Shown here: positions 1-64,000 of the stretch, one piece after another
Layout of the letters: every line of letters starts with the position of its first letter
Numbering within the stretch: the first letter of the stretch is position 1
Source: an uncultured Actinomycetes bacterium
GTDB lineage: Bacteria > Actinomycetota > Acidimicrobiia > IMCC26256 > DASPTH01
Length of the DNA: 64,000 nt
Assembly: GCA_963720765.1 (NCBI GenBank)
Contig: CAVRGS010000013.1
Location: 76,854 to 140,853 of the forward strand
Direction of reading: 5' to 3'
The notes under the pieces: generated by a model
What the model saw: only the letters and a program-made list of their open reading frames with translations
What the model was told of the DNA's origin: nothing
The model's database searches: none
Made by a program: the position numbers and the translations under genes

Positions 1-1
1 G

Positions 2-634
2 GTCGACCGTCCGCTCACCGAGCGCCTCGACGTCGTGCAGTCAGTGGTGGGGGAGCGGCGCATCCCCGGCATCGTCACCGCGTCGCCCGACGAGGCCTCG
101 GCGTTCCTCGACGCTGCCGTCAGTGCCGGGCACGAGGGCGTGATGGTGAAGGCGGTCGACTCGCTCTACGACGCCGGTCGCCGCGGCGGCGCGTGGCGCA
201 AGGTGAAGCCGGTCAAGACGCTCGACCTCGTGGTGTTGGCCGCCGAGTGGGGCCACGGCCGGCGCGAGGGCTGGCTGTCGAACCTGCACCTCGGAGCCCG
301 CGGCGACGACGGCACGTTCGTGATGGTGGGCAAGACGTTCAAAGGTCTCACCGACGCGCTGCTCGCGTGGCAGACCGAAGAGCTCCTCGCGCGCGAGATC
401 GGCCGCGACGGGATCACCGTGCACGTGCGACCCGAGCTCGTGGTCGAGATCGCGCTCGATGGCGTGCAGGCGTCGCGCCGCTATCCGGGCGGGGTCGCGC
501 TGCGCTTCGCGCGCGTGCGCCGCTACCGCGACGACAAGACCGCGGCCGATGCAGACCTCATCGAGGCCGTACAGGCGCTGCTGCCCGGAACGTCGGGCTC
601 GTCACCGCGCGCCCGGACACGTATTCGTCCGTGA
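2..634 (+). CDS. ATP-dependent DNA ligase, C-terminal part (5' end lies outside the window)
   Basis: Frame is open to the window edge. Motifs EGVMVK, WRKVKP and [26 protein letters not shown] fit ligase adenylation/OB-fold domains. Stop at 632-634. Confidence 0.85.
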
Positions 635-776
635 TCCGAGCTCGGCCGGGCTCGGCCGCGCCGGTGGCAGCGACGCGGAGATCACGGGTGCCGACCGGTT
701 CGCTCTCAAGGCACCCGTTGCGCGAGCCGAAGCAGGGTCGAGCTCGGACCCCGGCGAGGGCCGGTCATCGCGAGGG

Positions 777-2202
777 ATGGGCACGGTGGGAGCGCAACGC
801 ACGGTGGGAGCAGGGTCAGGGGTCGTCGGTCGACGCAGGTTCCTCGGCGCCGCGGCCGCGGGCGCGGCGGGGATCGTGGTCGGGGGCATCCGCCCGGCCG
901 CCGGTGTCGCGGGCGCACCGGCGCCTGGCGTCGAGCCGATCCCGATCGAATCGTCGACCCTGGGCGAAGGCATGTTCCAGCTCTTCGCGCAGTCCGACCT
1001 CAACTTCCAGACGCTGATCGCGCTCGGCGGTGCGGGCATCAACTCCGCGGTGGGCGAGGTGACGACCGCGGTGGCCCAAGCGAACGCGGCCGAAGGCGGT
1101 GCGTCGTATCAGAGCGTCTTCGACGCGATGGTCGCGACCGGTGACCGGTTGCGTCGTGCCGCCGACGAAGCCGCGAAGGCCAAGCACGTGATCACCGCGC
1201 GGGCGGTATCTCCGGGCTGCGCAGTACTACAACCAGGCGCTGTTCTGGGTGCTCGGCACGTCGACGCCTGACCAGGAACAGAACGTCTACGAGGCCATGG
1301 ACGCCGCGTGGCATGAGTCGGCCAAGCGGCAGTCGCCGAAGTGGGAGCCATTCACGTTCCCGTGGCAGGGCCATGAGCTGCCGGCGTGGTTCATCCGCCC
1401 GTCCGGCGCGAGTGGCAAGCGGCGCACGCTCATCATGAACAACGGCAGCGACGGCCAGAACGTCGACATGCTCCCCCAGGGTGCGACCTTCGCGCTCGAG
1501 CGGGGCTGGAACGTCGTCATCTTCGAAGGCCCCGGACAGGGGCGCACGCTGTTCGTCGACAAGGTGCCGTTCACGCCTGCGTGGCACGAGGTGATCACCC
1601 CGCTGGTCGACGTGCTGCAGAAGCGCAGCGACGTCGAGCCGAAGCAGATCGCGCTCGTCGGCGTGAGCTTCGCCGGCCTGCTCGTGATGCGCGCGGCGGC
1701 GAAGGAGCACCGACTCGCCGCAGTCGTGAGTGATCCCGGCAGCGTCAGCGACTACGACGCGTTCCCGCAGGTGTTGCGCGACGCGGCGGCGAGTGGCGAC
1801 AAGGCGACGGTCAACGCCGCGTGGGAGAACATCCTGATCCCGGGATCGGATCCGATGCAGCAGTTCGATCTCCGCAAGCGGCTCGAGATCTACACGCCCG
1901 GAGCGCTCGGCGAGGTGCGCGCGGGCAAGGTGCCGAGTGACTGGTACGGCATCTCCCGCGCGATCCAGGAGTACGACCTCGGCGACCTCGCCGAGGACGT
2001 CACGACGCCGACGTTGGTCGTCAACTACGAGCTCGAGTCGTTCTATCCGGGACAGGCGCAGGAGCTCTACGATCGGTTGCCGGGGAAGAAGGATCTCGTG
2101 ACGTTCACCGTGGTCGAAGGCGCGCAGTACCACGACGCGCCGATTGGCGCGCAGTGGCACGGTGAGGTCGTGATGGACTGGCTCGACGAGCACGTCCACT
2201 GA
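777..2202 (+). pseudogene. Tat-signal alpha/beta hydrolase with a +1 frame break near 1192-1205 (pseudogene or sequence error)
   Basis: ATG at 777 with twin-arginine signal GRRRFLGAAAAGAAG. The first frame reads ..AKAKHVITA. The next frame opens after TGA 1189-1191 and continues RGRYLRAAQYYNQALFWVLG into the 317-aa hydrolase ORF (VGVSFAG elbow-like motif). Confidence 0.7.
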
Positions 2203-2211
2203 CGCACAGGA

Positions 2212-2273
2212 TCAGACCACGCGCAGCGGACGGAAGGCGTGCACGTCAGCACGTAGAGGTCGGGGCACTCGAA
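2212..2273 (-). pseudogene. 3' stub of an epoxide hydrolase gene (about the last 20 codons)
   Basis: Reads ..FECPDLYV.. then FRPLRVV-stop after small indels. The intact gene at 3406-4563 ends [21 protein letters not shown]-stop. 25 nt (gcacgtagaggtcggggcactcgaa) are identical to 3450-3474. Confidence 0.6.
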
Positions 2274-2473
2274 CGCGAGATCGGCCGCGACGGGATCACC
2301 GTGCACGTACGACCCGAGCTCGTGGTCGAGATCGCGCTCGATGGCCTGCAGACGTCGCGCCGCTATCAGGGCGGGGTCGCGCTGCGCTTCGCGCGCCGCG
2401 CCGCTACCGCGACGACAAGGCCGCCGACGCCGCCGATCCGATCGAGGCGGTGCAGGCCTTCCTCTCGGGTTAG
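2274..2473 (+). pseudogene. Duplicated 3' remnant of the DNA ligase gene, frameshifted
   Basis: Near-identical to about 392-590 ([32 protein letters not shown]). A 1-nt gap after RFAR breaks the frame. The corrected frame ends ..[10 protein letters not shown]-stop at 2471-2473. Confidence 0.8.
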
Positions 2474-3403
2474 AGCTGGCGCAGCACGCGGACGCGGTCG
2501 GCGAAGGCGCGCGCCGCCACAGGGAGACCGGGCATGCGGTCGAACCCGTGTGGGCACCCCGGGTGGACATGGAGCTCGACGTTGGTTCCGGTGGCGAGGA
2601 TGCGGCGTGCGTACTCGATGCTCTCGTCGCGGAAGATGTCGAGGTCACCGGTGTCGATGTAGGTGGGGGGGAGGCCGGAGACATCGTTCGCGCGTGCGGG
2701 TGCAGCGGACGCAGGCACGGCGTCGGTGCCCACCGCGTTGCCGAGGAGCGCGTGCCATCCGGTGTAGTTGTCGTCGTACGACCACGCCGCGAAGGGCGCC
2801 ATCTCGGGATCGGGCACCGTGGTGCGATCGTCGAGCATCGGGTACACGAGGACCTGTTGTGCGACCGGGACGCCACGATCGCGGGCGAGCAGCACGACGC
2901 CCGCGGCCAACCCGCCGCCCCCGCTGTCGCCCATGACCGCGACGCGCGCCGGATCCACGCGCAAGCGGTCCGCTCGTGCGACCAACCATTGCAGACCGGC
3001 GAAGCAGTCCTCGACGGGCGTGGGGTGCGGGTGCTCGGGCGCCACGCGGTAGTCGACCGAGAGGAAGGGCAGGCCCGAATCGACGACGTACCCGGCGACC
3101 AGGTGGTCGTATCCCGCGACCGAACCCATGATCATCCCGCCGCCGTGGAAGTAGACGACTGCGGGGCCCGGTGTGCGGTCGGCCGGTTCGTACCACCGCG
3201 CCGAGATCTCGGTGCCGTCGTACGACGCGAACGGCGTGGTCGGTGCGCGCGACTTCGGGATGTTCCGGAAGCAGCGAGTCGATGAACTCGAGTCCGGTGT
3301 TGCCATTCGTGCGCAGCACCTGCCAGTCGCCACGCGCCGCGAGAGCGCGCGCGGGTGCGTTCGCGGTGAGCGCCGCGATGTCGGGGTCGAGCTGGTAGGG
3401 CAT
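2470..3403 (-). pseudogene. HSL-family esterase/lipase (alpha/beta hydrolase fold-3) with a frame break near 3226-3244
   Basis: HGGG oxyanion motif and GDSGGG nucleophile elbow in the 2470-3333 frame. The expected N-terminus MPYQLDPDIAALTANAP.. starts at ATG 3403 in another frame. The two frames meet at ..PEVARTDH / TPFASYDGTEI. Confidence 0.75.
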
Positions 3404-3405
3404 CG

Positions 3406-4563
3406 TCACACGATCCTGAGTGGACGGAAGCACGTGCGCACGTCGGGCACGTAGAGGTCGGGGCACTCGAAGGCAGCGAAGTGCCCGCCACGTGGCATCT
3501 CCGCGAAGTGTGAGAGCGGGTACTGCATGGCGAACCAGCGTTCCGACGTGCGCATGATCTCCTTCGGGTAGCGCGCGTACCCGACCGGCTGCGTCGGCTT
3601 CGCCAGGGGATCGATGCCGCCGTTGGCGAAGCCCTGCATCACCTCGTAGTAGAGACGACCCGCCGAATGCGCGGTGGCGGTGACCCAGTACACCATCAGG
3701 TTGTCGAGCAGCTGGTCCTTGGTGAACGAACGTTCGACGTCGCCGTCGCAGTCCGACCACGTGCGGAACTTCTCCACGATCCACGCCGCCAGTCCGGCGG
3801 GGGAGTCGTCGAGTGCGTAGCCGATGGTCTGCGGCTTGGTCGACTGCTCCTTCATGTAACCGGAGTCGACCGCGTCGTACGCGCTCATGCCGTCGAGGAA
3901 GCCCTGCTCCTCGGGTGTGACGTCCTCGGTCATCGGGATCGGTGGCGCCATGTTGAGGTGGATGCCTGCGCAGTGCTCGGGATCGGCGAGCGCGACCTCA
4001 CGCGTCACGAAGTAGCCCCAGTCACCGCCCTGCGCCACGTAGCGGTCGTACCCGAGCCCCGCCATGAGCTGCGCCCATGCGCGCGCGATGCGGCCGGGGT
4101 GCCAGCCGCGCTCGACGGTCGGGCCCGAGAACCCGTACCCGGGGAGCGATGCGACGACCACGTGGAACGCATCGGCGTCGTCACCGCCGTGCGCAGCGGG
4201 ATCCCGCAGCGGTTCGATCACGTCGAGGAACTCGACGAACGAGCCCGGCCAACCGTGCGTGAGCAGCAGCGGCAGCGCGCCCTCGACCGCGGACGGCGCG
4301 TGGATGAAGTGCACACCGGTGCCGTCGATCTCGGCGCGGAAGTGGTCGAACGCGTTCATGCGCGCTTGGCGCGCCGACCAGTCGTACTCCTCGGCCCAGT
4401 AGGTGACCAGCTCCCGCAGGTACCCGAGCTCGGTGCCGTAGTCCCAGCCGGCGTCGGGGAGCTGCTCGGGGAAGCGCGTGTTGTGCAGACGCGCCCGCAG
4501 GTCGTCGAGCATCGCGTCGTCGACGTCGACCCGGAACGGTTCGATGGTGAGGTTTCCGCTCAT
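3406..4563 (-). CDS. Epoxide hydrolase (microsomal-type, N-terminal EH domain plus alpha/beta hydrolase)
   Basis: 385-aa intact ORF with FRVDVDDAMLDDLRARLHNTRFP, HGWPGSFVEF and GGDWG motifs. Confidence 0.9.
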   Translation of the reverse strand: MSGNLTIEPFRVDVDDAMLDDLRARLHNTRFPEQLPDAGWDYGTELGYLRELVTYWAEEYDWSARQARMNAFDHFRAEIDGTGVHFIHAPSAVEGALPLLLTHGWPGSFVEFLDVIEPLRDPAAHGGDDADAFHVVVASLPGYGFSGPTVERGWHPGRIARAWAQLMAGLGYDRYVAQGGDWGYFVTREVALADPEHCAGIHLNMAPPIPMTEDVTPEEQGFLDGMSAYDAVDSGYMKEQSTKPQTIGYALDDSPAGLAAWIVEKFRTWSDCDGDVERSFTKDQLLDNLMVYWVTATAHSAGRLYYEVMQGFANGGIDPLAKPTQPVGYARYPKEIMRTSERWFAMQYPLSHFAEMPRGGHFAAFECPDLYVPDVRTCFRPLRIV

Positions 4564-4637
4564 GCCGGCGAGACGGTACTCAATGGCGTCCGATCCGGCC
4601 CGAGTTACAACTGACGGTCGATGTGTAACATCTGCCC

Positions 4638-5372
4638 ATGGCCGAGCAGGTGCGTGCGCACGTCGTCGTGGGAGGCGCCTCGGGCATCGGCGCCGCCGTG
4701 GCCGAGTCGGAGCGCGAGCGCGGCTACGAGGTCGTCGTGTGGGACGTCGCCGGCGCGTACGACGTGAAGTGCGACGTCACCGATCCGGCGTCGGTCGACG
4801 CCGCGCTCGAACAAACGATCGGGCGCCTCGGGGCGCCGTCGGAGGTCACGGTGACCGCGGGCGTCGGGCACTCGGGGCTGCTCCTCGACCTCCCCGTCGA
4901 CGAGTGGGACCGCGTCATCGCGGTGAACACACGTGGCCCGCTGCTGGTGATGCGTGGGTTCGCGCGGGCGCTGATCGATGCCGGATCGCCGGGATCGATC
5001 GTCGCCACGTCGAGCGTGAGCGCGCGGCTGGTCGACCGCTCGATGGGTGCGTACTGCGCGTCGAAGGCCGCGCTCAGCATGCTCGTGGAGGTGGCAGCGA
5101 GCGAGTGGGGGCCCCACGGCATCCGGGTCAACGCCGTCGCGCCCGGTGTGACCGCCACGCCGATGCTCGGACGCGCGCCGACCGATTCCGGCTGGCTCGC
5201 ATCGGTGCAGGAACGCACTGCGCTCGGACGACTCGGCACCGCCGCCGACATCGCGCAGGCGATCCGTGCGCTGCACGACGTCGAGTGGATGACCGGCCAG
5301 ATCGTCGAGTGCGACGGAGGCCTCGGGCTCCACAGCCCGATCAACTCGTTCGGCGAGAACCCCCGCGGCTGA
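4638..5372 (+). CDS. Short-chain dehydrogenase/reductase (SDR)
   Basis: Cofactor motif GGASGIG, catalytic YCASK, intact 244-aa ORF. Confidence 0.9.
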   Translation: MAEQVRAHVVVGGASGIGAAVAESERERGYEVVVWDVAGAYDVKCDVTDPASVDAALEQTIGRLGAPSEVTVTAGVGHSGLLLDLPVDEWDRVIAVNTRGPLLVMRGFARALIDAGSPGSIVATSSVSARLVDRSMGAYCASKAALSMLVEVAASEWGPHGIRVNAVAPGVTATPMLGRAPTDSGWLASVQERTALGRLGTAADIAQAIRALHDVEWMTGQIVECDGGLGLHSPINSFGENPRG

Positions 5373-5393
5373 ACGCGCGAGGAAGGACGTTCG

Positions 5394-7130
<1,737 letters not shown>

Positions 7131-7192
7131 GCGCCAACCGACCACGTCCTAGGCTCGCGCGGCCAGCTCCACGGTGCATCGGGGGTGTACGG

Positions 7193-8440
7193 GTGCCGAA
7201 GGCGGTGAGCGATCCGCTGTTCGATCCTGAGGTGGTCGAGGATCCGCACGGTTACTACGCCGAGCTGCGCGCCGCCGATCCCGTCCACGAGCTCCCGGGC
7301 ACCGGCACGTTCCTCGTCACTCGGATGGACCTCATCCGCGAGGTCGTGGCCAAGCCGGCGATCTACTCGAGCGTGAGCACCGTGTTCCTCCACCATCACG
7401 GGAACGACGGCGCACCCGGCCTCCGTGGGGTGTCTCCGGATGCCGGGATCGACACCAGTCAGGGCATGGTGCTCGCGACCGCTGATCCGCCCGACCACGC
7501 CCGTCAGCGGAAGGTCGTCACCCGGCGGCTGTCGACCTCGGTCATGCAGGGAATGGAACCCGAGTTCCGTGCGCTGGTCGACGACGTGCTCGACGGCGCC
7601 CTCACCAGGGGGCGGATCGAGCTCATGAGCGAGCTGGCCGAGCCGCTCCCGATGGTGATGGTGGCGCGGATCCTCGGTGTCGACGACGACAAGGCACCCG
7701 CACTCAAGGAGCAGGGGTACGCGTCGGTCGAGGCGATCAGCGGCTTCGTGACCGACGAACGGCTCGAGGCGCTCGGTGCACCGATGAAGAACGTCGGTCC
7801 CGTGGTCGACGGGTACCTGGCGGCACGAGGTGCGCAGAAGTACGACCCCGAGACGCTGATCGGTGTGTGCGGCCAGGCCGTCGAAGCCGGTGAGCTCACC
7901 GATCTCGAAGCCATGGCGACGTTGTTCCTGCTCATCTCCGCCGGGGGAGAGTCGACCACCAGCCTGACCGGAACCGGTGCGAGGATCCTCGCCGAACGTC
8001 CTGACCTGCAGGAGCGGCTGCGGCGCGAGCCGCAGCTCGTCCCGGCGTTCGTCGAAGAGGCGTGCCGCATCGATCCGCCGTTCCGAGGTCACTACCGCCA
8101 CGTGCTGATCGACGCGGAGCTCGGCGGTGTGACCATCCCGGCCGGGTCGACGCTCGTGCTGATGTGGCCGGCGGCGAACCACGACCGAGACGTGTTCGAG
8201 CATCCCGACGACATCGATCTCGACCGACCCAACCCACGCCAGCACGTCGGGTTCGGGTGGGGGATACATCTCTGCGTCGGGGCGCCGCTCGCCCGCGTCG
8301 AGGCCAAGGTCGCGTTCGAACAACTGCTGGCGCGCACGAAGTCGTTCTCGATCGATCCCGACGCCGCACCGTTGCGCCACCACCGCAGCCTGATGGTGCG
8401 TCGGCTCGTGGACCTCCCCCTCGTCCTCGAAGCGAGGTGA
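7193..8440 (+). CDS. Cytochrome P450
   Basis: Heme-thiolate loop FGWGIHLCVGAPLA, ExxR (EEACR); 415 aa. Confidence 0.9.
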   Translation: MPKAVSDPLFDPEVVEDPHGYYAELRAADPVHELPGTGTFLVTRMDLIREVVAKPAIYSSVSTVFLHHHGNDGAPGLRGVSPDAGIDTSQGMVLATADPPDHARQRKVVTRRLSTSVMQGMEPEFRALVDDVLDGALTRGRIELMSELAEPLPMVMVARILGVDDDKAPALKEQGYASVEAISGFVTDERLEALGAPMKNVGPVVDGYLAARGAQKYDPETLIGVCGQAVEAGELTDLEAMATLFLLISAGGESTTSLTGTGARILAERPDLQERLRREPQLVPAFVEEACRIDPPFRGHYRHVLIDAELGGVTIPAGSTLVLMWPAANHDRDVFEHPDDIDLDRPNPRQHVGFGWGIHLCVGAPLARVEAKVAFEQLLARTKSFSIDPDAAPLRHHRSLMVRRLVDLPLVLEAR

Positions 8441-8527
8441 TCGCGAGGTGCCCGCGGACGCGCAGGACCTTCTCCGCGTTACGTTGACGACGACCCGGCA
8501 TCCGGGGTCACGACCAGGGGGAACACC

Positions 8528-9856
8528 ATGCATCGACCGACGCGATGGGGGCTACGCGCCCTCGCGGTGACAGCGGGACTCGGGCTCGCGACCGGAGGCC
8601 TGCTCGCGACGAGCGCGAGCGCGCAGTCGGCGAGCTCGCCGGGGGTCTCCGACAAGGAGATCACGCTCGGGTACATCTCGTCCGAGACCGGCGTCGCCGC
8701 GTCGGCGAGTGAGGGTTCGGCCACGGGGTGCAAGGCGCGGATCGGCGCCGAGAACGCCAAGGGTGGCGTGAACGGCCGCAAGATCAACCTCGAGGCCATC
8801 GACGACAAGTCGTCGGCGAACCTCAACGCGGCCAAGGACCTCGTCGAGAACCGCAACGCGTTCATCGTGATCAACGACTCGCCGTTTGCGTTCGGCACCT
8901 ACCGGTACCTGAACGACTCGAAGGTGCCGATGCTCGGCGGCGGGTTCGACGGCTCGTACTACTACGAGAAGGGCAACGAGAACATCATCTCCGCGTACGG
9001 CGACGGCACCCCGGTGCCCGGCATCACCTACGACACGGTCGCCAAGGTGGTGAAGAAGCTCGGGGCCAAGGAGCTGGCGTCGATCGGCTACGGCGTGTCG
9101 CCGTCGTCGAGCGAGACGGCCAAGGCCACCGTCGACTACGCGGGTCCGGCCGTGGGGCTGAAGAAGGGCTACCTCAACACCGCAGTGGACTTCGGGACCA
9201 CCGATGTCGCCCCGATCGTGCTCGGGATCAAGAACTCCGGCTCCGACGCCGTCTACCTGCCCCTCGACTCCGCGACGAACATCGCGGTCATCCAGGGTCT
9301 GCAGCAGAACAACGTGCCGATGAAGGCCAGTGTCTCGGCGACCGGGTACGGCCAGACGCTGCTCGACCAGCCGGCGGCGAAGAGCCTCACGTCCACCGAC
9401 TTGTTCCAGACCGCGTACAAGCCGGTCGAGCTCGGCGGCAAGGCGATCAAGACGTTCCAGCAGAACCTGAAGAAGTACGGCGGCTACACCGGCGTGCCCG
9501 GCTTCGGTGAGTACACCGGCTACGTCTCGTGCGACCTCGCCATCGTGGGGCTGAAGGCGGCGGGCAAGAACCCGACCCGTCAGGGCTGGGTCGACGGCAT
9601 CCGCACCACCAACGGCGGGATCTACGACAACGCCGGTCTCACGTGTGGCAACCGTGACTTCAGCAAGGCGAACTTCGGCAAGGTGACCAACGAGAGCTGC
9701 ATCTATTACGCCGTGGTGAAGGACGGCAAGTGGAAGGTGCTCTTCGGCGGCAAGCCGGTCACGGGCAAGATCGTCGGTGATCAGGCCCTGATCAAGCAGT
9801 ACGAGAGCAGCGCCGGCACCGGCGTCACCACGACCTCGGCCGCTCCCGCTTCGTAG
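8528..9856 (+). CDS. ABC transporter substrate-binding protein (LivJ/branched-chain amino acid type), secreted
   Basis: Signal peptide LRALAVTAGLGLATGGLLATSASA, then ITLGYISSETG..; intact 442 aa. Confidence 0.85.
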   Translation: MHRPTRWGLRALAVTAGLGLATGGLLATSASAQSASSPGVSDKEITLGYISSETGVAASASEGSATGCKARIGAENAKGGVNGRKINLEAIDDKSSANLNAAKDLVENRNAFIVINDSPFAFGTYRYLNDSKVPMLGGGFDGSYYYEKGNENIISAYGDGTPVPGITYDTVAKVVKKLGAKELASIGYGVSPSSSETAKATVDYAGPAVGLKKGYLNTAVDFGTTDVAPIVLGIKNSGSDAVYLPLDSATNIAVIQGLQQNNVPMKASVSATGYGQTLLDQPAAKSLTSTDLFQTAYKPVELGGKAIKTFQQNLKKYGGYTGVPGFGEYTGYVSCDLAIVGLKAAGKNPTRQGWVDGIRTTNGGIYDNAGLTCGNRDFSKANFGKVTNESCIYYAVVKDGKWKVLFGGKPVTGKIVGDQALIKQYESSAGTGVTTTSAAPAS

Positions 9857-9924
9857 GCGACGCGCGTCCGGCCGGCCTACGGTGCTCGGCACCCGGTGCA
9901 GGCCGGACGCGCTCCTCGCCTACG
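9852..9924. terminator. Long hairpin between convergent genes (candidate bidirectional terminator)
   Basis: Perfect 12-bp arms gcgcgtccggcc (9862-9873) and ggccggacgcgc (9901-9912). They are extended by cgtaggcga/tcgcctacg, which overlap both stop codons. Confidence 0.5.
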
Positions 9925-11748
9925 TACGCTCGAGCGTCAGTCCCGCGAAGTCACCGCGCCCGAGCCACTCGGTGAGCAGATCGCGATAGCCGAAGTAGTC
10001 GCCGAAGCCGCCGCCGTAGGTGCCCGCGTGCGGGTCGAGCAGCACCATGTTCCCGTCGTCGTCGAAGAGCATTCGTGAGCCGGGTGTGCACGGCACGCCA
10101 CCCGGCGGCGGCGCGCTGGCCATGGACGCGGTCATGACCTGCTGCACCCAGTCGGCCTCGGCGTCCTCGCTCACGTCGAACGCGTCGACCCCGTCGGCGT
10201 CGAGCGCAGCGATCGTGCCCGCGACGAACTCGGCGCCGACTTCGGCGAGCAACGTGTAGTTCACGGTGACGACTGCCTGCTGGCCGGGACACGGCATCAG
10301 GAACAGGTTCGGGAACCCGGAGGTCATCAATCCGAACAACGTCGCCGCGCCGTCAGCCCACTTCTCGGCGATCGTCCTTCCGCCTCGGCCGACGATCTCG
10401 TGACCGGCGCGGCGGGGCAGCGGTGTCACCTCGGGTTCGAAGCCGGTGGCGTACACGAGGCAGTCGACCTCGTACTCGCGCCCGTCGACCACGATCCCGT
10501 GCTCGGTGACGCAATCGATTCCCGCCGGGCAGTCGACGATGGTCACGTTGTCACGGTTGAGCGACGGCAGGAAGTCGTCGTGGAAGAGCGGTCGCCGGCA
10601 GCTGTACTTGTAGTAGGGCATGAGCAGGTCGGCGCGGGCCGGATCGCTGATCGTCTCCCGGATCCGCTGCCGGTGCTGCTCCATCACCTCGTAGTCGAAC
10701 TCGTCGACCTGGAGCATGTACTCCTCCACGGCCATCCCGGGCTCGAACGGCTGGTTGTTGATCCGCGCGAAGTGGTGACACCAACCGTCGTCGACGAGGT
10801 CGGTCTCGACCGACTGCCCGAGCATGACCGCCTGGAAATTCTCGTTGCGCTCGCGGTGCCAACCCGGCTGCAGGCTCGCCGCGAACGCGTCGTCGTCGGA
10901 CGGTCGCCGCGCACGCCGACCGCGGCCGGTGTGCGCTGGAACACGTACAACTGCTTCGACGACTCGGCCAAGCGGCGGGATCGCCTGGATGGCGCTGGCA
11001 CCGGTCCCGATGACGCCCACGACCTTGTCGGCGAGCCCGGTCATGCGCGGATCTTCCTGTGACCCGCCGGTGTACCCGTAGTCCCAGCGCGCGGTGTGGA
11101 ACGCGGCACCGGTGAACGACTCCATCCCCGGGATGGCAGGGATCTTCATGAGGTTGAGGATGCCCACGGCCATGATCACGTACTTGGCGCGGATCTCGGT
11201 CGCCGCGATCGGTGCGGATCACCCAACGCGAGAGGTCGTCGTCCCACTCGGTGTGCTCGACGCCGGTGTGGAACAGCGCCGCGTCGACGAGGTCGAAACG
11301 ACGAGCGATCGCCTCGACGTGCTCGCGGATCTCCTCGCCCTGGGCGTAGCGCTTCGTCGGGACGTAGCTCCATCTCTTCGAGCATGGGCATGTAGCAGTA
11401 CGACTCGACGTCGCACATGACGCCGGGGTAGCGGTTCCAATACCACGTGCCGCCGAACCCGCCGGCCTGATCGATCATTCGGACGGAGTCGATCCCGCGC
11501 TTGCGCAGCTGCGCGCCGGCGACGACTCCGGCGATGCCCGCGCCGATGATCGCCACCTCGACGTCCTCACCGACGGGATCGCGTGGCGTGACCGGTGTGA
11601 ACGGATCCTGGCGATACCTGGCGACGGCACGATCACGCGCGAGATCGCGGATCGCGGCCCGACCCTCGACCATGCGCTTCTCTCGCTCCGCCTCGTACTT
11701 CGCCCGCACGGCTTCCGGATCGAACGTCGACAGGTTGTCGGTCCCCAC
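9920..11748 (-). pseudogene. Baeyer-Villiger (flavin) monooxygenase with four frame breaks
   Basis: IIGAGIAGV, GGTWYWNRYPG, fingerprint FTGAAFHTARW, VIGTGASAIQ. The reading frame must change near 11368-11372, 11198-11201, 10968-10972 and 10890-10905 to keep homology (MLEEM|GYVPTKRYAQGEEIREH; RTDRGD|EIRAKYVIMAVG; IPPL|AESSKQLYVFQRTPAAVGVRGDRPT|DDDAFAASL). Confidence 0.8.
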
Positions 11749-11749
11749 G

Positions 11750-12580
11750 TCAGGAACCGGTACCGGTGGCGAGCGTGAAGCGCGGCTCCGCGCCGATGAC
11801 GTCGATGCGTGGCGCCTGATGGTCGATCACCATCGGCGAGACCCTCGCGAGGTGAGCGACGACCAGCTGATGTGCACGAGCGGCGTCTCCGGCTTCGATC
11901 GCGTCGGTGATCTCCGCGTGGGCGGCGATGACGCTGGCCCGCAGGTTGGGAGTCGGGCCCGCGCCGACTGCTTCCGCGTACTCCGCCCACGCCTGCTTGT
12001 GTTGTGACCACAGGCTCTCGAGCGCACCCATCACGATCACCAGGGTGGCGTTGCCACAACCGTTGATGATCGCGTGGTGGAACTCCTCGAAGATCAATGC
12101 CGCCCCCGCCATGTCCTGCGGGTCGACGGCACCGCAACGGATGTTCAGCTCCCGCAGCTGAGGGACCAGGGTGACCATCCGATCGCTGCGTTGCGCGCAG
12201 TGCGAGGCGCACGCGGGTTCGATCACCGCGAGGGCGGCGGCGAGATCGTCGAGCGCGACGTTGCGTGCCTGGAGCACCAACCCGAGCGTGCGCGCGGCGT
12301 TCTCCGGGGTGGGAGCGTGCACCTGTGCGCCGCCGACGTTCCCTCGACGGACGGACACGAGGCCCTCGCTCTCGAGGATGCGCAGCGCTTCGCGGAACGA
12401 CGGTCGCGAGACCTGGAACTCGCTGATGAGTTGGTCCTGCTTCGGGAGCATGCTCCCGTCGGGGAGCGTGCCCGCGACGATCTGCGCCCGGATGGCATCG
12501 GCGACCATCTCGGCGATGCTCGGCTGGACGAACTGACCGCGCCGCGCGGCGACGACCGGCGATTCCGAGGGGGGTGCCAC
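11750..12580 (-). CDS. GntR/FadR-family transcriptional regulator (intact)
   Basis: Winged helix LPKQDQLISEFQVSRPSFREALRILESEGLVSVRRG plus a FadR-type C-terminal domain. Start chosen at GTG 12580 behind GGAAGG; the ORF is open to 12661. Confidence 0.8.
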   Translation of the reverse strand: MAPPSESPVVAARRGQFVQPSIAEMVADAIRAQIVAGTLPDGSMLPKQDQLISEFQVSRPSFREALRILESEGLVSVRRGNVGGAQVHAPTPENAARTLGLVLQARNVALDDLAAALAVIEPACASHCAQRSDRMVTLVPQLRELNIRCGAVDPQDMAGAALIFEEFHHAIINGCGNATLVIVMGALESLWSQHKQAWAEYAEAVGAGPTPNLRASVIAAHAEITDAIEAGDAARAHQLVVAHLARVSPMVIDHQAPRIDVIGAEPRFTLATGTGS

Positions 12581-12738
12581 GGCATGCCTTCCGAGACGAC
12601 GAGGGAGACCAGGAAGCGGCTCAGAATATGCGCGTCCCTCCATCTTCTGCATCTTTGACATCTCGCCGAGCGTGCTCGTAGGGTGCGCGTCGTTCGGATC
12701 CGGGGACCGCGCGTGCGGTCATCACCGTGGGGGGAACC

Positions 12739-13984
12739 ATGGGTGGGAAGGCTCGAGTGAGGGTGCGCGCGTCGCGCCTCGTGGTGCTGGGTGTCCTCGT
12801 GGCGGCGGTGGCGATCCCGTTCAGCGCTGCGTCGGTGTCCTCGGCTTCGGCGGCGGTCCGCGCCGGCCGTGAAGGTCGGCATGATCTACTCGCTGACCGG
12901 ACCGCTTGCTTCGACGCCAGAGGTGAAGGATGCACTGCTGGCGTCGATCGCGGCGTTCAACAAGCGCGGCGGGGCCGGAGCGAACGGGGCCAAGCTCGAG
13001 GCCGACATCTGTGACAGCAAGGGTGACGCGAACGGTGAAGTGGCCTGCGCCCACCAGATGGTCGACGACAAGGTCGTCGCGACCTTCAACGACCTGACCT
13101 TCAACAACCCGGCCGGCGTGAACGACGTGCTCCAGGCCGCGGGGATCCCGCGCATCGGGATCGGTGGCACGGACATCTCCGAGTTCGGGTCGCCGGTCTC
13201 GTACCCGATCTCGGCCGGCGTGATCGCTGCATATCTCGGTACCGCGGTCGGGTTCAAGGAGGACGGCGACACCAAGATCTGCCTCGTCGCGCACCGACGC
13301 GCCGACGGGAGCGACGTTCAAGGGCTTCCTCGCACCGTCGTTCACCGCGATCGGGGTGGACATCACGTGCGACGTCGCGGTGGCGACCGGCGCGACCGAC
13401 TACGCGCCGTACATCGCGCAGCTGCAGCAGGAGAACCCGCAGGCGGTGCTGATCTCCCACACCGACGCCGTCACCACCCAGCTGATCGGCGCGATGGCGC
13501 AGCTCAACGCGAAGATCCCGCTCGGCGGCAACCCCGGGTCGTTCAAGTTGGACACCCTCAAGAAGTACCCGGCCATCACGAAGGGCACGGTGCTCTCGGA
13601 CTCGTTCCCCTACCCGTCGCAGGTGAACGCCAAGGCGTTCCCCGGGCTCAAGCAGTACTTCGCCGACATGAAGGCGTCGGGGAAGAGCGCCCTCAGCCCG
13701 GCGAAGCTGAAGACGTCCGACTTCGGGCCGTGGATCGTCGACGCTCGCGTTCGTGAACGTGACGAAGGCGTCTCGACTCGTTCACGCCGGAGACGGTCAT
13801 CGGCGCGCTCGAAGTCGCGAAGGACGTCGACCTCATGGGGCTGACCCCGCCGTGGACCCCCTCGACACCCGGGTTCAGCGTGTTCAAGTCGAGTTCGAAC
13901 CACTTCGTGTACATCTCGCGGTTCGACGGCAAGAACATCGTCACGGACAAGGACCCGATCGACGTCACGCAGTACATCAAATGA
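12739..13984 (+). pseudogene. Second LivJ-type ABC substrate-binding protein with four +1 frame breaks
   Basis: Signal peptide RLVVLGVLVAAVAIPFSAASVSSASA. The protein continues across frames 1>2>0>1>2 near 12850-12862, 13287-13292, 13738-13745 and 13770-13776 (..VKVGMIYSLTGP..DTKICLV|RTDAPTGATFKG..DFGPWIV|TLAFVNVTKA|LDSFTPETVIG..TQYIK-stop). Confidence 0.8.
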
Positions 13985-14014
13985 CGGTACGTTGACGACC
14001 GTCTGACGGGAGCG

Positions 14015-16013
14015 GTGGCTCAAGCAGTTCAGTTCGCGATCCTCGGACTCGGGGCGGGTGCGGCGTACACGCTGCTCGCGCAGGGCATCGTCCTCATCTA
14101 CCGCGGGTCCGGGATCGTCAACTTCGCGCACGGCGCCATCGCCATGTTCGGCGCGTTCTTCTGCTTCCTGACGCTCGTCGACGACCACGGCTGGCCGATC
14201 GGCGCCGCGATCCCGGTCTGCGGTGCTGCTCGCCGCGCTCCTCGGGGTCGTGATCCAGAACGGGATCCTGCGGTTCATGCGCGGGGCAGCGCCGCTGGTC
14301 CGGCTCGTCGCGACGCTCGGGCGTGCTGATCGTGCTGCAGGGCCTCGCGGGCCAGAAGCTCTGGGACAACGACTTCCACCAGATCGACCAGTTCCTGCCG
14401 ACCCACAACTACACGTTGCACGGACTGGTTCGGCTTCGACGGCGCGATGGGGCGCGTGGTCGTCCAGGAGGACCGTCTGATCCTGCTCGGCATCGCGATC
14501 GTGCTCACGTTCGCGCTGTGGGCCTTCACCCGGTTCACCCGGATCGGGCTGGCGATCTCGGCGAGCGCGGAGAACGAGCGGGCGGTGGCTGCGCTCGGGT
14601 GGTCGCCCAACTTCCTCGCCACGGTGACGTGGGCCATCGGCGGCGCGACCGCGGGGTTCGCCGGCATCCTGCTCGCCCCCAACGCGGGGTTGAGCCTCAC
14701 GACGTTCACGATCGTCGTGACGGTCTCGGCCCTCGCCGTCGCGTTGATCGGTGGGTTCAGCTCCTTCCCGCTGACGTTGCTCGGCGGGATCGCGCTCGGG
14801 ATCGCGGAGACCGAGGTGCTCACGTACTCGAGCGACATCACGACGTTCCTCCACGACACGCTCGGGATCGAGAACGGCGCCACCGGCCTGCAGCGGGCGC
14901 TGCCGTTCCTGGTGATCGTGGTCGTGCTCGTCGTCCGCGGGAAGGCGCTCCCGCTGCGCAGCCACGTGCTCGAGCGTCTGCCCGACCTCGGGAGCGGTGT
15001 CGTGACGCGCTGGTTCCTCGTCGTCACCGTCGGCGCGCTGCTGTTCCTCAACGTGTTCGCGTTCGACGCCAAGTGGTCGACGGCGGTGTACACGACGCTC
15101 ATCGTGGGGGTCTTCATCCTGTCGATCGTCGTGTTGACCGGATACGCAGGACAGCTCTCGCTCGCGCAGTACGCGATCGGCGGGCTCGGGGCGCTCGTCG
15201 CGTCCCGGCTCGTGGGCCAGGAGCACTGGCCCGCTGAACTCGCGTTCCTCGCCGGTGTCGTGTTCGCGATCGCCGTCGGCACCGTCTTCGCCATCCCGGC
15301 GCTGCGCACGCGAGGCGTGAACCTCGCCGTGGTCACCCTCGGGCTGGGGTTCGCGGTCCAGCAGGTCGTGTTCAGCAACCAGTACTTCACCGGCGACTTC
15401 GGTTCCGTCACGACGATCGGTCGGATCTCGGTGTTCGGGTGGGACGTCAGTGCGGCCGACCATCCGGATCGCTATCTCGTCGTGTGCCTCGGCGTCTTCG
15501 TCATCGCCGCGCTCATGGTCGCGAACCTGCGGCGTTCCGGCTCGGGTCGACGGCTGATCGCGGTGCGCAACAACGAGCGCGCCGCCGCGTCGCTCGGTAT
15601 CAGCGTCTTCGGCGCCAAGCTCTACGCGTTCAGCGTCGGCGCTGCCATCGCGGCGTTCGCCGGGATCCTGCTCGCGTTCAAGGACTCGACCGTCGTCTAC
15701 ACGCGGTTCGACCCGTTCCAGTCGATCAACACCGTCGGCAACGCGGTCGCCGGTGGTGTGGGATGGGTGCTCGGCGCGGTGTTCGGCGGCAACCTGGCTC
15801 CGGGTGGACTCGGCTCGATCCCGCTCGACTGGATCGACCTCGGCTCGTGGATCATCACCATCGGTGGGGTGACGCTCATCCTCATCGTGATCCTGAACCC
15901 GAACGGCATCGCCAGCGTCGTGCTCCACGACGAACGGGGCATCGGGAAGCTGCGACTCCGCCTCCGGCGCACGCCACCACGAGAACAGACTCGTCGACGT
16001 TGCGCCGAGCGAG
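14015..16013 (+). pseudogene. Fused LivH/LivM-type ABC permease with three +1 frame breaks; probably reads into the following ATPase
   Basis: LivH-like MAQAVQFAILGLGAGAAYTLLAQGIVLIYRGSGIVNFAHG.. Frame changes near 14212-14221, 14319-14321 and 14426-14433. It then continues without a stop into a LivM-like half (..LTGYAGQLSLAQYAIGGLGA..). Confidence 0.75.
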
Positions 16014-16830
16014 GTGGTGCCGGCCACGCTCGAGATCGAGGACCTCACCGTGCGCTTCGGTGCCGTCGTCGCGGTCGACGGGGTGAGCTTCCGCGTGGCG
16101 CCGCGCGAGGTCGTCGGGTTGATCGGACCGAACGGGGCGGGCAAGACGACGATCGTCGACGCCATCACCGGCTTCACCAAGCCGAGTGGTGGCCGGATCG
16201 TGCTCAACGGCGCTCCCATGGCCGGGCGCGACGTGGGGTCCCGCGCGGCGTGCGCGCGCGGGGGTCCGTCGCTCGTTCCAGTCGCTGGAGCTCTTCGAGG
16301 AGATCTCGGTGGCCGAGAACCTGCACGCCGGCGCGGGCGTGCGCTCGCGCTTCGCCGGTCTCCGCGACCTGGTCTGGCCGACCCGGCCGCCATTGCCGCC
16401 GACCGCGGTGAGCAGCGCCCGCGAGTTCGGGCTCGAAGCGGACCTCGACCGACTCCCGGCCGAGCTCTCCTACGGTCGACGCCGGCTGGTCGGGATCGCC
16501 CGGGCGATCGCGTCGGCGCCGTCGGTGCTGTTGCTCGACGAGCCGGCGGCCGGACTCGACGACAACGAGACCGGCGAGCTCGGCGACCTCGTCCGTCGCT
16601 TCGCCGACCGGTCGGGGATGGCGGTCCTCCTCATCGAGCACGACGTCGAGCTCGTGCTCCGGGTCTGCGATCGGATCGTCGTCGTCGACTTCGGACGCAA
16701 GATCGCCGAGGGCACCCCCGCCGAGATCCGCAGCGATCCCGCGGTCATCGCCGCCTACCTCGGGGAAGAGGTGCCGGACGTCGACGCCGCGCCACTCGTC
16801 AGCGAGCTGGCGACCGAGGAGTCCTCGTGA
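16014..16830 (+). pseudogene. LivG-type ABC ATPase with a +1 frame break in the G4 run at 16235-16238
   Basis: Walker A GPNGAGKTT. After the break: RRSFQSLELFEEISVAENL, signature LSYGRRRLVGIARA, Walker B LLLDEPAAGL. Confidence 0.75.
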
Positions 16831-17566
16831 ACGCGACCACCGGTACCGGTCTCGGCGGCGCGCTGCTCGAGTGCCGCGGTCTCGCCGCCGGCTACGGCGA
16901 GCTCGCGGTCGTGCGCGACGTCGATCTGCGCGTCGAACCCGGCGAGGTCGTCGCGCTCATCGGTCCGAACGGCGCGGGGAAGACGACCACGCTGCTCACG
17001 CTCGCGGGCGAGCTCCCGGTGATCGCCGGCGACGTCGTGTTCGGCGGCGAGGCGACGAAGGCGCCTTTGTTCCGGCGGGCCCGCCAGGGGATGGGCTTCG
17101 TCACCGAGGAGCGGTCCGTCTTCATGCAGCTCTCCACCGAGGAGAACCTCAGGGTCGCGGGCGTCGCCAAGGTCGACGCCATCGCGCTGTTCCCCGAGCT
17201 CGAGCCGCTCATGGGCCGGACCGCGGGGCTGTTGTCGGGTGGGGAGCAGCAGATGCTGACGCTCGCGCCGCGGTGGCGCGCGATCCGAACCTCCTCCTCG
17301 TCGACGAGCTCTCGCTCGGCCTCGCACCCGTCATCGTGAAGCGCCTGCTCCAGACCGTGCGTCAGGTCGCGGACGAACGCTCGACCGGGATCCTGCTGGT
17401 CGAGCAGCACGTCCGCCAGGCACTCCACATCGCCGATCGGGTGTACGTGATGCAGCGCGGCCGCATCGTGATGAGCGGGACCGGCGACGAGGTGCATGGA
17501 CGCATCGACGAGATCGAGGCGACCTATTTGTCGGGACCGCGCGCAGGCGCGCCCGAACACGAGTGA
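16827..17566 (+). pseudogene. LivF-type ABC ATPase with a -1 frame break near 17266-17270
   Basis: GTG 16827 overlaps the previous stop (GTGA). Walker A GPNGAGKTT and LSGGEQQMLTLA, then the frame changes to RAVARDPNLLLVDELSLGLAP. Confidence 0.75.
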
Positions 17567-17576
17567 AGGAGCAGAC

Positions 17577-19272
17577 GTGGCAGCAGACGGCAACCCTGCA
17601 GACCGGCAACCCGTCGTCGTCGTGACGGGAGGTGGCGCGGGGATCGGTGCCGCCATCGCCGAAGCGGTCGGACGCAGCGGTGCGTACGTCGTCACGGTCG
17701 ACCCCGGGGTCACGGTTGACGGCCTCGGGCACGACGACGAGCCGACGGAGACCACCGCCGACCGCATCGTCGCTACCGGCGGCGCGGCGCGCGCGTCGAA
17801 CACCTCGGTCACCGACGCCGCGGCGATCGATGCGCTGTTCGTGGGATTGGCCGACGAGTTCGGTGGTCTCGACGCGGTGATCAACGTCGCCGGGATCGCC
17901 CGTCCGTCGGGATACGCCGAAGGCGACGAGCAAGCGTGGGAGCCGGTGCTGAGGGTGCACCTCGACGGCTACCTCAACGTGCTGCGTTCGGCGCTGCCGA
18001 TCATGAGCGCGGCGGGGCGCGGACGGATCCTCGGGGTCACGTCGGGCTCGGGCTGGCGACCTGCGAACGCCGGCGCGTACAGCTGCGCCAAGCGGGCGGT
18101 CGCCGCGCTCACGTGGCAGCTGGGGAAGGCTGCGCCCGCCGGGGTGACGGTGAACGCGTTGTCACCGATCGCGGCGACGCGCATGGTCACGTCGAGTCTC
18201 CGTCAGCAGGCACCCGCGTCGAGTGGAGCCGACCAGAGCCAGACCGGCGGCCTCTCGCTCGCCATCGCGGCGATGCCGTCGCCTGAGCAACTCGGCCCCG
18301 TCGGCGCGTATCTCGGGAGCGACGCGTTCGCGTGGAGCTCGGGGAACATCATCTTCTCCAACGGTTCGGAGGTGGCACCGATCCTGGCGCCCCGGATGCT
18401 CGAACTGGTGCGGACCACCGACGTCGCCGATCTCGCTCACGCACTCGACGTCGTCGTCCCCGCGGCGTTCGTCCCGGCCGAGGTCGCCCAGGCGACGAAC
18501 GGCGCGAGCAACGGTCGGTTCGAAGCGGTGTTCGACGAGACGTCACCAACTGCGAGTGGAGCTCCGACGGGTGCCCGGTCGTGCCTGGTCGTCGCCGACG
18601 ATCCGCAGCTGGAATCGCAGGTGCGCGATGCGTTGGCGTCGCGGGGAGTCGAGGTCGTCGGGATCGCCGGTGGTGCAGCTGCGACCGACTTCGTCGGGGC
18701 GGCTGCGCAACTGACGGAGGCCGCACGCGACGCGGGTGGCCTCGACGCGGTGGTGGTCGCGCGGAGTGGCGCCGGACCGAGCGGCTCGGGTGCCCCCTGG
18801 CAGCAGGTGCTCGCAGAGCATGCCGGAATCGTCGACGCGATCCGCAGCGACGTCGCGTGGGTCCGAGCGGTGAGTGACCACGCGCGTGCATCGGGCGCGC
18901 CCGATGCGCGTCGTCACCGTGACCGACGCCACGACGTCGGGCGGGAGGAGCCGCGCCCAGGCTGCGGCCCAGCTCTCGCGTGCCGCGCACCTGGTGACCG
19001 ACATCCAGACCGATGCGTTCGCGATCGGTGTGGAGACCGATGCGACGTCGCGTGGTTCGTCCGTGGGCGAACTCGTCGCGTACCTCGTCGGCGTGGACGA
19101 CGCCGCGGCGATGTCCGGTGCCGAGCTCGTCGTCGCGGCGGAATGGATCGGGTTGCGGAGCCACCCACACGCCGACGCGTCCATCTCGTTCGGTGGCCCG
19201 GAGCTGCCGACCTGGGTCGATGGTGCTCTGCGCGACGTCGTGCAGGGCGAGAGCGCAAGGAGCGGAGCATGA
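17577..19272 (+). pseudogene. Two-domain SDR-like oxidoreductase with a +1 frame break near 18900
   Basis: GAAGGAG RBS then GTG 17577. TGGGAGIG and YSCAK in the N-terminal half. The C-terminal half continues in the next frame (MRVVTVTDATTSGG..ELVVAAEWIGL..) and stops at 19270-19272, overlapping the next ATG. Confidence 0.65.
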
Positions 19273-20126
19273 CGATCGAACGCGTCGTCGACGCGCACGT
19301 GCACCTCTGGGACCCCGCTCGGGCCGACTGGTACCCGTACCTCGCGGGCATGCAGGAGCTCGACATGGGCGACATCTCCGGCATGTGCCGACGCTTCGAC
19401 CAGTCGATCTACTTCTCGGAGGCGGCGAAGTGGAACGTGGAGAAGTTCGTGCACGTGGCGGCCGCCGCACCCACCAAGCTGGTCGACGAGACCCGTGAGC
19501 TCGATGCAAACGCCGAAGCAACCGGGCACCCCGACGTGCTCATCGGTGGGCTCGATCCCAACGAGGACGACGCCGAGCTCGAGCGTCAGCTCGACGAGCA
19601 GATCACGACCGCTCGCTTCCGCGGCATCCGGATCATGGGAGAAGGCGACCAGGCGATCCCACGTCCCGCGATGCTGCAGGCGCTGCAGGACCGAGGCCTG
19701 ATCTTCGAGCTGATGGTGCACCCCGATGCCCTCGCGGCGGCGGCGGCCGCGCTCGACGACTGGGAGCTCCCCGTCGTGGTGGAGCACACCGGGTGGCCGC
19801 GCTCGAACGACACCGAGGAGCACGAGCTCTGGAAGGCGGGCATGGCTGCGCTCGCCGGGCTCCGTGACAACGTGACGTGCAAGCTGTCCGGGCTGGCGAT
19901 GCCGATGCAGTCGATGGCGGCCACGGCCTTCGCCCCCTGGATCCAGGGTGCCATCGAGCTCTTCGGACCCGACCGGTGCATGTTCGCGAGCAACTTCCCC
20001 GTAGACGGCATGCACGGCACGTTCGACGACCTGTACACCACCTACGACGAGCTCACGGCCGACCTCGACGAGGCGACGCGCGACCAGCTGTTCGCGGGGA
20101 ACGCCGAGCGCGTCTACTGCGGCTGA
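19269..20126 (+). CDS. Amidohydrolase-2 family metal-dependent hydrolase
   Basis: VVDAHVHLWDP N-terminal metal motif and C-terminal FASNFPVDG. ATGA overlap with the upstream gene. Confidence 0.85.
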   Translation: MTIERVVDAHVHLWDPARADWYPYLAGMQELDMGDISGMCRRFDQSIYFSEAAKWNVEKFVHVAAAAPTKLVDETRELDANAEATGHPDVLIGGLDPNEDDAELERQLDEQITTARFRGIRIMGEGDQAIPRPAMLQALQDRGLIFELMVHPDALAAAAAALDDWELPVVVEHTGWPRSNDTEEHELWKAGMAALAGLRDNVTCKLSGLAMPMQSMAATAFAPWIQGAIELFGPDRCMFASNFPVDGMHGTFDDLYTTYDELTADLDEATRDQLFAGNAERVYCG

Positions 20127-20144
20127 ACCGAGAACCGCAGCTCG

Positions 20145-21368
20145 CTACCAGGGCTTGACGTTCTCACCCGCGAACGCGATCGAGCGCGAATCGGCGGGGA
20201 TCTCGTCGAGCGGCACCGCGACCTCGGCGACGGTCGGTCCGACGCGCGCGGCCACCGGCGCCAGCGCGTCGAGGTCGAAGCCGTAGACCTCGGCCGCGTT
20301 GAGCCCGACCATGCGCGCCACCTCGTCGGTGTCGACCCCGGCGAAGCTGTTGCGCAGCGCTTCCTTCGTGTACGGGTACGTCGCCTCGATGTGCGGGTAG
20401 TCCTGGCCCCACATGATGCGGTCGACGCCGATCTCGTGACGCAACGGTGTCTCGCACGGCCGGAAGAAGCTCGCGCCCGCGTAGCAATTGGTGTTCCAGT
20501 AGTAGCTCGGCAACTCCGTGACGACCTTCACCACCTCGGCGCCGAAGTGCGACTCCGCGGTGTTCGGATCGCGGAAGCGCCGGAACTGGTGGTCGAGCAT
20601 GTCGAGGGTGCCGGGCACCCAGCCGCTCGACTGCTCGGTGAGGATCAGCTTGATGCCCGGGTACCGGGCGAACGCGCCGCCGATCACCATGTGCCAGAAG
20701 ACGCGGTGCGAGAACCACCCCAGCTCGACCATGAACACGGCCATGCCGGTGGCGTCCATCTCGGGTGCCGGACCGGCCGCGCCGCTGTGGTTGTTGATCG
20801 GCATGTCGTGGTGTTGGCACGCGGCCCACAAGCGGTCGTAGGCGCGCGTGTAGATCGGCGGCAACCCCGAGTCGGGGGGCACGCCGGGCAGGAGGATGCC
20901 GGCGCGCAGCCCCTGGGTCGCCGCCCACTCGACCTCGGCCACCGCGGCGTCGACGTCGTTGAGGAACACCTGCGCCATCCCCGCACGCCGGCCGGGCGCG
21001 TCGGCGCAGAAGTCGACCAGCCAGCGGTTGTGGGCGCGCAGTCCGGCCCAGCGCAGCTCGTACTCGTCGGCGGCGGGCGGACGCGCCAGCAGGTTCCCGG
21101 ACGGGAAGAACGGCGGGATGGTGTTGGGGAAGAGCACCTCGGCGACGACACCGTCGTCCTCGAGCTCGCGCAAACGCGCCGCGCTGTCCCAGTTGCGGTA
21201 CGCGAAGTCGGCGCGCAGATCCTCGAACGGGTTCACGAACGTCGCTTCCCACGCGTCGAACTCGTCGTGGTACTTCGACTCGAGGTAGTCGCGGTACTCG
21301 TGCACCTGCGCGCCCGCGTGTCCGTCGGACGAGATCACGATGTAGTGGTCACCGGCGAGGGTCGTCAT
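20145..21368 (-). CDS. Amidohydrolase-2 family protein (ACMSD/decarboxylase-hydrolase-like)
   Basis: IVISSDGHAG.., WGQDYPHIEATYP. Start set at ATG 21368 behind GAAGGGAG. Confidence 0.85.
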   Translation of the reverse strand: MTTLAGDHYIVISSDGHAGAQVHEYRDYLESKYHDEFDAWEATFVNPFEDLRADFAYRNWDSAARLRELEDDGVVAEVLFPNTIPPFFPSGNLLARPPAADEYELRWAGLRAHNRWLVDFCADAPGRRAGMAQVFLNDVDAAVAEVEWAATQGLRAGILLPGVPPDSGLPPIYTRAYDRLWAACQHHDMPINNHSGAAGPAPEMDATGMAVFMVELGWFSHRVFWHMVIGGAFARYPGIKLILTEQSSGWVPGTLDMLDHQFRRFRDPNTAESHFGAEVVKVVTELPSYYWNTNCYAGASFFRPCETPLRHEIGVDRIMWGQDYPHIEATYPYTKEALRNSFAGVDTDEVARMVGLNAAEVYGFDLDALAPVAARVGPTVAEVAVPLDEIPADSRSIAFAGENVKPW

Positions 21369-21396
21369 CGCAGCTCCCTTCACGTGGTGGCTCCGT

Positions 21397-22341
21397 TCAG
21401 TCCTGGGCGCCGGCCTTGCGGCCGGTCATCACGTTGGCGGCCTGGATCAGGTACTCGGGTTGGCTCCGTGCGATCTGTGACTGCGCCCGCAGGACCGACG
21501 ACGCCGCCGATCCCGGGTTCGGCTCGTCGGCGGGTGGTTGCGAGATCCAGAACACGTCGTCGCGGATGCCCTCGAAGCACAGGTCGGCGACCTCCGACAG
21601 CGGTGCCCAGGCGAGCTCCTGTCCGGCCGCGGCCGCCCGCTGCTCCATGGGGGTCAGCTGATCGCGACCGGTCTCGGCGGGCGGGGCACCGGGACGGTCG
21701 TAGCGCGCGTGGCGGTTGCGGCCCGGCTGCCAGATGCCCGTCTTGAGCATCCCCGGCGTGCGCGTCGACGGATAGAGGAGATGCGCGGTGACCTTGGCGT
21801 CGAGCTCGTGCAGTTGACCCCAGAGGCACTCGGTGAGGCACGTGAGCGCAGCCTTGGTGGTCGCGTACACCGCGCTGTGGATCATGGGCGTGAAGCCGCC
21901 GTTGCCGGACGTGGTGTTCACCACCGCGCCCTCGGTGTCCTGGGCGAGCATGGTCGGGAGGAACGCGTTGACGCCGTTGACCGCGCCCATCACGTTGACG
22001 TCGAGCGACCACCGCCAGTCGTTGACGTGGTGCTCCCACATCTGCCCTTCCGACGCGGACCCGACGCCCGCGTTGTTGCACAGCACGTCGACCGCACCGA
22101 ATGCCGCGAGCGTCTCGTCGCGCAGCGCTTCGAGCGACGACAGCTCGGTGACGTCGGTGACGACACCGACGACGTCGCGACCCTGGTCGCGCAGTTCGGC
22201 GGTCGTCTCGCCCACCTGCTTGCCGTCGATGTCGGCGACGACCGCGCGCATGCCTTCGTCGGTGAAGCGCTCGACCAGTGCGCGGCCGATGCCGCCCGCG
22301 CTTCCCGTGACGACCGCGACCTTGCCGGTGAAGTCCTTCAC
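21397..22341 (-). CDS. SDR family oxidoreductase
   Basis: VTGSAGGIG, NNAG, YATTK. GTG 22341 overlaps the upstream stop (GTGA). Confidence 0.85.
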   Translation of the reverse strand: MKDFTGKVAVVTGSAGGIGRALVERFTDEGMRAVVADIDGKQVGETTAELRDQGRDVVGVVTDVTELSSLEALRDETLAAFGAVDVLCNNAGVGSASEGQMWEHHVNDWRWSLDVNVMGAVNGVNAFLPTMLAQDTEGAVVNTTSGNGGFTPMIHSAVYATTKAALTCLTECLWGQLHELDAKVTAHLLYPSTRTPGMLKTGIWQPGRNRHARYDRPGAPPAETGRDQLTPMEQRAAAAGQELAWAPLSEVADLCFEGIRDDVFWISQPPADEPNPGSAASSVLRAQSQIARSQPEYLIQAANVMTGRKAGAQD

Positions 22342-22760
22342 GACACCGCCTTCGGGTTCGGCACGCCCGCCGGCGGTGCGTCGTCGTACTCCACGAACTC
22401 GACGAGGTAGCCGTCGAAGTCCTTCACGTACGCCATCGTGACCGGCCAACGATCGAGATGCGTCGGCTCCATCACCGACTCGCAACCGGCGGTGATGGCC
22501 GCGGCGTAGAGCGACCGCACGTCGTCGGTGTTCACGTAGAGCTTCCACATCGCGGTGCCCATGTCGATGGGCGCGTCGTTGTCGAGCTGCTGCGCGAGCT
22601 GCATCCGACTCCCTCCGTGGGGCGACTGCAGGATCGCCTCCTTGGCCTGCGGGATGTCGGTGCGGCTCACCACGGGCAGCCCGCACACGCCGTTCCAGAA
22701 CTCGATGGCGCGCCCGAGGTCGCGCACGTTGATGCAGTACTGCCCGAGGATCGAGACCAC
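22338..22760 (-). CDS. VOC (glyoxalase/bleomycin-resistance/dioxygenase) family protein
   Basis: 140-aa reading from GTG 22760 behind AAAGGGGGA. VOC-like INVRDLGRAIEFW.. and YVKDFDGYLVEF. The rest of the 530-aa ORF is antisense to the next gene. Confidence 0.8.
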   Translation of the reverse strand: MVSILGQYCINVRDLGRAIEFWNGVCGLPVVSRTDIPQAKEAILQSPHGGSRMQLAQQLDNDAPIDMGTAMWKLYVNTDDVRSLYAAAITAGCESVMEPTHLDRWPVTMAYVKDFDGYLVEFVEYDDAPPAGVPNPKAVS

Positions 22761-22883
22761 GGTGCGGTTCCCCCTTTGCTGGTCCCCGTTCGGCGGACCG
22801 TGACATACTCCACCACACGACGTCAGAGAATGCCAGACTGACAGAGTGCGACAGCGACTTCCGAGTCGGTCCGAGGGGGAACG

Positions 22884-24137
22884 ATGTCCGAGCGCTACCT
22901 GATCGTGTCGTCCGACTGCCACGCCGGACTCCCGTGCGAGGAGTACCGGCCGTACCTCGACCAGAGGTACCTGCGCGCCTTCGACGACTTCCTCGCCGAA
23001 CGACACGCCAGCCGCGAGGAGGCGCTGAAGTTCAATTACGACTACATCATGCACTGGGAAGGCGACAACGAGGAGGGCCTCCGCGGCGCATTCGACCCCG
23101 AGCAGCGCGACAAGGAGCTCGACGCCGACGGCGTCGCCGGCGAGGTGATGTTCGCCGACGCCGACGCCATCACCGGCATGGAGTCGCCGCCGTTCGGCGC
23201 CGGGCTCTCGGCCGGCACGATCCAGGATCCCGAGCTGGCCTACGCGGGCGCGATCGCACACAACCGCTGGCTGGCCGAGCTCTGCTCGCACGCGCCCGAG
23301 CGGCGCGCCGGCATCGCACTGGTGCCGATCACCCACGACGTCGGACGCGGCGTCGCCGAGATCGAACGACTCGCGGGCACGCCGGGCATCCGCGGGATCA
23401 TGATCCCGACGATGTGGCACCAGCGGAAGGCCTACAACGACCCGTCGTACGAGCCGATCTGGGCGGCCGCCGCGGCCAACGGTCTCGTGGTGCACGTGCA
23501 CTCGGGCGAGGCGCCGCGCGAGGAGTACGGCGACGACATCGGCCCGTACCTCGCCGAAGTCGCGTGGTGGTCGGCGCGACCGATCTCGTTCCTGCTCTTC
23601 GGCGGCGTGTTCGAGCGTCACCCCGACCTCAAGTTCTGCGTCACCGAGGGAGCCGCGTACTGGGCCTCCGACATGATGTGGAAGTGGGACCAGTACTTCG
23701 GCGGTGGGCACACCACCGCCAAGTTGGCGCACCTGATGAAGGGCAAGATCTCGAAGCTGCCGTCGGAGTACTTCGGCACCAACATCTTCATCGGCGCGTC
23801 GACGATGTCGCGCGAGGAGATCCGTCGTCGTTACGTGATCGGCTGCGACGTGATGATGTGGGGCACCGACTACCCGCACCCCGAGGGCACGTGGCCCGAC
23901 ACGGTGGGGGTGCTCAAGCGCAGCTTCCATGACGTGCCCGTCGACGACACCGAGAAGCTCGTCGGCCTCACCGCGGCCGCCTGTTACGGCATGGACCTCG
24001 AGGCGCTCCGTGAGATCGCCGACCGCATCGGGCCGACACCGGAGGATCTGGGTCAGGACCCGACGTTGCGGAGCGATCCCGAGGTCGTGGCCAACGCGCG
24101 CTGGTGGAAAGAGGAGTACGGCGTCAAGGTGATCTGA
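22884..24137 (+). CDS. Amidohydrolase-2 family protein
   Basis: LIVSSDCHAG.., WGTDYPHPEGTWP; 417 aa. Confidence 0.85.
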   Translation: MSERYLIVSSDCHAGLPCEEYRPYLDQRYLRAFDDFLAERHASREEALKFNYDYIMHWEGDNEEGLRGAFDPEQRDKELDADGVAGEVMFADADAITGMESPPFGAGLSAGTIQDPELAYAGAIAHNRWLAELCSHAPERRAGIALVPITHDVGRGVAEIERLAGTPGIRGIMIPTMWHQRKAYNDPSYEPIWAAAAANGLVVHVHSGEAPREEYGDDIGPYLAEVAWWSARPISFLLFGGVFERHPDLKFCVTEGAAYWASDMMWKWDQYFGGGHTTAKLAHLMKGKISKLPSEYFGTNIFIGASTMSREEIRRRYVIGCDVMMWGTDYPHPEGTWPDTVGVLKRSFHDVPVDDTEKLVGLTAAACYGMDLEALREIADRIGPTPEDLGQDPTLRSDPEVVANARWWKEEYGVKVI

Positions 24138-24759
24138 CCGCGGCGGCGTGCGCGAGCCCGGAGCCCACGAGATCGAAGGCTTGGGCGGTCAGGTCGACGA
24201 GCGAGGCGGTGCCGTCGTCCTCGAGCCAGCGCAGGTAGGCGCTCTGCACCGCGGCGAGGGTGACTCGCATCATCACGTCGGGCAGCGCATCGGTCTCGGC
24301 GACGCCGAGCCTGCGGGCGAGCTCCACCTCGATGTTGTGCGTGCTCTCGAGCGCGCCGTGCATGATCATCTTGGCCAGCAACGCGGGGGCTTCCTTGGTG
24401 AGGTGGGCCCAGATGGCTCCGTTGCGGCCGACCCGTTCCTCGCTCGCCGATTGGTCGAGCACCGCGTTGCGCAGCGCCTGCCAGGCGTCGAGGTGTTCGT
24501 CCTGACCCAGGAGCGAGTCGTGGATCACGTCGATCCGACGACCGGCCTCCGCGACGAGCAGGTGGTCCTTGCTGGCGAAGTAGCGGAAGAAGGTGCGCTC
24601 CGAGATGCCGGCCTCGCGCGCGATGTCCTCGACGGTGACGGCCGCGTAACCCCGCTCGGCGAACAGCGACATCGCGGCCTGCTGGATCTCGCGCGCGTTG
24701 CGCTCGCGTCGTTGCTCGCGCAGGTCGACGCCGGAGCTCGTGTCGTCCTCGGTCGTCAT
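24124..24759 (-). CDS. TetR-family transcriptional regulator
   Basis: HTH EIQQAAMSLFAERGYAAVTVEDIAREAGISERTFFRYF. Start at ATG 24759, with an alternative at ATG 24792. Confidence 0.8.
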   Translation of the reverse strand: MTTEDDTSSGVDLREQRRERNAREIQQAAMSLFAERGYAAVTVEDIAREAGISERTFFRYFASKDHLLVAEAGRRIDVIHDSLLGQDEHLDAWQALRNAVLDQSASEERVGRNGAIWAHLTKEAPALLAKMIMHGALESTHNIEVELARRLGVAETDALPDVMMRVTLAAVQSAYLRWLEDDGTASLVDLTAQAFDLVGSGLAHAAAVRSP

Positions 24760-24789
24760 CCGCACCCAGGATACGGGCCCACCCCCGAA

Positions 24790-24833
24790 CATCTCGGAGT
24801 TGACCGTCGTAGACGACCGTCAACTCCGAGATG
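24790..24833. promoter_or_regulatory. 44-bp near-perfect palindrome (operator and/or terminator hairpin)
   Basis: catctcggagttgac c gtcgt ag acgac c gtcaactccgagatg: 15-bp perfect outer arms plus 5-bp inner arms. It lies 4 nt after the SDR stop and just upstream of, or overlapping, the TetR start. Confidence 0.55.
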
Positions 24834-24837
24834 CTCG

Positions 24838-25680
24838 TCATCGGGGCGGCGGGAACCTCGCGTCACGCCACTCGAAGCCCTGGCGGATGTCGGCGAGGCG
24901 CGCCTCGACCAGGCCGTCGAGGTCGCGCGTGGGGAACACGAAGAACTGGTCGTCGACGATCGCCTGGTACACGACGTCGGCAACCTGGGAGGGCGGCGCA
25001 CCGCTGGCGATCATCTCGCGGTACCCCTTCGACGTGGGGTTGTCGTCCGCGGGATCGTCCATGCCGGCGGGTCGGTTGCGCTCGCTCTCGAAGATGCGGG
25101 TGTTGATCAGGCCCGGACACAGCACCGACACCCCCACCCCGGTGCCGGCGAACTCACCCCGCATCGCGGCCGCGAGCCCGACGACGGCGTGCTTCGACAC
25201 CCCGTACGGCGGGAGGGTCGGAGTGTCGGTCACGCCCGCGATGCTGGCGGTGCAGACCACGTGACCGGCGCCCTGTTCCACCAGGACGGGTCCGAACACG
25301 AGCGCGCCGTGCACGACACCGCGCACGTTGACGTCGAACACCCACTCCCACACCTCGGGCGGGGTGTCGAACATCGGACCGACGGGCGCGACGCCCGCGT
25401 TGAGGCACACCACGTGCACGGCACCGAACCGTTCGAGCGTGGCGTCGCGCAGGCTTCGGGTGGCGTCGAGCGAACGCACGTCGTGGGTCACCCCCAGGAC
25501 GCGACCAGCGCCACCGAGCGTGTCGACCGCGGCGGCGATCGCCTCCTCCTCGACGTCGGCGACGACGACCTTCATGCCGGCGGCGAGGAACCGTGCGGCC
25601 AGCGCCCGCCCGATCCCGCCCGCGCCTCCGGTGACCACGGCGACCTTGTCGGTCGGATCCTCGAACCACGTGCTCATCAT
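24838..25680 (-). CDS. SDR family oxidoreductase
   Basis: VTGGAGGIG, YGVSK; start at ATG 25680 (ORF open to 25686). Confidence 0.85.
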   Translation of the reverse strand: MMSTWFEDPTDKVAVVTGGAGGIGRALAARFLAAGMKVVVADVEEEAIAAAVDTLGGAGRVLGVTHDVRSLDATRSLRDATLERFGAVHVVCLNAGVAPVGPMFDTPPEVWEWVFDVNVRGVVHGALVFGPVLVEQGAGHVVCTASIAGVTDTPTLPPYGVSKHAVVGLAAAMRGEFAGTGVGVSVLCPGLINTRIFESERNRPAGMDDPADDNPTSKGYREMIASGAPPSQVADVVYQAIVDDQFFVFPTRDLDGLVEARLADIRQGFEWRDARFPPPR

Positions 25681-25760
25681 GGGCAACTCACTATCACGCA
25701 GCCGCCGACGGGTGCGTAGGGTTCGGGCGCGTGCCGTTCGTGTGACGGAGGGGGAGTGGC

Positions 25761-27296
25761 ATGAGGGTTCCGCTGACGATCGCTGACCACCTGGAGCGCG
25801 CGGAGGTCGCCTACGGGCGCCGCACGGTCCTGATCGACGAGCCGGACCAACCCGCGGCGGCGTGGGGAGGGATCACCGCGTCGGAGATGGCGGTGCGGGC
25901 GCGGGCGCAGGCCGCCGCGCTCGACCGTCTCGGCGTCGCGCACGGCGAGCGGGTGGCGATCGTGAGCCAGAACTCGGCGCGGCTGCTCACCGCGTTCTGG
26001 GGTGTCAGCGCGCACGGGCGGGTGCTCGTGCCGATCAACTTCCGCCTCAGCGCCGACGAGATCCGGTTCATCGTCCGGCACTGTGGCGCGTCCATGCTGC
26101 TCGTCGATCCCGAGCTCGACGACCTCCTCGCCGATGTCGACGCACCGCACCGCTACGTCCTCGGTGCCGACAGCGACGAAGTGCTCTACGACCACGGCAC
26201 CGAGCCGGCGCCGTGGCAGCCCGACGAGGACGCGACCGCGACGATCAATTACACGAGCGGCACGACCGCGCGTCCGAAGGGTGTGCAGCTCACGCACCGC
26301 AACCTCTGGGTGAACTCGGTGACGTTCGCGATGCACATGGGCGTCAGCGATCGCGACGTGTACCTGCACACGCTGCCGATGTTCCACTGCAACGGGTGGG
26401 GGATGACCTACGGCGTCACCGCGATGGGCGCGCAGCACGTGGTCCTGCGGAAGGTCGACGGCGCCGAGATCCTGCGACGCGTCGAGCGTCACGGCGTCAC
26501 CCTGATGTGTGGCGCGCCCGCGGTCGTGAACGCGGTGCTCGACGCAGCCGCGTCATGGGACGGTGGGATCCCGGGGCGTGACACCGTGCGGATCGTCGTG
26601 GCGGGCGCGCCACCGCCGACGCGCACCATCGAACGCGTCGAGAGCGAGCTCGGATGGCAGTTCAACCAGCTCTACGGGCTCACCGAGACATCTCCCTTCC
26701 TCACCATCAACCGACCTCGGGCCGAGTACGACGACCTGTCGCCGTCGGAGCGGGCGCGCCAGCTCGGACGCGCCGGTGCACCCGGTCTCGGGGTCCGGCT
26801 GCGCATCGACGAGCACGGCGAGGTGCTGGCGCGCAGCAACGTGGTGCTGGAGGGGTACTGGGAGCAGCCGGGAGCCACCGCCGAGGCACTCGCCGGCGGT
26901 TGGTTCCACACCGGCGACGGCGGCGTGATCGACGACGACGGCTACCTCACCATCTCCGACCGCAAGAAGGACGTGATCATCAGCGGCGGTGAGAACATCT
27001 CGTCGATCGAGGTCGAGGACGCACTGTGCTCTCACCCGGTCGTCGCCGAGGCCGCCGTCATCGGGGTGCCCGACGAGAAGTGGGGCGAGACGGTGAAGGC
27101 GCTGGTGGTGCTCGTGCCCGGCGGGGCGGTCTCCGACCGTGAGCTCATCGAGCACTGCCGCGCCCACCTGGCGCACTACAAGTGCCCCACCAGCGTCGAG
27201 CTGCGGGACGAGCTCACCCGCACGGCCACCGGCAAGCTGCAGAAGTTCAAGTTGCGTGCGCCGTACTGGGAAGGTCGCGAGCGCCAGATCAACTGA
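25761..27296 (+). CDS. Acyl-CoA synthetase / AMP-dependent ligase
   Basis: AMP-binding motif YTSGTTARPKGV, GWFHTGDGG, final K in GKLQKFKLR; 511 aa. Confidence 0.9.
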   Translation: MRVPLTIADHLERAEVAYGRRTVLIDEPDQPAAAWGGITASEMAVRARAQAAALDRLGVAHGERVAIVSQNSARLLTAFWGVSAHGRVLVPINFRLSADEIRFIVRHCGASMLLVDPELDDLLADVDAPHRYVLGADSDEVLYDHGTEPAPWQPDEDATATINYTSGTTARPKGVQLTHRNLWVNSVTFAMHMGVSDRDVYLHTLPMFHCNGWGMTYGVTAMGAQHVVLRKVDGAEILRRVERHGVTLMCGAPAVVNAVLDAAASWDGGIPGRDTVRIVVAGAPPPTRTIERVESELGWQFNQLYGLTETSPFLTINRPRAEYDDLSPSERARQLGRAGAPGLGVRLRIDEHGEVLARSNVVLEGYWEQPGATAEALAGGWFHTGDGGVIDDDGYLTISDRKKDVIISGGENISSIEVEDALCSHPVVAEAAVIGVPDEKWGETVKALVVLVPGGAVSDRELIEHCRAHLAHYKCPTSVELRDELTRTATGKLQKFKLRAPYWEGRERQIN

Positions 27297-27352
27297 CGTC
27301 GCGGCGTCGGCGTCGCGGCGTCGCGGCGTGGTGGCGTGGCCGGCGTCGGCGG
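27297..27352. repeat. Degenerate GC-rich direct repeats (gcgtcgcg-like units)
   Basis: cgtcgcggcgtcggcgtcgcggcgtcgcggcgtggtggcgtggccggcgtcggcgg directly after the synthetase stop. There is no complementary arm. Confidence 0.4.
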
Positions 27353-27395
27353 TAGCGTTCGTCTCGGTCGTGAGGACGCGCGGAGGAGCACCGGC

Positions 27396-28807
27396 ATGAC
27401 GACGTACGACAGGTTCTACATCGACGGGGCGTGGGTCGCGCCCGCCGGCCGCGACACGCTCGACGTGATCGATTCGGCCACCGAGGAGGTCTTCGCGACC
27501 ATCCCCGCCGGCACGCCCGACGACATCGACCGTGCGGTCGCGGCGGCGAAGGCCGCGTTCCCGGCGTGGTCGGAGACGTCGGCCCCCGAGCGCGGCAAGC
27601 TCCTCCTGCGCGTCGCGGAAGAGCTCGAGGCACGTCGCGACGAGATCGCCGACGTGATGACCCACGAGGTCGGCATGCCGAAGCCGCTCTCGGCCGCGAT
27701 CCAGGTGGGCACCGGCATCTCCGCGTTCCGCAACGCGTCGGAGCTCGCGTCGACCTTCGCGTTCGAGGACGACTCCGAGGGCTTGATCGTCAAGGAACCG
27801 ATCGGCGTGGTCGGCTGCATCACGCCGTGGAACTACCCGCTCAACCAGATCGGGGCCAAGGTCGCGTACACGTTGGCCGCAGGCTGCACGGTCGTGCTCA
27901 AGCCGTCAGAGGTCGCGCCGGTCAACGCGTTCATCCTCGCCGAGATCATCGACGACCTCGGGTTCCCGCCGGGTGTGTTCAACCTGGTCACCGGGCTCGG
28001 TCCGGTGGTCGGGGAAGCGCTCGCCGCGCATCCCGACGTCGACATGGTGTCGTTCACGGGATCGACCGCGCGGGTCGACGTGTCTCGGAGCTGGCCGCGC
28101 CGACGATCAAGCGCGTCGCGTTGGAGCTGGGCGGCAAGTCGCCCAACGTGCTGCTCGACGACGCCGACTTCGACAAGATGGTGCCCGCCGGTGTCGGAGC
28201 GGCGTACGCGAACTCCGGACAGACGTGCAGCGCCCTCACCCGCATGATCGTCCCGCGGTCGCGCCTCGCCGAAGTCGAGGAGCTGGCGAAGCAGGCGGCC
28301 GAGGCGTACGTGGTCGGTGACCCGTTTGCCGACGGCACCACGCTCGGTCCGCTGGTGTCAGGGGTCCAGCAGGAGCGAGTGCGTGGCTACATCCAGAAGG
28401 GTCTCGACGAGGGTGCCACCTTGGTCACGGGCGGCGTCGGTGCACCCGAGGGACTCGAGCAGGGCTTCTTCGTGCAGCCGACGATCTTCTCGAACGTCAC
28501 CACCGACATGACCATCGCGCAGGAGGAGATCTTCGGCCCGGTCCTCGTGCTCATCCCGTACGACACCGACGACGAAGCGGTCGAGATCGCCAACGACACC
28601 GTGTACGGCCTCGCCGGCGCGGTGTCGGGGAGCGACGAGCGAGCCAAGGCCGTGGCGCGCAAGATCCGCGCCGGTCAGGTGCGCGTGAACGCGGGTGGCT
28701 ACTTCCCTGCCGCGCCCTTCGGTGGCTACAAGCAGTCGGGTCTGGGGCGTGAGCACGGCGCCCACGGTCTCGAGGAGTTCCTCGAGGTCAAGGCGCTCTT
28801 CGTCTGA
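27396..28807 (+). pseudogene. Aldehyde dehydrogenase with a -1 frame break near 28066-28068
   Basis: GGAGGAG RBS then ATG 27396. ..VSFTGST then the frame changes to [26 protein letters not shown]. Catalytic region NSGQTCSA and EEIFGPV follow. Confidence 0.8.
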
Positions 28808-28857
28808 GCTGTCTGACCGACTGACGGCCGTACGCCGACCAACGGGGGGAACCACAG

Positions 28858-29400
28858 GTGCAGGAACACCGCTACTCGTTCGAGATCGACGCGTCACCCG
28901 AAGAGATCTGGAGCGTCATGCACACGCGTCCGGATCATCCGGAGGGCTTCGTCGGCATGGGTGAGTACGGGCCCTTCGTGCGCAAGATCGAGCACGGCCC
29001 GGTGACCATCGAGATCCTGCACGAGGGCGACGAGCACGGCGACGGGCTCGTGCGCCACTGCTTCTTCCGTGTGCCCAAGTACCTGATGAGCGGCGGGATG
29101 GCGCAGTCGTGGGAGCACGTCACCGAGGTCGTGCCCAACGTGTCCGCCAAGTACTACGCGATCGGCAAGCCCTTGTGGTCACGCGCCGAAGGGGAGCACC
29201 GACTCGAGCGGCTGCCCGACGGCCGCACGCTGGTGCACTTCATGGAGCGCTACCACGTGTTCAACCCGATCATGCGCCTGTTGCTCGAGCAGAAGGTCCA
29301 CCACTTCATCTCGAAGGACAACGACAAGCTGGTGAAGGCGGGGATCGAACGCGGTCTCGCCGCCACGCGGGGGAGTGGCGTCAGCGCCAGCGCAACCTGA
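28858..29400 (+). CDS. SRPBCC (START/polyketide-cyclase-like) family protein
   Basis: 180-aa ORF with the N-terminal pattern F.IDASPEEIWSVM typical of SRPBCC proteins. Confidence 0.65.
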   Translation: MQEHRYSFEIDASPEEIWSVMHTRPDHPEGFVGMGEYGPFVRKIEHGPVTIEILHEGDEHGDGLVRHCFFRVPKYLMSGGMAQSWEHVTEVVPNVSAKYYAIGKPLWSRAEGEHRLERLPDGRTLVHFMERYHVFNPIMRLLLEQKVHHFISKDNDKLVKAGIERGLAATRGSGVSASAT

Positions 29401-29403
29401 GCG

Positions 29404-29868
29404 TCACGCGGGACGGTCGACGTTCGGACTCGGCACCACGACGACCGGACAGGGACTGCGCTCCGCACAGCGCTGGCTCACGGATCCCAGCAGAAGCCCC
29501 GCGAAGCCGCCTCGTCCGCGAGTCCCGACGACGAGCAGATCGGCCCGTTCGGCGAGGTCGACGAGCACGTGCGCGGGTTCACCTTCCACCACGATCGGAT
29601 TGATGCGCACCGCGTGCTCGGTCGGCAGCGTGGCGGCCTCGATCGCCTCGTGCAGCGTCCGCTTCGCGAGCTCCGCGGAACGCGCCACGATCAACGCTTC
29701 CGCGTCGGACCCGACGTCGATCCATGCCAACCCCGATGGGTAGGCGAGCACTGCGTCGATAACGTCGTCACCGATCGCTTGGATGGCGGCCCACTCGAGC
29801 GCTCGCTGCGAGTGCGGTGAGCCGTCGATCCCGACGACGATGCGGCGGGCCCCGGAACGATCGGTCAC
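29404..29868 (-). CDS. Universal stress protein (single Usp domain)
   Basis: RIVVGIDGS.., VVGTRGRGGFAGLLLGSVSQRCAERSPCPVVVV. GTG 29868 behind AAGGGAGA. Confidence 0.85.
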   Translation of the reverse strand: MTDRSGARRIVVGIDGSPHSQRALEWAAIQAIGDDVIDAVLAYPSGLAWIDVGSDAEALIVARSAELAKRTLHEAIEAATLPTEHAVRINPIVVEGEPAHVLVDLAERADLLVVGTRGRGGFAGLLLGSVSQRCAERSPCPVVVVPSPNVDRPA

Positions 29869-29921
29869 GGTGGTCTCCCTTCTTCGGCTCCGAGGATCGC
29901 CGAATGCACGCCGCCGCGGCA

Positions 29922-29935
29922 GGGCCGAAGGTCAC
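29922..29935. promoter_or_regulatory. DosR-box-like 5-4-5 inverted repeat, copy 1
   Basis: GGGCC GAAG GTCAC, about 60 nt upstream of the Usp start at 29868. Confidence 0.5.
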
Positions 29936-29963
29936 CTCGTCGGTGTCGTGTCCGCATGCGGTC

Positions 29964-29977
29964 GGGACTTCCGACCC
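29964..29977. promoter_or_regulatory. DosR-box-like inverted repeat, copy 2
   Basis: GGGAC TTCC GACCC, about 69 nt upstream of ATG 30039 and about 100 nt upstream of the Usp start. Confidence 0.5.
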
Positions 29978-30038
29978 TGGAAGGACGGCAGCCGGTGGAG
30001 CACGGTGGGATCGACCATCGAGCACCGAGGTGAACACC

Positions 30039-30293
30039 ATGCGTCCAGTCGTGCAGCCGGGCAGCGATGCCCCGACCGTCGAGGTGATCGCGTTCCGCCA
30101 CGGGCGGGAGATCGCCCGTGAGCTCTACGACACCCCCGAAGCGGCGGCAGATGCAGTCGACCGCTGGTGCGAGACGACGGGCGTGATGTGTCAGGTCGAC
30201 GACCTCTCGGTGCAGCACCAGCCGACCGACGTGCGCGACCCGTCGCCCGACGACGCGTGGGACGACGGGGACGAACGCCGGGACGACGACTGA
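30039..30293 (+). CDS. Hypothetical small acidic protein (84 aa)
   Basis: ATG behind GAGGTG, high GC3, no recognisable domain. The longer 29817 start is antisense to the Usp gene. Confidence 0.45.
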   Translation: MRPVVQPGSDAPTVEVIAFRHGREIARELYDTPEAAADAVDRWCETTGVMCQVDDLSVQHQPTDVRDPSPDDAWDDGDERRDDD

Positions 30294-30302
30294 CGGTGCT
30301 CC

Positions 30303-30764
30303 TCACGACGGCGGAAGGGGTGGGAGCGCGGACTCGTCGGGAACGAGGCGCCGCCCGGTGATCGTCCGGACCCCGAGGCGGAGGTAGCTCGTGCGCGGGC
30401 CCTGCGCCCACGGAGTGACGCGCAGCGTCTCGAGGCGCCGCAACTCGGCCGGGTCCTCGACGTGTGCGACGGGCCCGTTCACGAGCACGCTCCATCCTTG
30501 GTGGTCGGTCTCGTCGAAGTCGTCGACCTCGAAGCCGACCTGACCCGAGTACCGCGACGCGAGGACGCTCGACGACGCCTCGGTCCGGAACACGATGTCG
30601 TCGTCGTCGACGACGTAGTTCACCGGAAGTGCGACCGGGCCACGGGCGTCGACGAACACCACGCGTCCGACCGGACGCGTGCGCAGCAGCCGCCGGCACT
30701 CGTCAGGATCGAGGACGACGAGTTGGTGGAGCGGGGGGCCACCCGGCGCGTGGGCGTCGTTCAC
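30303..30764 (-). CDS. PPOX-family (pyridoxamine 5'-phosphate oxidase-like, FMN/F420 split-barrel) protein
   Basis: LDPDECRRLLRTRPVGRVVFVDARGPVALPVNYVV pattern. GTG 30764 overlaps the upstream stop (GTGA). Confidence 0.8.
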   Translation of the reverse strand: MNDAHAPGGPPLHQLVVLDPDECRRLLRTRPVGRVVFVDARGPVALPVNYVVDDDDIVFRTEASSSVLASRYSGQVGFEVDDFDETDHQGWSVLVNGPVAHVEDPAELRRLETLRVTPWAQGPRTSYLRLGVRTITGRRLVPDESALPPLPPS

Positions 30765-31543
30765 CGCTGGAGCCTGACGACGAAGACCGGACAGGGGCTG
30801 TGGTGCACGACATCCATGGCCACACTCCCCATGACGACACGACCGAAGCCGGTTCGTGCGTGCGTCGTGAGCGCCAACATGGTCGCGGGAAGTTCACGCG
30901 CGCACTCGGAGATCGCGGCAGATGGGAAGTCGTCGTGGAGATCGATCGTCGGCGTGCGGCGCCGTTCGCCGTGGAGCTGGGCGAGCGCAGCGTCGAACTG
31001 GCGGGTGGGTTCGACACTCGCGGGCACATCGAGCGGGTGGAAGACGCACAGCAGCGAGAGGTCCATGTGGAGCGCGTCACTCCACGTCTCGGCCGGCGCG
31101 AGGATCGCGTCGGACGCGCCGCCCACCCAACACGCGACGAGTCGCGCCGGATCGTGCCACCAGTCCCGTTCGCAGTTCGGCCCGACCAACAACACCGGAC
31201 CGTCGACGTTGCGCACGACCTCGGTGGCGACGCTGCCCAACAACGGTGCTGCCACGCGACCGCGACCGTGCGTCGTCATGCAGACGACGGCGTCCGGGTG
31301 CCGCCGGACGCTGCGAGCGATCTCGCCCGCGGGATCACCCGTGGAGCATTCTGCCTGCACCGCGCCGTCGGTGCGCGCGGCGAGCGCGTCGACGTACGGC
31401 CGCACCCGCTCGGCGTCGTCGACGTCGACCGCCAGGAGCACGACGTCACAGGTGTCGAGCTTGTCGGCCACCACCAGCGCGCAGTCGAGCGCCCGCTCGG
31501 CGTCCTGCGAACCGTCGACCGGGACGATCAGCGTCTTGGGCAT
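30761..31543 (-). CDS. Tandem universal stress protein (two Usp domains)
   Basis: ATG 31543 behind GAGGAGG. TLIVPVDGS.. plus a second half ending TTHARTGFGRVVMGSVAMDVVHHSPCPVFVV. Confidence 0.85.
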   Translation of the reverse strand: MPKTLIVPVDGSQDAERALDCALVVADKLDTCDVVLLAVDVDDAERVRPYVDALAARTDGAVQAECSTGDPAGEIARSVRRHPDAVVCMTTHGRGRVAAPLLGSVATEVVRNVDGPVLLVGPNCERDWWHDPARLVACWVGGASDAILAPAETWSDALHMDLSLLCVFHPLDVPASVEPTRQFDAALAQLHGERRRTPTIDLHDDFPSAAISECARELPATMLALTTHARTGFGRVVMGSVAMDVVHHSPCPVFVVRLQR

Positions 31544-31593
31544 GGGAACCTCCTCGTTCAGGGTTCCAGCGTCTCCCTCCGCGCGTCTCGGTG

Positions 31594-31613
31594 ATAGGGC
31601 CCGAAGGCCCCAA
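31594..31613. promoter_or_regulatory. DosR-box-like inverted repeat, copy 3 (shared divergent promoter of the regulator and the tandem Usp)
   Basis: atA GGGCC CGAA GGCCC CAA; perfect 5-bp arms; 14 of 20 positions match the M. tuberculosis consensus as I recall it. Confidence 0.55.
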
Positions 31614-31649
31614 TGCCGGGCGGGCGCTGCCGGGTCGGCCCGGTCGCGC

Positions 31650-32345
31650 ATGGCTCCTCTACCCTGCGTGATCGTGACGGGCACGGGTGTCATCCGGGTG
31701 TTCCTCCTCGACGATCACGAGGTCGTGCGCCGCGGCGTGCGAGAGCTGCTCGACGCCGAGGACGACATCGAGGTGGTCGGCGAGGCCGACACCGCGGAGT
31801 TGGCGCTCGCCCGGGTGCCGGCGGTCCGCCCCGACGTCGCGATCCTCGACGTCCGGTTGCCCGACGGTGACGGGATCGCGGTGTGCCGGGAGATCCGCTC
31901 CTCGTCCGAGGAGGTGGCCTGCCTGATGCTCACGTCGTTCTCCGACGACGAGGCCCTCATGCAGGCGATCATGGCCGGCGCCGTCGGCTACCTGCTCAAG
32001 CAGATCCGGGGCAACGACATCGTCGACGCCGTGCGGCGGGTTGCGGCAGGCGCGTCGCTGCTCGATCCCGCGACGGTGGCGCGCGTCACCGAGCGCCTCC
32101 GCCGGCCGTCCGAGGAGGATGAGCGCCTGGCGCGGCTCACCAGCCAGGAGCGCAAGATCCTGGCGCTCATCGCCGACGGCCTCACGAATCGCCAGATTGC
32201 CAACGAGATGCACCTGGCGGAGAAGACGGTCAAGAACTACGTGTCGAACCTGCTCACCAAGCTCGGCATGGAGCGGCGCACGCAGGCGGCGGTGTTCGCG
32301 ACGCGTCTCGACCAACAGGCCCGTCCCCCCGCTCCCGGCGGCTGA
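31650..32345 (+). CDS. DevR/DosR-like NarL-family response regulator
   Basis: Receiver VFLLDDHEVVRRG, DVAILDVRLPDGDG, GYLLK. LuxR HTH LTSQERKILALIADGLTNRQIANEMHLAEKTVKNYVSNLLTKLGMERRTQAAVFA. The start could instead be GTG 31668 or 31674. Confidence 0.9.
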   Translation: MAPLPCVIVTGTGVIRVFLLDDHEVVRRGVRELLDAEDDIEVVGEADTAELALARVPAVRPDVAILDVRLPDGDGIAVCREIRSSSEEVACLMLTSFSDDEALMQAIMAGAVGYLLKQIRGNDIVDAVRRVAAGASLLDPATVARVTERLRRPSEEDERLARLTSQERKILALIADGLTNRQIANEMHLAEKTVKNYVSNLLTKLGMERRTQAAVFATRLDQQARPPAPGG

Positions 32346-32372
32346 CGTCGGCGCGACGCCGAGTGCCGCGAT

Positions 32373-32705
32373 TCAGAGGGCCGGATCGCCGGGCGGTGGC
32401 CCGACGCGGAACCACGGCGCGGCGTCGAACGTCAGCGGATCCGCGCCGGCTGGGAACACCTCGTCGGAGCGCACCCGGAACGACGGCTCGGTGGATGTTC
32501 CCTCGGGGTGCTCGGCGACGCGGTAGGCGAGCTCACCGCGGAATTGGTACCAGGGGCGCGTGGAAGCCCCGGAGGGATGACCCGCCGCGGGATACACCAT
32601 CGAGCCGAGCACCTCGAAGGCCGCCACCCGCGCACTCCCACGTGGGTGCTCCTCGGTCGCGTACCAGCCCGTGTGCGGCACACCGATCGCGCGCATCTCG
32701 GCCAT
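32373..32705 (-). CDS. Hypothetical 110-aa protein with four internal ~23-aa repeats
   Basis: High GC3 in this frame. Repeats are WYATEEHPRGS / VYPAAGHPSGAS / AYRVAEHPEGTS / VFPAGADP. Two DosR-like boxes lie upstream. Confidence 0.6.
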   Translation of the reverse strand: MAEMRAIGVPHTGWYATEEHPRGSARVAAFEVLGSMVYPAAGHPSGASTRPWYQFRGELAYRVAEHPEGTSTEPSFRVRSDEVFPAGADPLTFDAAPWFRVGPPPGDPAL

Positions 32706-32740
32706 CGCTCCAGTAATGCTCGATGCGACCGCACGATGTA

Positions 32741-32754
32741 GGGCCGAAGGTCCC
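32741..32754. promoter_or_regulatory. DosR-box-like inverted repeat, copy 4
   Basis: GGGCC GAAG GTCCC, centre about 42 nt upstream of ATG 32705. Confidence 0.55.
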
Positions 32755-32781
32755 CTGTGCGCCGGTGGCCCGGGGGCGCGG

Positions 32782-32795
32782 TGGACCTTCGCCCC
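32782..32795. promoter_or_regulatory. DosR-box-like inverted repeat, copy 5
   Basis: Plus strand TGGAC CTTC GCCCC (reverse complement GGGGC GAAG GTCCA). Its centre is 41 bp from copy 4. Confidence 0.5.
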
Positions 32796-32912
32796 GGTCG
32801 GACGGGTCCGATGGTGCGCATCCCGTGAGGTGGCTACGCAGCCGATGTGTGGGCACGAGCCGACCTCGTGGACCCGTTGCTCGACATCGAACCGATGCTC
32901 GCCGGCTGAGCG

Positions 32913-34346
32913 TCAGGAACGGTTCGGCACCTGCCATTCCAGGATCGTCCCGCCGCCGGGGCGAGCGCTCACGAGACAGCGCCCGCCGAGGCGCACCGCC
33001 CGTTCCGACAGGTTGCGGATCCCGTTGCCCTCGGTGATCACGGACGGCAGCCCGCGACCGTCGTCGACGACCCGCAGGGTGACGAAGTCGCCGGCATTCG
33101 CGATCGACAGGTCGACCGACGACGCCTCGGCATGGCGGGCGACGTTCGAGATCGCTTCGCGTACGACGGGGAGCAGCTCGGCGGCCACCGATTCGCGCAT
33201 CGCTTCGACGGGTCCGTCGAAGCGGATTCGTGGCTCGAAGCCCAACGCGTCGCGGTGGTCGTCGCAGATGCGCAGGATGTCGGCCCGGACACCCGGGAGG
33301 TCGCGGGCATCCGACTGCAAGCTGAAGATGACCGACCGGATCTCGCGGATGGTCTCGTCGAGCTCGTCGACCACGTTGCCGAGCCGTTCACCTTGGTCGG
33401 GATCGGCGCTGCGAGCCGCGACGCTCTGCACCGTCATGCCGGCGGCGAAGAGCTTCTGGATGACCACGTCGTGCAGATCGCGCGCGATCCGCTCGCGATC
33501 CTCGACGATCCGAAGGTGCTGTTCGGCGCGACGGAGGCGTTCCTCGGTCGCGTTCCGCTCGCGCAGGTCACGGGCGATCTTCACGAAGCGAACCGGGGCG
33601 CCGTCATCGCCCGGTATCGCCTGCATGAGGATCTCGACGGGGATGTCGGTGCCGTCGCGATGGCGGTGGACGGTGGTGAACGTGATCGACGACCGTTCGC
33701 CGGCTTCCAACGGTGCGAGCAACTCGTGCAACGAGTGCTCGGTGAACTCGGGGACGATGTGCAGCATCGTCATCTGCGTGAGCTCGTCGCGCGTGTACCC
33801 CACCTGCCCGACCGCGCCCTCGTTCGCGTAGACGAAGCGGAGCGTCGGGACTTCGAGGATGAGCACCGCGTCGCTCGTTGCGTCGAGTGCGTCGCGCACG
33901 ACCCGCCGCTCGGCTTCGGCCGCGACGCGCTCGGTGATGTCGCGCACCACGGCCACGACGCTCAACCCGTCGTCGCCCGGCAACGGGCTCAGGCTGATCT
34001 CGACGGGGAACTCGGTGCCGTCGGCTCGGCGTCCGGACAGCGTCAGGCCCGCGCCCATCGACCGCAGCCGAGGTTCGGCGCGAAAGCGCGTGCGGTGCGC
34101 GCGGTGGACCTGCTGCAGCCGCTCCGGGAGGAGCTCGTCGACGGAACGGCCGTTCAGGTCGTCTCGCCCGAAACCGAACAGCGCTTCGGCTCGCCGGTTG
34201 GCGAAGACGATGCGGCCGTCCTCGCCGGTCAGGAGGATGCCGTCGGGCGCCGCATCGACGAGCGCGTGGAACGCGGCTTCGTCGACTGCCCGGTCCCGGG
34301 CACCGTGTGTGGCAGTCCCCGTCGCCGGCCGTTCGGTGGTGGGCAT
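32913..34346 (-). CDS. Sensor histidine kinase, PAS-PAS-HisKA_3-HATPase_c
   Basis: PAS cores GRRADGTEFPVEISLSPL and HRHRDGTDIPVEILMQAI. H-box RERIARDLHDVVIQ. ATPase motifs EAISNVARHA, DDGRG and GNGIRNL. ATG 34346 is 9 nt after GGAGG. Confidence 0.9.
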   Translation of the reverse strand: MPTTERPATGTATHGARDRAVDEAAFHALVDAAPDGILLTGEDGRIVFANRRAEALFGFGRDDLNGRSVDELLPERLQQVHRAHRTRFRAEPRLRSMGAGLTLSGRRADGTEFPVEISLSPLPGDDGLSVVAVVRDITERVAAEAERRVVRDALDATSDAVLILEVPTLRFVYANEGAVGQVGYTRDELTQMTMLHIVPEFTEHSLHELLAPLEAGERSSITFTTVHRHRDGTDIPVEILMQAIPGDDGAPVRFVKIARDLRERNATEERLRRAEQHLRIVEDRERIARDLHDVVIQKLFAAGMTVQSVAARSADPDQGERLGNVVDELDETIREIRSVIFSLQSDARDLPGVRADILRICDDHRDALGFEPRIRFDGPVEAMRESVAAELLPVVREAISNVARHAEASSVDLSIANAGDFVTLRVVDDGRGLPSVITEGNGIRNLSERAVRLGGRCLVSARPGGGTILEWQVPNRS

Positions 34347-34447
34347 GGACTCCAACCTCCGTCCGGACCCGATCCGACCAACCTAGACGGTGCGCCGCGC
34401 GTCCATTCCGGCCGGACTCGCGACGCCACTTCCCGCGGAGGTGCGCG

Positions 34448-34888
34448 TCAGCGGAAGAACAGGGCCGGGATGGGCTGCTCCGGTTGGACCGCGTGGAGTC
34501 GCCGTCCGGTGATCGCGAAGGGCTCGAGGACGAGCCACCGGTCACGCCGGTCGGTCACCCAGGGGTGCGGGTCGAACAGGGCGCGGAAGTCGCCGGCATC
34601 GGGGTCGACCCGCAGGAGCATCCCGCGTACGAGCACCGACCAGCCTTCGCGCGCGTCGTGGTCGACGTGGTCGATCTCGAACGCTGCCGGGATCCCGTCG
34701 CGGTCGAGCAGGTTGCCGGGACGGGTGCGGAGCGCGATCCAGGTGCGGCCGGGCGCCTCCACCAGCCGGTAGTTGACCGGCACGATGACCGGGCCGCCGT
34801 CGATGTCGACCCCGATCCGGCCGAAGTCTCCGTAGCGAAGGAGTTCCAAGCAGTCGTGGTGATCGATCTCGCCGAGGGTGCCGTGCAT
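34448..34888 (-). CDS. PPOX-family split-barrel flavoprotein (second copy)
   Basis: IDHHDCLELLRYGDFGRIGVDIDGGPVIVPVNYRL. ATG 34888 behind GGGAGG. Confidence 0.8.
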   Translation of the reverse strand: MHGTLGEIDHHDCLELLRYGDFGRIGVDIDGGPVIVPVNYRLVEAPGRTWIALRTRPGNLLDRDGIPAAFEIDHVDHDAREGWSVLVRGMLLRVDPDAGDFRALFDPHPWVTDRRDRWLVLEPFAITGRRLHAVQPEQPIPALFFR

Positions 34889-34944
34889 CGCGCTACCTCC
34901 CGCTGGTGCACCTCGACGCAATCACCTTCTCGGGCGCTCGGTCA

Positions 34945-34958
34945 GGGCCGAACGTCAC
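34945..34958. promoter_or_regulatory. DosR-box-like inverted repeat, copy 6
   Basis: GGGCC GAAC GTCAC, centre about 63 nt upstream of ATG 34888 (PPOX then kinase). Confidence 0.5.
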
Positions 34959-35147
34959 AGCCGCACCATGCGGGTCGGAGCGCCCGGCGAGCCATCGGCG
35001 CCGGCCACGATCGCCTGGTTCCGGTTGGGGGGCCTCCATGACCTCGGGGATCGCTGCCAGTCGACGGATCGCATGAGATCCATCGGGAGCTTCCTCGTCG
35101 CGAACACCGGACCACTCGATCGTTGCCGCGACGCCAGGGCACCGCCG

Positions 35148-35161
35148 GAGGCGATGGTCCC
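35148..35161 (-). promoter_or_regulatory. DosR-box-like inverted repeat, copy 7 (minus-strand reading)
   Basis: Minus strand GGGAC CATC GCCTC. Forms a 10-bp perfect inverted repeat (cgatggtccc / gggaccatcg) with copy 8. Confidence 0.5.
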
Positions 35162-35179
35162 ACCGCAGGCCTGCAGATC

Positions 35180-35193
35180 GGGACCATCGGCTC
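35180..35193 (+). promoter_or_regulatory. DosR-box-like inverted repeat, copy 8
   Basis: GGGAC CATC GGCTC, centre about 72 nt upstream of ATG 35258. Confidence 0.5.
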
Positions 35194-35257
35194 TGTCGGC
35201 GCGGGGCGAGTCGCCGGACACTGGACATGAGCGTTGCTCGCAACGAGGAGGACCACC

Positions 35258-35464
35258 ATGAGGGCGAACATCGGAGATCGACTGGTCATCAAGGGCCACC
35301 ACGTGGGGGAGCCCGACCGCGACGCAGAGATCCTCGAGGTCCACGGCGACGACGGCGGGCCGCCGTACCTCGTCCGATGGGACGACGACGGTCACGAAGG
35401 TCTCTTCTTCCCTGGTTCGGACGCGACCATCGAGCACTACCCGCGCCACTCGCAGAAGCACTGA
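35258..35464 (+). CDS. DUF1918 domain protein
   Basis: ATG behind GAGGAGGA. MRANIGDRLVIKGHHVGEPDRDAEILEVHGDDGGPPYLVRWDDDGHEGLFFPGSDA matches the DUF1918 pattern as I remember it. Confidence 0.75.
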   Translation: MRANIGDRLVIKGHHVGEPDRDAEILEVHGDDGGPPYLVRWDDDGHEGLFFPGSDATIEHYPRHSQKH

Positions 35465-35478
35465 GCGGCGGCCGCGAG

Positions 35479-36168
35479 GTGACCGTGCCGACGCGGGTGA
35501 ACCGTGACGTCGATGTCGGGCTCCGCAGCCTCGCGCTGTCCGGCCACCTGACCGTTCCCGACGACGCCGCCGGCGTGGTGCTCTTCGTGCCCGAACCGGG
35601 AGCCATCGCTCCCGCCGATGGGCTGGCCGGTCGGTTCGTCGACGCCGGGCTCGGGACGCTGCAGGTCGACCTCGTCACGGCGGACGAGCGGGTTCGCGAG
35701 GCCGACGGCCCGGTTCGCGACATCGAGCTGCTCGCGGTGCGCGTGCTGGCAGTCACCCGGTGGCTGCACGCGCACCCGGACACGCGAGACCGCTCCGTCG
35801 CGTACTTCGGGTCAGGTGTGGGTGCCGACGTCGCGCTGCTCGCCGCCGCTGAGGACTCGACGGTGGTGGCACTGGTCGCGCAGGATGGTCATCTCGACCT
35901 CGTGGCGTCGCGTGTGTCCGCCGTGCAGTCACCGACGCTGCTCGTCGTCGACGGTACGGACGGCTCGGTGTCCGGCGCGAATCGCGATGCCATACGACGA
36001 CTCCGGTGCGAGCACGCCCTCGTCGTGGTACCGGCGGCGTCGGACCCGACCGCAACTGCGAGCGCGACCGACGCCGTCGCCGACCACTCCATCGAATGGA
36101 TCACGCGATACCTCCGCCCGGTGGGGCGCTCCGACACGACGACGATCCGAGAGGACGAGAGTTCATGA
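35479..36168 (+). CDS. Alpha/beta hydrolase, dienelactone-hydrolase-like
   Basis: VVLFVPEPG.., SVAYFGSGVGADVALLAAA.., PTLLVVDGTDG. The start GTG 35479 is tentative. Confidence 0.55.
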   Translation: MTVPTRVNRDVDVGLRSLALSGHLTVPDDAAGVVLFVPEPGAIAPADGLAGRFVDAGLGTLQVDLVTADERVREADGPVRDIELLAVRVLAVTRWLHAHPDTRDRSVAYFGSGVGADVALLAAAEDSTVVALVAQDGHLDLVASRVSAVQSPTLLVVDGTDGSVSGANRDAIRRLRCEHALVVVPAASDPTATASATDAVADHSIEWITRYLRPVGRSDTTTIREDESS

Positions 36169-36401
36169 GAGCAACGACCGACACGCGCTGCGACCTGAAG
36201 TGCATCGCGTCGCCACACGTGGCGGTCGGCACGACCCGAGCAGGCGCGGGTGTCGCGTCGGCTGCGTTGGGTACCAAGGTGTACATGAATCTCGTGACCA
36301 TGGAACAGGCGTACCCCGCCATCCAGGTGCCGGTGGATGGCGTGGGTAGGCTGCTCCTCGACGCGGCCCGCGGGGTCTCGCACCCGGGGGAGCTGTCATG
36401 A
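36165..36401 (+). CDS. Hypothetical 78-aa protein, translationally coupled on both sides
   Basis: ATGA overlap with the hydrolase stop (36165-36168) and with the next start (36398-36401). High GC3; no recognisable domain. Confidence 0.4.
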   Translation: MRATTDTRCDLKCIASPHVAVGTTRAGAGVASAALGTKVYMNLVTMEQAYPAIQVPVDGVGRLLLDAARGVSHPGELS

Positions 36402-36856
36402 GCCGACGCGTCATGGTCCTGCTCGGAGGCCTGGGTGTCTTCGTCGTGTTGTTCGCCGCGATCCAGCTCGTGCCGATCCGGGTGACCAACCCGCCGGTGC
36501 AGCACGAGCCCACCTGGGACAGCCCGGCAACGCGGAAGCTCGCGGTCACCGCCTGCTACGACTGCCACAGCAACGAGACCACCACCTACTGGTGGGAGGA
36601 CATCGCTCCGCTGTCGTGGTGGATCACGAACCACGTCGACGAGGGCCGCTCGGCGCTCAACTTCTCCGAGTGCACCCAGGGCCGCGGCGAGAACGAGGCC
36701 GCGGAGACGATCAGGAACGGGTCGATGCCGCCCAGCTACTACACCTGGCTCGGCCTCCACTCCGACGCGAAGCTGACGGCGGCCGAGAAGCAGCAGCTGG
36801 CCGACGGGCTGCAGGCGACGCTCTCGGGGTGGAACTGCGGACACGGCGGCGGCTGA
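36398..36856 (+). CDS. Membrane-anchored CxxCH heme-motif protein (Haem_bd-like)
   Basis: N-terminal TM helix VMVLLGGLGVFVVLFAAI, CYDCH motif, SMPPSYY. Confidence 0.7.
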   Translation: MSRRVMVLLGGLGVFVVLFAAIQLVPIRVTNPPVQHEPTWDSPATRKLAVTACYDCHSNETTTYWWEDIAPLSWWITNHVDEGRSALNFSECTQGRGENEAAETIRNGSMPPSYYTWLGLHSDAKLTAAEKQQLADGLQATLSGWNCGHGGG

Positions 36857-36867
36857 GCGCGTAGAAC

Positions 36868-37185
36868 GTGCCGGTGCACGCCCACGGTCAGCTCGCGCCC
36901 CGTACCCTCGCGCCCACCGAAGGAGAAGCAACGATCGAGCTCGCTCGCACGGCGCAGTTCTCCGTCGAGCAGATCCTCAGTGGCCGTCTCGAAGTGCCCC
37001 AGGACCACGAACAGGACCACGACGAGTGGGTCGTGCTCCTCAACGGCGCCGCGGTGCTCGAGGTCGACGGCGTGACGCACGACCTGAGCGCGGGCGACTG
37101 GTGGTTGCTCCCCGCGGGCGCGCCGCACCGGCTGGTGCGCACCGAGCCGGGGACGAGCTGGCTGGCGGTCAGATCGACGCGCTGA
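36868..37185 (+). CDS. Cupin domain protein
   Basis: HDEWVVLLNGAAVLEVDG..WWLLPAGAPHRL. The start is uncertain (no clear RBS). Confidence 0.65.
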   Translation: MPVHAHGQLAPRTLAPTEGEATIELARTAQFSVEQILSGRLEVPQDHEQDHDEWVVLLNGAAVLEVDGVTHDLSAGDWWLLPAGAPHRLVRTEPGTSWLAVRSTR

Positions 37186-37761
37186 CTACAGGTCTGCTGC
37201 GGGGCGCGGCAGGTGCCACTGCAGTTCGACGTGCTGGCCGAACGCGAGCACGCCGGCGGCGACCACGTCGGTGCGCACGAACGCCTGGATCATGTTCGGT
37301 GCCGCGGCGCCCGGTTCGTCGGGATGGAACACGCGCAGGAGCGCCACCCGTCCCGCGAGCTCGGGGTCGGCGTCGGCGGCGCGCACGCGCTCGAGGGTGG
37401 CGTCGAAGTCGTCGCGGGACAGGAAGCGGATCCCGAAGTGAAAGGACCGCTGCGGCTCCGTCCGCAGACGGTCGAGGTACGCCCGTGCGGCCTGACCCAC
37501 CCCGGTGTCGTCACCCGCGATCGCGTCGGCGAGGGTCTGCTCCAGATCCCACTGCTCGGGTGTGACCTCCGACGCGTAGCACGCGTTGTTGGAGAAGTCG
37601 GCCAGCTCAGGGTCGACGAGCGCGGTCATCCAGGTGCCCCCGCGGTCGAGCACGCGCATGCCGAGCAGCTCGAACACCTTGCCCGCGAGCTCGCGTTCAC
37701 CGGGCCGGTACACCATCTCCACGTGGTTCAGACGGTGACCCGCGTCGGTGATGGTCGACAT
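37186..37761 (-). CDS. Hypothetical protein, possibly VOC-like
   Basis: 191-aa ORF. LNHVEMVY and HFGIRF resemble VOC beta-alpha-beta-beta-beta module starts. Last gene of a coupled operon. Confidence 0.5.
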   Translation of the reverse strand: MSTITDAGHRLNHVEMVYRPGERELAGKVFELLGMRVLDRGGTWMTALVDPELADFSNNACYASEVTPEQWDLEQTLADAIAGDDTGVGQAARAYLDRLRTEPQRSFHFGIRFLSRDDFDATLERVRAADADPELAGRVALLRVFHPDEPGAAAPNMIQAFVRTDVVAAGVLAFGQHVELQWHLPRPAADL

Positions 37762-37792
37762 GGCTCGACGGTACCCCTTCTCGACGCCTCGT

Positions 37793-38575
37793 TCAGCCGA
37801 GCATGTAGCTGCCGGCGTCGACGACCACCGACTGCCCGGTGATGGTGCGGGCTTCGTCGCTGGCGAGGAACAGCGCCAGGTTGGCGACGTCGTCGGTCGA
37901 CGAGATGTCGCGCAGCGGGACGCTGGCGAGCATCTTGGCCCGCATGGCCTCGTCGTCGAGGCCCTGCTCGTCGGCCATGCGGTGGACCCAGTTCTGCCAC
38001 AGCTCGGTGTCGATGCCGCCGGGCACGACGCAGTTGCACCGGATGCCGTGCCGCCCCACCTCGAGCGCCACGGCCTTGGTGAAGGCGCGCAGCGACGCCT
38101 TGGCCGTCACGTAGTGCGTCTTGCGCGGCACGCCGTTGAACCCGGCCGTCGACGAGAAGTTGAGGATCACGCCCGCACCGCGTTCGAGCATCGACTGGTT
38201 CAGCACCTCGCGGGTGCAGAGCATCGCCGCGGTGACGTCGATGGCGATCGTGGCGTTCCAGTTGTCGAGCGTCTGCTCCCAGATGAACTTGTCGGTACCG
38301 GGTGCGGCGGCGTTGTTGCACATGATGTCGATGTGACCGAACTCGGTCACGGCCCGGGCCACCATCGCGATCACGTCGTCCTCGACGGTCACGTCGGCTC
38401 GCATCGCGATCGCACCTTCACCGCACGCGGCCGCGGCCTCACGGACGAGCTCCTCACGACGCGCCGCGAGCAGGACGCGTGCGCCCTCGTCGACGAAGCG
38501 CTTCGCCATCACGGGGCCGAGCCCGGTGCTGGCGCCGGTGATGATCGCGACCTTGCCGTCGAGTCGACCGCTCAC
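37793..38575 (-). CDS. SDR family oxidoreductase
   Basis: ITGASTGLG, NNAA, YVTAK. GTG 38575 overlaps the upstream stop (GTGA). Confidence 0.85.
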   Translation of the reverse strand: MSGRLDGKVAIITGASTGLGPVMAKRFVDEGARVLLAARREELVREAAAACGEGAIAMRADVTVEDDVIAMVARAVTEFGHIDIMCNNAAAPGTDKFIWEQTLDNWNATIAIDVTAAMLCTREVLNQSMLERGAGVILNFSSTAGFNGVPRKTHYVTAKASLRAFTKAVALEVGRHGIRCNCVVPGGIDTELWQNWVHRMADEQGLDDEAMRAKMLASVPLRDISSTDDVANLALFLASDEARTITGQSVVVDAGSYMLG

Positions 38576-39081
38576 GACGTGGCCTCGAGGCCGAAGCCAC
38601 CGCGCAGCGTGTCGCCGAACAGCTCGCGACCGGCGCCGGTCTCGTCGAGCTGTCGGTGGGTGCGTCGGTGGATCTTCCACGTGCCGTCGATACGCGTGAA
38701 CTCCCACCGCGCCGCGCCGAGCCGCCACACGTAGGCGCGTTGCTGCTCGGCGTCTCGGCGGAGCACGAACGAGTACGACAGGGCGGTGGCGTGGTCGCCG
38801 TCGACTTCGATCAACGGTGGACCGGCGAAGTCCGCGACGCCCTCGCCGATCAGCATCTGGTGGCCCTTGCTCTGCAACATCCGATCGACCGCGTCCGGGC
38901 CCTGGAGCGCCGGCTGCTCGGTGTCCCAGTCGTACTCGCCGTCGTCGGCCCACAGCGCGCCCGCGCGTGCCGTCTCGCCCGCGTCGGCCGCCGGACCGTA
39001 CGAGAGGATCACGCGCCGGATGGCCAGTTCGTCCTCCACTCGCCGGAGTCGTGCCTCGAAGTCGTTGGCATCGTCGGTCAT
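38572..39081 (-). CDS. SnoaL/NTF2-like fold protein
   Basis: 169 aa. RLRRVEDELAIRRVILSYGPAAD pattern typical of SnoaL_4/NTF2-like proteins. ATGA overlap with the thiolase stop. Confidence 0.65.
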   Translation of the reverse strand: MTDDANDFEARLRRVEDELAIRRVILSYGPAADAGETARAGALWADDGEYDWDTEQPALQGPDAVDRMLQSKGHQMLIGEGVADFAGPPLIEVDGDHATALSYSFVLRRDAEQQRAYVWRLGAARWEFTRIDGTWKIHRRTHRQLDETGAGRELFGDTLRGGFGLEATS

Positions 39082-40229
39082 GCGGGCTCCTCGCGGGAGA
39101 GAACGGCGGTGGCCGCCGACTGGAACATGCCCCCGATGGCGTGGGTGAGCGACGTGGTGACGCCGTCGACCTGTGCCGCTGCCTCGCCGCGGAGCTGGCG
39201 GATGGATTCCTGCAGCGCGTACATCCCGTACATGCCGCTGTGCGTGTAGTTGAGGCCGCCACCGCTCGTGTTCACCGGCAGCGAGCCGCCGATGGCGGTG
39301 TGGCCGTCGGCCACGAACGCGCCCGACTCGCCGCGCGGCACGAGGCCGATGTCCTCGAGCGCCATCAGTGGGAGGAGCGCGATCGCGTCGTAGAGCATCG
39401 CGTGGTGGATCTCCGACGGCGCGATCCCGGCTGCGGCGAATGCCGCCGCGCCCGAGCGCCGGAACGCGTCGGAGGACGTGAGGTCGGGCATCTGGCTCGC
39501 CATCGCCGCGCCCGTCGCTTCGCCGGTGCCGAGCACGTGCACCGGCGGACGTGGGAGGTCACGCGCACGCTCGGCCGACGTGACGACGATCGCGCCGCCG
39601 GCGTCGGTGGTGACGCAGCACATCGGGCGTGTGAACGGATAGGCGACGACGGGGGAGTCGAGCACCTCGTCGACGGTGATCGGGTCACGCCGCAACGCGC
39701 GCGGGTTGCGGGCGGCCCAGTCGCGCTGGGCGACCACGACGTTGGCCAGTGCCTCGCGATCGAGACCGCGGTCGTGCAGGAAGCGCAGCGCGCCGAGCGT
39801 GAGGAGCGTCATCGGGCCGACGGTGCCGTAGGGCAGCTCGAACTGGCCCTGCCACGCACCGGGACCCGGCAGCACGAGCGGTCCGCCGAGCCCGGAGCGA
39901 CCACTCTCGCCGTGGGCGATGAGGACCACCTCGCACTGGCCGGCGTCGATGGCGGCGATCGCATGGCTGAGGTGCACCAGGTTCGAGCAGCCGCCGACCA
40001 TGGTGGCGTCGACCCAGCGAGCCTCGATGCCGAGCGAGTGCGCCACGAACGAGGGGAGGTACGGGCTCAGGCCGCTGCTCGCGACGCCGTCGACGTCGGC
40101 GGGGGTGAGGCCGCAGTCGGCGAGCGCACGTCGTGCCGCGTCGGTGGCGAGCCCGAGTGCCGAGAGGGCGACGGTGCCGATCTCGGCGGTCTCGGCCGCG
40201 CCGACGATCGCGGCCCCGGTGCCGTTCAC
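39078..40229 (-). CDS. SCP2/lipid-transfer-type thiolase-like protein
   Basis: Thiolase fold (MVGGCSNL, CCVTTDAGGAIV, VNTSGGGLNYTHSGMYGMY). GTG 40229 overlaps the DUF35 stop (GTGA). Confidence 0.85.
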   Translation of the reverse strand: MNGTGAAIVGAAETAEIGTVALSALGLATDAARRALADCGLTPADVDGVASSGLSPYLPSFVAHSLGIEARWVDATMVGGCSNLVHLSHAIAAIDAGQCEVVLIAHGESGRSGLGGPLVLPGPGAWQGQFELPYGTVGPMTLLTLGALRFLHDRGLDREALANVVVAQRDWAARNPRALRRDPITVDEVLDSPVVAYPFTRPMCCVTTDAGGAIVVTSAERARDLPRPPVHVLGTGEATGAAMASQMPDLTSSDAFRRSGAAAFAAAGIAPSEIHHAMLYDAIALLPLMALEDIGLVPRGESGAFVADGHTAIGGSLPVNTSGGGLNYTHSGMYGMYALQESIRQLRGEAAAQVDGVTTSLTHAIGGMFQSAATAVLSREEPA

Positions 40230-40630
40230 GAGCTGCGCGGCCGGAAGAGAGGCAACGTGACCTCGCCGAACGATTGGAACGTGACGTCCAGTGCGAGGTC
40301 GAGGGGGAGCTGGTCGGGATCCGGCTCGATGCCCACCAGGTTGCTCAGGAGGCGCGGTCCCTCTTCGAGCTCGACCTCGGCGATCACGTACGGCGCCTCG
40401 AAGCCGGGCGCGGCGCGGTGCGTGATCACGTAGCTGTACAGGAACCCGTGCCCGGAAGCCCGCACCACCTCGACGTCGTCGCTCGCGCAACCCGGGCAGA
40501 ACGGCTGCGGCGGGAAGTACGTGTCGTCGCACGCGCGGCAGCGCTGCAGGCGCAGCTCACCCGCGGCGGTGCCGTCCCAGAAGTGCTGCGTCTCGGGGGT
40601 CGGACGTGGAAGTGCTCGGGTCGGTGCCAT
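40226..40630 (-). CDS. DUF35 zinc-ribbon/OB-fold protein (thiolase partner)
   Basis: FWDGTAAGELRLQRCRACDDTYFPPQPFCPGC.. then an OB-fold. Start at ATG 40630. Confidence 0.8.
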   Translation of the reverse strand: MAPTRALPRPTPETQHFWDGTAAGELRLQRCRACDDTYFPPQPFCPGCASDDVEVVRASGHGFLYSYVITHRAAPGFEAPYVIAEVELEEGPRLLSNLVGIEPDPDQLPLDLALDVTFQSFGEVTLPLFRPRSS

Positions 40631-40649
40631 GCGTGCGGCATCCTGCCAC

Positions 40650-42862
<2,213 letters not shown>

Positions 42863-42876
42863 CGCCGCGGGAACCT

Positions 42877-42896
42877 ACTTGAACGCTCGTTCAAGT
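42877..42896. promoter_or_regulatory. 20-bp palindrome, candidate TetR operator
   Basis: acttgaacg ct cgttcaagt with 9-bp perfect arms. It is 15 nt upstream of the TetR start and 45 nt upstream of ATG 42941. A related half-site ttcaacgagcgg follows. Confidence 0.5.
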
Positions 42897-42940
42897 TCAA
42901 CGAGCGGTTGGCCGCCCGGATCCGGGGGTAGTCGAGCCCC

Positions 42941-43381
42941 ATGGCTCGTTTCGTCGACACCGTCATGACGTCGCTGTGGTCCGAGGACGACGCGTTCTCG
43001 TACATGGCCGACGCCCGGAACTTCGCCGAGTGGGACCCGGGCACGAAGCGGGTCGACGAGGTGGAAGGGAACCGCGCCGGTCCGGATGCCGCCTTCGACG
43101 TGACCGCCGAGGTCGGTTCGCGTTCGACCGTGCTCCGCTACGAGGTGACCGACTGGGATCCGCCACGGCGCGTGGTCCTCGAGGCGTCCAAGCCGTGGAT
43201 GCACCTGCGGGACGAGATCCTGATCGATCGCGTGGCGACCGACACGCTCATCACGTACGACGCCCGCATCACGTTGCGCGGCCCGCTGAAGCTGTTCGAC
43301 AAGTTCCTCGACAAGCGATTCCAGGCCGTCGGCGAACGCGCCGCGGCCGGGCTGAGGGAGCGGGTGCAGCAGCCCCGCTGA
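42941..43381 (+). CDS. SRPBCC family protein
   Basis: 146 aa with an SRPBCC-like pattern (SEDDAFSYMADARNFAEWDPG). Confidence 0.65.
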   Translation: MARFVDTVMTSLWSEDDAFSYMADARNFAEWDPGTKRVDEVEGNRAGPDAAFDVTAEVGSRSTVLRYEVTDWDPPRRVVLEASKPWMHLRDEILIDRVATDTLITYDARITLRGPLKLFDKFLDKRFQAVGERAAAGLRERVQQPR

Positions 43382-43383
43382 GG

Positions 43384-44586
43384 TCAGCTCGCCTGGACGG
43401 GCAGGCGTTCCCACCCGCGCACGTTCGGGGTGTGCGCCTGCTTGGCGTTGTCCCAGTCGACGTCCCAGTCGGTCCATCGCTGCAGCACCTCGTCGAGCGC
43501 GACGCGGCCTTCGAGGCGCGCCAGCGCGGCGCCGAGGCAGAAGTGGAGGCCGTACCCGAAGCTCAGGTGGTGGTCGATGTTGCGGTGGATGTCGAATCGG
43601 TCGCCGTCGGGGAAGTGACGCTCGTCGCGGTTCCCGGAGCCGTTCACCAGCACCATGATCTCGCCGGCGCGCACGGTCTGGCCGTAGTACTCGACGTCGC
43701 GTTGCACCGTGCGGGCCTGCACCGGCGACGGCGCCTCGTAGCGCAGGATCTCCTCGATCGCCTGGGGGACGAGCGTGCGGTCGGCAGCGATCGCGCGTCG
43801 TTGGTCGGGGTGCTCGGAGAGCAGCTTGCCGGTCCACCCGATGAGTCGGGTGGTGGTCTCGTTGCCGGCGCCGGCGAGCAGCATGATGTACATCAGCGTC
43901 TCGTCGCGCGTGAGCGTGCGGGTCACGCCGAACTCGTCTTCGAACTCGGTGGTGATCAGCTTGGTCATGAGGTCGTCGGTCGGGTGCTTGGTGCGGTGGT
44001 CGACGTACTCGCTGAACACGTCGAGACCTTCGAAGATCACGCCCGCCGACGGCACCTCTTCGCCGTCGCCCTCGATGCGCAGGCTGGCGTCGATGCGGTC
44101 GCGGATCGCAACCTGATCTTCCTCCGGGATGCCGAGCAGCATGCCGATCGTGAGCATCGGCATGATCGCCCCGAGGTCGGTGATGAAGTCGAAGCGCCCC
44201 TCTTCCATGAGCGGGTCGAGCGTGCGGCGGCAGAACTCGCGCACCTTCGGCTCGATCGCGAGCATCGCCTTGGGCGTGAACACGCGCGACATCAGGCTGC
44301 GGTGCACGTCGTGCGCGGGCGGGTCCTCCATGAGGATCGACCCCGGCGGCATCTCCATGCCCGCCAGGATCATCTCGAGCGTGGAGCCCTTGCCCGAGCG
44401 GAAGTTGTCCCAGTCGACGAGGCCCTTCTCGACGTCGTCGTAGCGGGTGAGCGCCCAGAACGTGTACTTCTCGTTGCGGTACAGAGGCATCTCGTCGCGC
44501 ATCCGCTTCCACAGCGGGTGCGGGTCCTTGTCGATCTCGACGCTGAACGGGTCGTAGTAGATGTCGCTGTCGCTCGCGATCGTCAC
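43384..44586 (-). CDS. Cytochrome P450
   Basis: FGYGLHFCLGAALA, AGNETT, EILRYEAP. GTG 44586 behind GGGGGAGAA. The upstream 500 codons of the ORF are antisense to neighbouring genes. Confidence 0.9.
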   Translation of the reverse strand: MTIASDSDIYYDPFSVEIDKDPHPLWKRMRDEMPLYRNEKYTFWALTRYDDVEKGLVDWDNFRSGKGSTLEMILAGMEMPPGSILMEDPPAHDVHRSLMSRVFTPKAMLAIEPKVREFCRRTLDPLMEEGRFDFITDLGAIMPMLTIGMLLGIPEEDQVAIRDRIDASLRIEGDGEEVPSAGVIFEGLDVFSEYVDHRTKHPTDDLMTKLITTEFEDEFGVTRTLTRDETLMYIMLLAGAGNETTTRLIGWTGKLLSEHPDQRRAIAADRTLVPQAIEEILRYEAPSPVQARTVQRDVEYYGQTVRAGEIMVLVNGSGNRDERHFPDGDRFDIHRNIDHHLSFGYGLHFCLGAALARLEGRVALDEVLQRWTDWDVDWDNAKQAHTPNVRGWERLPVQAS

Positions 44587-44679
44587 GGCGTTGGTTCTCC
44601 CCCGATGGGTGCTGGGCCCGATGGTGATCTCGCTCCCCACACTAAAGTTGGGCGAGGTCCAACACAAGGGGGAGCGGCC

Positions 44680-45939
44680 ATGACGTCCAGCGAGTTCATC
44701 CAGGTCACGCACCGCGAGTTGCCGTTCTCGACGTTCGACTCCGACAACCACCTGTACGAGAACCAGGACGCGCTCACCAAGTTCCTGCCCCCGGAGTACC
44801 AGGGGATCATCCGGTACGTCGACATCGGTGGCCGGACGAAGCTGGCCATCCAGGACAAGATCTCCGACTACATCCCGAACCCGACCTTCAACCGCGTCGC
44901 GGTGCCCGGTGGGGCGGGGATGGACATCACCCAGGGCGGGGAGGGCTTCAACCGTCCGGGCGCCGGTGCGGGTTTCGGCAAGATGGTGGCGATGCCGAGC
45001 GTCGACGCGTTCTTCGACCCCGAGCCGCGCCTCGAGCTGATGAAGGAGATGGGCATCGATCGCACCCTGTTGTGGCCGACGCTCGCCAGCGCGCTCGAGG
45101 AGCGCATGGCCAACGATCCCGACGCGGTGTGCGTGGTGATCCACGCGCTCAACGAGTGGATGCACGAGCACTGGACCTACGTGTACTCCGACGCGATCTA
45201 CTCCACGCCGATCATCAGCCTGGCTGCGGGCAACGACGTCGCCATCGCCGAGCTCGAATGGATCGCGGAGCGCGGCGCCCGCATCTTCCTCATCCGCGTC
45301 GCACCCGTGCCCACGTGGAAGGGCCGCAAGTCGTTCGCGCTGCCGGAGTTCGACCCGTTCTGGGAGCGCGTCGCCGAGCTCGACCTCGTGGTCGGCATGC
45401 ACTCGGGTGACGCGGGCTACAACCGCTACACCAACGAGTGGGAGGGTCTCGGCGACAAGGAGATGGTGATCACCGCGAAGTCGAAGGCGCGCCAGTCGTC
45501 GCCGGCGTTCCTCGCGTTGTCGTCGGAGAAGGACAACCTCGTCGACGCGATGGCGTCGATCATCGGCCACGGGTTGGCCACGCGCTTCCCGACGCTCAAG
45601 TTCATGCCGGTGGAGTTCGCCAGCTCGTGGATCCGGCCGTTCTACGACAAGCTGCAGCGCACCTACGACAAGGCGCCCGTGCTGTTCGACGAGAACCCGG
45701 TCGAGGTGTTCAACCGCAACGTGTGGGTGCACACGTTCCACGAGCCCGAGCCCAAGGGTCTGATCGACATCGGCATCCCTGTCGACCACATCATGTTCGG
45801 GTCCGACTTCCCCCACCCCGAGGGGATGGGTGATCCGCTGGCCTACTCGGCCGTCGTCGCCGACCTGCCGCTCGACCAGCAGGCACTGATCATGGGCGGC
45901 GCGCTCGAGAAGGCGATGAAGGTCGGGCAGTACGCCTGA
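44680..45939 (+). CDS. Amidohydrolase-2 family protein
   Basis: ATG behind AAGGGGGAG. STFDSDNHLYE.., FGSDFPHPEG. Confidence 0.85.
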   Translation: MTSSEFIQVTHRELPFSTFDSDNHLYENQDALTKFLPPEYQGIIRYVDIGGRTKLAIQDKISDYIPNPTFNRVAVPGGAGMDITQGGEGFNRPGAGAGFGKMVAMPSVDAFFDPEPRLELMKEMGIDRTLLWPTLASALEERMANDPDAVCVVIHALNEWMHEHWTYVYSDAIYSTPIISLAAGNDVAIAELEWIAERGARIFLIRVAPVPTWKGRKSFALPEFDPFWERVAELDLVVGMHSGDAGYNRYTNEWEGLGDKEMVITAKSKARQSSPAFLALSSEKDNLVDAMASIIGHGLATRFPTLKFMPVEFASSWIRPFYDKLQRTYDKAPVLFDENPVEVFNRNVWVHTFHEPEPKGLIDIGIPVDHIMFGSDFPHPEGMGDPLAYSAVVADLPLDQQALIMGGALEKAMKVGQYA

Positions 45940-45966
45940 CGGCTCGCGTCCTGAATCTGCGCGCTC

Positions 45967-46302
45967 ATGAGTGACGACCAGGGGTTCATCGACGCGCTGC
46001 CGGCCGACTACCTGGAGCCGGGCGAGACGATGACGGTGGAGGTCGAGGGCACGCCGGTGACCGTCGCCAACGCCGACGGCACGTGGTGCGCGTTCGAGCA
46101 CATGTGCCCACACCAGGCCACGCCGCTCGGTGGGCTACCGCTGATGCGCGGGGTGCTCCTGCGCTGCCCCGAGCACGGCTCGACCTTCGACGTCACCACT
46201 GGGCAGTGCGTGCTCCCGTCCGACGATGGTTGGACCGGCACCCTGCGCACGTTCCGCACGCAGGTGGTCGATGACGTGGTGCAGATCTCGCTGCAGTCAT
46301 GA
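45967..46302 (+). CDS. Small Rieske [2Fe-2S] domain protein
   Basis: CPH, then 17 residues, then CPEHG; 111 aa. Confidence 0.85.
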   Translation: MSDDQGFIDALPADYLEPGETMTVEVEGTPVTVANADGTWCAFEHMCPHQATPLGGLPLMRGVLLRCPEHGSTFDVTTGQCVLPSDDGWTGTLRTFRTQVVDDVVQISLQS

Positions 46303-46343
46303 AGTGTCGATGTGAAGGGCCCAGCGTGAAGGTGCCAGCATGA
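46299..46343 (+). other. 14-codon bridging mini-ORF (MKCRCEGPSVKVPA)
   Basis: Its ATG overlaps the Rieske stop (tcATGA, 46299-46302). Its TGA overlaps the ferredoxin ATG (gcATGA, 46340-46343). Confidence 0.2.
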
Positions 46344-46540
46344 AGGTGGAAGTCGACGAGGACATCTGCGGGGGCTTCGGCACGTGCGTGGGGAAGGCCC
46401 CGGCGGTGTTCGAGCTCACCGACGCCGGCTACGCGATCGTGCTGCTCCCCGACGTGCCCGAGGAGCTCGAGGTCGCGGTCCAGGAGGCGGTCACGCTCTG
46501 CCCCACACACGCGATCAGGATCACGCCGTCTGATGAATGA
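46340..46540 (+). CDS. Single-cluster (3Fe-4S/4Fe-4S) ferredoxin, P450-partner type
   Basis: 66 aa. CGGFGTC ... CP cluster ligands; VDEDIC start typical of actinobacterial Fdx. Confidence 0.85.
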   Translation: MKVEVDEDICGGFGTCVGKAPAVFELTDAGYAIVLLPDVPEELEVAVQEAVTLCPTHAIRITPSDE

Positions 46541-47651
46541 CGGCGTCGAGTCGTTCCGCGTCGACGTCGCCGACACGGTCCTCGACGATCTGCGCGCCCG
46601 GCTCGGCCGCACCCGTTTCCCCGACGCGGTCGCGGGCACCGGGTGGGAGTACGGCACACCGATCGAGGAGATCCGCGACCTGGCCGAATACTGGCGCGAC
46701 GAGTACGACTGGCGCGCCGCCGAGGCCCGGCTGAACGAGTTCGACCAGTTCACGACCGCGATCGACGGCCAGCGCATCCACTTCGTGCACGCACGATCCG
46801 CGAATCCTGACGCGCTGCCCTTGCTGCTCGTGCACGGCTGGCCGGGATCGATCGTCGAGTTCCTCGACGTGATCCCCAGGCTCACCGACGAGTTCCACGT
46901 CGTCGCGCCGTCACTGCCCGGGTACGGGTTCTCGGAACCGCCGCGTGTCCCGGGGTGGGACGTCGCCCGCGTCGCGCGTGCGCTCGTCGTGCTCATGGAA
47001 CGCCTCGGGTACGAGCGCTACGGCGCGCAGGGCGGCGACTGGGGCGCGCAGATCACGACTCGGATGGCAACCCTCGACCCCGAGCACTGCGTGGGTCTGC
47101 ACCTCAACATGCCGATCGCCGGACCACCAGCGGGCGACGCGCCGCTGACCGGCGAGGAGCAGGCCGACCTCGCAGTGATGGCGCGCTTCCAGCGCGAGGA
47201 CGCGGCGTACGCGCAGCTCCAGGGCGCGCATCCCCAGACGCTCGGCATCGCGCTCGACGACTCACCGGCCGGTCTGCTCGCGTGGATCGCGCAGCGGTTC
47301 CGCGACTGGTCTGACTGCGACGGCGTGCTCGAGCGCAGCTTCACGAGCGATCAGCTGCTCACCAACGTGATGCTCTACTGGGTCACGCGGTCGTTCACGT
47401 CGTCGGCGCGCCTCTACTGGGAGACGATGCACAGCGGCGTGTTGCGCGAACCGATGGGACACGTGGACGTGCCGACGGGGATCGCGCGGTACCCCAAGGA
47501 GGAGATCCTGCGCTTCCCGCGCTCGTGGGTCGAGCAGCGGTACGACGTGACGCACTGGGTCGACATGCCCCGCGGTGGGCACTTCGCCGCCATGGAGGAG
47601 CCTGAGCTGTTCGCCGACGACCTCCGTGCCTTCTTCCGGACGGTGCGGTAG
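46533..47651 (+). CDS. Epoxide hydrolase (second copy)
   Basis: FRVDVADTVLDDLRARLGRTRFP, HGWPGSIVEF, GGDWG; 8-nt overlap with the ferredoxin gene. Confidence 0.9.
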   Translation: MNDGVESFRVDVADTVLDDLRARLGRTRFPDAVAGTGWEYGTPIEEIRDLAEYWRDEYDWRAAEARLNEFDQFTTAIDGQRIHFVHARSANPDALPLLLVHGWPGSIVEFLDVIPRLTDEFHVVAPSLPGYGFSEPPRVPGWDVARVARALVVLMERLGYERYGAQGGDWGAQITTRMATLDPEHCVGLHLNMPIAGPPAGDAPLTGEEQADLAVMARFQREDAAYAQLQGAHPQTLGIALDDSPAGLLAWIAQRFRDWSDCDGVLERSFTSDQLLTNVMLYWVTRSFTSSARLYWETMHSGVLREPMGHVDVPTGIARYPKEEILRFPRSWVEQRYDVTHWVDMPRGGHFAAMEEPELFADDLRAFFRTVR

Positions 47652-47675
47652 CGGTCGCGAAGAAACGGGGGGCTG

Positions 47676-47700
47676 CTCCACGCTTGAATCTCGCGTGGAG
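47676..47700 (+). terminator. Hairpin after the epoxide hydrolase gene (candidate terminator, no U-tract)
   Basis: ctccacgc ttgaatctc gcgtggag: 8-bp perfect stem with a 9-nt loop. Confidence 0.4.
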
Positions 47701-47755
47701 TCTCGGCTACAAGGGACAGGGGGCAGATCCCATACAGGAGGAGGTTCGACTCCTT

Positions 47756-48115
47756 GTGAAACGACTACTCGCTTCTGCCGCCATCGTCGCGATCGGGGCG
47801 GTCGGAGTCCCGATCGCCATTGCGACGCCCGCATTCGCTGCCGGCAAGGTGTGTCCCACGTTCCGAGCTTCGGGCTTGAAGTATCAATGGGAGACCGCAG
47901 GAACCGGTTTCACGTGCAAGAGCGCGAAGCATTGGCTCGTGAAGCTGATCCGGGACCGCGCCGACACGAGCTCAGGAGAGGCCGCGCTCCACAACGGTCC
48001 CAAGGGCTACCACTGCTTCGCCACTCTCGACACCAAAGGCAAGGCGTCCGGGGGGCTCTGCTACAAGGGCACAGTGGCGTATCCCAAATCGGGATTCACC
48101 TGGAACGGCACCTGA
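47756..48115 (+). CDS. Small secreted four-cysteine protein, unknown function
   Basis: AGGAGGAGG then GTG 47756. Signal peptide KRLLASAAIVAIGAVGVPIAIATPAFA. Cys in VCPT, FTCK, YHCF and LCYK. Locally lower GC and more A/T-ending codons. Confidence 0.6.
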   Translation: MKRLLASAAIVAIGAVGVPIAIATPAFAAGKVCPTFRASGLKYQWETAGTGFTCKSAKHWLVKLIRDRADTSSGEAALHNGPKGYHCFATLDTKGKASGGLCYKGTVAYPKSGFTWNGT

Positions 48116-48194
48116 GCGCCAGGCCGACCGCCGAGACTGCCGCTCGGCGTGGACGATCGGGCAAGGTGTGCTCCGCTCGCCGGCCCAAAGGGTC

Positions 48195-48863
48195 TCAGAG
48201 TCCCAGGAGCAGCCGGGTGATGCTGTCCGCCAACCAATCCCGGTACACGTCTGCGGTCCAGTCTCGTTGGCTACGCAAGAGTCGGTGGACATCGGGGCCG
48301 GCGATGGTCCAGAGGATGTCGGTGGCGTGCTTCTCGTCGAGACCGGCGCGGAGCTGCCCGGACGCGGTCAGGGCCCGCACGGTTCGGCGCATTCCCTCGA
48401 GACGCTGACGCTGCTGGACGTCGGTTCGCAGCGCAGCGATCTCGGGATCACTCCCAGCGGCGGAGAGCATGAGGTCGTCGATGCGGCGGGCCCGTTCGTG
48501 AACGTCGGTGATGCCTTCCGCGACGAGTCGTGCGCGCTGTCGAGGGTCGGGTTCGGCGGCGAGCGCTTCGGGCTGGCCGCGGTCGAGCAGTGCCACTGGC
48601 GAGTCGTCACCGGCGACGCGCACGTCCATGAGGGTCGTGAGAACACCTCGCTTCGAGCCGAAGGCGGTGTACACGGTGTCGACCGACACGTCGGCTGCCG
48701 CCGCGATGGCCGTGATGGTCGTGGCGCCGTACCCGTCGGAGAGGAAGAGCTGCTCGGCGGCGTCGAGAATGTTGCGGCGCGTGAGCCTCGCCTGCTCGGC
48801 GCGCAGGGTCGACCGGTACGGGCGACGCGAGCCTTGGGAAGGCTGGTTGACGGGCGTGGTCAT
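48195..48863 (-). CDS. TetR-family transcriptional regulator
   Basis: HTH RRNILDAAEQLFLSDGYGATTITAIAAAADVSVDTVYTAF. Confidence 0.85.
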   Translation of the reverse strand: MTTPVNQPSQGSRRPYRSTLRAEQARLTRRNILDAAEQLFLSDGYGATTITAIAAAADVSVDTVYTAFGSKRGVLTTLMDVRVAGDDSPVALLDRGQPEALAAEPDPRQRARLVAEGITDVHERARRIDDLMLSAAGSDPEIAALRTDVQQRQRLEGMRRTVRALTASGQLRAGLDEKHATDILWTIAGPDVHRLLRSQRDWTADVYRDWLADSITRLLLGL

Positions 48864-48915
48864 TTCATCCTAGTTTACATAGGTTGAATCGAGTGATCAT
48901 GGATTGGAGATCGCG

Positions 48916-49344
48916 ATGGCAACCGAGCGAGCGAAGGAACTGGCCCGGAGGGTGTGGGACGAGGCCTGGAACGAGGGAGATCTCGCGGTGGTCGACGAGG
49001 CGCTCGCGGCCGATGGTGTCGACCGCCACGCCCTCGACGCCGACGACATCCGTGCCCACCTCAAGCAGGCCATCACCGAGTTCCGCACCGGCTTTCCCGA
49101 CCTCCGCGCCGAGGTCGAGGACATGGTCGCCGAAGGCGACCGGGTGGCCATGCGAGTCGCCCTCGCCGGTACGCACACCGGTCCCTTCTTCGGCACTGCC
49201 GCCACCGGGCGCGCCATCAGCATCGAGCAGTATCACTTCATCCAGGTGAACGAGGACGGCCAGTGCGTGCGCCACTGGGCGAACGTCGGTCTCGACGACC
49301 TGTTCCGCCAGATCGGCGTGATGCCGGCCGCTCCCGCCGCGTAG
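48916..49344 (+). CDS. SnoaL-like ester cyclase family protein
   Basis: ELARRVWDEAWNEGDLAVVDE.., GTHTGPFFG. ATG 48916 behind GGAG. Confidence 0.8.
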   Translation: MATERAKELARRVWDEAWNEGDLAVVDEALAADGVDRHALDADDIRAHLKQAITEFRTGFPDLRAEVEDMVAEGDRVAMRVALAGTHTGPFFGTAATGRAISIEQYHFIQVNEDGQCVRHWANVGLDDLFRQIGVMPAAPAA

Positions 49345-49426
49345 GCGCCGCGCTCTCGCGCACTACCGCTTCGAGGTGGTGACGCGACGGCAGGTGCCAT
49401 CCAGGGAGTTGCGCGAGACCCTGAGG

Positions 49427-51076
49427 TCATCCCAGTTCCGGGCGCATGCCGGGGCGCACCGACGTGTCGAGCTGCACCTCGTCGCGGCGGATGGGCGTGC
49501 CGTTCACCAGCACGTGGCGCAGCCCGACCGGCTCCTCGGCGGTGAGGCGCTCGCCGTCGGCGGGGAAGTCGCGCACCCGCCGGATCGGACCGGGCGCGAC
49601 CGTCGCCGGGTCGAACACGGTGAGGTCGGCCCACGCGCCCTCGCGCACGTAACCGCGGTCGACGAAGCCGAACATGTCGGCCGGCTCGCCGGTGAGCTTG
49701 CGCACCGCCCGCTCGATCGGCATCAGCTGTCGCTCGCGCACCCACCCGCCGAGGAAGTCGAGCGGCAGCGGCGCGTCGCAGAGCTGGCCCACGTGCGCGC
49801 CGGCGTCGGACAGGCCGAGCGCGACCTGCGGATGGGTGAGGAGCTGGCGGACCGGACCGTCGTCGTCGTTGGCGATGTAGATGCGAAAGCGCGTGTGGAG
49901 GTCCTCGGCGAGCGCGACGTCGCAGATCACGTCGAGTGGCCCGACGCCGCGCTCGCGCGCGAGGTCGTCGACCCGTCGCCCTTCGAGCTGCGGGTGACGG
50001 TTCGACTCGGAGATCTCGCACGTCTCCCAGCGCGGCGCCATGGGCTGCTCGGCCAGTTCGGAGGTCGCCCGGGCACGCCACTCGGGATCGGCGTAGGCGT
50101 TGAGGCGCGCGTCGCGGTCGAGGTCCATCAACGCGCCGAACATCGGGCTCACGTTGAGGCTGAACGGGCTGTCCATCGTGAACTGCATGGTGAGCGGGCG
50201 CGGCGTCACCTGCGGCCACACCTGCACGCCGCGCGCGACTGCTTCGTCGTGCAGCGCGAGCTGCGGGTGGTGACGATCGTTCGCCAGCGCGAACAGGGGA
50301 TAGGTGAACGGGCGGCCGATGCGCGGCTGGTACTCGTACATGTCGGCGTAGGTGCACTGCTCGCCCGCGGTGGCGAGCACCACGCCCTTTCCGGTGCTGC
50401 CGGCGGCGAGGAACAGCGCCTCGACCTCGTCGGGCTCTGCGAAGCGGCTGGGCACCGGCTTCCCGTCCATGCCGCGGTGGGTGTAGGCGAAGCTGGTGGA
50501 GAACCCAGCGGCACCAGCGCCGATCGCCTCGACGACGAGCGCGCACATCTGCTGGATCTCTTCGGGAGTGGCGGCGCGCTCGTAGGCATCGTCACCCATC
50601 ACGAACAGCCGCACCGAGCTGTGCCCGACGTAGGCCGTGAAGTTCAGGACGGTCCCGCGGGACCGCACCAGCTCGAGGTACTCGGGGTACGTGCGGAAGT
50701 CCCACACGATGCCCTCGGTGAGCGAGCCGGCGTCCATGTCCTCGACGTTCTCGAGGGTCTGCACGATGACGTCGTGGTGCTCGGCGCGCGTGGGTGCGAT
50801 GGTGAACCCGCAGTTGCCGGCGACCACGGTGGTCACACCCTGCGACGACGACGGCCGCATGGCGGGATCCCAGAACACCTGCGCGTCGTAGTGCGTGTGG
50901 ATGTCGACGAAGCCGGGTGCGACGACGCAGCCGTCGGCGTCGAGCTCACGGTCGCCGTGGAGGTCGGGTGCGATCTGCGTGATGCGCCCGTCGCTCACCG
51001 CGACGTCGGCGCGCCGGGGGTCCGCTCCGGTGCCGTCGACGACGGTGCCCCCGCGGATCACGATGTCGTGGCTCAC
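49427..51076 (-). CDS. D-aminoacylase-like amidohydrolase (second copy)
   Basis: DIVIRGGTVVDGTG, PGFVDIHTHYD; 549 aa. Paralogue of 5394-7130. Confidence 0.85.
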   Translation of the reverse strand: MSHDIVIRGGTVVDGTGADPRRADVAVSDGRITQIAPDLHGDRELDADGCVVAPGFVDIHTHYDAQVFWDPAMRPSSSQGVTTVVAGNCGFTIAPTRAEHHDVIVQTLENVEDMDAGSLTEGIVWDFRTYPEYLELVRSRGTVLNFTAYVGHSSVRLFVMGDDAYERAATPEEIQQMCALVVEAIGAGAAGFSTSFAYTHRGMDGKPVPSRFAEPDEVEALFLAAGSTGKGVVLATAGEQCTYADMYEYQPRIGRPFTYPLFALANDRHHPQLALHDEAVARGVQVWPQVTPRPLTMQFTMDSPFSLNVSPMFGALMDLDRDARLNAYADPEWRARATSELAEQPMAPRWETCEISESNRHPQLEGRRVDDLARERGVGPLDVICDVALAEDLHTRFRIYIANDDDGPVRQLLTHPQVALGLSDAGAHVGQLCDAPLPLDFLGGWVRERQLMPIERAVRKLTGEPADMFGFVDRGYVREGAWADLTVFDPATVAPGPIRRVRDFPADGERLTAEEPVGLRHVLVNGTPIRRDEVQLDTSVRPGMRPELG

Positions 51077-51921
51077 TTCGCGTCGCCTCCTTCTGCAGAC
51101 TTCTCCGCCGAGCCCGTCTTGGCCCGGGCCGCGCGTGCCTCGTCGCCGGCCTTCACGCCCCGCATGAGGTCGCGCAGTTGCGTGACCGGTGGTCCGGCGC
51201 TCGTGCCGCCGTCGATCGGCATGACGATCCCGGTGATCTGCGCCGACCGGTCACTCGCCAGGTAGAGCACCGCATCGGCGACGTCGGCCGGCGAACCGTG
51301 GCGCTGCAGGGGCTGCATGGTGCGGATGACCGAGCCGAGGTCGTAGTTGGTGATGCCGGTGGGGATGTGCCCGGGGGCGATGCAGTTCACGCGGATGTTG
51401 TGCGGCGCCAGGTCGATGGCGGCCGACTTGCTGAACTGCACGACGGCCGCCTTCGCGGCGCGGTACACGATCGGGCCGGCGCCGCCGGTGGTCGCGGCGA
51501 TGGACGCGGTGTTGACGATCGCGCCGCCACCCTGCTCGGCCATCTGCCGCGCCGCCCGCTGCGTGCCGAGCATGACGCCTTTCAGGTCGACCCCGATCAC
51601 GGCGTCGAAATCGGAGAGGTCGTTGTCGATGAGGCGCTCGAACTTGCTGCCGATGCCCGCGTTGTTGAACATGACGTCGAGCCCGCCGAACTGCGCGACC
51701 GCGAGATCGACTGCGGCCTGCATGTCGTCGGCGTTGCTCACGTCGACCCGCTGGAACGCCACCGCATCGCCGAGCTCCGAGGCCAGTTCCTCGCCGCGTC
51801 CCTCGTCGATGTCGGCGATGACGACCCGGGCACCTTCGGCGACGAACCGTTCGACGGTGGCACGACCGATGCCGCCCGCCCCGCCGGTCACGACCGCGAC
51901 CTTGCCCTCGAGTTCCCCCAT
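51073..51921 (-). CDS. SDR family oxidoreductase
   Basis: VTGGAGGIG, NNAG, YRAAK. 4-nt overlap with the downstream gene. Confidence 0.9.
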   Translation of the reverse strand: MGELEGKVAVVTGGAGGIGRATVERFVAEGARVVIADIDEGRGEELASELGDAVAFQRVDVSNADDMQAAVDLAVAQFGGLDVMFNNAGIGSKFERLIDNDLSDFDAVIGVDLKGVMLGTQRAARQMAEQGGGAIVNTASIAATTGGAGPIVYRAAKAAVVQFSKSAAIDLAPHNIRVNCIAPGHIPTGITNYDLGSVIRTMQPLQRHGSPADVADAVLYLASDRSAQITGIVMPIDGGTSAGPPVTQLRDLMRGVKAGDEARAARAKTGSAEKSAEGGDAK

Positions 51922-51922
51922 G

Positions 51923-52927
51923 TCAGAGTCCCTTCTCGATCCAGTGGTCCGGTCGCGGGTCGACCCCGTGCCGGGCGAAGATCTCGTCGATCGCGGCCTG
52001 GTCGGCCGCGCCGAGCGTCCAGTCGAGTGCCGCGGCGTCGTCGTCGACCTCCGCGACGGACCGGCATCCGACCAGCGACGCGGTCACGCCGGCCGTCGCG
52101 GTCGCCCACCGCAGCGCGAGCTGTGCGACCGAGTGGCCGCGCGCCTCGGCGAGTTCGCGCAGCTCGTTCACCACCGCCACGTTCTCGGCGATGCGACCCG
52201 GGCCGAACAGGTGCTCGAACAGCGGCGACATCACGCCCCACTTGTCGGTCTTCGAGCGCCAGTCGTCGGCCGGGAAGGAGTGGTCGGCGGGCAGCGTGCC
52301 GCTCAACAATCCGTACGCCAGCGCGCCGTAGCCGAGGAAGCCGACGTCGTTCCTGACGCACCAGGGGACGAGGTCGGCCTCCATCCGGCGATCGAACAGC
52401 CCGTACACGTACTGCACGACGTCGATGCGGCGAAACTTCGCGCACGCCTGCACTTCGTCGAGGGTGAAGTTGGAGAGCGCGACGAAGCGCACCTTGCCCG
52501 CGCTCACCACCTCCTCGAGCGCGCCCAGCGTCTCCTCGAACGGGGTGTCGCGGTCGGGCCAGTGCACGGTGTACACGTCGACGTGGTCGGTGCCGAGGCG
52601 TTGCAGGCTGGCGTCGATCGATGCGTGCACCCGCTCGGCGCGACCATCACGAAAGTTGGCGCGCTCGGTGTAGCCGGTACCGAACTTGGTGGAGATGATC
52701 GCCTCGTCGCGCCGACCGCGCAGCGCGCGTCCGAGCGCTTCCTCCGACGCGCCGAAGCCGTAGGCCTCGGCGGTGTCGAAGAGGTTGATGCCGACGTCGA
52801 GCGCGTGGCCGACGGCGCGGGCGAACTCGCGCGCATCGATGTCGCCGTAGCCGCCGCCCACCTCCTGGCAGCCGAACCCGATGGCCGACACCTGCACGCC
52901 GGTGGCTCCGAGCGGGCGTTGCTCCAT
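51923..52927 (-). CDS. Aldo/keto reductase
   Basis: LGATGVQVSAIGFGC, DTAEAYG, VDVYTVHWPD; 334 aa. Confidence 0.9.
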   Translation of the reverse strand: MEQRPLGATGVQVSAIGFGCQEVGGGYGDIDAREFARAVGHALDVGINLFDTAEAYGFGASEEALGRALRGRRDEAIISTKFGTGYTERANFRDGRAERVHASIDASLQRLGTDHVDVYTVHWPDRDTPFEETLGALEEVVSAGKVRFVALSNFTLDEVQACAKFRRIDVVQYVYGLFDRRMEADLVPWCVRNDVGFLGYGALAYGLLSGTLPADHSFPADDWRSKTDKWGVMSPLFEHLFGPGRIAENVAVVNELRELAEARGHSVAQLALRWATATAGVTASLVGCRSVAEVDDDAAALDWTLGAADQAAIDEIFARHGVDPRPDHWIEKGL

Positions 52928-52955
52928 CAGGGTCGGTCCACCGTCGACGCGGCGC

Positions 52956-54215
52956 TCACGCGAGTCGGCAGCGAACGGGGAGGTGCTTGATCCCGCCGTT
53001 CACTGCGGAGTTGAGTCGCTCCACCGGGCCGGTCACCTCGAACGAGTCGAGGCGCGCCAGGAGGTGGTGGAACACGGTGACCATTTCCATGCGCGCCAGG
53101 TGTGCGCCCATGCAGAAGTGCTGCCCGATGCCGAACGCGAGGTGCGGGTTGGGGCTGCGGTCGATCCGGAACGCGAACGGATCGTCGAAGACCTCGTCGT
53201 CGCGATTTCCCGATGCGAAGAAGAGCGCGAGCTTGTCGCCCTCGTGGATCTCGACGCCGTGCACCTCGGCATCTTCCATCGCGGTGCGGGTGAAGTGGAT
53301 GATCGGCGTGACGTAACGCAGCATCTCCTCGACCGCACCGGCGAGGAGATCGGGATCGTTGCGCAGGCGAGCCCACTGCTCTCGGTGCTGGTCGAGCGCG
53401 AGGAGGCCGCCGCTGATCGCGTTGCGGGTGGTCTCGTTGCCGGCTTCGACGATCAGCTCGCAGTACGAGAGCAGTTGCATCTCGGTGAGCGGCTCGCCGT
53501 CGATCTCAGCCGCGATCAGCTCGCTCACGATGTCGTCGCCAGGCTCGCGTCGATGCCGTTCGATCAGTTCGGCGAGATACGTGTGCATCTCGATGCGGGC
53601 GCGGCGCAGCGTCTGGCCCGGACTCTCACCGGGACGGCGGAACTCGGGATCGTCCTTGCCGATGACCTCATTGGTCCAGCGGAACAACAGCTCGCGGTCT
53701 TCGTGCGGAACACCGAGGAACCACGCGATCACCGCGATGGGAAGCGGAGCGGCGACGTGCTGCACGAAGTCGAACTCCGCACCTTCTGCCGCGGCGTCCT
53801 CGATGCCGTCGAGCACCTCCAGCGCAAGGCGTTCGATGTCGTGGTTGCGCTCCTTGATCGCACGTGGGGTGAGTCGGCGCATCGCGACTCGTCGGAGCGG
53901 GCCGTGGCGGGGAGGGTCGAGGGTGACGACCATCTCGATCGGTTGGCCCATCGCGCCCTTCGGTCCGATCATCAGGCCGTGCTCGTTGGAGAACCGGTTC
54001 GGCTGTGACGCCACGTCGAGGATGTCGGCGTGCTTGGTGATGGCCCAGAACGGTTCGTAGCCCTCGGGCTCGAACCATGCGACCGGTGCCTCGGCGCGAA
54101 GTTGCGTCCACACGTCGTCGGGATAGCCGTGCTCGGCGTAGCGCGCCGGATCACAGAGGTCGAGCGGATCGATCGAGGCGGGGTGGAGGACGCGATCAGT
54201 CCTGAAGTCGGTCAT
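52956..54215 (-). CDS. Cytochrome P450
   Basis: FGIGQHFCMGAHLA, AGNETT, EMLRYVTP. Confidence 0.9.
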   Translation of the reverse strand: MTDFRTDRVLHPASIDPLDLCDPARYAEHGYPDDVWTQLRAEAPVAWFEPEGYEPFWAITKHADILDVASQPNRFSNEHGLMIGPKGAMGQPIEMVVTLDPPRHGPLRRVAMRRLTPRAIKERNHDIERLALEVLDGIEDAAAEGAEFDFVQHVAAPLPIAVIAWFLGVPHEDRELLFRWTNEVIGKDDPEFRRPGESPGQTLRRARIEMHTYLAELIERHRREPGDDIVSELIAAEIDGEPLTEMQLLSYCELIVEAGNETTRNAISGGLLALDQHREQWARLRNDPDLLAGAVEEMLRYVTPIIHFTRTAMEDAEVHGVEIHEGDKLALFFASGNRDDEVFDDPFAFRIDRSPNPHLAFGIGQHFCMGAHLARMEMVTVFHHLLARLDSFEVTGPVERLNSAVNGGIKHLPVRCRLA

Positions 54216-54221
54216 GCGCGT

Positions 54222-54860
54222 TCAGGCTCGTTCGAGGGCGGCGAGGGTCTCGGCCGACGCGGGTGCTTCCAGGTAGCCGACGATTCCGTCGACCACGTCA
54301 CCGAGTGCGACCGCGAACGGGAGCACGGGCTGGCCGAAGCCGCGGGCGCGCTCGCGGTCGGCGGCCGCGTGCACCAGCGATGCCATCGCGCGCCGGATGC
54401 GATGCGTGCGCAGCGGTTCGACGAGGTGCGCGAGCAGCGATGAGATGTGCGCGTGGTACGCGCGCGTCGACGTGACCAGGTCGTCAGGGAGGTCTTCGAA
54501 GAGGTCGGTGCGACCCGACTGCGTGAGCATCGAGACGAAGCTCATGTAGTTGCTGTCGTCGAGCTCGCTCTGCTCGAACATCCAGCGGGCTTCGCACTCG
54601 ACCCACGCCCGCAGGTCGTCGGGTCGACGCTCCGCGAGGAGCAGATCGCGCCGCTCGCGCAAGCGGGGGAGCCGGTATTCGAAGACCGCCTGCACGAGTC
54701 GGTCCTTGGTCCCGAAGTGGTACTGCACCGCGGAGTTGTTGCCGTTGCCCGCTGCCGCGCCGATCTGGCGCAACGAGACGCCCTCGACGCCGCGCTCGGC
54801 GAAGAGGCCCTCCGCGGCCAGGACGATCTGCTCCTTCGTCGACGGGGTGATCACCGCCAC
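54222..54860 (-). CDS. TetR-family transcriptional regulator
   Basis: HTH QIVLAAEGLFAERGVEGVSLRQIGAAAGNGNNSAVQYHF. Confidence 0.85.
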   Translation of the reverse strand: MAVITPSTKEQIVLAAEGLFAERGVEGVSLRQIGAAAGNGNNSAVQYHFGTKDRLVQAVFEYRLPRLRERRDLLLAERRPDDLRAWVECEARWMFEQSELDDSNYMSFVSMLTQSGRTDLFEDLPDDLVTSTRAYHAHISSLLAHLVEPLRTHRIRRAMASLVHAAADRERARGFGQPVLPFAVALGDVVDGIVGYLEAPASAETLAALERA

Positions 54861-54968
54861 GATGGTCGACTCCGCTCCGGCGTGGTGGTCGTCGGGGTCG
54901 CCCGGCCCCGCCTCGGCTGCGTCTCGTTCACAGACGAGATCCCATCACCCTGGACAGCGAAAGTCAAT

Positions 54969-54986
54969 CGTCTTAAAGTTCAGACG
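54969..54986. promoter_or_regulatory. Inverted repeat in an AT-richer divergent promoter (candidate operator)
   Basis: cgtct taaagttc agacg, 36 nt upstream of ATG 55022. A second repeat, tctcgt tcacag acgaga, lies at 54922-54939. Confidence 0.3.
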
Positions 54987-55021
54987 TTCCGAGAACTGCC
55001 GTCCCGGGGGAGAGCGCTCGC

Positions 55022-56269
55022 ATGACCGCGAACACCACGTCGAATGCCGGCGCCACGCCCACGCAGGTCGAGTTCGACCTCACCAGCATGACGACGCGAC
55101 GGGCGTCGGACGATGCGCTGCAGGAGGTCAAGGCGACCGGGTGTCCGGTGGTGTGGACCGAGGACAACGGCGGCCACTGGATCGTCGGGACCTACGACCT
55201 CGTGGCCTCGGCGTTCCGCGACTGGGAGACGTTCTCGTCGGAGCGCCGTGAGCCCGGCCGTTCCGCGATCGCCTTCACCAACAGCAGCCTCCCGCCGTGT
55301 CTCCCCGAGGAGAGCGACCCTCCCCACTGGTACGGCTACCGCCGCGCACTGGCCACGATCCTCTCGCCGCAGGCGTCGGAGCGGCTGCGCGGCCGCGCCC
55401 GCCACTGGACGCGGTGGGCGCTCGACCAGGTCGTCGAGACCGGTGAGATCGAGTTCGTCCACGATCTCACCACGGTGGTGCCGGCGCGCGTCACCCTCGA
55501 GTGGCTCGGGTATCCGGAGGAGGAGTGGCAGTGGTTCGCCGACACCTTCCACGGGATCTCCGCGTACCCCGCGGGTTCGCCCGAGCACCACGAGGCGTCG
55601 CAGGCGTACAAGCCGGTGCTCGCGCGCATCGAGGAGGAGCTGCACGACCGCATCGTCTCGCCCCGCGACGACGCGCTCAGCGCGATCGCGCACCACGAGG
55701 TCGACGGCGAGCGCTTGTCGGAAGACGCCGCGCAGTCGATCGCGTTCCTCACGACCGTCGGCGGCATCGACACCACGACGGCACTCGCCGGCGGCGCGCT
55801 GCTGCACCTCTCGGCCTTCCCGGCCGATCGTCAACGCCTGATCGACGACCCGTCGTTGTTGCCGTTGGCGACCGAGGAGTTCCTGCGCTTCTATCCGCCG
55901 GCGCGCGCGCACAAGCGCATCGTGGCGACCGACACCGAGTTCGGCGGCGTGAACATGAAGGCCGGCGACGAAGTGCTGCTCAGCGAGGTGGCCGCGGGCC
56001 GCGACGAGTCGGAGTTCCCCGATGCCGACACGTTCGTGGTCGACCGCAACCCCAACCGGCACGTGTCGTTCGGGGTGGGCATCCACCGTTGCCCGGGCTC
56101 GCACCTCGCCCGCATCACGTTCTCGGAGATGATCACGGCGGTGCTCGAACGCATGCCCGACTACCACATCGACCCCGACGCGGTCGTCGACTACCCCGAC
56201 TGGGCGATGGTCGGCGGGTGGCAACGCATGCCGGCGACGTTCACGCCCACGCCGCGCTCGGCCCACTGA
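55022..56269 (+). CDS. Cytochrome P450
   Basis: FGVGIHRCPGSHLA, EEFLRFYPP; 415 aa. Confidence 0.9.
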   Translation: MTANTTSNAGATPTQVEFDLTSMTTRRASDDALQEVKATGCPVVWTEDNGGHWIVGTYDLVASAFRDWETFSSERREPGRSAIAFTNSSLPPCLPEESDPPHWYGYRRALATILSPQASERLRGRARHWTRWALDQVVETGEIEFVHDLTTVVPARVTLEWLGYPEEEWQWFADTFHGISAYPAGSPEHHEASQAYKPVLARIEEELHDRIVSPRDDALSAIAHHEVDGERLSEDAAQSIAFLTTVGGIDTTTALAGGALLHLSAFPADRQRLIDDPSLLPLATEEFLRFYPPARAHKRIVATDTEFGGVNMKAGDEVLLSEVAAGRDESEFPDADTFVVDRNPNRHVSFGVGIHRCPGSHLARITFSEMITAVLERMPDYHIDPDAVVDYPDWAMVGGWQRMPATFTPTPRSAH

Positions 56270-56282
56270 CACACTGGCGCGC

Positions 56283-57380
56283 GTGGTCGATCTCTCGCTC
56301 TCAGAAGAACAAGAACAACTGGTCGAAGCGTTCCGCGTCTTCTTCGCCAAGGAGTGCCCGCCGACGGTGGTGCGCGACGCGGAGGAGGCCGGCGGCTTCG
56401 ACGGCGTGTTGTGGCGCGCGGTGTCGGCGCTCGGCGGCCCGACGATGGGTGTCGCCGAGGAGCTCGGCGGTGGCGGCGCCGACCTGCTCGACCTCGAGCT
56501 CGCCGCCGAACGCTTCGGTGCCGCACTGGCGCCGGTGCCGCTCGTCGATGCGTGGGTGACCGCGCGCCTGCTGGCCTCAACCGGTGACGCGGGACGGGTG
56601 GTGCTCGACCGACTCGCGGGCGACGAGCCGCCGGTGGCGGTGCTCGCACTCCATCCCGCGCGCGACGGTGTGGCCCGACTCGTGCCCGGCGGTGGCGCGG
56701 CGACGGTCGTGGTTGGTCTCGACGACGACGAGCTCGTCGTCGTGGACGGTGAACCCGACGCACCGGCGCGCGCCCACGACCTCGGTCGGGCGGCGATCGC
56801 CGACCGTTCGTTGCGGGGCGGGACCCGCACGGTCCTCGCGACCGGTGACGGCGCGCGTGCACTGCACGAGCACGCCGTCGACGAGTGGCGCGTGCTCACC
56901 GCAGGTGCGCTCGTGGGCCTCGCCGCCGCGGTGCTCGAGATCGGCGTCGAGTACGCCAAGCAGCGACAGCAGTTCGGGGTGCCCATCGGCTCGTTCCAGG
57001 CGCTCGCCCACCGGTTGGCCGACGTGGCGACGGCGACCGAGGGTGCGCAGCTGCTCGCGCGCGAGGCCGCGTGGGCGGCCGACGGAGGTGAATCCGATGC
57101 GGTTGCACTGGCGCGCATGGCGTTCCTGTTCGCGGCGCGTGCGGCGCAGGACACCGCGGCCGCCGCGCTGCACGTGCACGGCGGCTACGGCTTCACGCTC
57201 GAGTACGACGTGCAGCTGTACCTCCGACGGGCCAAGGCGTGGCCGCTCGCGCTCGGTGACCCGCGGCGCGGCACGCTGCAGCTCGCCGACGCGCTGTTCG
57301 GACCGGTGGAAGAGGCAGGCTCGACGGAAGAGGCAGGCTCGACGGAAGAGGCAGGCTCGACGGAAGAGGTGGTGCAGTGA
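56283..57380 (+). CDS. Acyl-CoA dehydrogenase family protein (candidate non-canonical partner subunit)
   Basis: ACAD C-terminal helices (EYAKQRQQFGVPIGSFQALAHRLAD; GGYGFTLEYDVQLYLRRAK). The N-terminal and middle domains are glycine/alanine-rich and poorly conserved. The tail is (EEAGST)x3. Confidence 0.75.
   Translation: MVDLSLSEEQEQLVEAFRVFFAKECPPTVVRDAEEAGGFDGVLWRAVSALGGPTMGVAEELGGGGADLLDLELAAERFGAALAPVPLVDAWVTARLLASTGDAGRVVLDRLAGDEPPVAVLALHPARDGVARLVPGGGAATVVVGLDDDELVVVDGEPDAPARAHDLGRAAIADRSLRGGTRTVLATGDGARALHEHAVDEWRVLTAGALVGLAAAVLEIGVEYAKQRQQFGVPIGSFQALAHRLADVATATEGAQLLAREAAWAADGGESDAVALARMAFLFAARAAQDTAAAALHVHGGYGFTLEYDVQLYLRRAKAWPLALGDPRRGTLQLADALFGPVEEAGSTEEAGSTEEAGSTEEVVQ
57309..57369 (+). 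repeat. Perfect 18-bp tandem repeat, 3.4 copies
   Basis: gaagaggcaggctcgacg at 57309-57326, 57327-57344 and 57345-57362, then gaagagg. Encodes EEAGST x3 at the C-terminus of the ACAD gene. Confidence 0.95.
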
Positions 57381-58549
57381 TCGACTTCCGCCTCGGCGAG
57401 CGCAGCGACGCATTCCGCGACGAGGTCCGTGCGTTCCTGGGTGAGCACTTCAGTCCCGAGATGGTCGAGCGGGCGCACGACACCGGGACGTCGCACAACT
57501 GGGAATTCCACCGGGCGCTCGGCGCGCAGGGATGGATCGCGGCGTCGTGGCCCGAGGAGTACGGCGGCCAGGGTCGCGATCCGATGGAGATGACCGCGAT
57601 GCGCGACGAGCTCCGCATGGCGGGCGTCCCGACCGACGGACTCGGTCAGACGATCATGATCGCCCGCACCCTCCGTGCCGTCGGCACCGAGGAACAGAAG
57701 CAGCAATTCATCCCTCCCGCGCTGGCGGGCGAGATCATCTTCGCCCTTGGCTACACCGAACCCGACTCCGGGTCCGACGTCGCTGCGGCGAAGACGCGCG
57801 CCGTGCGCGACGGCGACGAGTGGGTCATCGAGGGTCAGAAGATGTTCACGACGTTGGCCCATGAGGCCACGTACGTCTTCCTGCTGACGCGCACGAATCC
57901 CGACGTGCCCAAGCACCAGGGTCTCACGATGTTCCTCGTGCCGCTCGACTCGCCCGGCGTCGAGATCCATCCCGTGCACACGATGGGCGGCGAGCGCACC
58001 AACGCCACCTTCTACTCGGGGGTGCGCGTCCCCGACTCGATGCGCGTGGGCGAGGTCGACGGCGGATGGGACGTGATGACCGTCGCGCTCACGTTCGAGC
58101 GTGGCGGGTTCGCCCTGAGTGAGGCCGATCGGGTGTGGCAGCAGACGGTCGACTGGGCCACCGCCACCCGCCGGCCCGACGGCACCCGCGTGATCGACGA
58201 CCCGCTGGTGCGCGAGCGGCTCGCGGCCATGCGCATCCACGACGAGGTGGCGCGTCTCCTCGCGCTGCGGTGCTCGTACGTGGCGGCGACCGGCGCGCTG
58301 CCGGGTGTCGAGGGATCGATGCACAAGTTGTTCTACGCCGAGTCGATGACCGCCGACGCCGACGAGCTGGTCGACATGCTCGGTGCCGACGGCGTGCTGT
58401 CGCACGGCGATGCGGAGGCTCCGGTGCACGGGTGGGTGGAGCACCTGTACCGGCACGCGGCCGTCACCACCATCTACGGGGGAACGAGCGAGGTGCAGCG
58501 CGACATCATCGCGTCGCGCGGCCTCGGACTCCCGCGCAACCGCCGCTGA
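57377..58549 (+). CDS. Acyl-CoA dehydrogenase
   Basis: GYTEPDSGSDVAA, WVIEGQKMFTT, IYGGTSEVQRDII. GTG overlaps the upstream stop (GTGA). Confidence 0.9.
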   Translation: MIDFRLGERSDAFRDEVRAFLGEHFSPEMVERAHDTGTSHNWEFHRALGAQGWIAASWPEEYGGQGRDPMEMTAMRDELRMAGVPTDGLGQTIMIARTLRAVGTEEQKQQFIPPALAGEIIFALGYTEPDSGSDVAAAKTRAVRDGDEWVIEGQKMFTTLAHEATYVFLLTRTNPDVPKHQGLTMFLVPLDSPGVEIHPVHTMGGERTNATFYSGVRVPDSMRVGEVDGGWDVMTVALTFERGGFALSEADRVWQQTVDWATATRRPDGTRVIDDPLVRERLAAMRIHDEVARLLALRCSYVAATGALPGVEGSMHKLFYAESMTADADELVDMLGADGVLSHGDAEAPVHGWVEHLYRHAAVTTIYGGTSEVQRDIIASRGLGLPRNRR

Positions 58550-58558
58550 AGGAGCGTC

Positions 58559-59824
58559 GTGACCGACTACGCAACCACCGACTTCTTCCGTGACCGCGAC
58601 CTGTTCCAGGATCCGAACGCCTACTACGAGTGGGTGCGCGCCCAAGGTCCCGTGTGGCGCGGCCCGAAGCGCGGGGTGGTGTTCGTGTCGGGCTTCGACG
58701 AAGCGGTCGCCGTCTACCGCGACGCCGATCGGTTCTCGAGCTGCAACACGGTGGCCGGTCCGTTCTTCCCGTGGCCGGTACCGCTCGAGGGTGACGACAT
58801 CAGCGCCATCATCGAGGAACATCGCGACGCGCTGCCGTTCAGCGACCAGCTCCCGTCGTTCGACCCGCCGAAGCACACCGAACAGCGCGGCCTCCTCATG
58901 CGCCTCATCACGCCGAAGCGCCTCAAGGAGAACGAGGAGTTCATGTGGCGCCTCTGCGACCGGACCTTCGACGAGTTCCTCGATCGCGGTGAGTGCGAGT
59001 TCATCCACGACTACGCGCTGCCGTTCACGCTGCTGGTGGTGGCCGATCTGCTCGGAGTGCCGGAAGGCGACCGCGACGAGGTCCGTCATCGGCTCATGCA
59101 CAAGGAGCCGCAGTCGACCCAGAAGATGTCGCACAAGCCGCTCGAGTTCCTCTACGAGCAGTTCACCGGGTACATCGAGGACCGTCGCCGCGAGCCCCGC
59201 GACGACGTGATGACGGGGCTCGCGACCGCGACGTTCCCCGACGGCACGCTCCCGCCGGTCAACGACGTCATGCGCATCGCCGCCAACCTGTTCAGCGCGG
59301 GTGGGGAGACCACCGCCCGGCTGATGGGGACGTCGTTCCGCATCCTCGGTGACCGTCCGGATCTCCAGGCCGAGCTGCGAGCCGATCCGGAGAAGATCCC
59401 TGCGTTCATCGAGGAGGCGCTGCGGCTGGACCCGCCGATCAAGGGCGAGTTCCGACTGTCGAAGGTGGCGGTGGTCGTGGGTGACATGGAGCTCGCCCCC
59501 GGCACCAGCGTGTTCGTGCTCAACGGCGCGGCCAACCGCGACCCACGGCAGTTCGACGATCCGCTCGAGTTCAAGCTCGATCGCGTGAACGGCCGCCAGC
59601 ACATCGGGTTCGGTCACGGCATCCACTCGTGCGCGGGCGCGCCGCTGGCGCGTGCGGAGACGCGCATCACCATCGAGCGCTTCCTCGCGCTCACCGATGA
59701 CATCCAGATCTCGGAAGCGCACCACGGCCCCGCCGATGCGAGGCGCTACGAGTACGACCCCACGTACATGCTCCGCGGCCTGCGCGAGCTGCACCTCGAG
59801 TTCACCCCGGCAAAGGACGCGTGA
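58559..59824 (+). CDS. Cytochrome P450
   Basis: FGHGIHSCAGAPLA, AGGETT, EEALRLDPP. GAAGGAG RBS. Confidence 0.9.
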   Translation: MTDYATTDFFRDRDLFQDPNAYYEWVRAQGPVWRGPKRGVVFVSGFDEAVAVYRDADRFSSCNTVAGPFFPWPVPLEGDDISAIIEEHRDALPFSDQLPSFDPPKHTEQRGLLMRLITPKRLKENEEFMWRLCDRTFDEFLDRGECEFIHDYALPFTLLVVADLLGVPEGDRDEVRHRLMHKEPQSTQKMSHKPLEFLYEQFTGYIEDRRREPRDDVMTGLATATFPDGTLPPVNDVMRIAANLFSAGGETTARLMGTSFRILGDRPDLQAELRADPEKIPAFIEEALRLDPPIKGEFRLSKVAVVVGDMELAPGTSVFVLNGAANRDPRQFDDPLEFKLDRVNGRQHIGFGHGIHSCAGAPLARAETRITIERFLALTDDIQISEAHHGPADARRYEYDPTYMLRGLRELHLEFTPAKDA

Positions 59825-60267
59825 TGGCGATCTACAACCACACCGGACAGGTCGTCACCGACCTCGAGCGATCGAAGCGCTTCTACCAGGAGGTGTTCGG
59901 CTTCCAGTTCTGGTACGAGATCCAGCCGCCCGACGAGGCGACCGCGAAGCTCAACTGCCTCGAGCCGCCGCTCGGGATCACCGCGTCGTACCTCGTCCTC
60001 GATGGCTTCGTGCTCGAGCTCATGGCCTACGGCGCGGACGGTGCGGTGAACGCGTACCAGCCGCGGGCGATGAACGATCCCGGCCTCACGCACCTGTCCA
60101 TCTCGGTCGACGACGTGCGCGCCTCGGCGGCGAAGGTCGTCGAGCACGGCGGCGAGATCATCGAGGAGAGCGATGTGGGCCTCGCGCTGTTCGTGCGCGA
60201 CCCCGACGGTCAGCTCCTCGAGCTCCTCCCCGCCGGCTACCGCGACCGCCTTCCCCCGAAGCCCTAG
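59821..60267 (+). CDS. VOC (glyoxalase/dioxygenase) family protein
   Basis: HTGQVVTDLERSKRFYQEVFGF.., THLSISVDD.., VRDPDGQLLEL. Start overlaps the P450 stop. Confidence 0.8.
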   Translation: MMAIYNHTGQVVTDLERSKRFYQEVFGFQFWYEIQPPDEATAKLNCLEPPLGITASYLVLDGFVLELMAYGADGAVNAYQPRAMNDPGLTHLSISVDDVRASAAKVVEHGGEIIEESDVGLALFVRDPDGQLLELLPAGYRDRLPPKP

Positions 60268-60272
60268 CTCCG

Positions 60273-60318
60273 TTCGGGCGTGGTTCGTGTGCCGCTACCG
60301 CACACCAACCACGCCGAA
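60273..60318. terminator. Long imperfect hairpin between convergent genes (candidate bidirectional terminator)
   Basis: ttcgggcgtggttcgtgtgc ... gcacaccaaccacgccgaa: an ~18-bp stem with one bulge and one mismatch. It ends 1 nt before the BVMO stop. Confidence 0.5.
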
Positions 60319-61830
60319 TCAGCTGGTGGTGGTGCGGGTACGGGTGGTCTCGCTGATCCGTCCGAGGACCTTGGTGAGGGCGCGGTAGACGGTGCAGCCG
60401 ATGGGCCACTGGGTGACGATCTTGCCGGTGGGTGCCTTGAAGTAGTTGTTGCTCTGCTCCCACGACGTGCCGTGCATCTTGTGCTGGAGCCAGCGGTTCC
60501 ACCACTTGTCGAAGACCGGTCGTACCTCGATCGTGCTGACGCGCTCGCGGCGCATGCGTTTCATCGCCCGCACCGCGTACTCCGACTGGCTCTCGAGCAT
60601 GGTGACGATCTCGCCGCCGTTGGTGCCCGGTCCGTAGAGGATGAAGAAGTTCGGGAACTCGGGCACGGTGATGCCGAGGAAGGCGTGCGGTTCGCCGGCC
60701 CAGTACTCGCGCAACGTGCGCCCGGTGCGGCCGACGACGTTCAGACGCGCCAGGTAGTCGGCGGGTTGGAAGCCGGTGGCCATCACGAGGACGTCGACCT
60801 CGCGCTCGACGCCGTCGACGTCGACGACACCCGTCGGCGTCACCGACGCCACCGCCTTCGGCACGAGCTCGACGTTCGGTTGCTTGAGCGCGGGATAGAA
60901 CGTCGTGGCGAAGATCGGACGCTTGCCCGGGTACGGGTAGGTCGGGGTCACCGCCTTCTGCAGGTCGGGACGGTCCTCGAAGCTCTTGGCGATGTAGTCG
61001 AGGCAGAACTGCGTGCGGACCTCGTTCTCCTTGGTGTCGACCACGAAGACCTTGCCGCCCCAGATGTTCTTCTCGAGCAGCCACTTCAACCGGAGACGTT
61101 CCTGGCGGCGGCGCAACCGGCTCGAGAACCGCTTGCGCTCCTCGGGCGTGAAGTCGCGGTCGCCCTTGGGCATCACCCACCCCGGCTCGCGCTGGAACAG
61201 GTAGAGCTTGCGCACGTCGGGCTGGATGGCGGGCACGATCTGGGTAGCCGTCGAACCCGTCCCGACCACCGCCACGACCTTGTCGGTGAGGTCGTGCTCG
61301 TGCTCCCAGCGCGCCGTGTGGAACTTCGGGCCGGCGAAGTCTTCGAGGCCGGGCCAGTCGGGGTACCGCGGGACGTTGAGGAACCCGACGCCGCTGATGA
61401 GCACGTGGCACTCGTCGGTGGCGCCGTCGTCGAGGGTGACGGTCCACACGTGGCGGGTGTCGTCCCACGTCGCCGACTCCACCGCGACACCGAGGCGCAG
61501 GTGCGGACGCAGCCCGTACTCGTCGACGGTCTCCTCGAGGTACTTCTGGAGCTCCGCCTGCTTGGCGTGGGTGCGGGTCCAGTCGTGCGACTTGAACGAG
61601 TACGAGTAGAGGTGCGAGCCGACGTCGACCTCGGCGCCCGGGTACGTGTTGTCCCACCAGGTGCCGCCCACGCCGAACGACGACTCGTAGATCGTGAAGG
61701 TGTGGATGCCGGCGTTCTTCATCTTCACGCCGGCGGCGATGCCGCCGAACCCGGCGCCGACGACCACGACGCGCGACGTGCCCGCGGGCCCGAAGAGCTG
61801 TTGTGCGGTGGGACGGTGACGACGCTTCAC
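60319..61830 (-). CDS. Baeyer-Villiger/flavin-containing monooxygenase (intact)
   Basis: VVVGAGFGG, GGTWWDNTYPG, fingerprint FAGPKFHTARW, VVGTGSTA. GTG 61830 overlaps the upstream stop. Confidence 0.85.
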   Translation of the reverse strand: MKRRHRPTAQQLFGPAGTSRVVVVGAGFGGIAAGVKMKNAGIHTFTIYESSFGVGGTWWDNTYPGAEVDVGSHLYSYSFKSHDWTRTHAKQAELQKYLEETVDEYGLRPHLRLGVAVESATWDDTRHVWTVTLDDGATDECHVLISGVGFLNVPRYPDWPGLEDFAGPKFHTARWEHEHDLTDKVVAVVGTGSTATQIVPAIQPDVRKLYLFQREPGWVMPKGDRDFTPEERKRFSSRLRRRQERLRLKWLLEKNIWGGKVFVVDTKENEVRTQFCLDYIAKSFEDRPDLQKAVTPTYPYPGKRPIFATTFYPALKQPNVELVPKAVASVTPTGVVDVDGVEREVDVLVMATGFQPADYLARLNVVGRTGRTLREYWAGEPHAFLGITVPEFPNFFILYGPGTNGGEIVTMLESQSEYAVRAMKRMRRERVSTIEVRPVFDKWWNRWLQHKMHGTSWEQSNNYFKAPTGKIVTQWPIGCTVYRALTKVLGRISETTRTRTTTS

Positions 61831-62222
61831 GGGTACCTCATGAACTCGAGCAGGTTGCCGTCGGGATCGCGGACGTACACGCTCGTGGCGTCGATGCCAC
61901 GCGCGCCACGGCGTGGGACCGGTCCCTCCTCGACGACGACCCCGGCGCCGAGCAGGACGGCATCGAGCTCTTCGGCCGGACCCTCCCAGCGGACGCAGAG
62001 GTCGCCGCACGGTGGGACCGCTTCGGGAGCGCGCAGGGTGAAGTCGGTGCGGGTCCACATCTCTTCACGGTGGAAGTTGACCATCTGGTCGCCGAAGTGC
62101 ACCACCACGAGGTGCTCGGTCTCGTCGACATCCGCGCCGAGCGCGCGGTAGAACGCCGCCATCGCATCGGCATTGCGCAACGGAAGCGAGACGTGGTCGA
62201 ACCCGGCAATCGGCGCGTTCAT
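61827..62222 (-). CDS. VOC family protein
   Basis: 131 aa. FDHVSLPLRNADAMAAFYRALG.., VRDPDGNLLEF. ATGA overlap with the upstream gene. Confidence 0.75.
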   Translation of the reverse strand: MNAPIAGFDHVSLPLRNADAMAAFYRALGADVDETEHLVVVHFGDQMVNFHREEMWTRTDFTLRAPEAVPPCGDLCVRWEGPAEELDAVLLGAGVVVEEGPVPRRGARGIDATSVYVRDPDGNLLEFMRYP

Positions 62223-63322
62223 GCCGTCGCGAACCCGTACAGCGCCGCGCAGTTCGTCGCGGTCACCTTCATGCGGTCGTCGTCCGACAGTCCACCGAGC
62301 GTCTCGTCGATCACGCGACGCGACTCGGGGAACGTGCTGTCGGTGTGCGGGTAGTCCGACGCCCACATGCACCGGTCGGCACCGAGGACGGGGATCTGTT
62401 CGGGGTAGAACTCCTCCTCGAAGGTCGCGAAGACCTGCCGGGCGAACAGCTCGCTGGGCGAGAGCGCGGGCGCGTAGTCGAGCTTGCTCTTCAACGCGTT
62501 CCACTCCATGTCGGCGCGGGCGAGGAAGAACGGCAGCCAGCTCACCCCCGACTCGGCCATCACGATCTGCAGCCCCGGATGACGTTCGAGGATCCCGGAG
62601 AAGATCAGCGTGGCGAGGATCTCGTCGAGCTGGAGCGGCATGATCGTCGCGAACGCCGCGGCCTGCCACTTCCCGATCTGGTAGCTCAGTCCGGACCACG
62701 ACCCGCCCTTGATGTGGACGCTGATCGGCAAGCCGGTCTCCTGGGCGACGTTCCAGAGGCGATCCCATGCCGGGTCACCGAGGTCCATGTCGAAGACGTC
62801 GATGATCGCGCCGCGGTGCCCCTTGGCCGCGCAGCGCTCGAGCTCGTCGGCCGCGACCTGCGCCGAGCTGCTGGGTAGGAACGGCAGGGTGGTGAGCCGG
62901 TCGGGCGCCACTGCGTTGAACTCGTCGGCGGCCCAGTCGTTCCATGCCGCGAAGCACGCGGCCTGCAACGTCGGGTCCTCGATGGGCAGCCCGATGGCGA
63001 GGGGCCCGTACACCACCGACGCAGCGAGACCGTCGCGGTCGAGGTCTTCGAGACGCAACCGTGCGTTCCCGGCGCGGTAGCCGTCGTCGTCGATGCCGGC
63101 CCGGCCGATCGCGTTCAAGGCGCGGACGCGCTCGCCGGTCGCGCCGGCGTAGCCGCTCCCACCCAGCTCGCGACCCTCACAGACCCACACCAAGTCGTCC
63201 TCGCGTTCGACGACACGCGGCCCGCGTTCGACATCGGCGCGCGACAAGCGCGACGACCACAGCTCCGGCGGCACCGCGCGCAGGTCGAGGTGGTCGTCGC
63301 ACGAGTAGATGGCGGTGTGCAT
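62219..63322 (-). CDS. Amidohydrolase-2 family protein
   Basis: IYSCDDHLD.., WASDYPHTDSTFP; 367 aa. Confidence 0.85.
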   Translation of the reverse strand: MHTAIYSCDDHLDLRAVPPELWSSRLSRADVERGPRVVEREDDLVWVCEGRELGGSGYAGATGERVRALNAIGRAGIDDDGYRAGNARLRLEDLDRDGLAASVVYGPLAIGLPIEDPTLQAACFAAWNDWAADEFNAVAPDRLTTLPFLPSSSAQVAADELERCAAKGHRGAIIDVFDMDLGDPAWDRLWNVAQETGLPISVHIKGGSWSGLSYQIGKWQAAAFATIMPLQLDEILATLIFSGILERHPGLQIVMAESGVSWLPFFLARADMEWNALKSKLDYAPALSPSELFARQVFATFEEEFYPEQIPVLGADRCMWASDYPHTDSTFPESRRVIDETLGGLSDDDRMKVTATNCAALYGFATA

Positions 63323-63346
63323 CGCGGGCTCCCGGTTCGGTCAGGG

Positions 63347-64000
63347 TCAGTGGCTCAGGTCGGTGACGACGGCACGGCCGAGGTAGGCGCTCGCGGCGAG
63401 CTCGTCGAAGATGGTGGCGAGTTCGGTCAGCGCGCCGGTGCGCGACACGTGGGTGCGCACCTTTCCCGCGGCGGCGAGGTCGACCAGCTCGCGCATGTCC
63501 TGCACGTTCCCGACCGCGGAGTAGATGATCGTGGGGTCCTTGCGGAACAGCTCGAAGGGGTTGAACGAGAAGCTTCCTTCGCTGGTCGCCGGCAGACCCA
63601 CAGCGACGAAGAGGCCGTGGGGACCGAGCAGGTCGAAGCCGAGGCGGAAGCCGTCCATGCGCGACGAGAACACCAGGCTGGCGTCGACCCCACCGATCTC
63701 GCTCGCGACGACGTCTCGCGCGTCGTCGGCGCTCACCGCCATCTCGGCGCCGAGCGAACGTACGAACTCGAGCCGTTCCTCACCGACGTCGACACCGATG
63801 ACCCGGTACCCGAACGCGGTCGCGAGCTGGACCGCGTAGTGGCCGAGACCACCGGCGGCGCCGATGATCGCCACCGGGCCGCCGGGGACCACGTGGTGCG
63901 CGAGCAGCTTCTTCACCGCGCCGTACGCGGTCAGCCCGCCGCACGCGAGTGATGCTTCCTCGTCGCCGACGTTGTCGGGGATCGTCACCAACGACTTCGC
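63347..64000 (-). CDS. Zinc-type alcohol dehydrogenase/MDR family, C-terminal part (5' end outside the window)
   Basis: Frame open to the window edge. ..IPDNVGDEEASLACGGLTAYGA.., Rossmann IIGAAGGLGHYAVQLA. Confidence 0.8.
   Translation of the reverse strand, partial: AKSLVTIPDNVGDEEASLACGGLTAYGAVKKLLAHHVVPGGPVAIIGAAGGLGHYAVQLATAFGYRVIGVDVGEERLEFVRSLGAEMAVSADDARDVVASEIGGVDASLVFSSRMDGFRLGFDLLGPHGLFVAVGLPATSEGSFSFNPFELFRKDPTIIYSAVGNVQDMRELVDLAAAGKVRTHVSRTGALTELATIFDELAASAYLGRAVVTDLSH

Follow-up and report, generated by a model that had tools for sequence, protein, structure and literature searches.

Putative operators of a DevR/DosR/OsdR-type regulon around a response regulator gene from an uncultured, probably acidimicrobial, lineage

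Which protein, if any, recognizes a short inverted repeat that recurs in the gaps of one small gene cluster? The question is raised by a stretch of 64,000 nt from an uncultured actinobacterium (hereafter the window, to which all positions refer), in which a first-pass annotation had reported eight copies of a repeat with 5-nt arms and a 4-nt spacer, and had compared them to the DosR box. It is highly likely, judging from sequence comparisons, that these boxes serve as operators in a two-component regulon of the DevR/DosR/OsdR type, very probably bound by the DevR/DosR-like regulator encoded among them.

Results

Eight boxes in four intergenic gaps

Box coordinates, strands and wording were checked directly on the window sequence, and gene limits were anchored by Pfam matches. 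These Pfam-anchored genes, rather than GC3-based gene calls, also set the intergenic limits used for statistics; an ORF at 30462-32345 proposed by the GC3-based gene caller was a false call, and was replaced by the Pfam-anchored genes. Scores and ranks below are those of a matrix made from 25 published Streptomyces coelicolor OsdR sites (the OsdR matrix), which is independent of the picks of the first-pass annotation. All eight reported strings were found where, and in the orientation in which, they had been placed. They are 14-mers located in four intergenic gaps, 852 bp in total, of a cluster of Usp, PPOX-like, response regulator, kinase and DUF1918 genes:

Box 1, 29922..29935, plus strand: GGGCCGAAGGTCAC; centre 60.5 nt from the Usp start at 29868; 11.0 bits, rank 3; repeat family D13
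Box 2, 29964..29977, minus strand: GGGACTTCCGACCC; centre 68.5 nt from the orf84 start at 30039; exact match to GGGNCNNNNGNCCC; score 4.8, rank 21; moderate support
Box 3, 31597..31610, plus strand: GGGCCCGAAGGCCC; 10.9 bits, rank 4
Box 4, 32741..32754, plus strand: GGGCCGAAGGTCCC; the best box, 42.5 nt 5' of orf110; 15.3 bits, rank 1
Box 5, 32782..32795, minus strand: TGGACCTTCGCCCC; lies 41 bp from box 4 and may be a weak secondary site; score -1.9, rank 347
Box 6, 34945..34958, plus strand: GGGCCGAACGTCAC; 63.5 nt 5' of the PPOX2(-kinase) unit; 13.0 bits, rank 2
Box 7, 35148..35161, plus strand: GAGGCGATGGTCCC; lies 32 bp from box 8 and may be a weak secondary site; score -1.8, rank 320
Box 8, 35180..35193, minus strand: GGGACCATCGGCTC; 71.5 nt 5' of the DUF1918 operon; score 7.3, rank 8

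All eight copies are inverted repeats of the GGGNC type with a 4-nt gap, and keep the third G and the C of each half (G3, C5, G10 and C12). Most are hybrids of two half-sites, one GGGCCG and the other GGGACC, with a GAAG-type spacer; boxes 7 and 8, read in a common orientation, are equal at 13 of 14 positions. As had been claimed, every copy lies between genes, and box centres were measured at 42.5-110.5 nt from the flanking start codons, where about 40-100 nt had been announced; the proximal box of each gene is at 42.5-71.5 nt. Box 3 lies between two divergent units and is common to both, its centre being 60.5 nt from the tandem-Usp/PPOX operon and 46.5 nt from the ATG of the regulator gene at 31650.

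A two-box arrangement is found in three of the five regulatory gaps, with spacings of 42 bp (boxes 1 and 2), 41 bp (boxes 4 and 5, as had been noted ahead of the gene starting at 32705) and 32 bp (boxes 7 and 8), in helical phase and not adjacent. No second box was recognisable within 48 bp of boxes 3 and 6, and no degenerate third box midway in the 41-42 bp pairs.

Genes flanking the boxes

The boxes lie in the promoters of the regulator gene and of Usp/PPOX-type genes, clustered around the regulator. The genes concerned are the following:

29404..29868, minus strand: universal stress protein gene (Pfam Usp, 7e-29), putative target of box 1
30039..30293, plus strand: orf84, small acidic protein, putative target of box 2
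30303..31543, minus strand: operon of tandem Usp (30761-31543) and PPOX-like Pyridox_ox_2 (30303-30764) genes, from Pfam, with a 4-nt overlap, under box 3
31650..32345, plus strand: NarL/LuxR-family response regulator, DevR/DosR/OsdR orthologue (Pfam Response_reg and GerE)
32373..32705, minus strand: orf110, lineage-restricted small protein, under boxes 4 and 5
32913..34346, minus strand: sensor histidine kinase, PAS-PAS-HisKA_3-HATPase_c (Pfam), putative partner of the regulator
34448..34888, minus strand: PPOX2, second PPOX-like (Pyridox_ox_2) gene (Pfam, 8e-16), under box 6
35258..37185, plus strand: same-strand run of DUF1918 (35258-35464), orfA (35461-36168), Haem_bd (36398-36856) and cupin (36868-37185) genes (Pfam), 3' of boxes 7 and 8

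Neither orf84 nor orf110 matched any Pfam or NCBIfam family; orf110 has only 2 homologues in a database of 5.8e9 clusters, plus one in a syntenic relative at 53%. PPOX2 is probably co-transcribed with the kinase gene, and the 100-nt gap ahead of the latter holds no box. The run from DUF1918 to cupin would form one operon. A 28-nt stretch matching the regulator gene in inverted orientation prompted a search for a decayed regulator gene in the 369-bp gap before DUF1918; none was found. The region is not a compositional island (GC 0.68-0.72 throughout 24-42 kb), and an Rfam scan of the whole window returned no family.

A regulator close to DevR

The best PDB match of the regulator is M. tuberculosis DevR/DosR (3C3W), with an end-to-end alignment at 58% identity (E 9.6e-75, 254 bits), the next best being VraR (E 7e-45). 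Over the last 57 aligned residues, which correspond to the C-terminal HTH region, identity with DevR rises to 75%. The protein is a NarL-family orthologue that has the HTH region and the phospho-acceptor residue, Asp54, and the stretch EKTVKNYV of its C-terminal HTH domain is identical to that of DevR. Counted along the DevR alignment, this stretch includes K179, K182 and N183, which we take to be the base-contacting residues in the DosR-DNA crystal structure. The true start of the gene may be a few codons 3' of 31650.

A kinase with PAS instead of GAF domains

The ATPase domain of the kinase is closest to those of DosT/DevS (3ZXQ/3ZXO, about 1e-17). Its sensor part is of another kind: whereas kinases of the DevS/DosT/OsdK type begin with N-terminal tandem GAF domains, the haem being in GAF-A, followed by HisKA_3 and HATPase_c, Pfam found no GAF domain in the window kinase, and its first PAS domain (PAS-A) most resembles the haem-PAS domains of FixL (E about 1e-12) and DosP, with the proximal His aligned. 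Because the kinase is devoid of the GAF sensor domains of DevS/DosT/OsdK, the signal may differ from that of these systems; a second kinase may also be encoded elsewhere in the genome. Among complete kinases found beside regulator orthologues, the HPPM sequence, taken as the marker of a GAF-type sensor, was present in 42 of 59, and only three were of the PAS type (loci L001, L081 and L082).

Conservation of the boxes in relatives

L001 is a syntenic Acidimicrobiia MAG whose regulator is 85% identical to that of the window; in a metagenome scan no relative exceeded 79%, too distant for fine-scale phylogenetic footprinting. Boxes are kept in the same gaps of L001 although the flanks barely align (MAFFT), with AGGGCCGGAGGTCACC in the Usp-regulator gap, equivalent to box 3, and GGGACGTTCGTCTC 5' of the PPOX2 orthologue, equivalent to box 6. 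Two L001 boxes have a 3-nt spacer, and the pair spacing there is 25 bp, differing from the window pairs; in relatives L082 and L099, tandem boxes are 22-23 bp apart.

We considered 160 loci with regulator orthologues, 149 of which were scored 5' of the regulator, and the 80 genome loci for Usp and PPOX genes. A box of at least 9 bits was found within 260 bp 5' of the regulator in 44 of the 149 loci (30%), against 4.8% of control windows. Among the 80 genome loci, boxes precede 11 of 42 Usp and 9 of 30 PPOX genes, for a background of about 5%. The exact box 4 14-mer occurs 19 times, for 0.09 expected, in 1.29 Mb around regulator orthologues, across Actinomycetota.

Chance, hairpins or another regulator

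Short GC-rich palindromes are common in DNA of 69% G+C, and the copies had been picked by eye. The bare pattern GGGNCNNNNGNCCC occurs 4 times in the window for 3.75 expected from shuffles, which is no enrichment, and with one mismatch 48 times for 99 expected. As raw counts gave no excess, count-based enrichment was dropped, and placement was tested with the external matrix instead. The four top OsdR-matrix matches in 64 kb are claimed boxes, at 32741, 34945, 29922 and 31597. Within the 852 bp of cluster intergenic DNA, 4 matches of at least 10 bits were found for 0.069 expected, and 0 of 5000 dinucleotide shuffles reached 4; all five window matches at this threshold fall inside 6.7 kb (P ~5e-4). 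The non-random signal is the location of the copies, not their number. An unbiased repeat search also recovered the three strongest copies, as the 17-mers AGGGCCGAAGGTCACCT, AGGGCCGAAGGTCCCCT and AGGGCCGAACGTCACAG of family D13. Together with conservation in L001 and the 160 related loci, this placement under a matrix not derived from the window contradicts chance for the four to six best copies, and we give chance almost no credence as an explanation of the boxes. Of the eight copies claimed, independent support is limited to these four to six. Boxes 5 and 7 score at background level, about 1 position in 200 of the 64,000 scoring equally well; they are indistinguishable from chance by sequence, may individually be due to it, and the one argument for them is their closeness to stronger boxes.

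The statement that no convincing copy exists outside 29.9-35.2 kb was nearly right: the fifth match, of 10.5 bits, lies at 36642, within the Haem_bd coding sequence. A matrix made from the eight sites themselves (leave-one-out), which is circular, was used solely to seek extra copies, and gave matches at 41533 and 56979, both intragenic. One exact pattern match at 54895, between TetR and P450 genes, has an unrelated spacer and was judged to be a chance occurrence.

Two further readings keep the boxes as real signals. Paired boxes could act as RNA or DNA hairpins rather than as protein operators, boxes 4 and 5 terminating the PPOX2-kinase transcript and boxes 7 and 8 lying in a leader region. 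Boxes 4 and 5 are indeed part of an inverted repeat (I22, 32741-32763 and 32773-32795, 23-nt arms, 78% complementary) located at least 118 nt 3' of the kinase stop on the minus strand, and boxes 7 and 8 of another (I21, 35139-35161 and 35180-35202, 83% complementary); both fold well, at -41.9 kcal/mol (z -2.8) for I22 and -48.2 kcal/mol (z -3.4) for I21. Moreover, the equivalent pair of L001 is kept as an inverted repeat at its different 25-bp spacing, which a hairpin tolerates better than phased dimers. However, two inverted copies of any near-palindromic operator give such a hairpin automatically, boxes 1 and 2 fold no better than shuffles (z -0.4 and -1.0), nor does the single box 6 (z -0.3), no T-run follows any hairpin, and a terminator scan was negative at the boxes. 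Hairpins would also leave unexplained both the recurrence of the 14-mer 5' of regulator, Usp and PPOX genes across Actinomycetota and its match to EMSA-bound sites, and we hold this reading to be quite improbable.

Alternatively, the boxes could be operators for some other dimeric regulator, of the NarL/LuxR type or not, whose gene lies elsewhere in the genome, the cluster regulator being just one target. The visible DNA is 64 kb of a genome, NarL-family paralogues are many in Actinomycetota, and NCBIfam gave only sub-threshold matches for the regulator (MadR, NarL), with no DevR-specific model. Against this stand the bit score, far higher with DevR than with any other solved NarL-family protein (254 against 156), and the identical EKTVKNYV. 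Boxes 5' of regulator orthologues in 30% of the loci scored, in many lineages, are the expected signature of autoregulation, and the same motif is experimentally bound by OsdR and DevR. We therefore consider a foreign regulator very improbable, and favour recognition by the regulator of the cluster.

Discussion

A putative circuit can be proposed from these data. The PAS-PAS kinase (32913-34346) would sense a signal, probably O2 or redox, via haem in its FixL-like first PAS domain, and phosphorylate Asp54 of the NarL-family regulator (31650-32345), the pairing of the two being suggested here. A regulator dimer is predicted to bind the 16-bp palindrome-like box A-GGGMC-N4-GKCCC-T, each HTH domain, with its EKTVKNYV stretch identical to that of DevR, being expected to contact one GGGNC half-site. 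Where the start codon is preceded by a Shine-Dalgarno leader, the proximal box is centred about 60-70 nt before it; for orf110, possibly a leaderless gene, the distance is 42.5 nt. Such distances would suit class II activation from a site that overlaps the -35 region, as with the DevR proximal box at -42.5, and we infer an activator overlapping -35; a sigma-70 promoter scan gave 0 matches, and a search by eye for -10 hexamers at a fixed distance no clear result. Predicted to be induced are the Usp genes, the two PPOX-like flavoprotein genes, orf84, orf110, the DUF1918 operon, the kinase gene and the regulator gene itself, by autoregulation. The weak partner boxes, 41-42 bp (4 helical turns) or 32 bp (3 turns) away, could be filled cooperatively, like DevR secondary sites.

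The cluster adds one more, unremarkable case to a hypoxia/stress regulon that is already known, and the boxes open no new question or mechanism. With them, the hypoxia/dormancy circuit studied in depth as DevR in M. tuberculosis and as OsdR in Streptomyces is extended to a lineage that is uncultured and probably belongs to the Acidimicrobiia, with an operator conserved nearly letter for letter across Actinomycetota. This conservation makes the published OsdR matrix usable for regulon prediction in metagenome-assembled genomes.

Wider interest attaches only to the replacement of GAF by PAS as the sensor module while the output is conserved. We suggest, tentatively, that in a small Acidimicrobiia-related clade (the window, L001, L081 and L082) the conserved DevR/OsdR regulator and its boxes were re-coupled to a FixL-like haem-PAS kinase, replacing the GAF-haem kinases on which mycobacteria, Streptomyces and the majority of other Actinomycetota rely. 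Such a swap of sensor domains, in a dormancy/hypoxia circuit conserved in other respects, would go with the orphan family orf110 under the strongest operator and the DUF1918/Haem_bd/cupin operon as a lineage-specific target. If confirmed, it would be a natural example of rewiring the trigger signal of a dormancy-type response.

Comparison with known systems

The closest known system is OsdR/OsdK of S. coelicolor (SCO0204/SCO0203), for which the consensus 5'-AGGGCCGATCGGCCCT was published (Urem et al. 2016, PMC5069765). Predicted OsdR sites are bound in EMSA and cluster around osdR and 5' of Usp, PPOX and nitroreductase genes, DevR targets are also bound by OsdR, and the M. tuberculosis DevR regulon includes usp genes (PMC5069765). 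The first-pass annotation had proposed a "GC-shifted DosR box"; C at half-site position 4 and the G/C-rich spacer are real, but they make no new variant, being those of the OsdR consensus, already GC-rich. The 14-nt core of box 4 reads GGGACCTTCGGCCC on the opposite strand, exactly as do the sites given for SCO0167/SCO0216 and SCO5979. Both systems share the 16-bp box shape, C at half-site position 4, a G/C-containing spacer, sites clustered around the regulator gene, and Usp genes, PPOX-family genes and the regulator itself among the targets; regulators of Streptomyces loci are 63-67% identical to that of the window, with strong boxes about 100-150 bp upstream. Unlike in Streptomyces, the window host is probably of the Acidimicrobiia, the boxes are mostly half-site hybrids with a GAAG-type spacer, the kinase has two PAS domains and no GAF domains, the visible cluster has no nitrate reductase or transporter genes, and orf110, orf84 and the DUF1918/Haem_bd/cupin run are extra putative targets.

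In M. tuberculosis, each DevR half-site has G and C positions that are indispensable (Chauhan et al. 2011, PMC3177182), and very poorly conserved secondary sites in helical phase with the primary site are the rule (PMC3177182). The DosR-type architecture assigned to the window boxes holds in this respect, with the 5-4-5 geometry, the essential G and C in 8 of 8 copies, and a regulator more than half identical to DevR; Usp targets, boxes common to divergent promoters, and a strong primary site with candidate, poorly conserved partners in phase are further likenesses to DevR(DosR)-DevS/DosT. Differences are that position 4 of the half-site is mostly C and not the A of GGGAC, that the spacer is not A/T-rich, that the kinase sensor is PAS and not haem-GAF, and that hspX, nitroreductase and nar genes are not visible in the window. 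Partner boxes are 32-42 bp apart rather than about 21 bp, and two promoters have a single recognisable box, whereas to our knowledge no promoter of the M. tuberculosis regulon has fewer than two, about 21 bp apart.

With FixL-type haem-PAS kinases (FixL/FixJ; E. coli DosP), the likeness goes no further than the sensor domain: the kinase has a HisKA_3, DevS-like core, and the regulator resembles DevR rather than FixJ. Conservation does not extend to Arg220, the distal Arg of FixL, and haem binding by the window kinase is a prediction; its PAS-A aligns with FixL at the proximal His (BjFixL H200) and at R206, both of which are conserved.

Boxes and genes of the cluster

In the first-pass annotation, eight copies of a 5-4-5 inverted repeat, hereafter boxes, were placed at given coordinates and orientations, all of them intergenic. 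The 14-mers were checked by direct reading of the region and by scripted extraction, which recovered all eight at those positions and in those orientations. All lie within four gaps (852 bp in total) between units whose limits are fixed by Pfam, and the distance from start codon to centre of each unit's proximal box is 42.5 to 71.5 nt. The G+C content of the window is 69.3%.

Boxes (read from the sequence) and genes (Pfam) of the cluster, in window positions.
29922, box 1, GGGCCGAAGGTCAC
29964, box 2, GGGACTTCCGACCC
31597, box 3, GGGCCCGAAGGCCC
32741, box 4, GGGCCGAAGGTCCC
32782, box 5, TGGACCTTCGCCCC
34945, box 6, GGGCCGAACGTCAC
35148, box 7, GAGGCGATGGTCCC
35180, box 8, GGGACCATCGGCTC
29404-29868, minus strand, Usp
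30039-30293, plus strand, orf84, 84 codons, no family (Pfam search without match)
30303-30764, minus strand, Pyridox_ox_2, 4-nt overlap with tandem Usp
30761-31543, minus strand, tandem Usp
31650-32345, plus strand, regulator, Response_reg and GerE
32373-32705, minus strand, orf110, 110 codons, no family (Pfam search without match)
32913-34346, minus strand, kinase, PAS-PAS-HisKA_3-HATPase_c
34448-34888, minus strand, PPOX2, second Pyridox_ox_2
35258-35464, plus strand, DUF1918; next, also on the plus strand, come an unassigned ORF, a Haem_bd protein and a cupin

Two further features were observed. A 28-nt inverted match (25/28 complementary) links 31962-31989, within the regulator coding sequence (encoding QAIMAGAVG), to 34990-35017, in the non-coding PPOX2/DUF1918 gap. 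By a rough iid estimate its chance is about 1e-3 for a 5.5-kb region, and no regulator pseudogene was detectable in that gap; the match may represent a relic fragment or an element for antisense pairing. The coding sequence of an aldehyde dehydrogenase (27336-28807) is spread over two overlapping frames. Since 27336-28247 covers positions 1-216 of the Aldedh profile and 27431-28807 positions 213-460, this indicates a frameshift near 28.0-28.25 kb, either a pseudogene or an assembly error.

Placement of the boxes

By simple count, the pattern GGGNCNNNNGNCCC is not enriched in the window (4 observed against 3.75 expected), and allowing one mismatch gives no excess either (48 against 99). We also scanned the window with a palindromic matrix built, independently of the first-pass annotation, from 25 S. 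coelicolor OsdR site sequences (Table 1, Urem et al. 2016). The top four matches in 64 kb were boxes 32741 (15.3 bits), 34945 (13.0), 29922 (11.0) and 31597 (10.9). Box 35180 ranked 8 (7.3 bits) and box 29964 ranked 21 (4.8 bits); boxes 32782 and 35148 scored -1.9 and -1.8, values that about 1 position in 200 attains. Within the 852 bp of cluster intergenic DNA, four matches of at least 10 bits compare with 0.069 expected, a count of four being reached in 0 of 5000 dinucleotide shuffles, and all five such matches of the window are confined to 6.7 kb (P ~5e-4). An unbiased repeat search grouped the three strongest boxes into family D13 (17 nt). Box placement in the cluster is non-random. On the matrix ranks, the shuffle test, the clustering and the repeat family, we thus accept four boxes as strongly and two as moderately supported, while boxes 32782 and 35148 owe their place solely to the stronger boxes adjoining them.

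The earlier statement that no convincing copy lies outside 29.9-35.2 kb is nearly right; two sites outside are noted here. One is 36642-36657 (AGGGCCGCTCGGCGCT), the fifth-best match of the window (10.5 bits), within the Haem_bd coding sequence, 1.4 kb past the cluster boxes and 226 bp ahead of the cupin gene; either an intragenic site or a chance match is possible. The other, 54895-54908 (GGGTCGCCCGGCCC), is alone outside the cluster in matching the core pattern exactly and is flanked by a divergent TetR-family gene on one side and a cytochrome P450 gene on the other. Because it scores poorly with the OsdR matrix, it is probably unrelated to the boxes (possibly a TetR operator) or due to chance.

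Conservation in relatives

A genome scan gave 80 loci with regulators 61-85% identical to that of the window, from Acidimicrobiia MAGs, Streptomyces, Kitasatospora, Kribbella, Frankia, Micromonosporaceae, Streptosporangiaceae and others; a metagenome scan gave 80 further loci, none with a regulator above 79% identity. Of 149 loci, 44 have a box of at least 9 bits no more than 260 bp upstream of the regulator, against 4.8% of control windows. Among the genome loci, boxes precede 11 of 42 Usp and 9 of 30 PPOX homologues, for a background of about 5%. The 14-mer of box 32741 has 19 exact copies in 1.29 Mb (0.09 expected), and those of boxes 29922 and 34945 have two each (0.04 expected).

The closest locus, L001 (from an uncultured Acidimicrobiia MAG; regulator 85% identical), is syntenic for Usp, tandem Usp, regulator, orf110, kinase and PPOX2. 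Judging from L001, the window probably belongs to an Acidimicrobiia-related organism. In gaps equivalent to those of the window, L001 carries a box between tandem Usp and regulator (AGGGCCGGAGGTCACC), one upstream of PPOX2 (GGGACGTTCGTCTC), one upstream of the kinase (GGGACTTCGGACCC) and a pair upstream of a Usp-orf110 unit; the non-coding DNA around the boxes is barely alignable with the window. Upstream of a second tandem Usp gene in L001 (3444-3483) are two box-like elements, GGGAC-AAG-GTCAC and GGGAC-CTT-GTGCC, whose spacer measures 3 nt rather than 4 nt and whose starts are 21-22 bp apart. Operator variants that differ in half-site spacing are a possible reading.

Alternative readings of the boxes

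The paired boxes might instead be hairpins. Each of the pairs 32741/32782 and 35148/35180 makes up an inverted repeat with 23-nt arms (I22 and I21, respectively) that folds better than shuffles (z of -2.8 and -3.4), and the former, lying downstream of the kinase gene and on its strand, could also act as a terminator. Against this, folding of the third pair and of the single boxes is nothing unusual, the hairpins lack a following T-run, and a hairpin does not account for conservation of the same 14-mer ahead of regulator, Usp and PPOX genes across many lineages. We consider this reading improbable, folding being possibly a secondary role. Binding of the boxes by a different regulator is slightly less likely still, and pure chance, to be set against the shuffle test, is the most far-fetched of the three. 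We retain the boxes as putative operators of the cluster's own regulator.

Regulator and kinase

The regulator aligns full length with M. tuberculosis DevR/DosR (PDB 3C3W; E 9.6e-75, 254 bits), the next solved relative being VraR (156 bits). Regulator and DevR are 58% identical across 206 residues and 75% across the final 57 of the alignment (C-terminal HTH region). Both the phospho-acceptor Asp54 and the stretch EKTVKNYV are conserved. By our own count along the alignment, this stretch includes K179, K182 and N183, the base-contacting residues in the DosR-DNA crystal structure.

The ATP-binding domain of the kinase is closest to DosT and DevS (3ZXQ, 3ZXO, ~1e-17). Pfam found no GAF domain in it, and its first PAS domain is closest to the haem-PAS oxygen sensors FixL (~1e-12) and DosP; the residues aligned with His200 (proximal haem ligand) and Arg206 of BjFixL are kept, whereas the Arg220 counterpart is not. 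GAF-type kinases adjoin regulator orthologues in Kribbella, Streptomyces and an Acidimicrobiaceae MAG. The sequence HPPM, our presumed marker of a GAF-type (DevS-like) sensor, occurs in 42/59 complete kinases beside regulator orthologues; only those of L001, L081 and L082, the nearest relatives of the window, are PAS-type. This looks like a swap of sensor module, PAS for GAF, within one clade. The kinase would bind haem and pair with the regulator.

Proposed regulation

Upon sensing its signal, the kinase would phosphorylate Asp54 of the regulator, a dimer of which would sit on each box with one HTH per GGGNC half-site, as suggested by the DevR structure and the identical EKTVKNYV. The proximal box centre is 60-71 nt from the start codon in units with Shine-Dalgarno leaders and 42.5 nt from that of orf110, which may be leaderless. 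Boxes would then lie near -40 relative to likely start sites, resembling the DevR proximal box at -42.5 (PMC3177182), so that activation through RNA polymerase contact is most likely; a promoter scan detected no sigma-70-like promoter. The tandem Usp and the regulator share the single box of their gap, which would provide autoregulation, as in Streptomyces and M. tuberculosis. The strongest operator, box 32741, is predicted to drive orf110, whose family is very rare: a database of 5.8 billion clusters gave 2 homologues, to which the L001 copy is added. The orf110 product shows internal W-Y/F...HP.G-like repeats.

Three gaps hold a second, weaker box at 42, 41 and 32 bp, about 4, 4 and 3 helical turns. 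In M. tuberculosis, a primary site is as a rule accompanied by secondary ones in helical phase with it and very poorly conserved (PMC3177182). Boxes 29964, 32782 and 35148 can be rationalized in this way, though the argument is at its weakest here. Spacing in M. tuberculosis is about 21 bp, whereas it is 32-42 bp here, and no degenerate box was found midway within the pairs, nor a second box near 31597 or 34945. The equivalent pair of L001 is 25 bp apart, and tandem boxes are 22-23 bp apart in the relatives L082 and L099.

Comparison with the DevR and OsdR systems

The DosR-type reading of the boxes in the first-pass annotation is supported by the DevR-like regulator, the OsdR-matrix matches and conservation, binding being predicted from sequence. 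The GC shift to which it points was anticipated, this type having been published in 2016 as the OsdR box (PMC5069765). OsdR (SCO0204) is a functional orthologue of DevR whose consensus is 5'-AGGGCCGATCGGCCCT. Targets of M. tuberculosis DevR are bound by it, and so, in EMSA, are its predicted Streptomyces sites (PMC5069765). Around its own gene OsdR sites form a cluster, where they precede Usp, PPOX (SCO0214), nitroreductase and nar genes (PMC5069765). The other strand of box 32741 gives a 14-nt core (GGGACCTTCGGCCC) that matches exactly the sites listed for SCO0167/SCO0216 and SCO5979. These likenesses support the view that the locus probably represents, in an uncultured actinomycetotal lineage, a DevR/OsdR regulon with a variant kinase and a box type already known.
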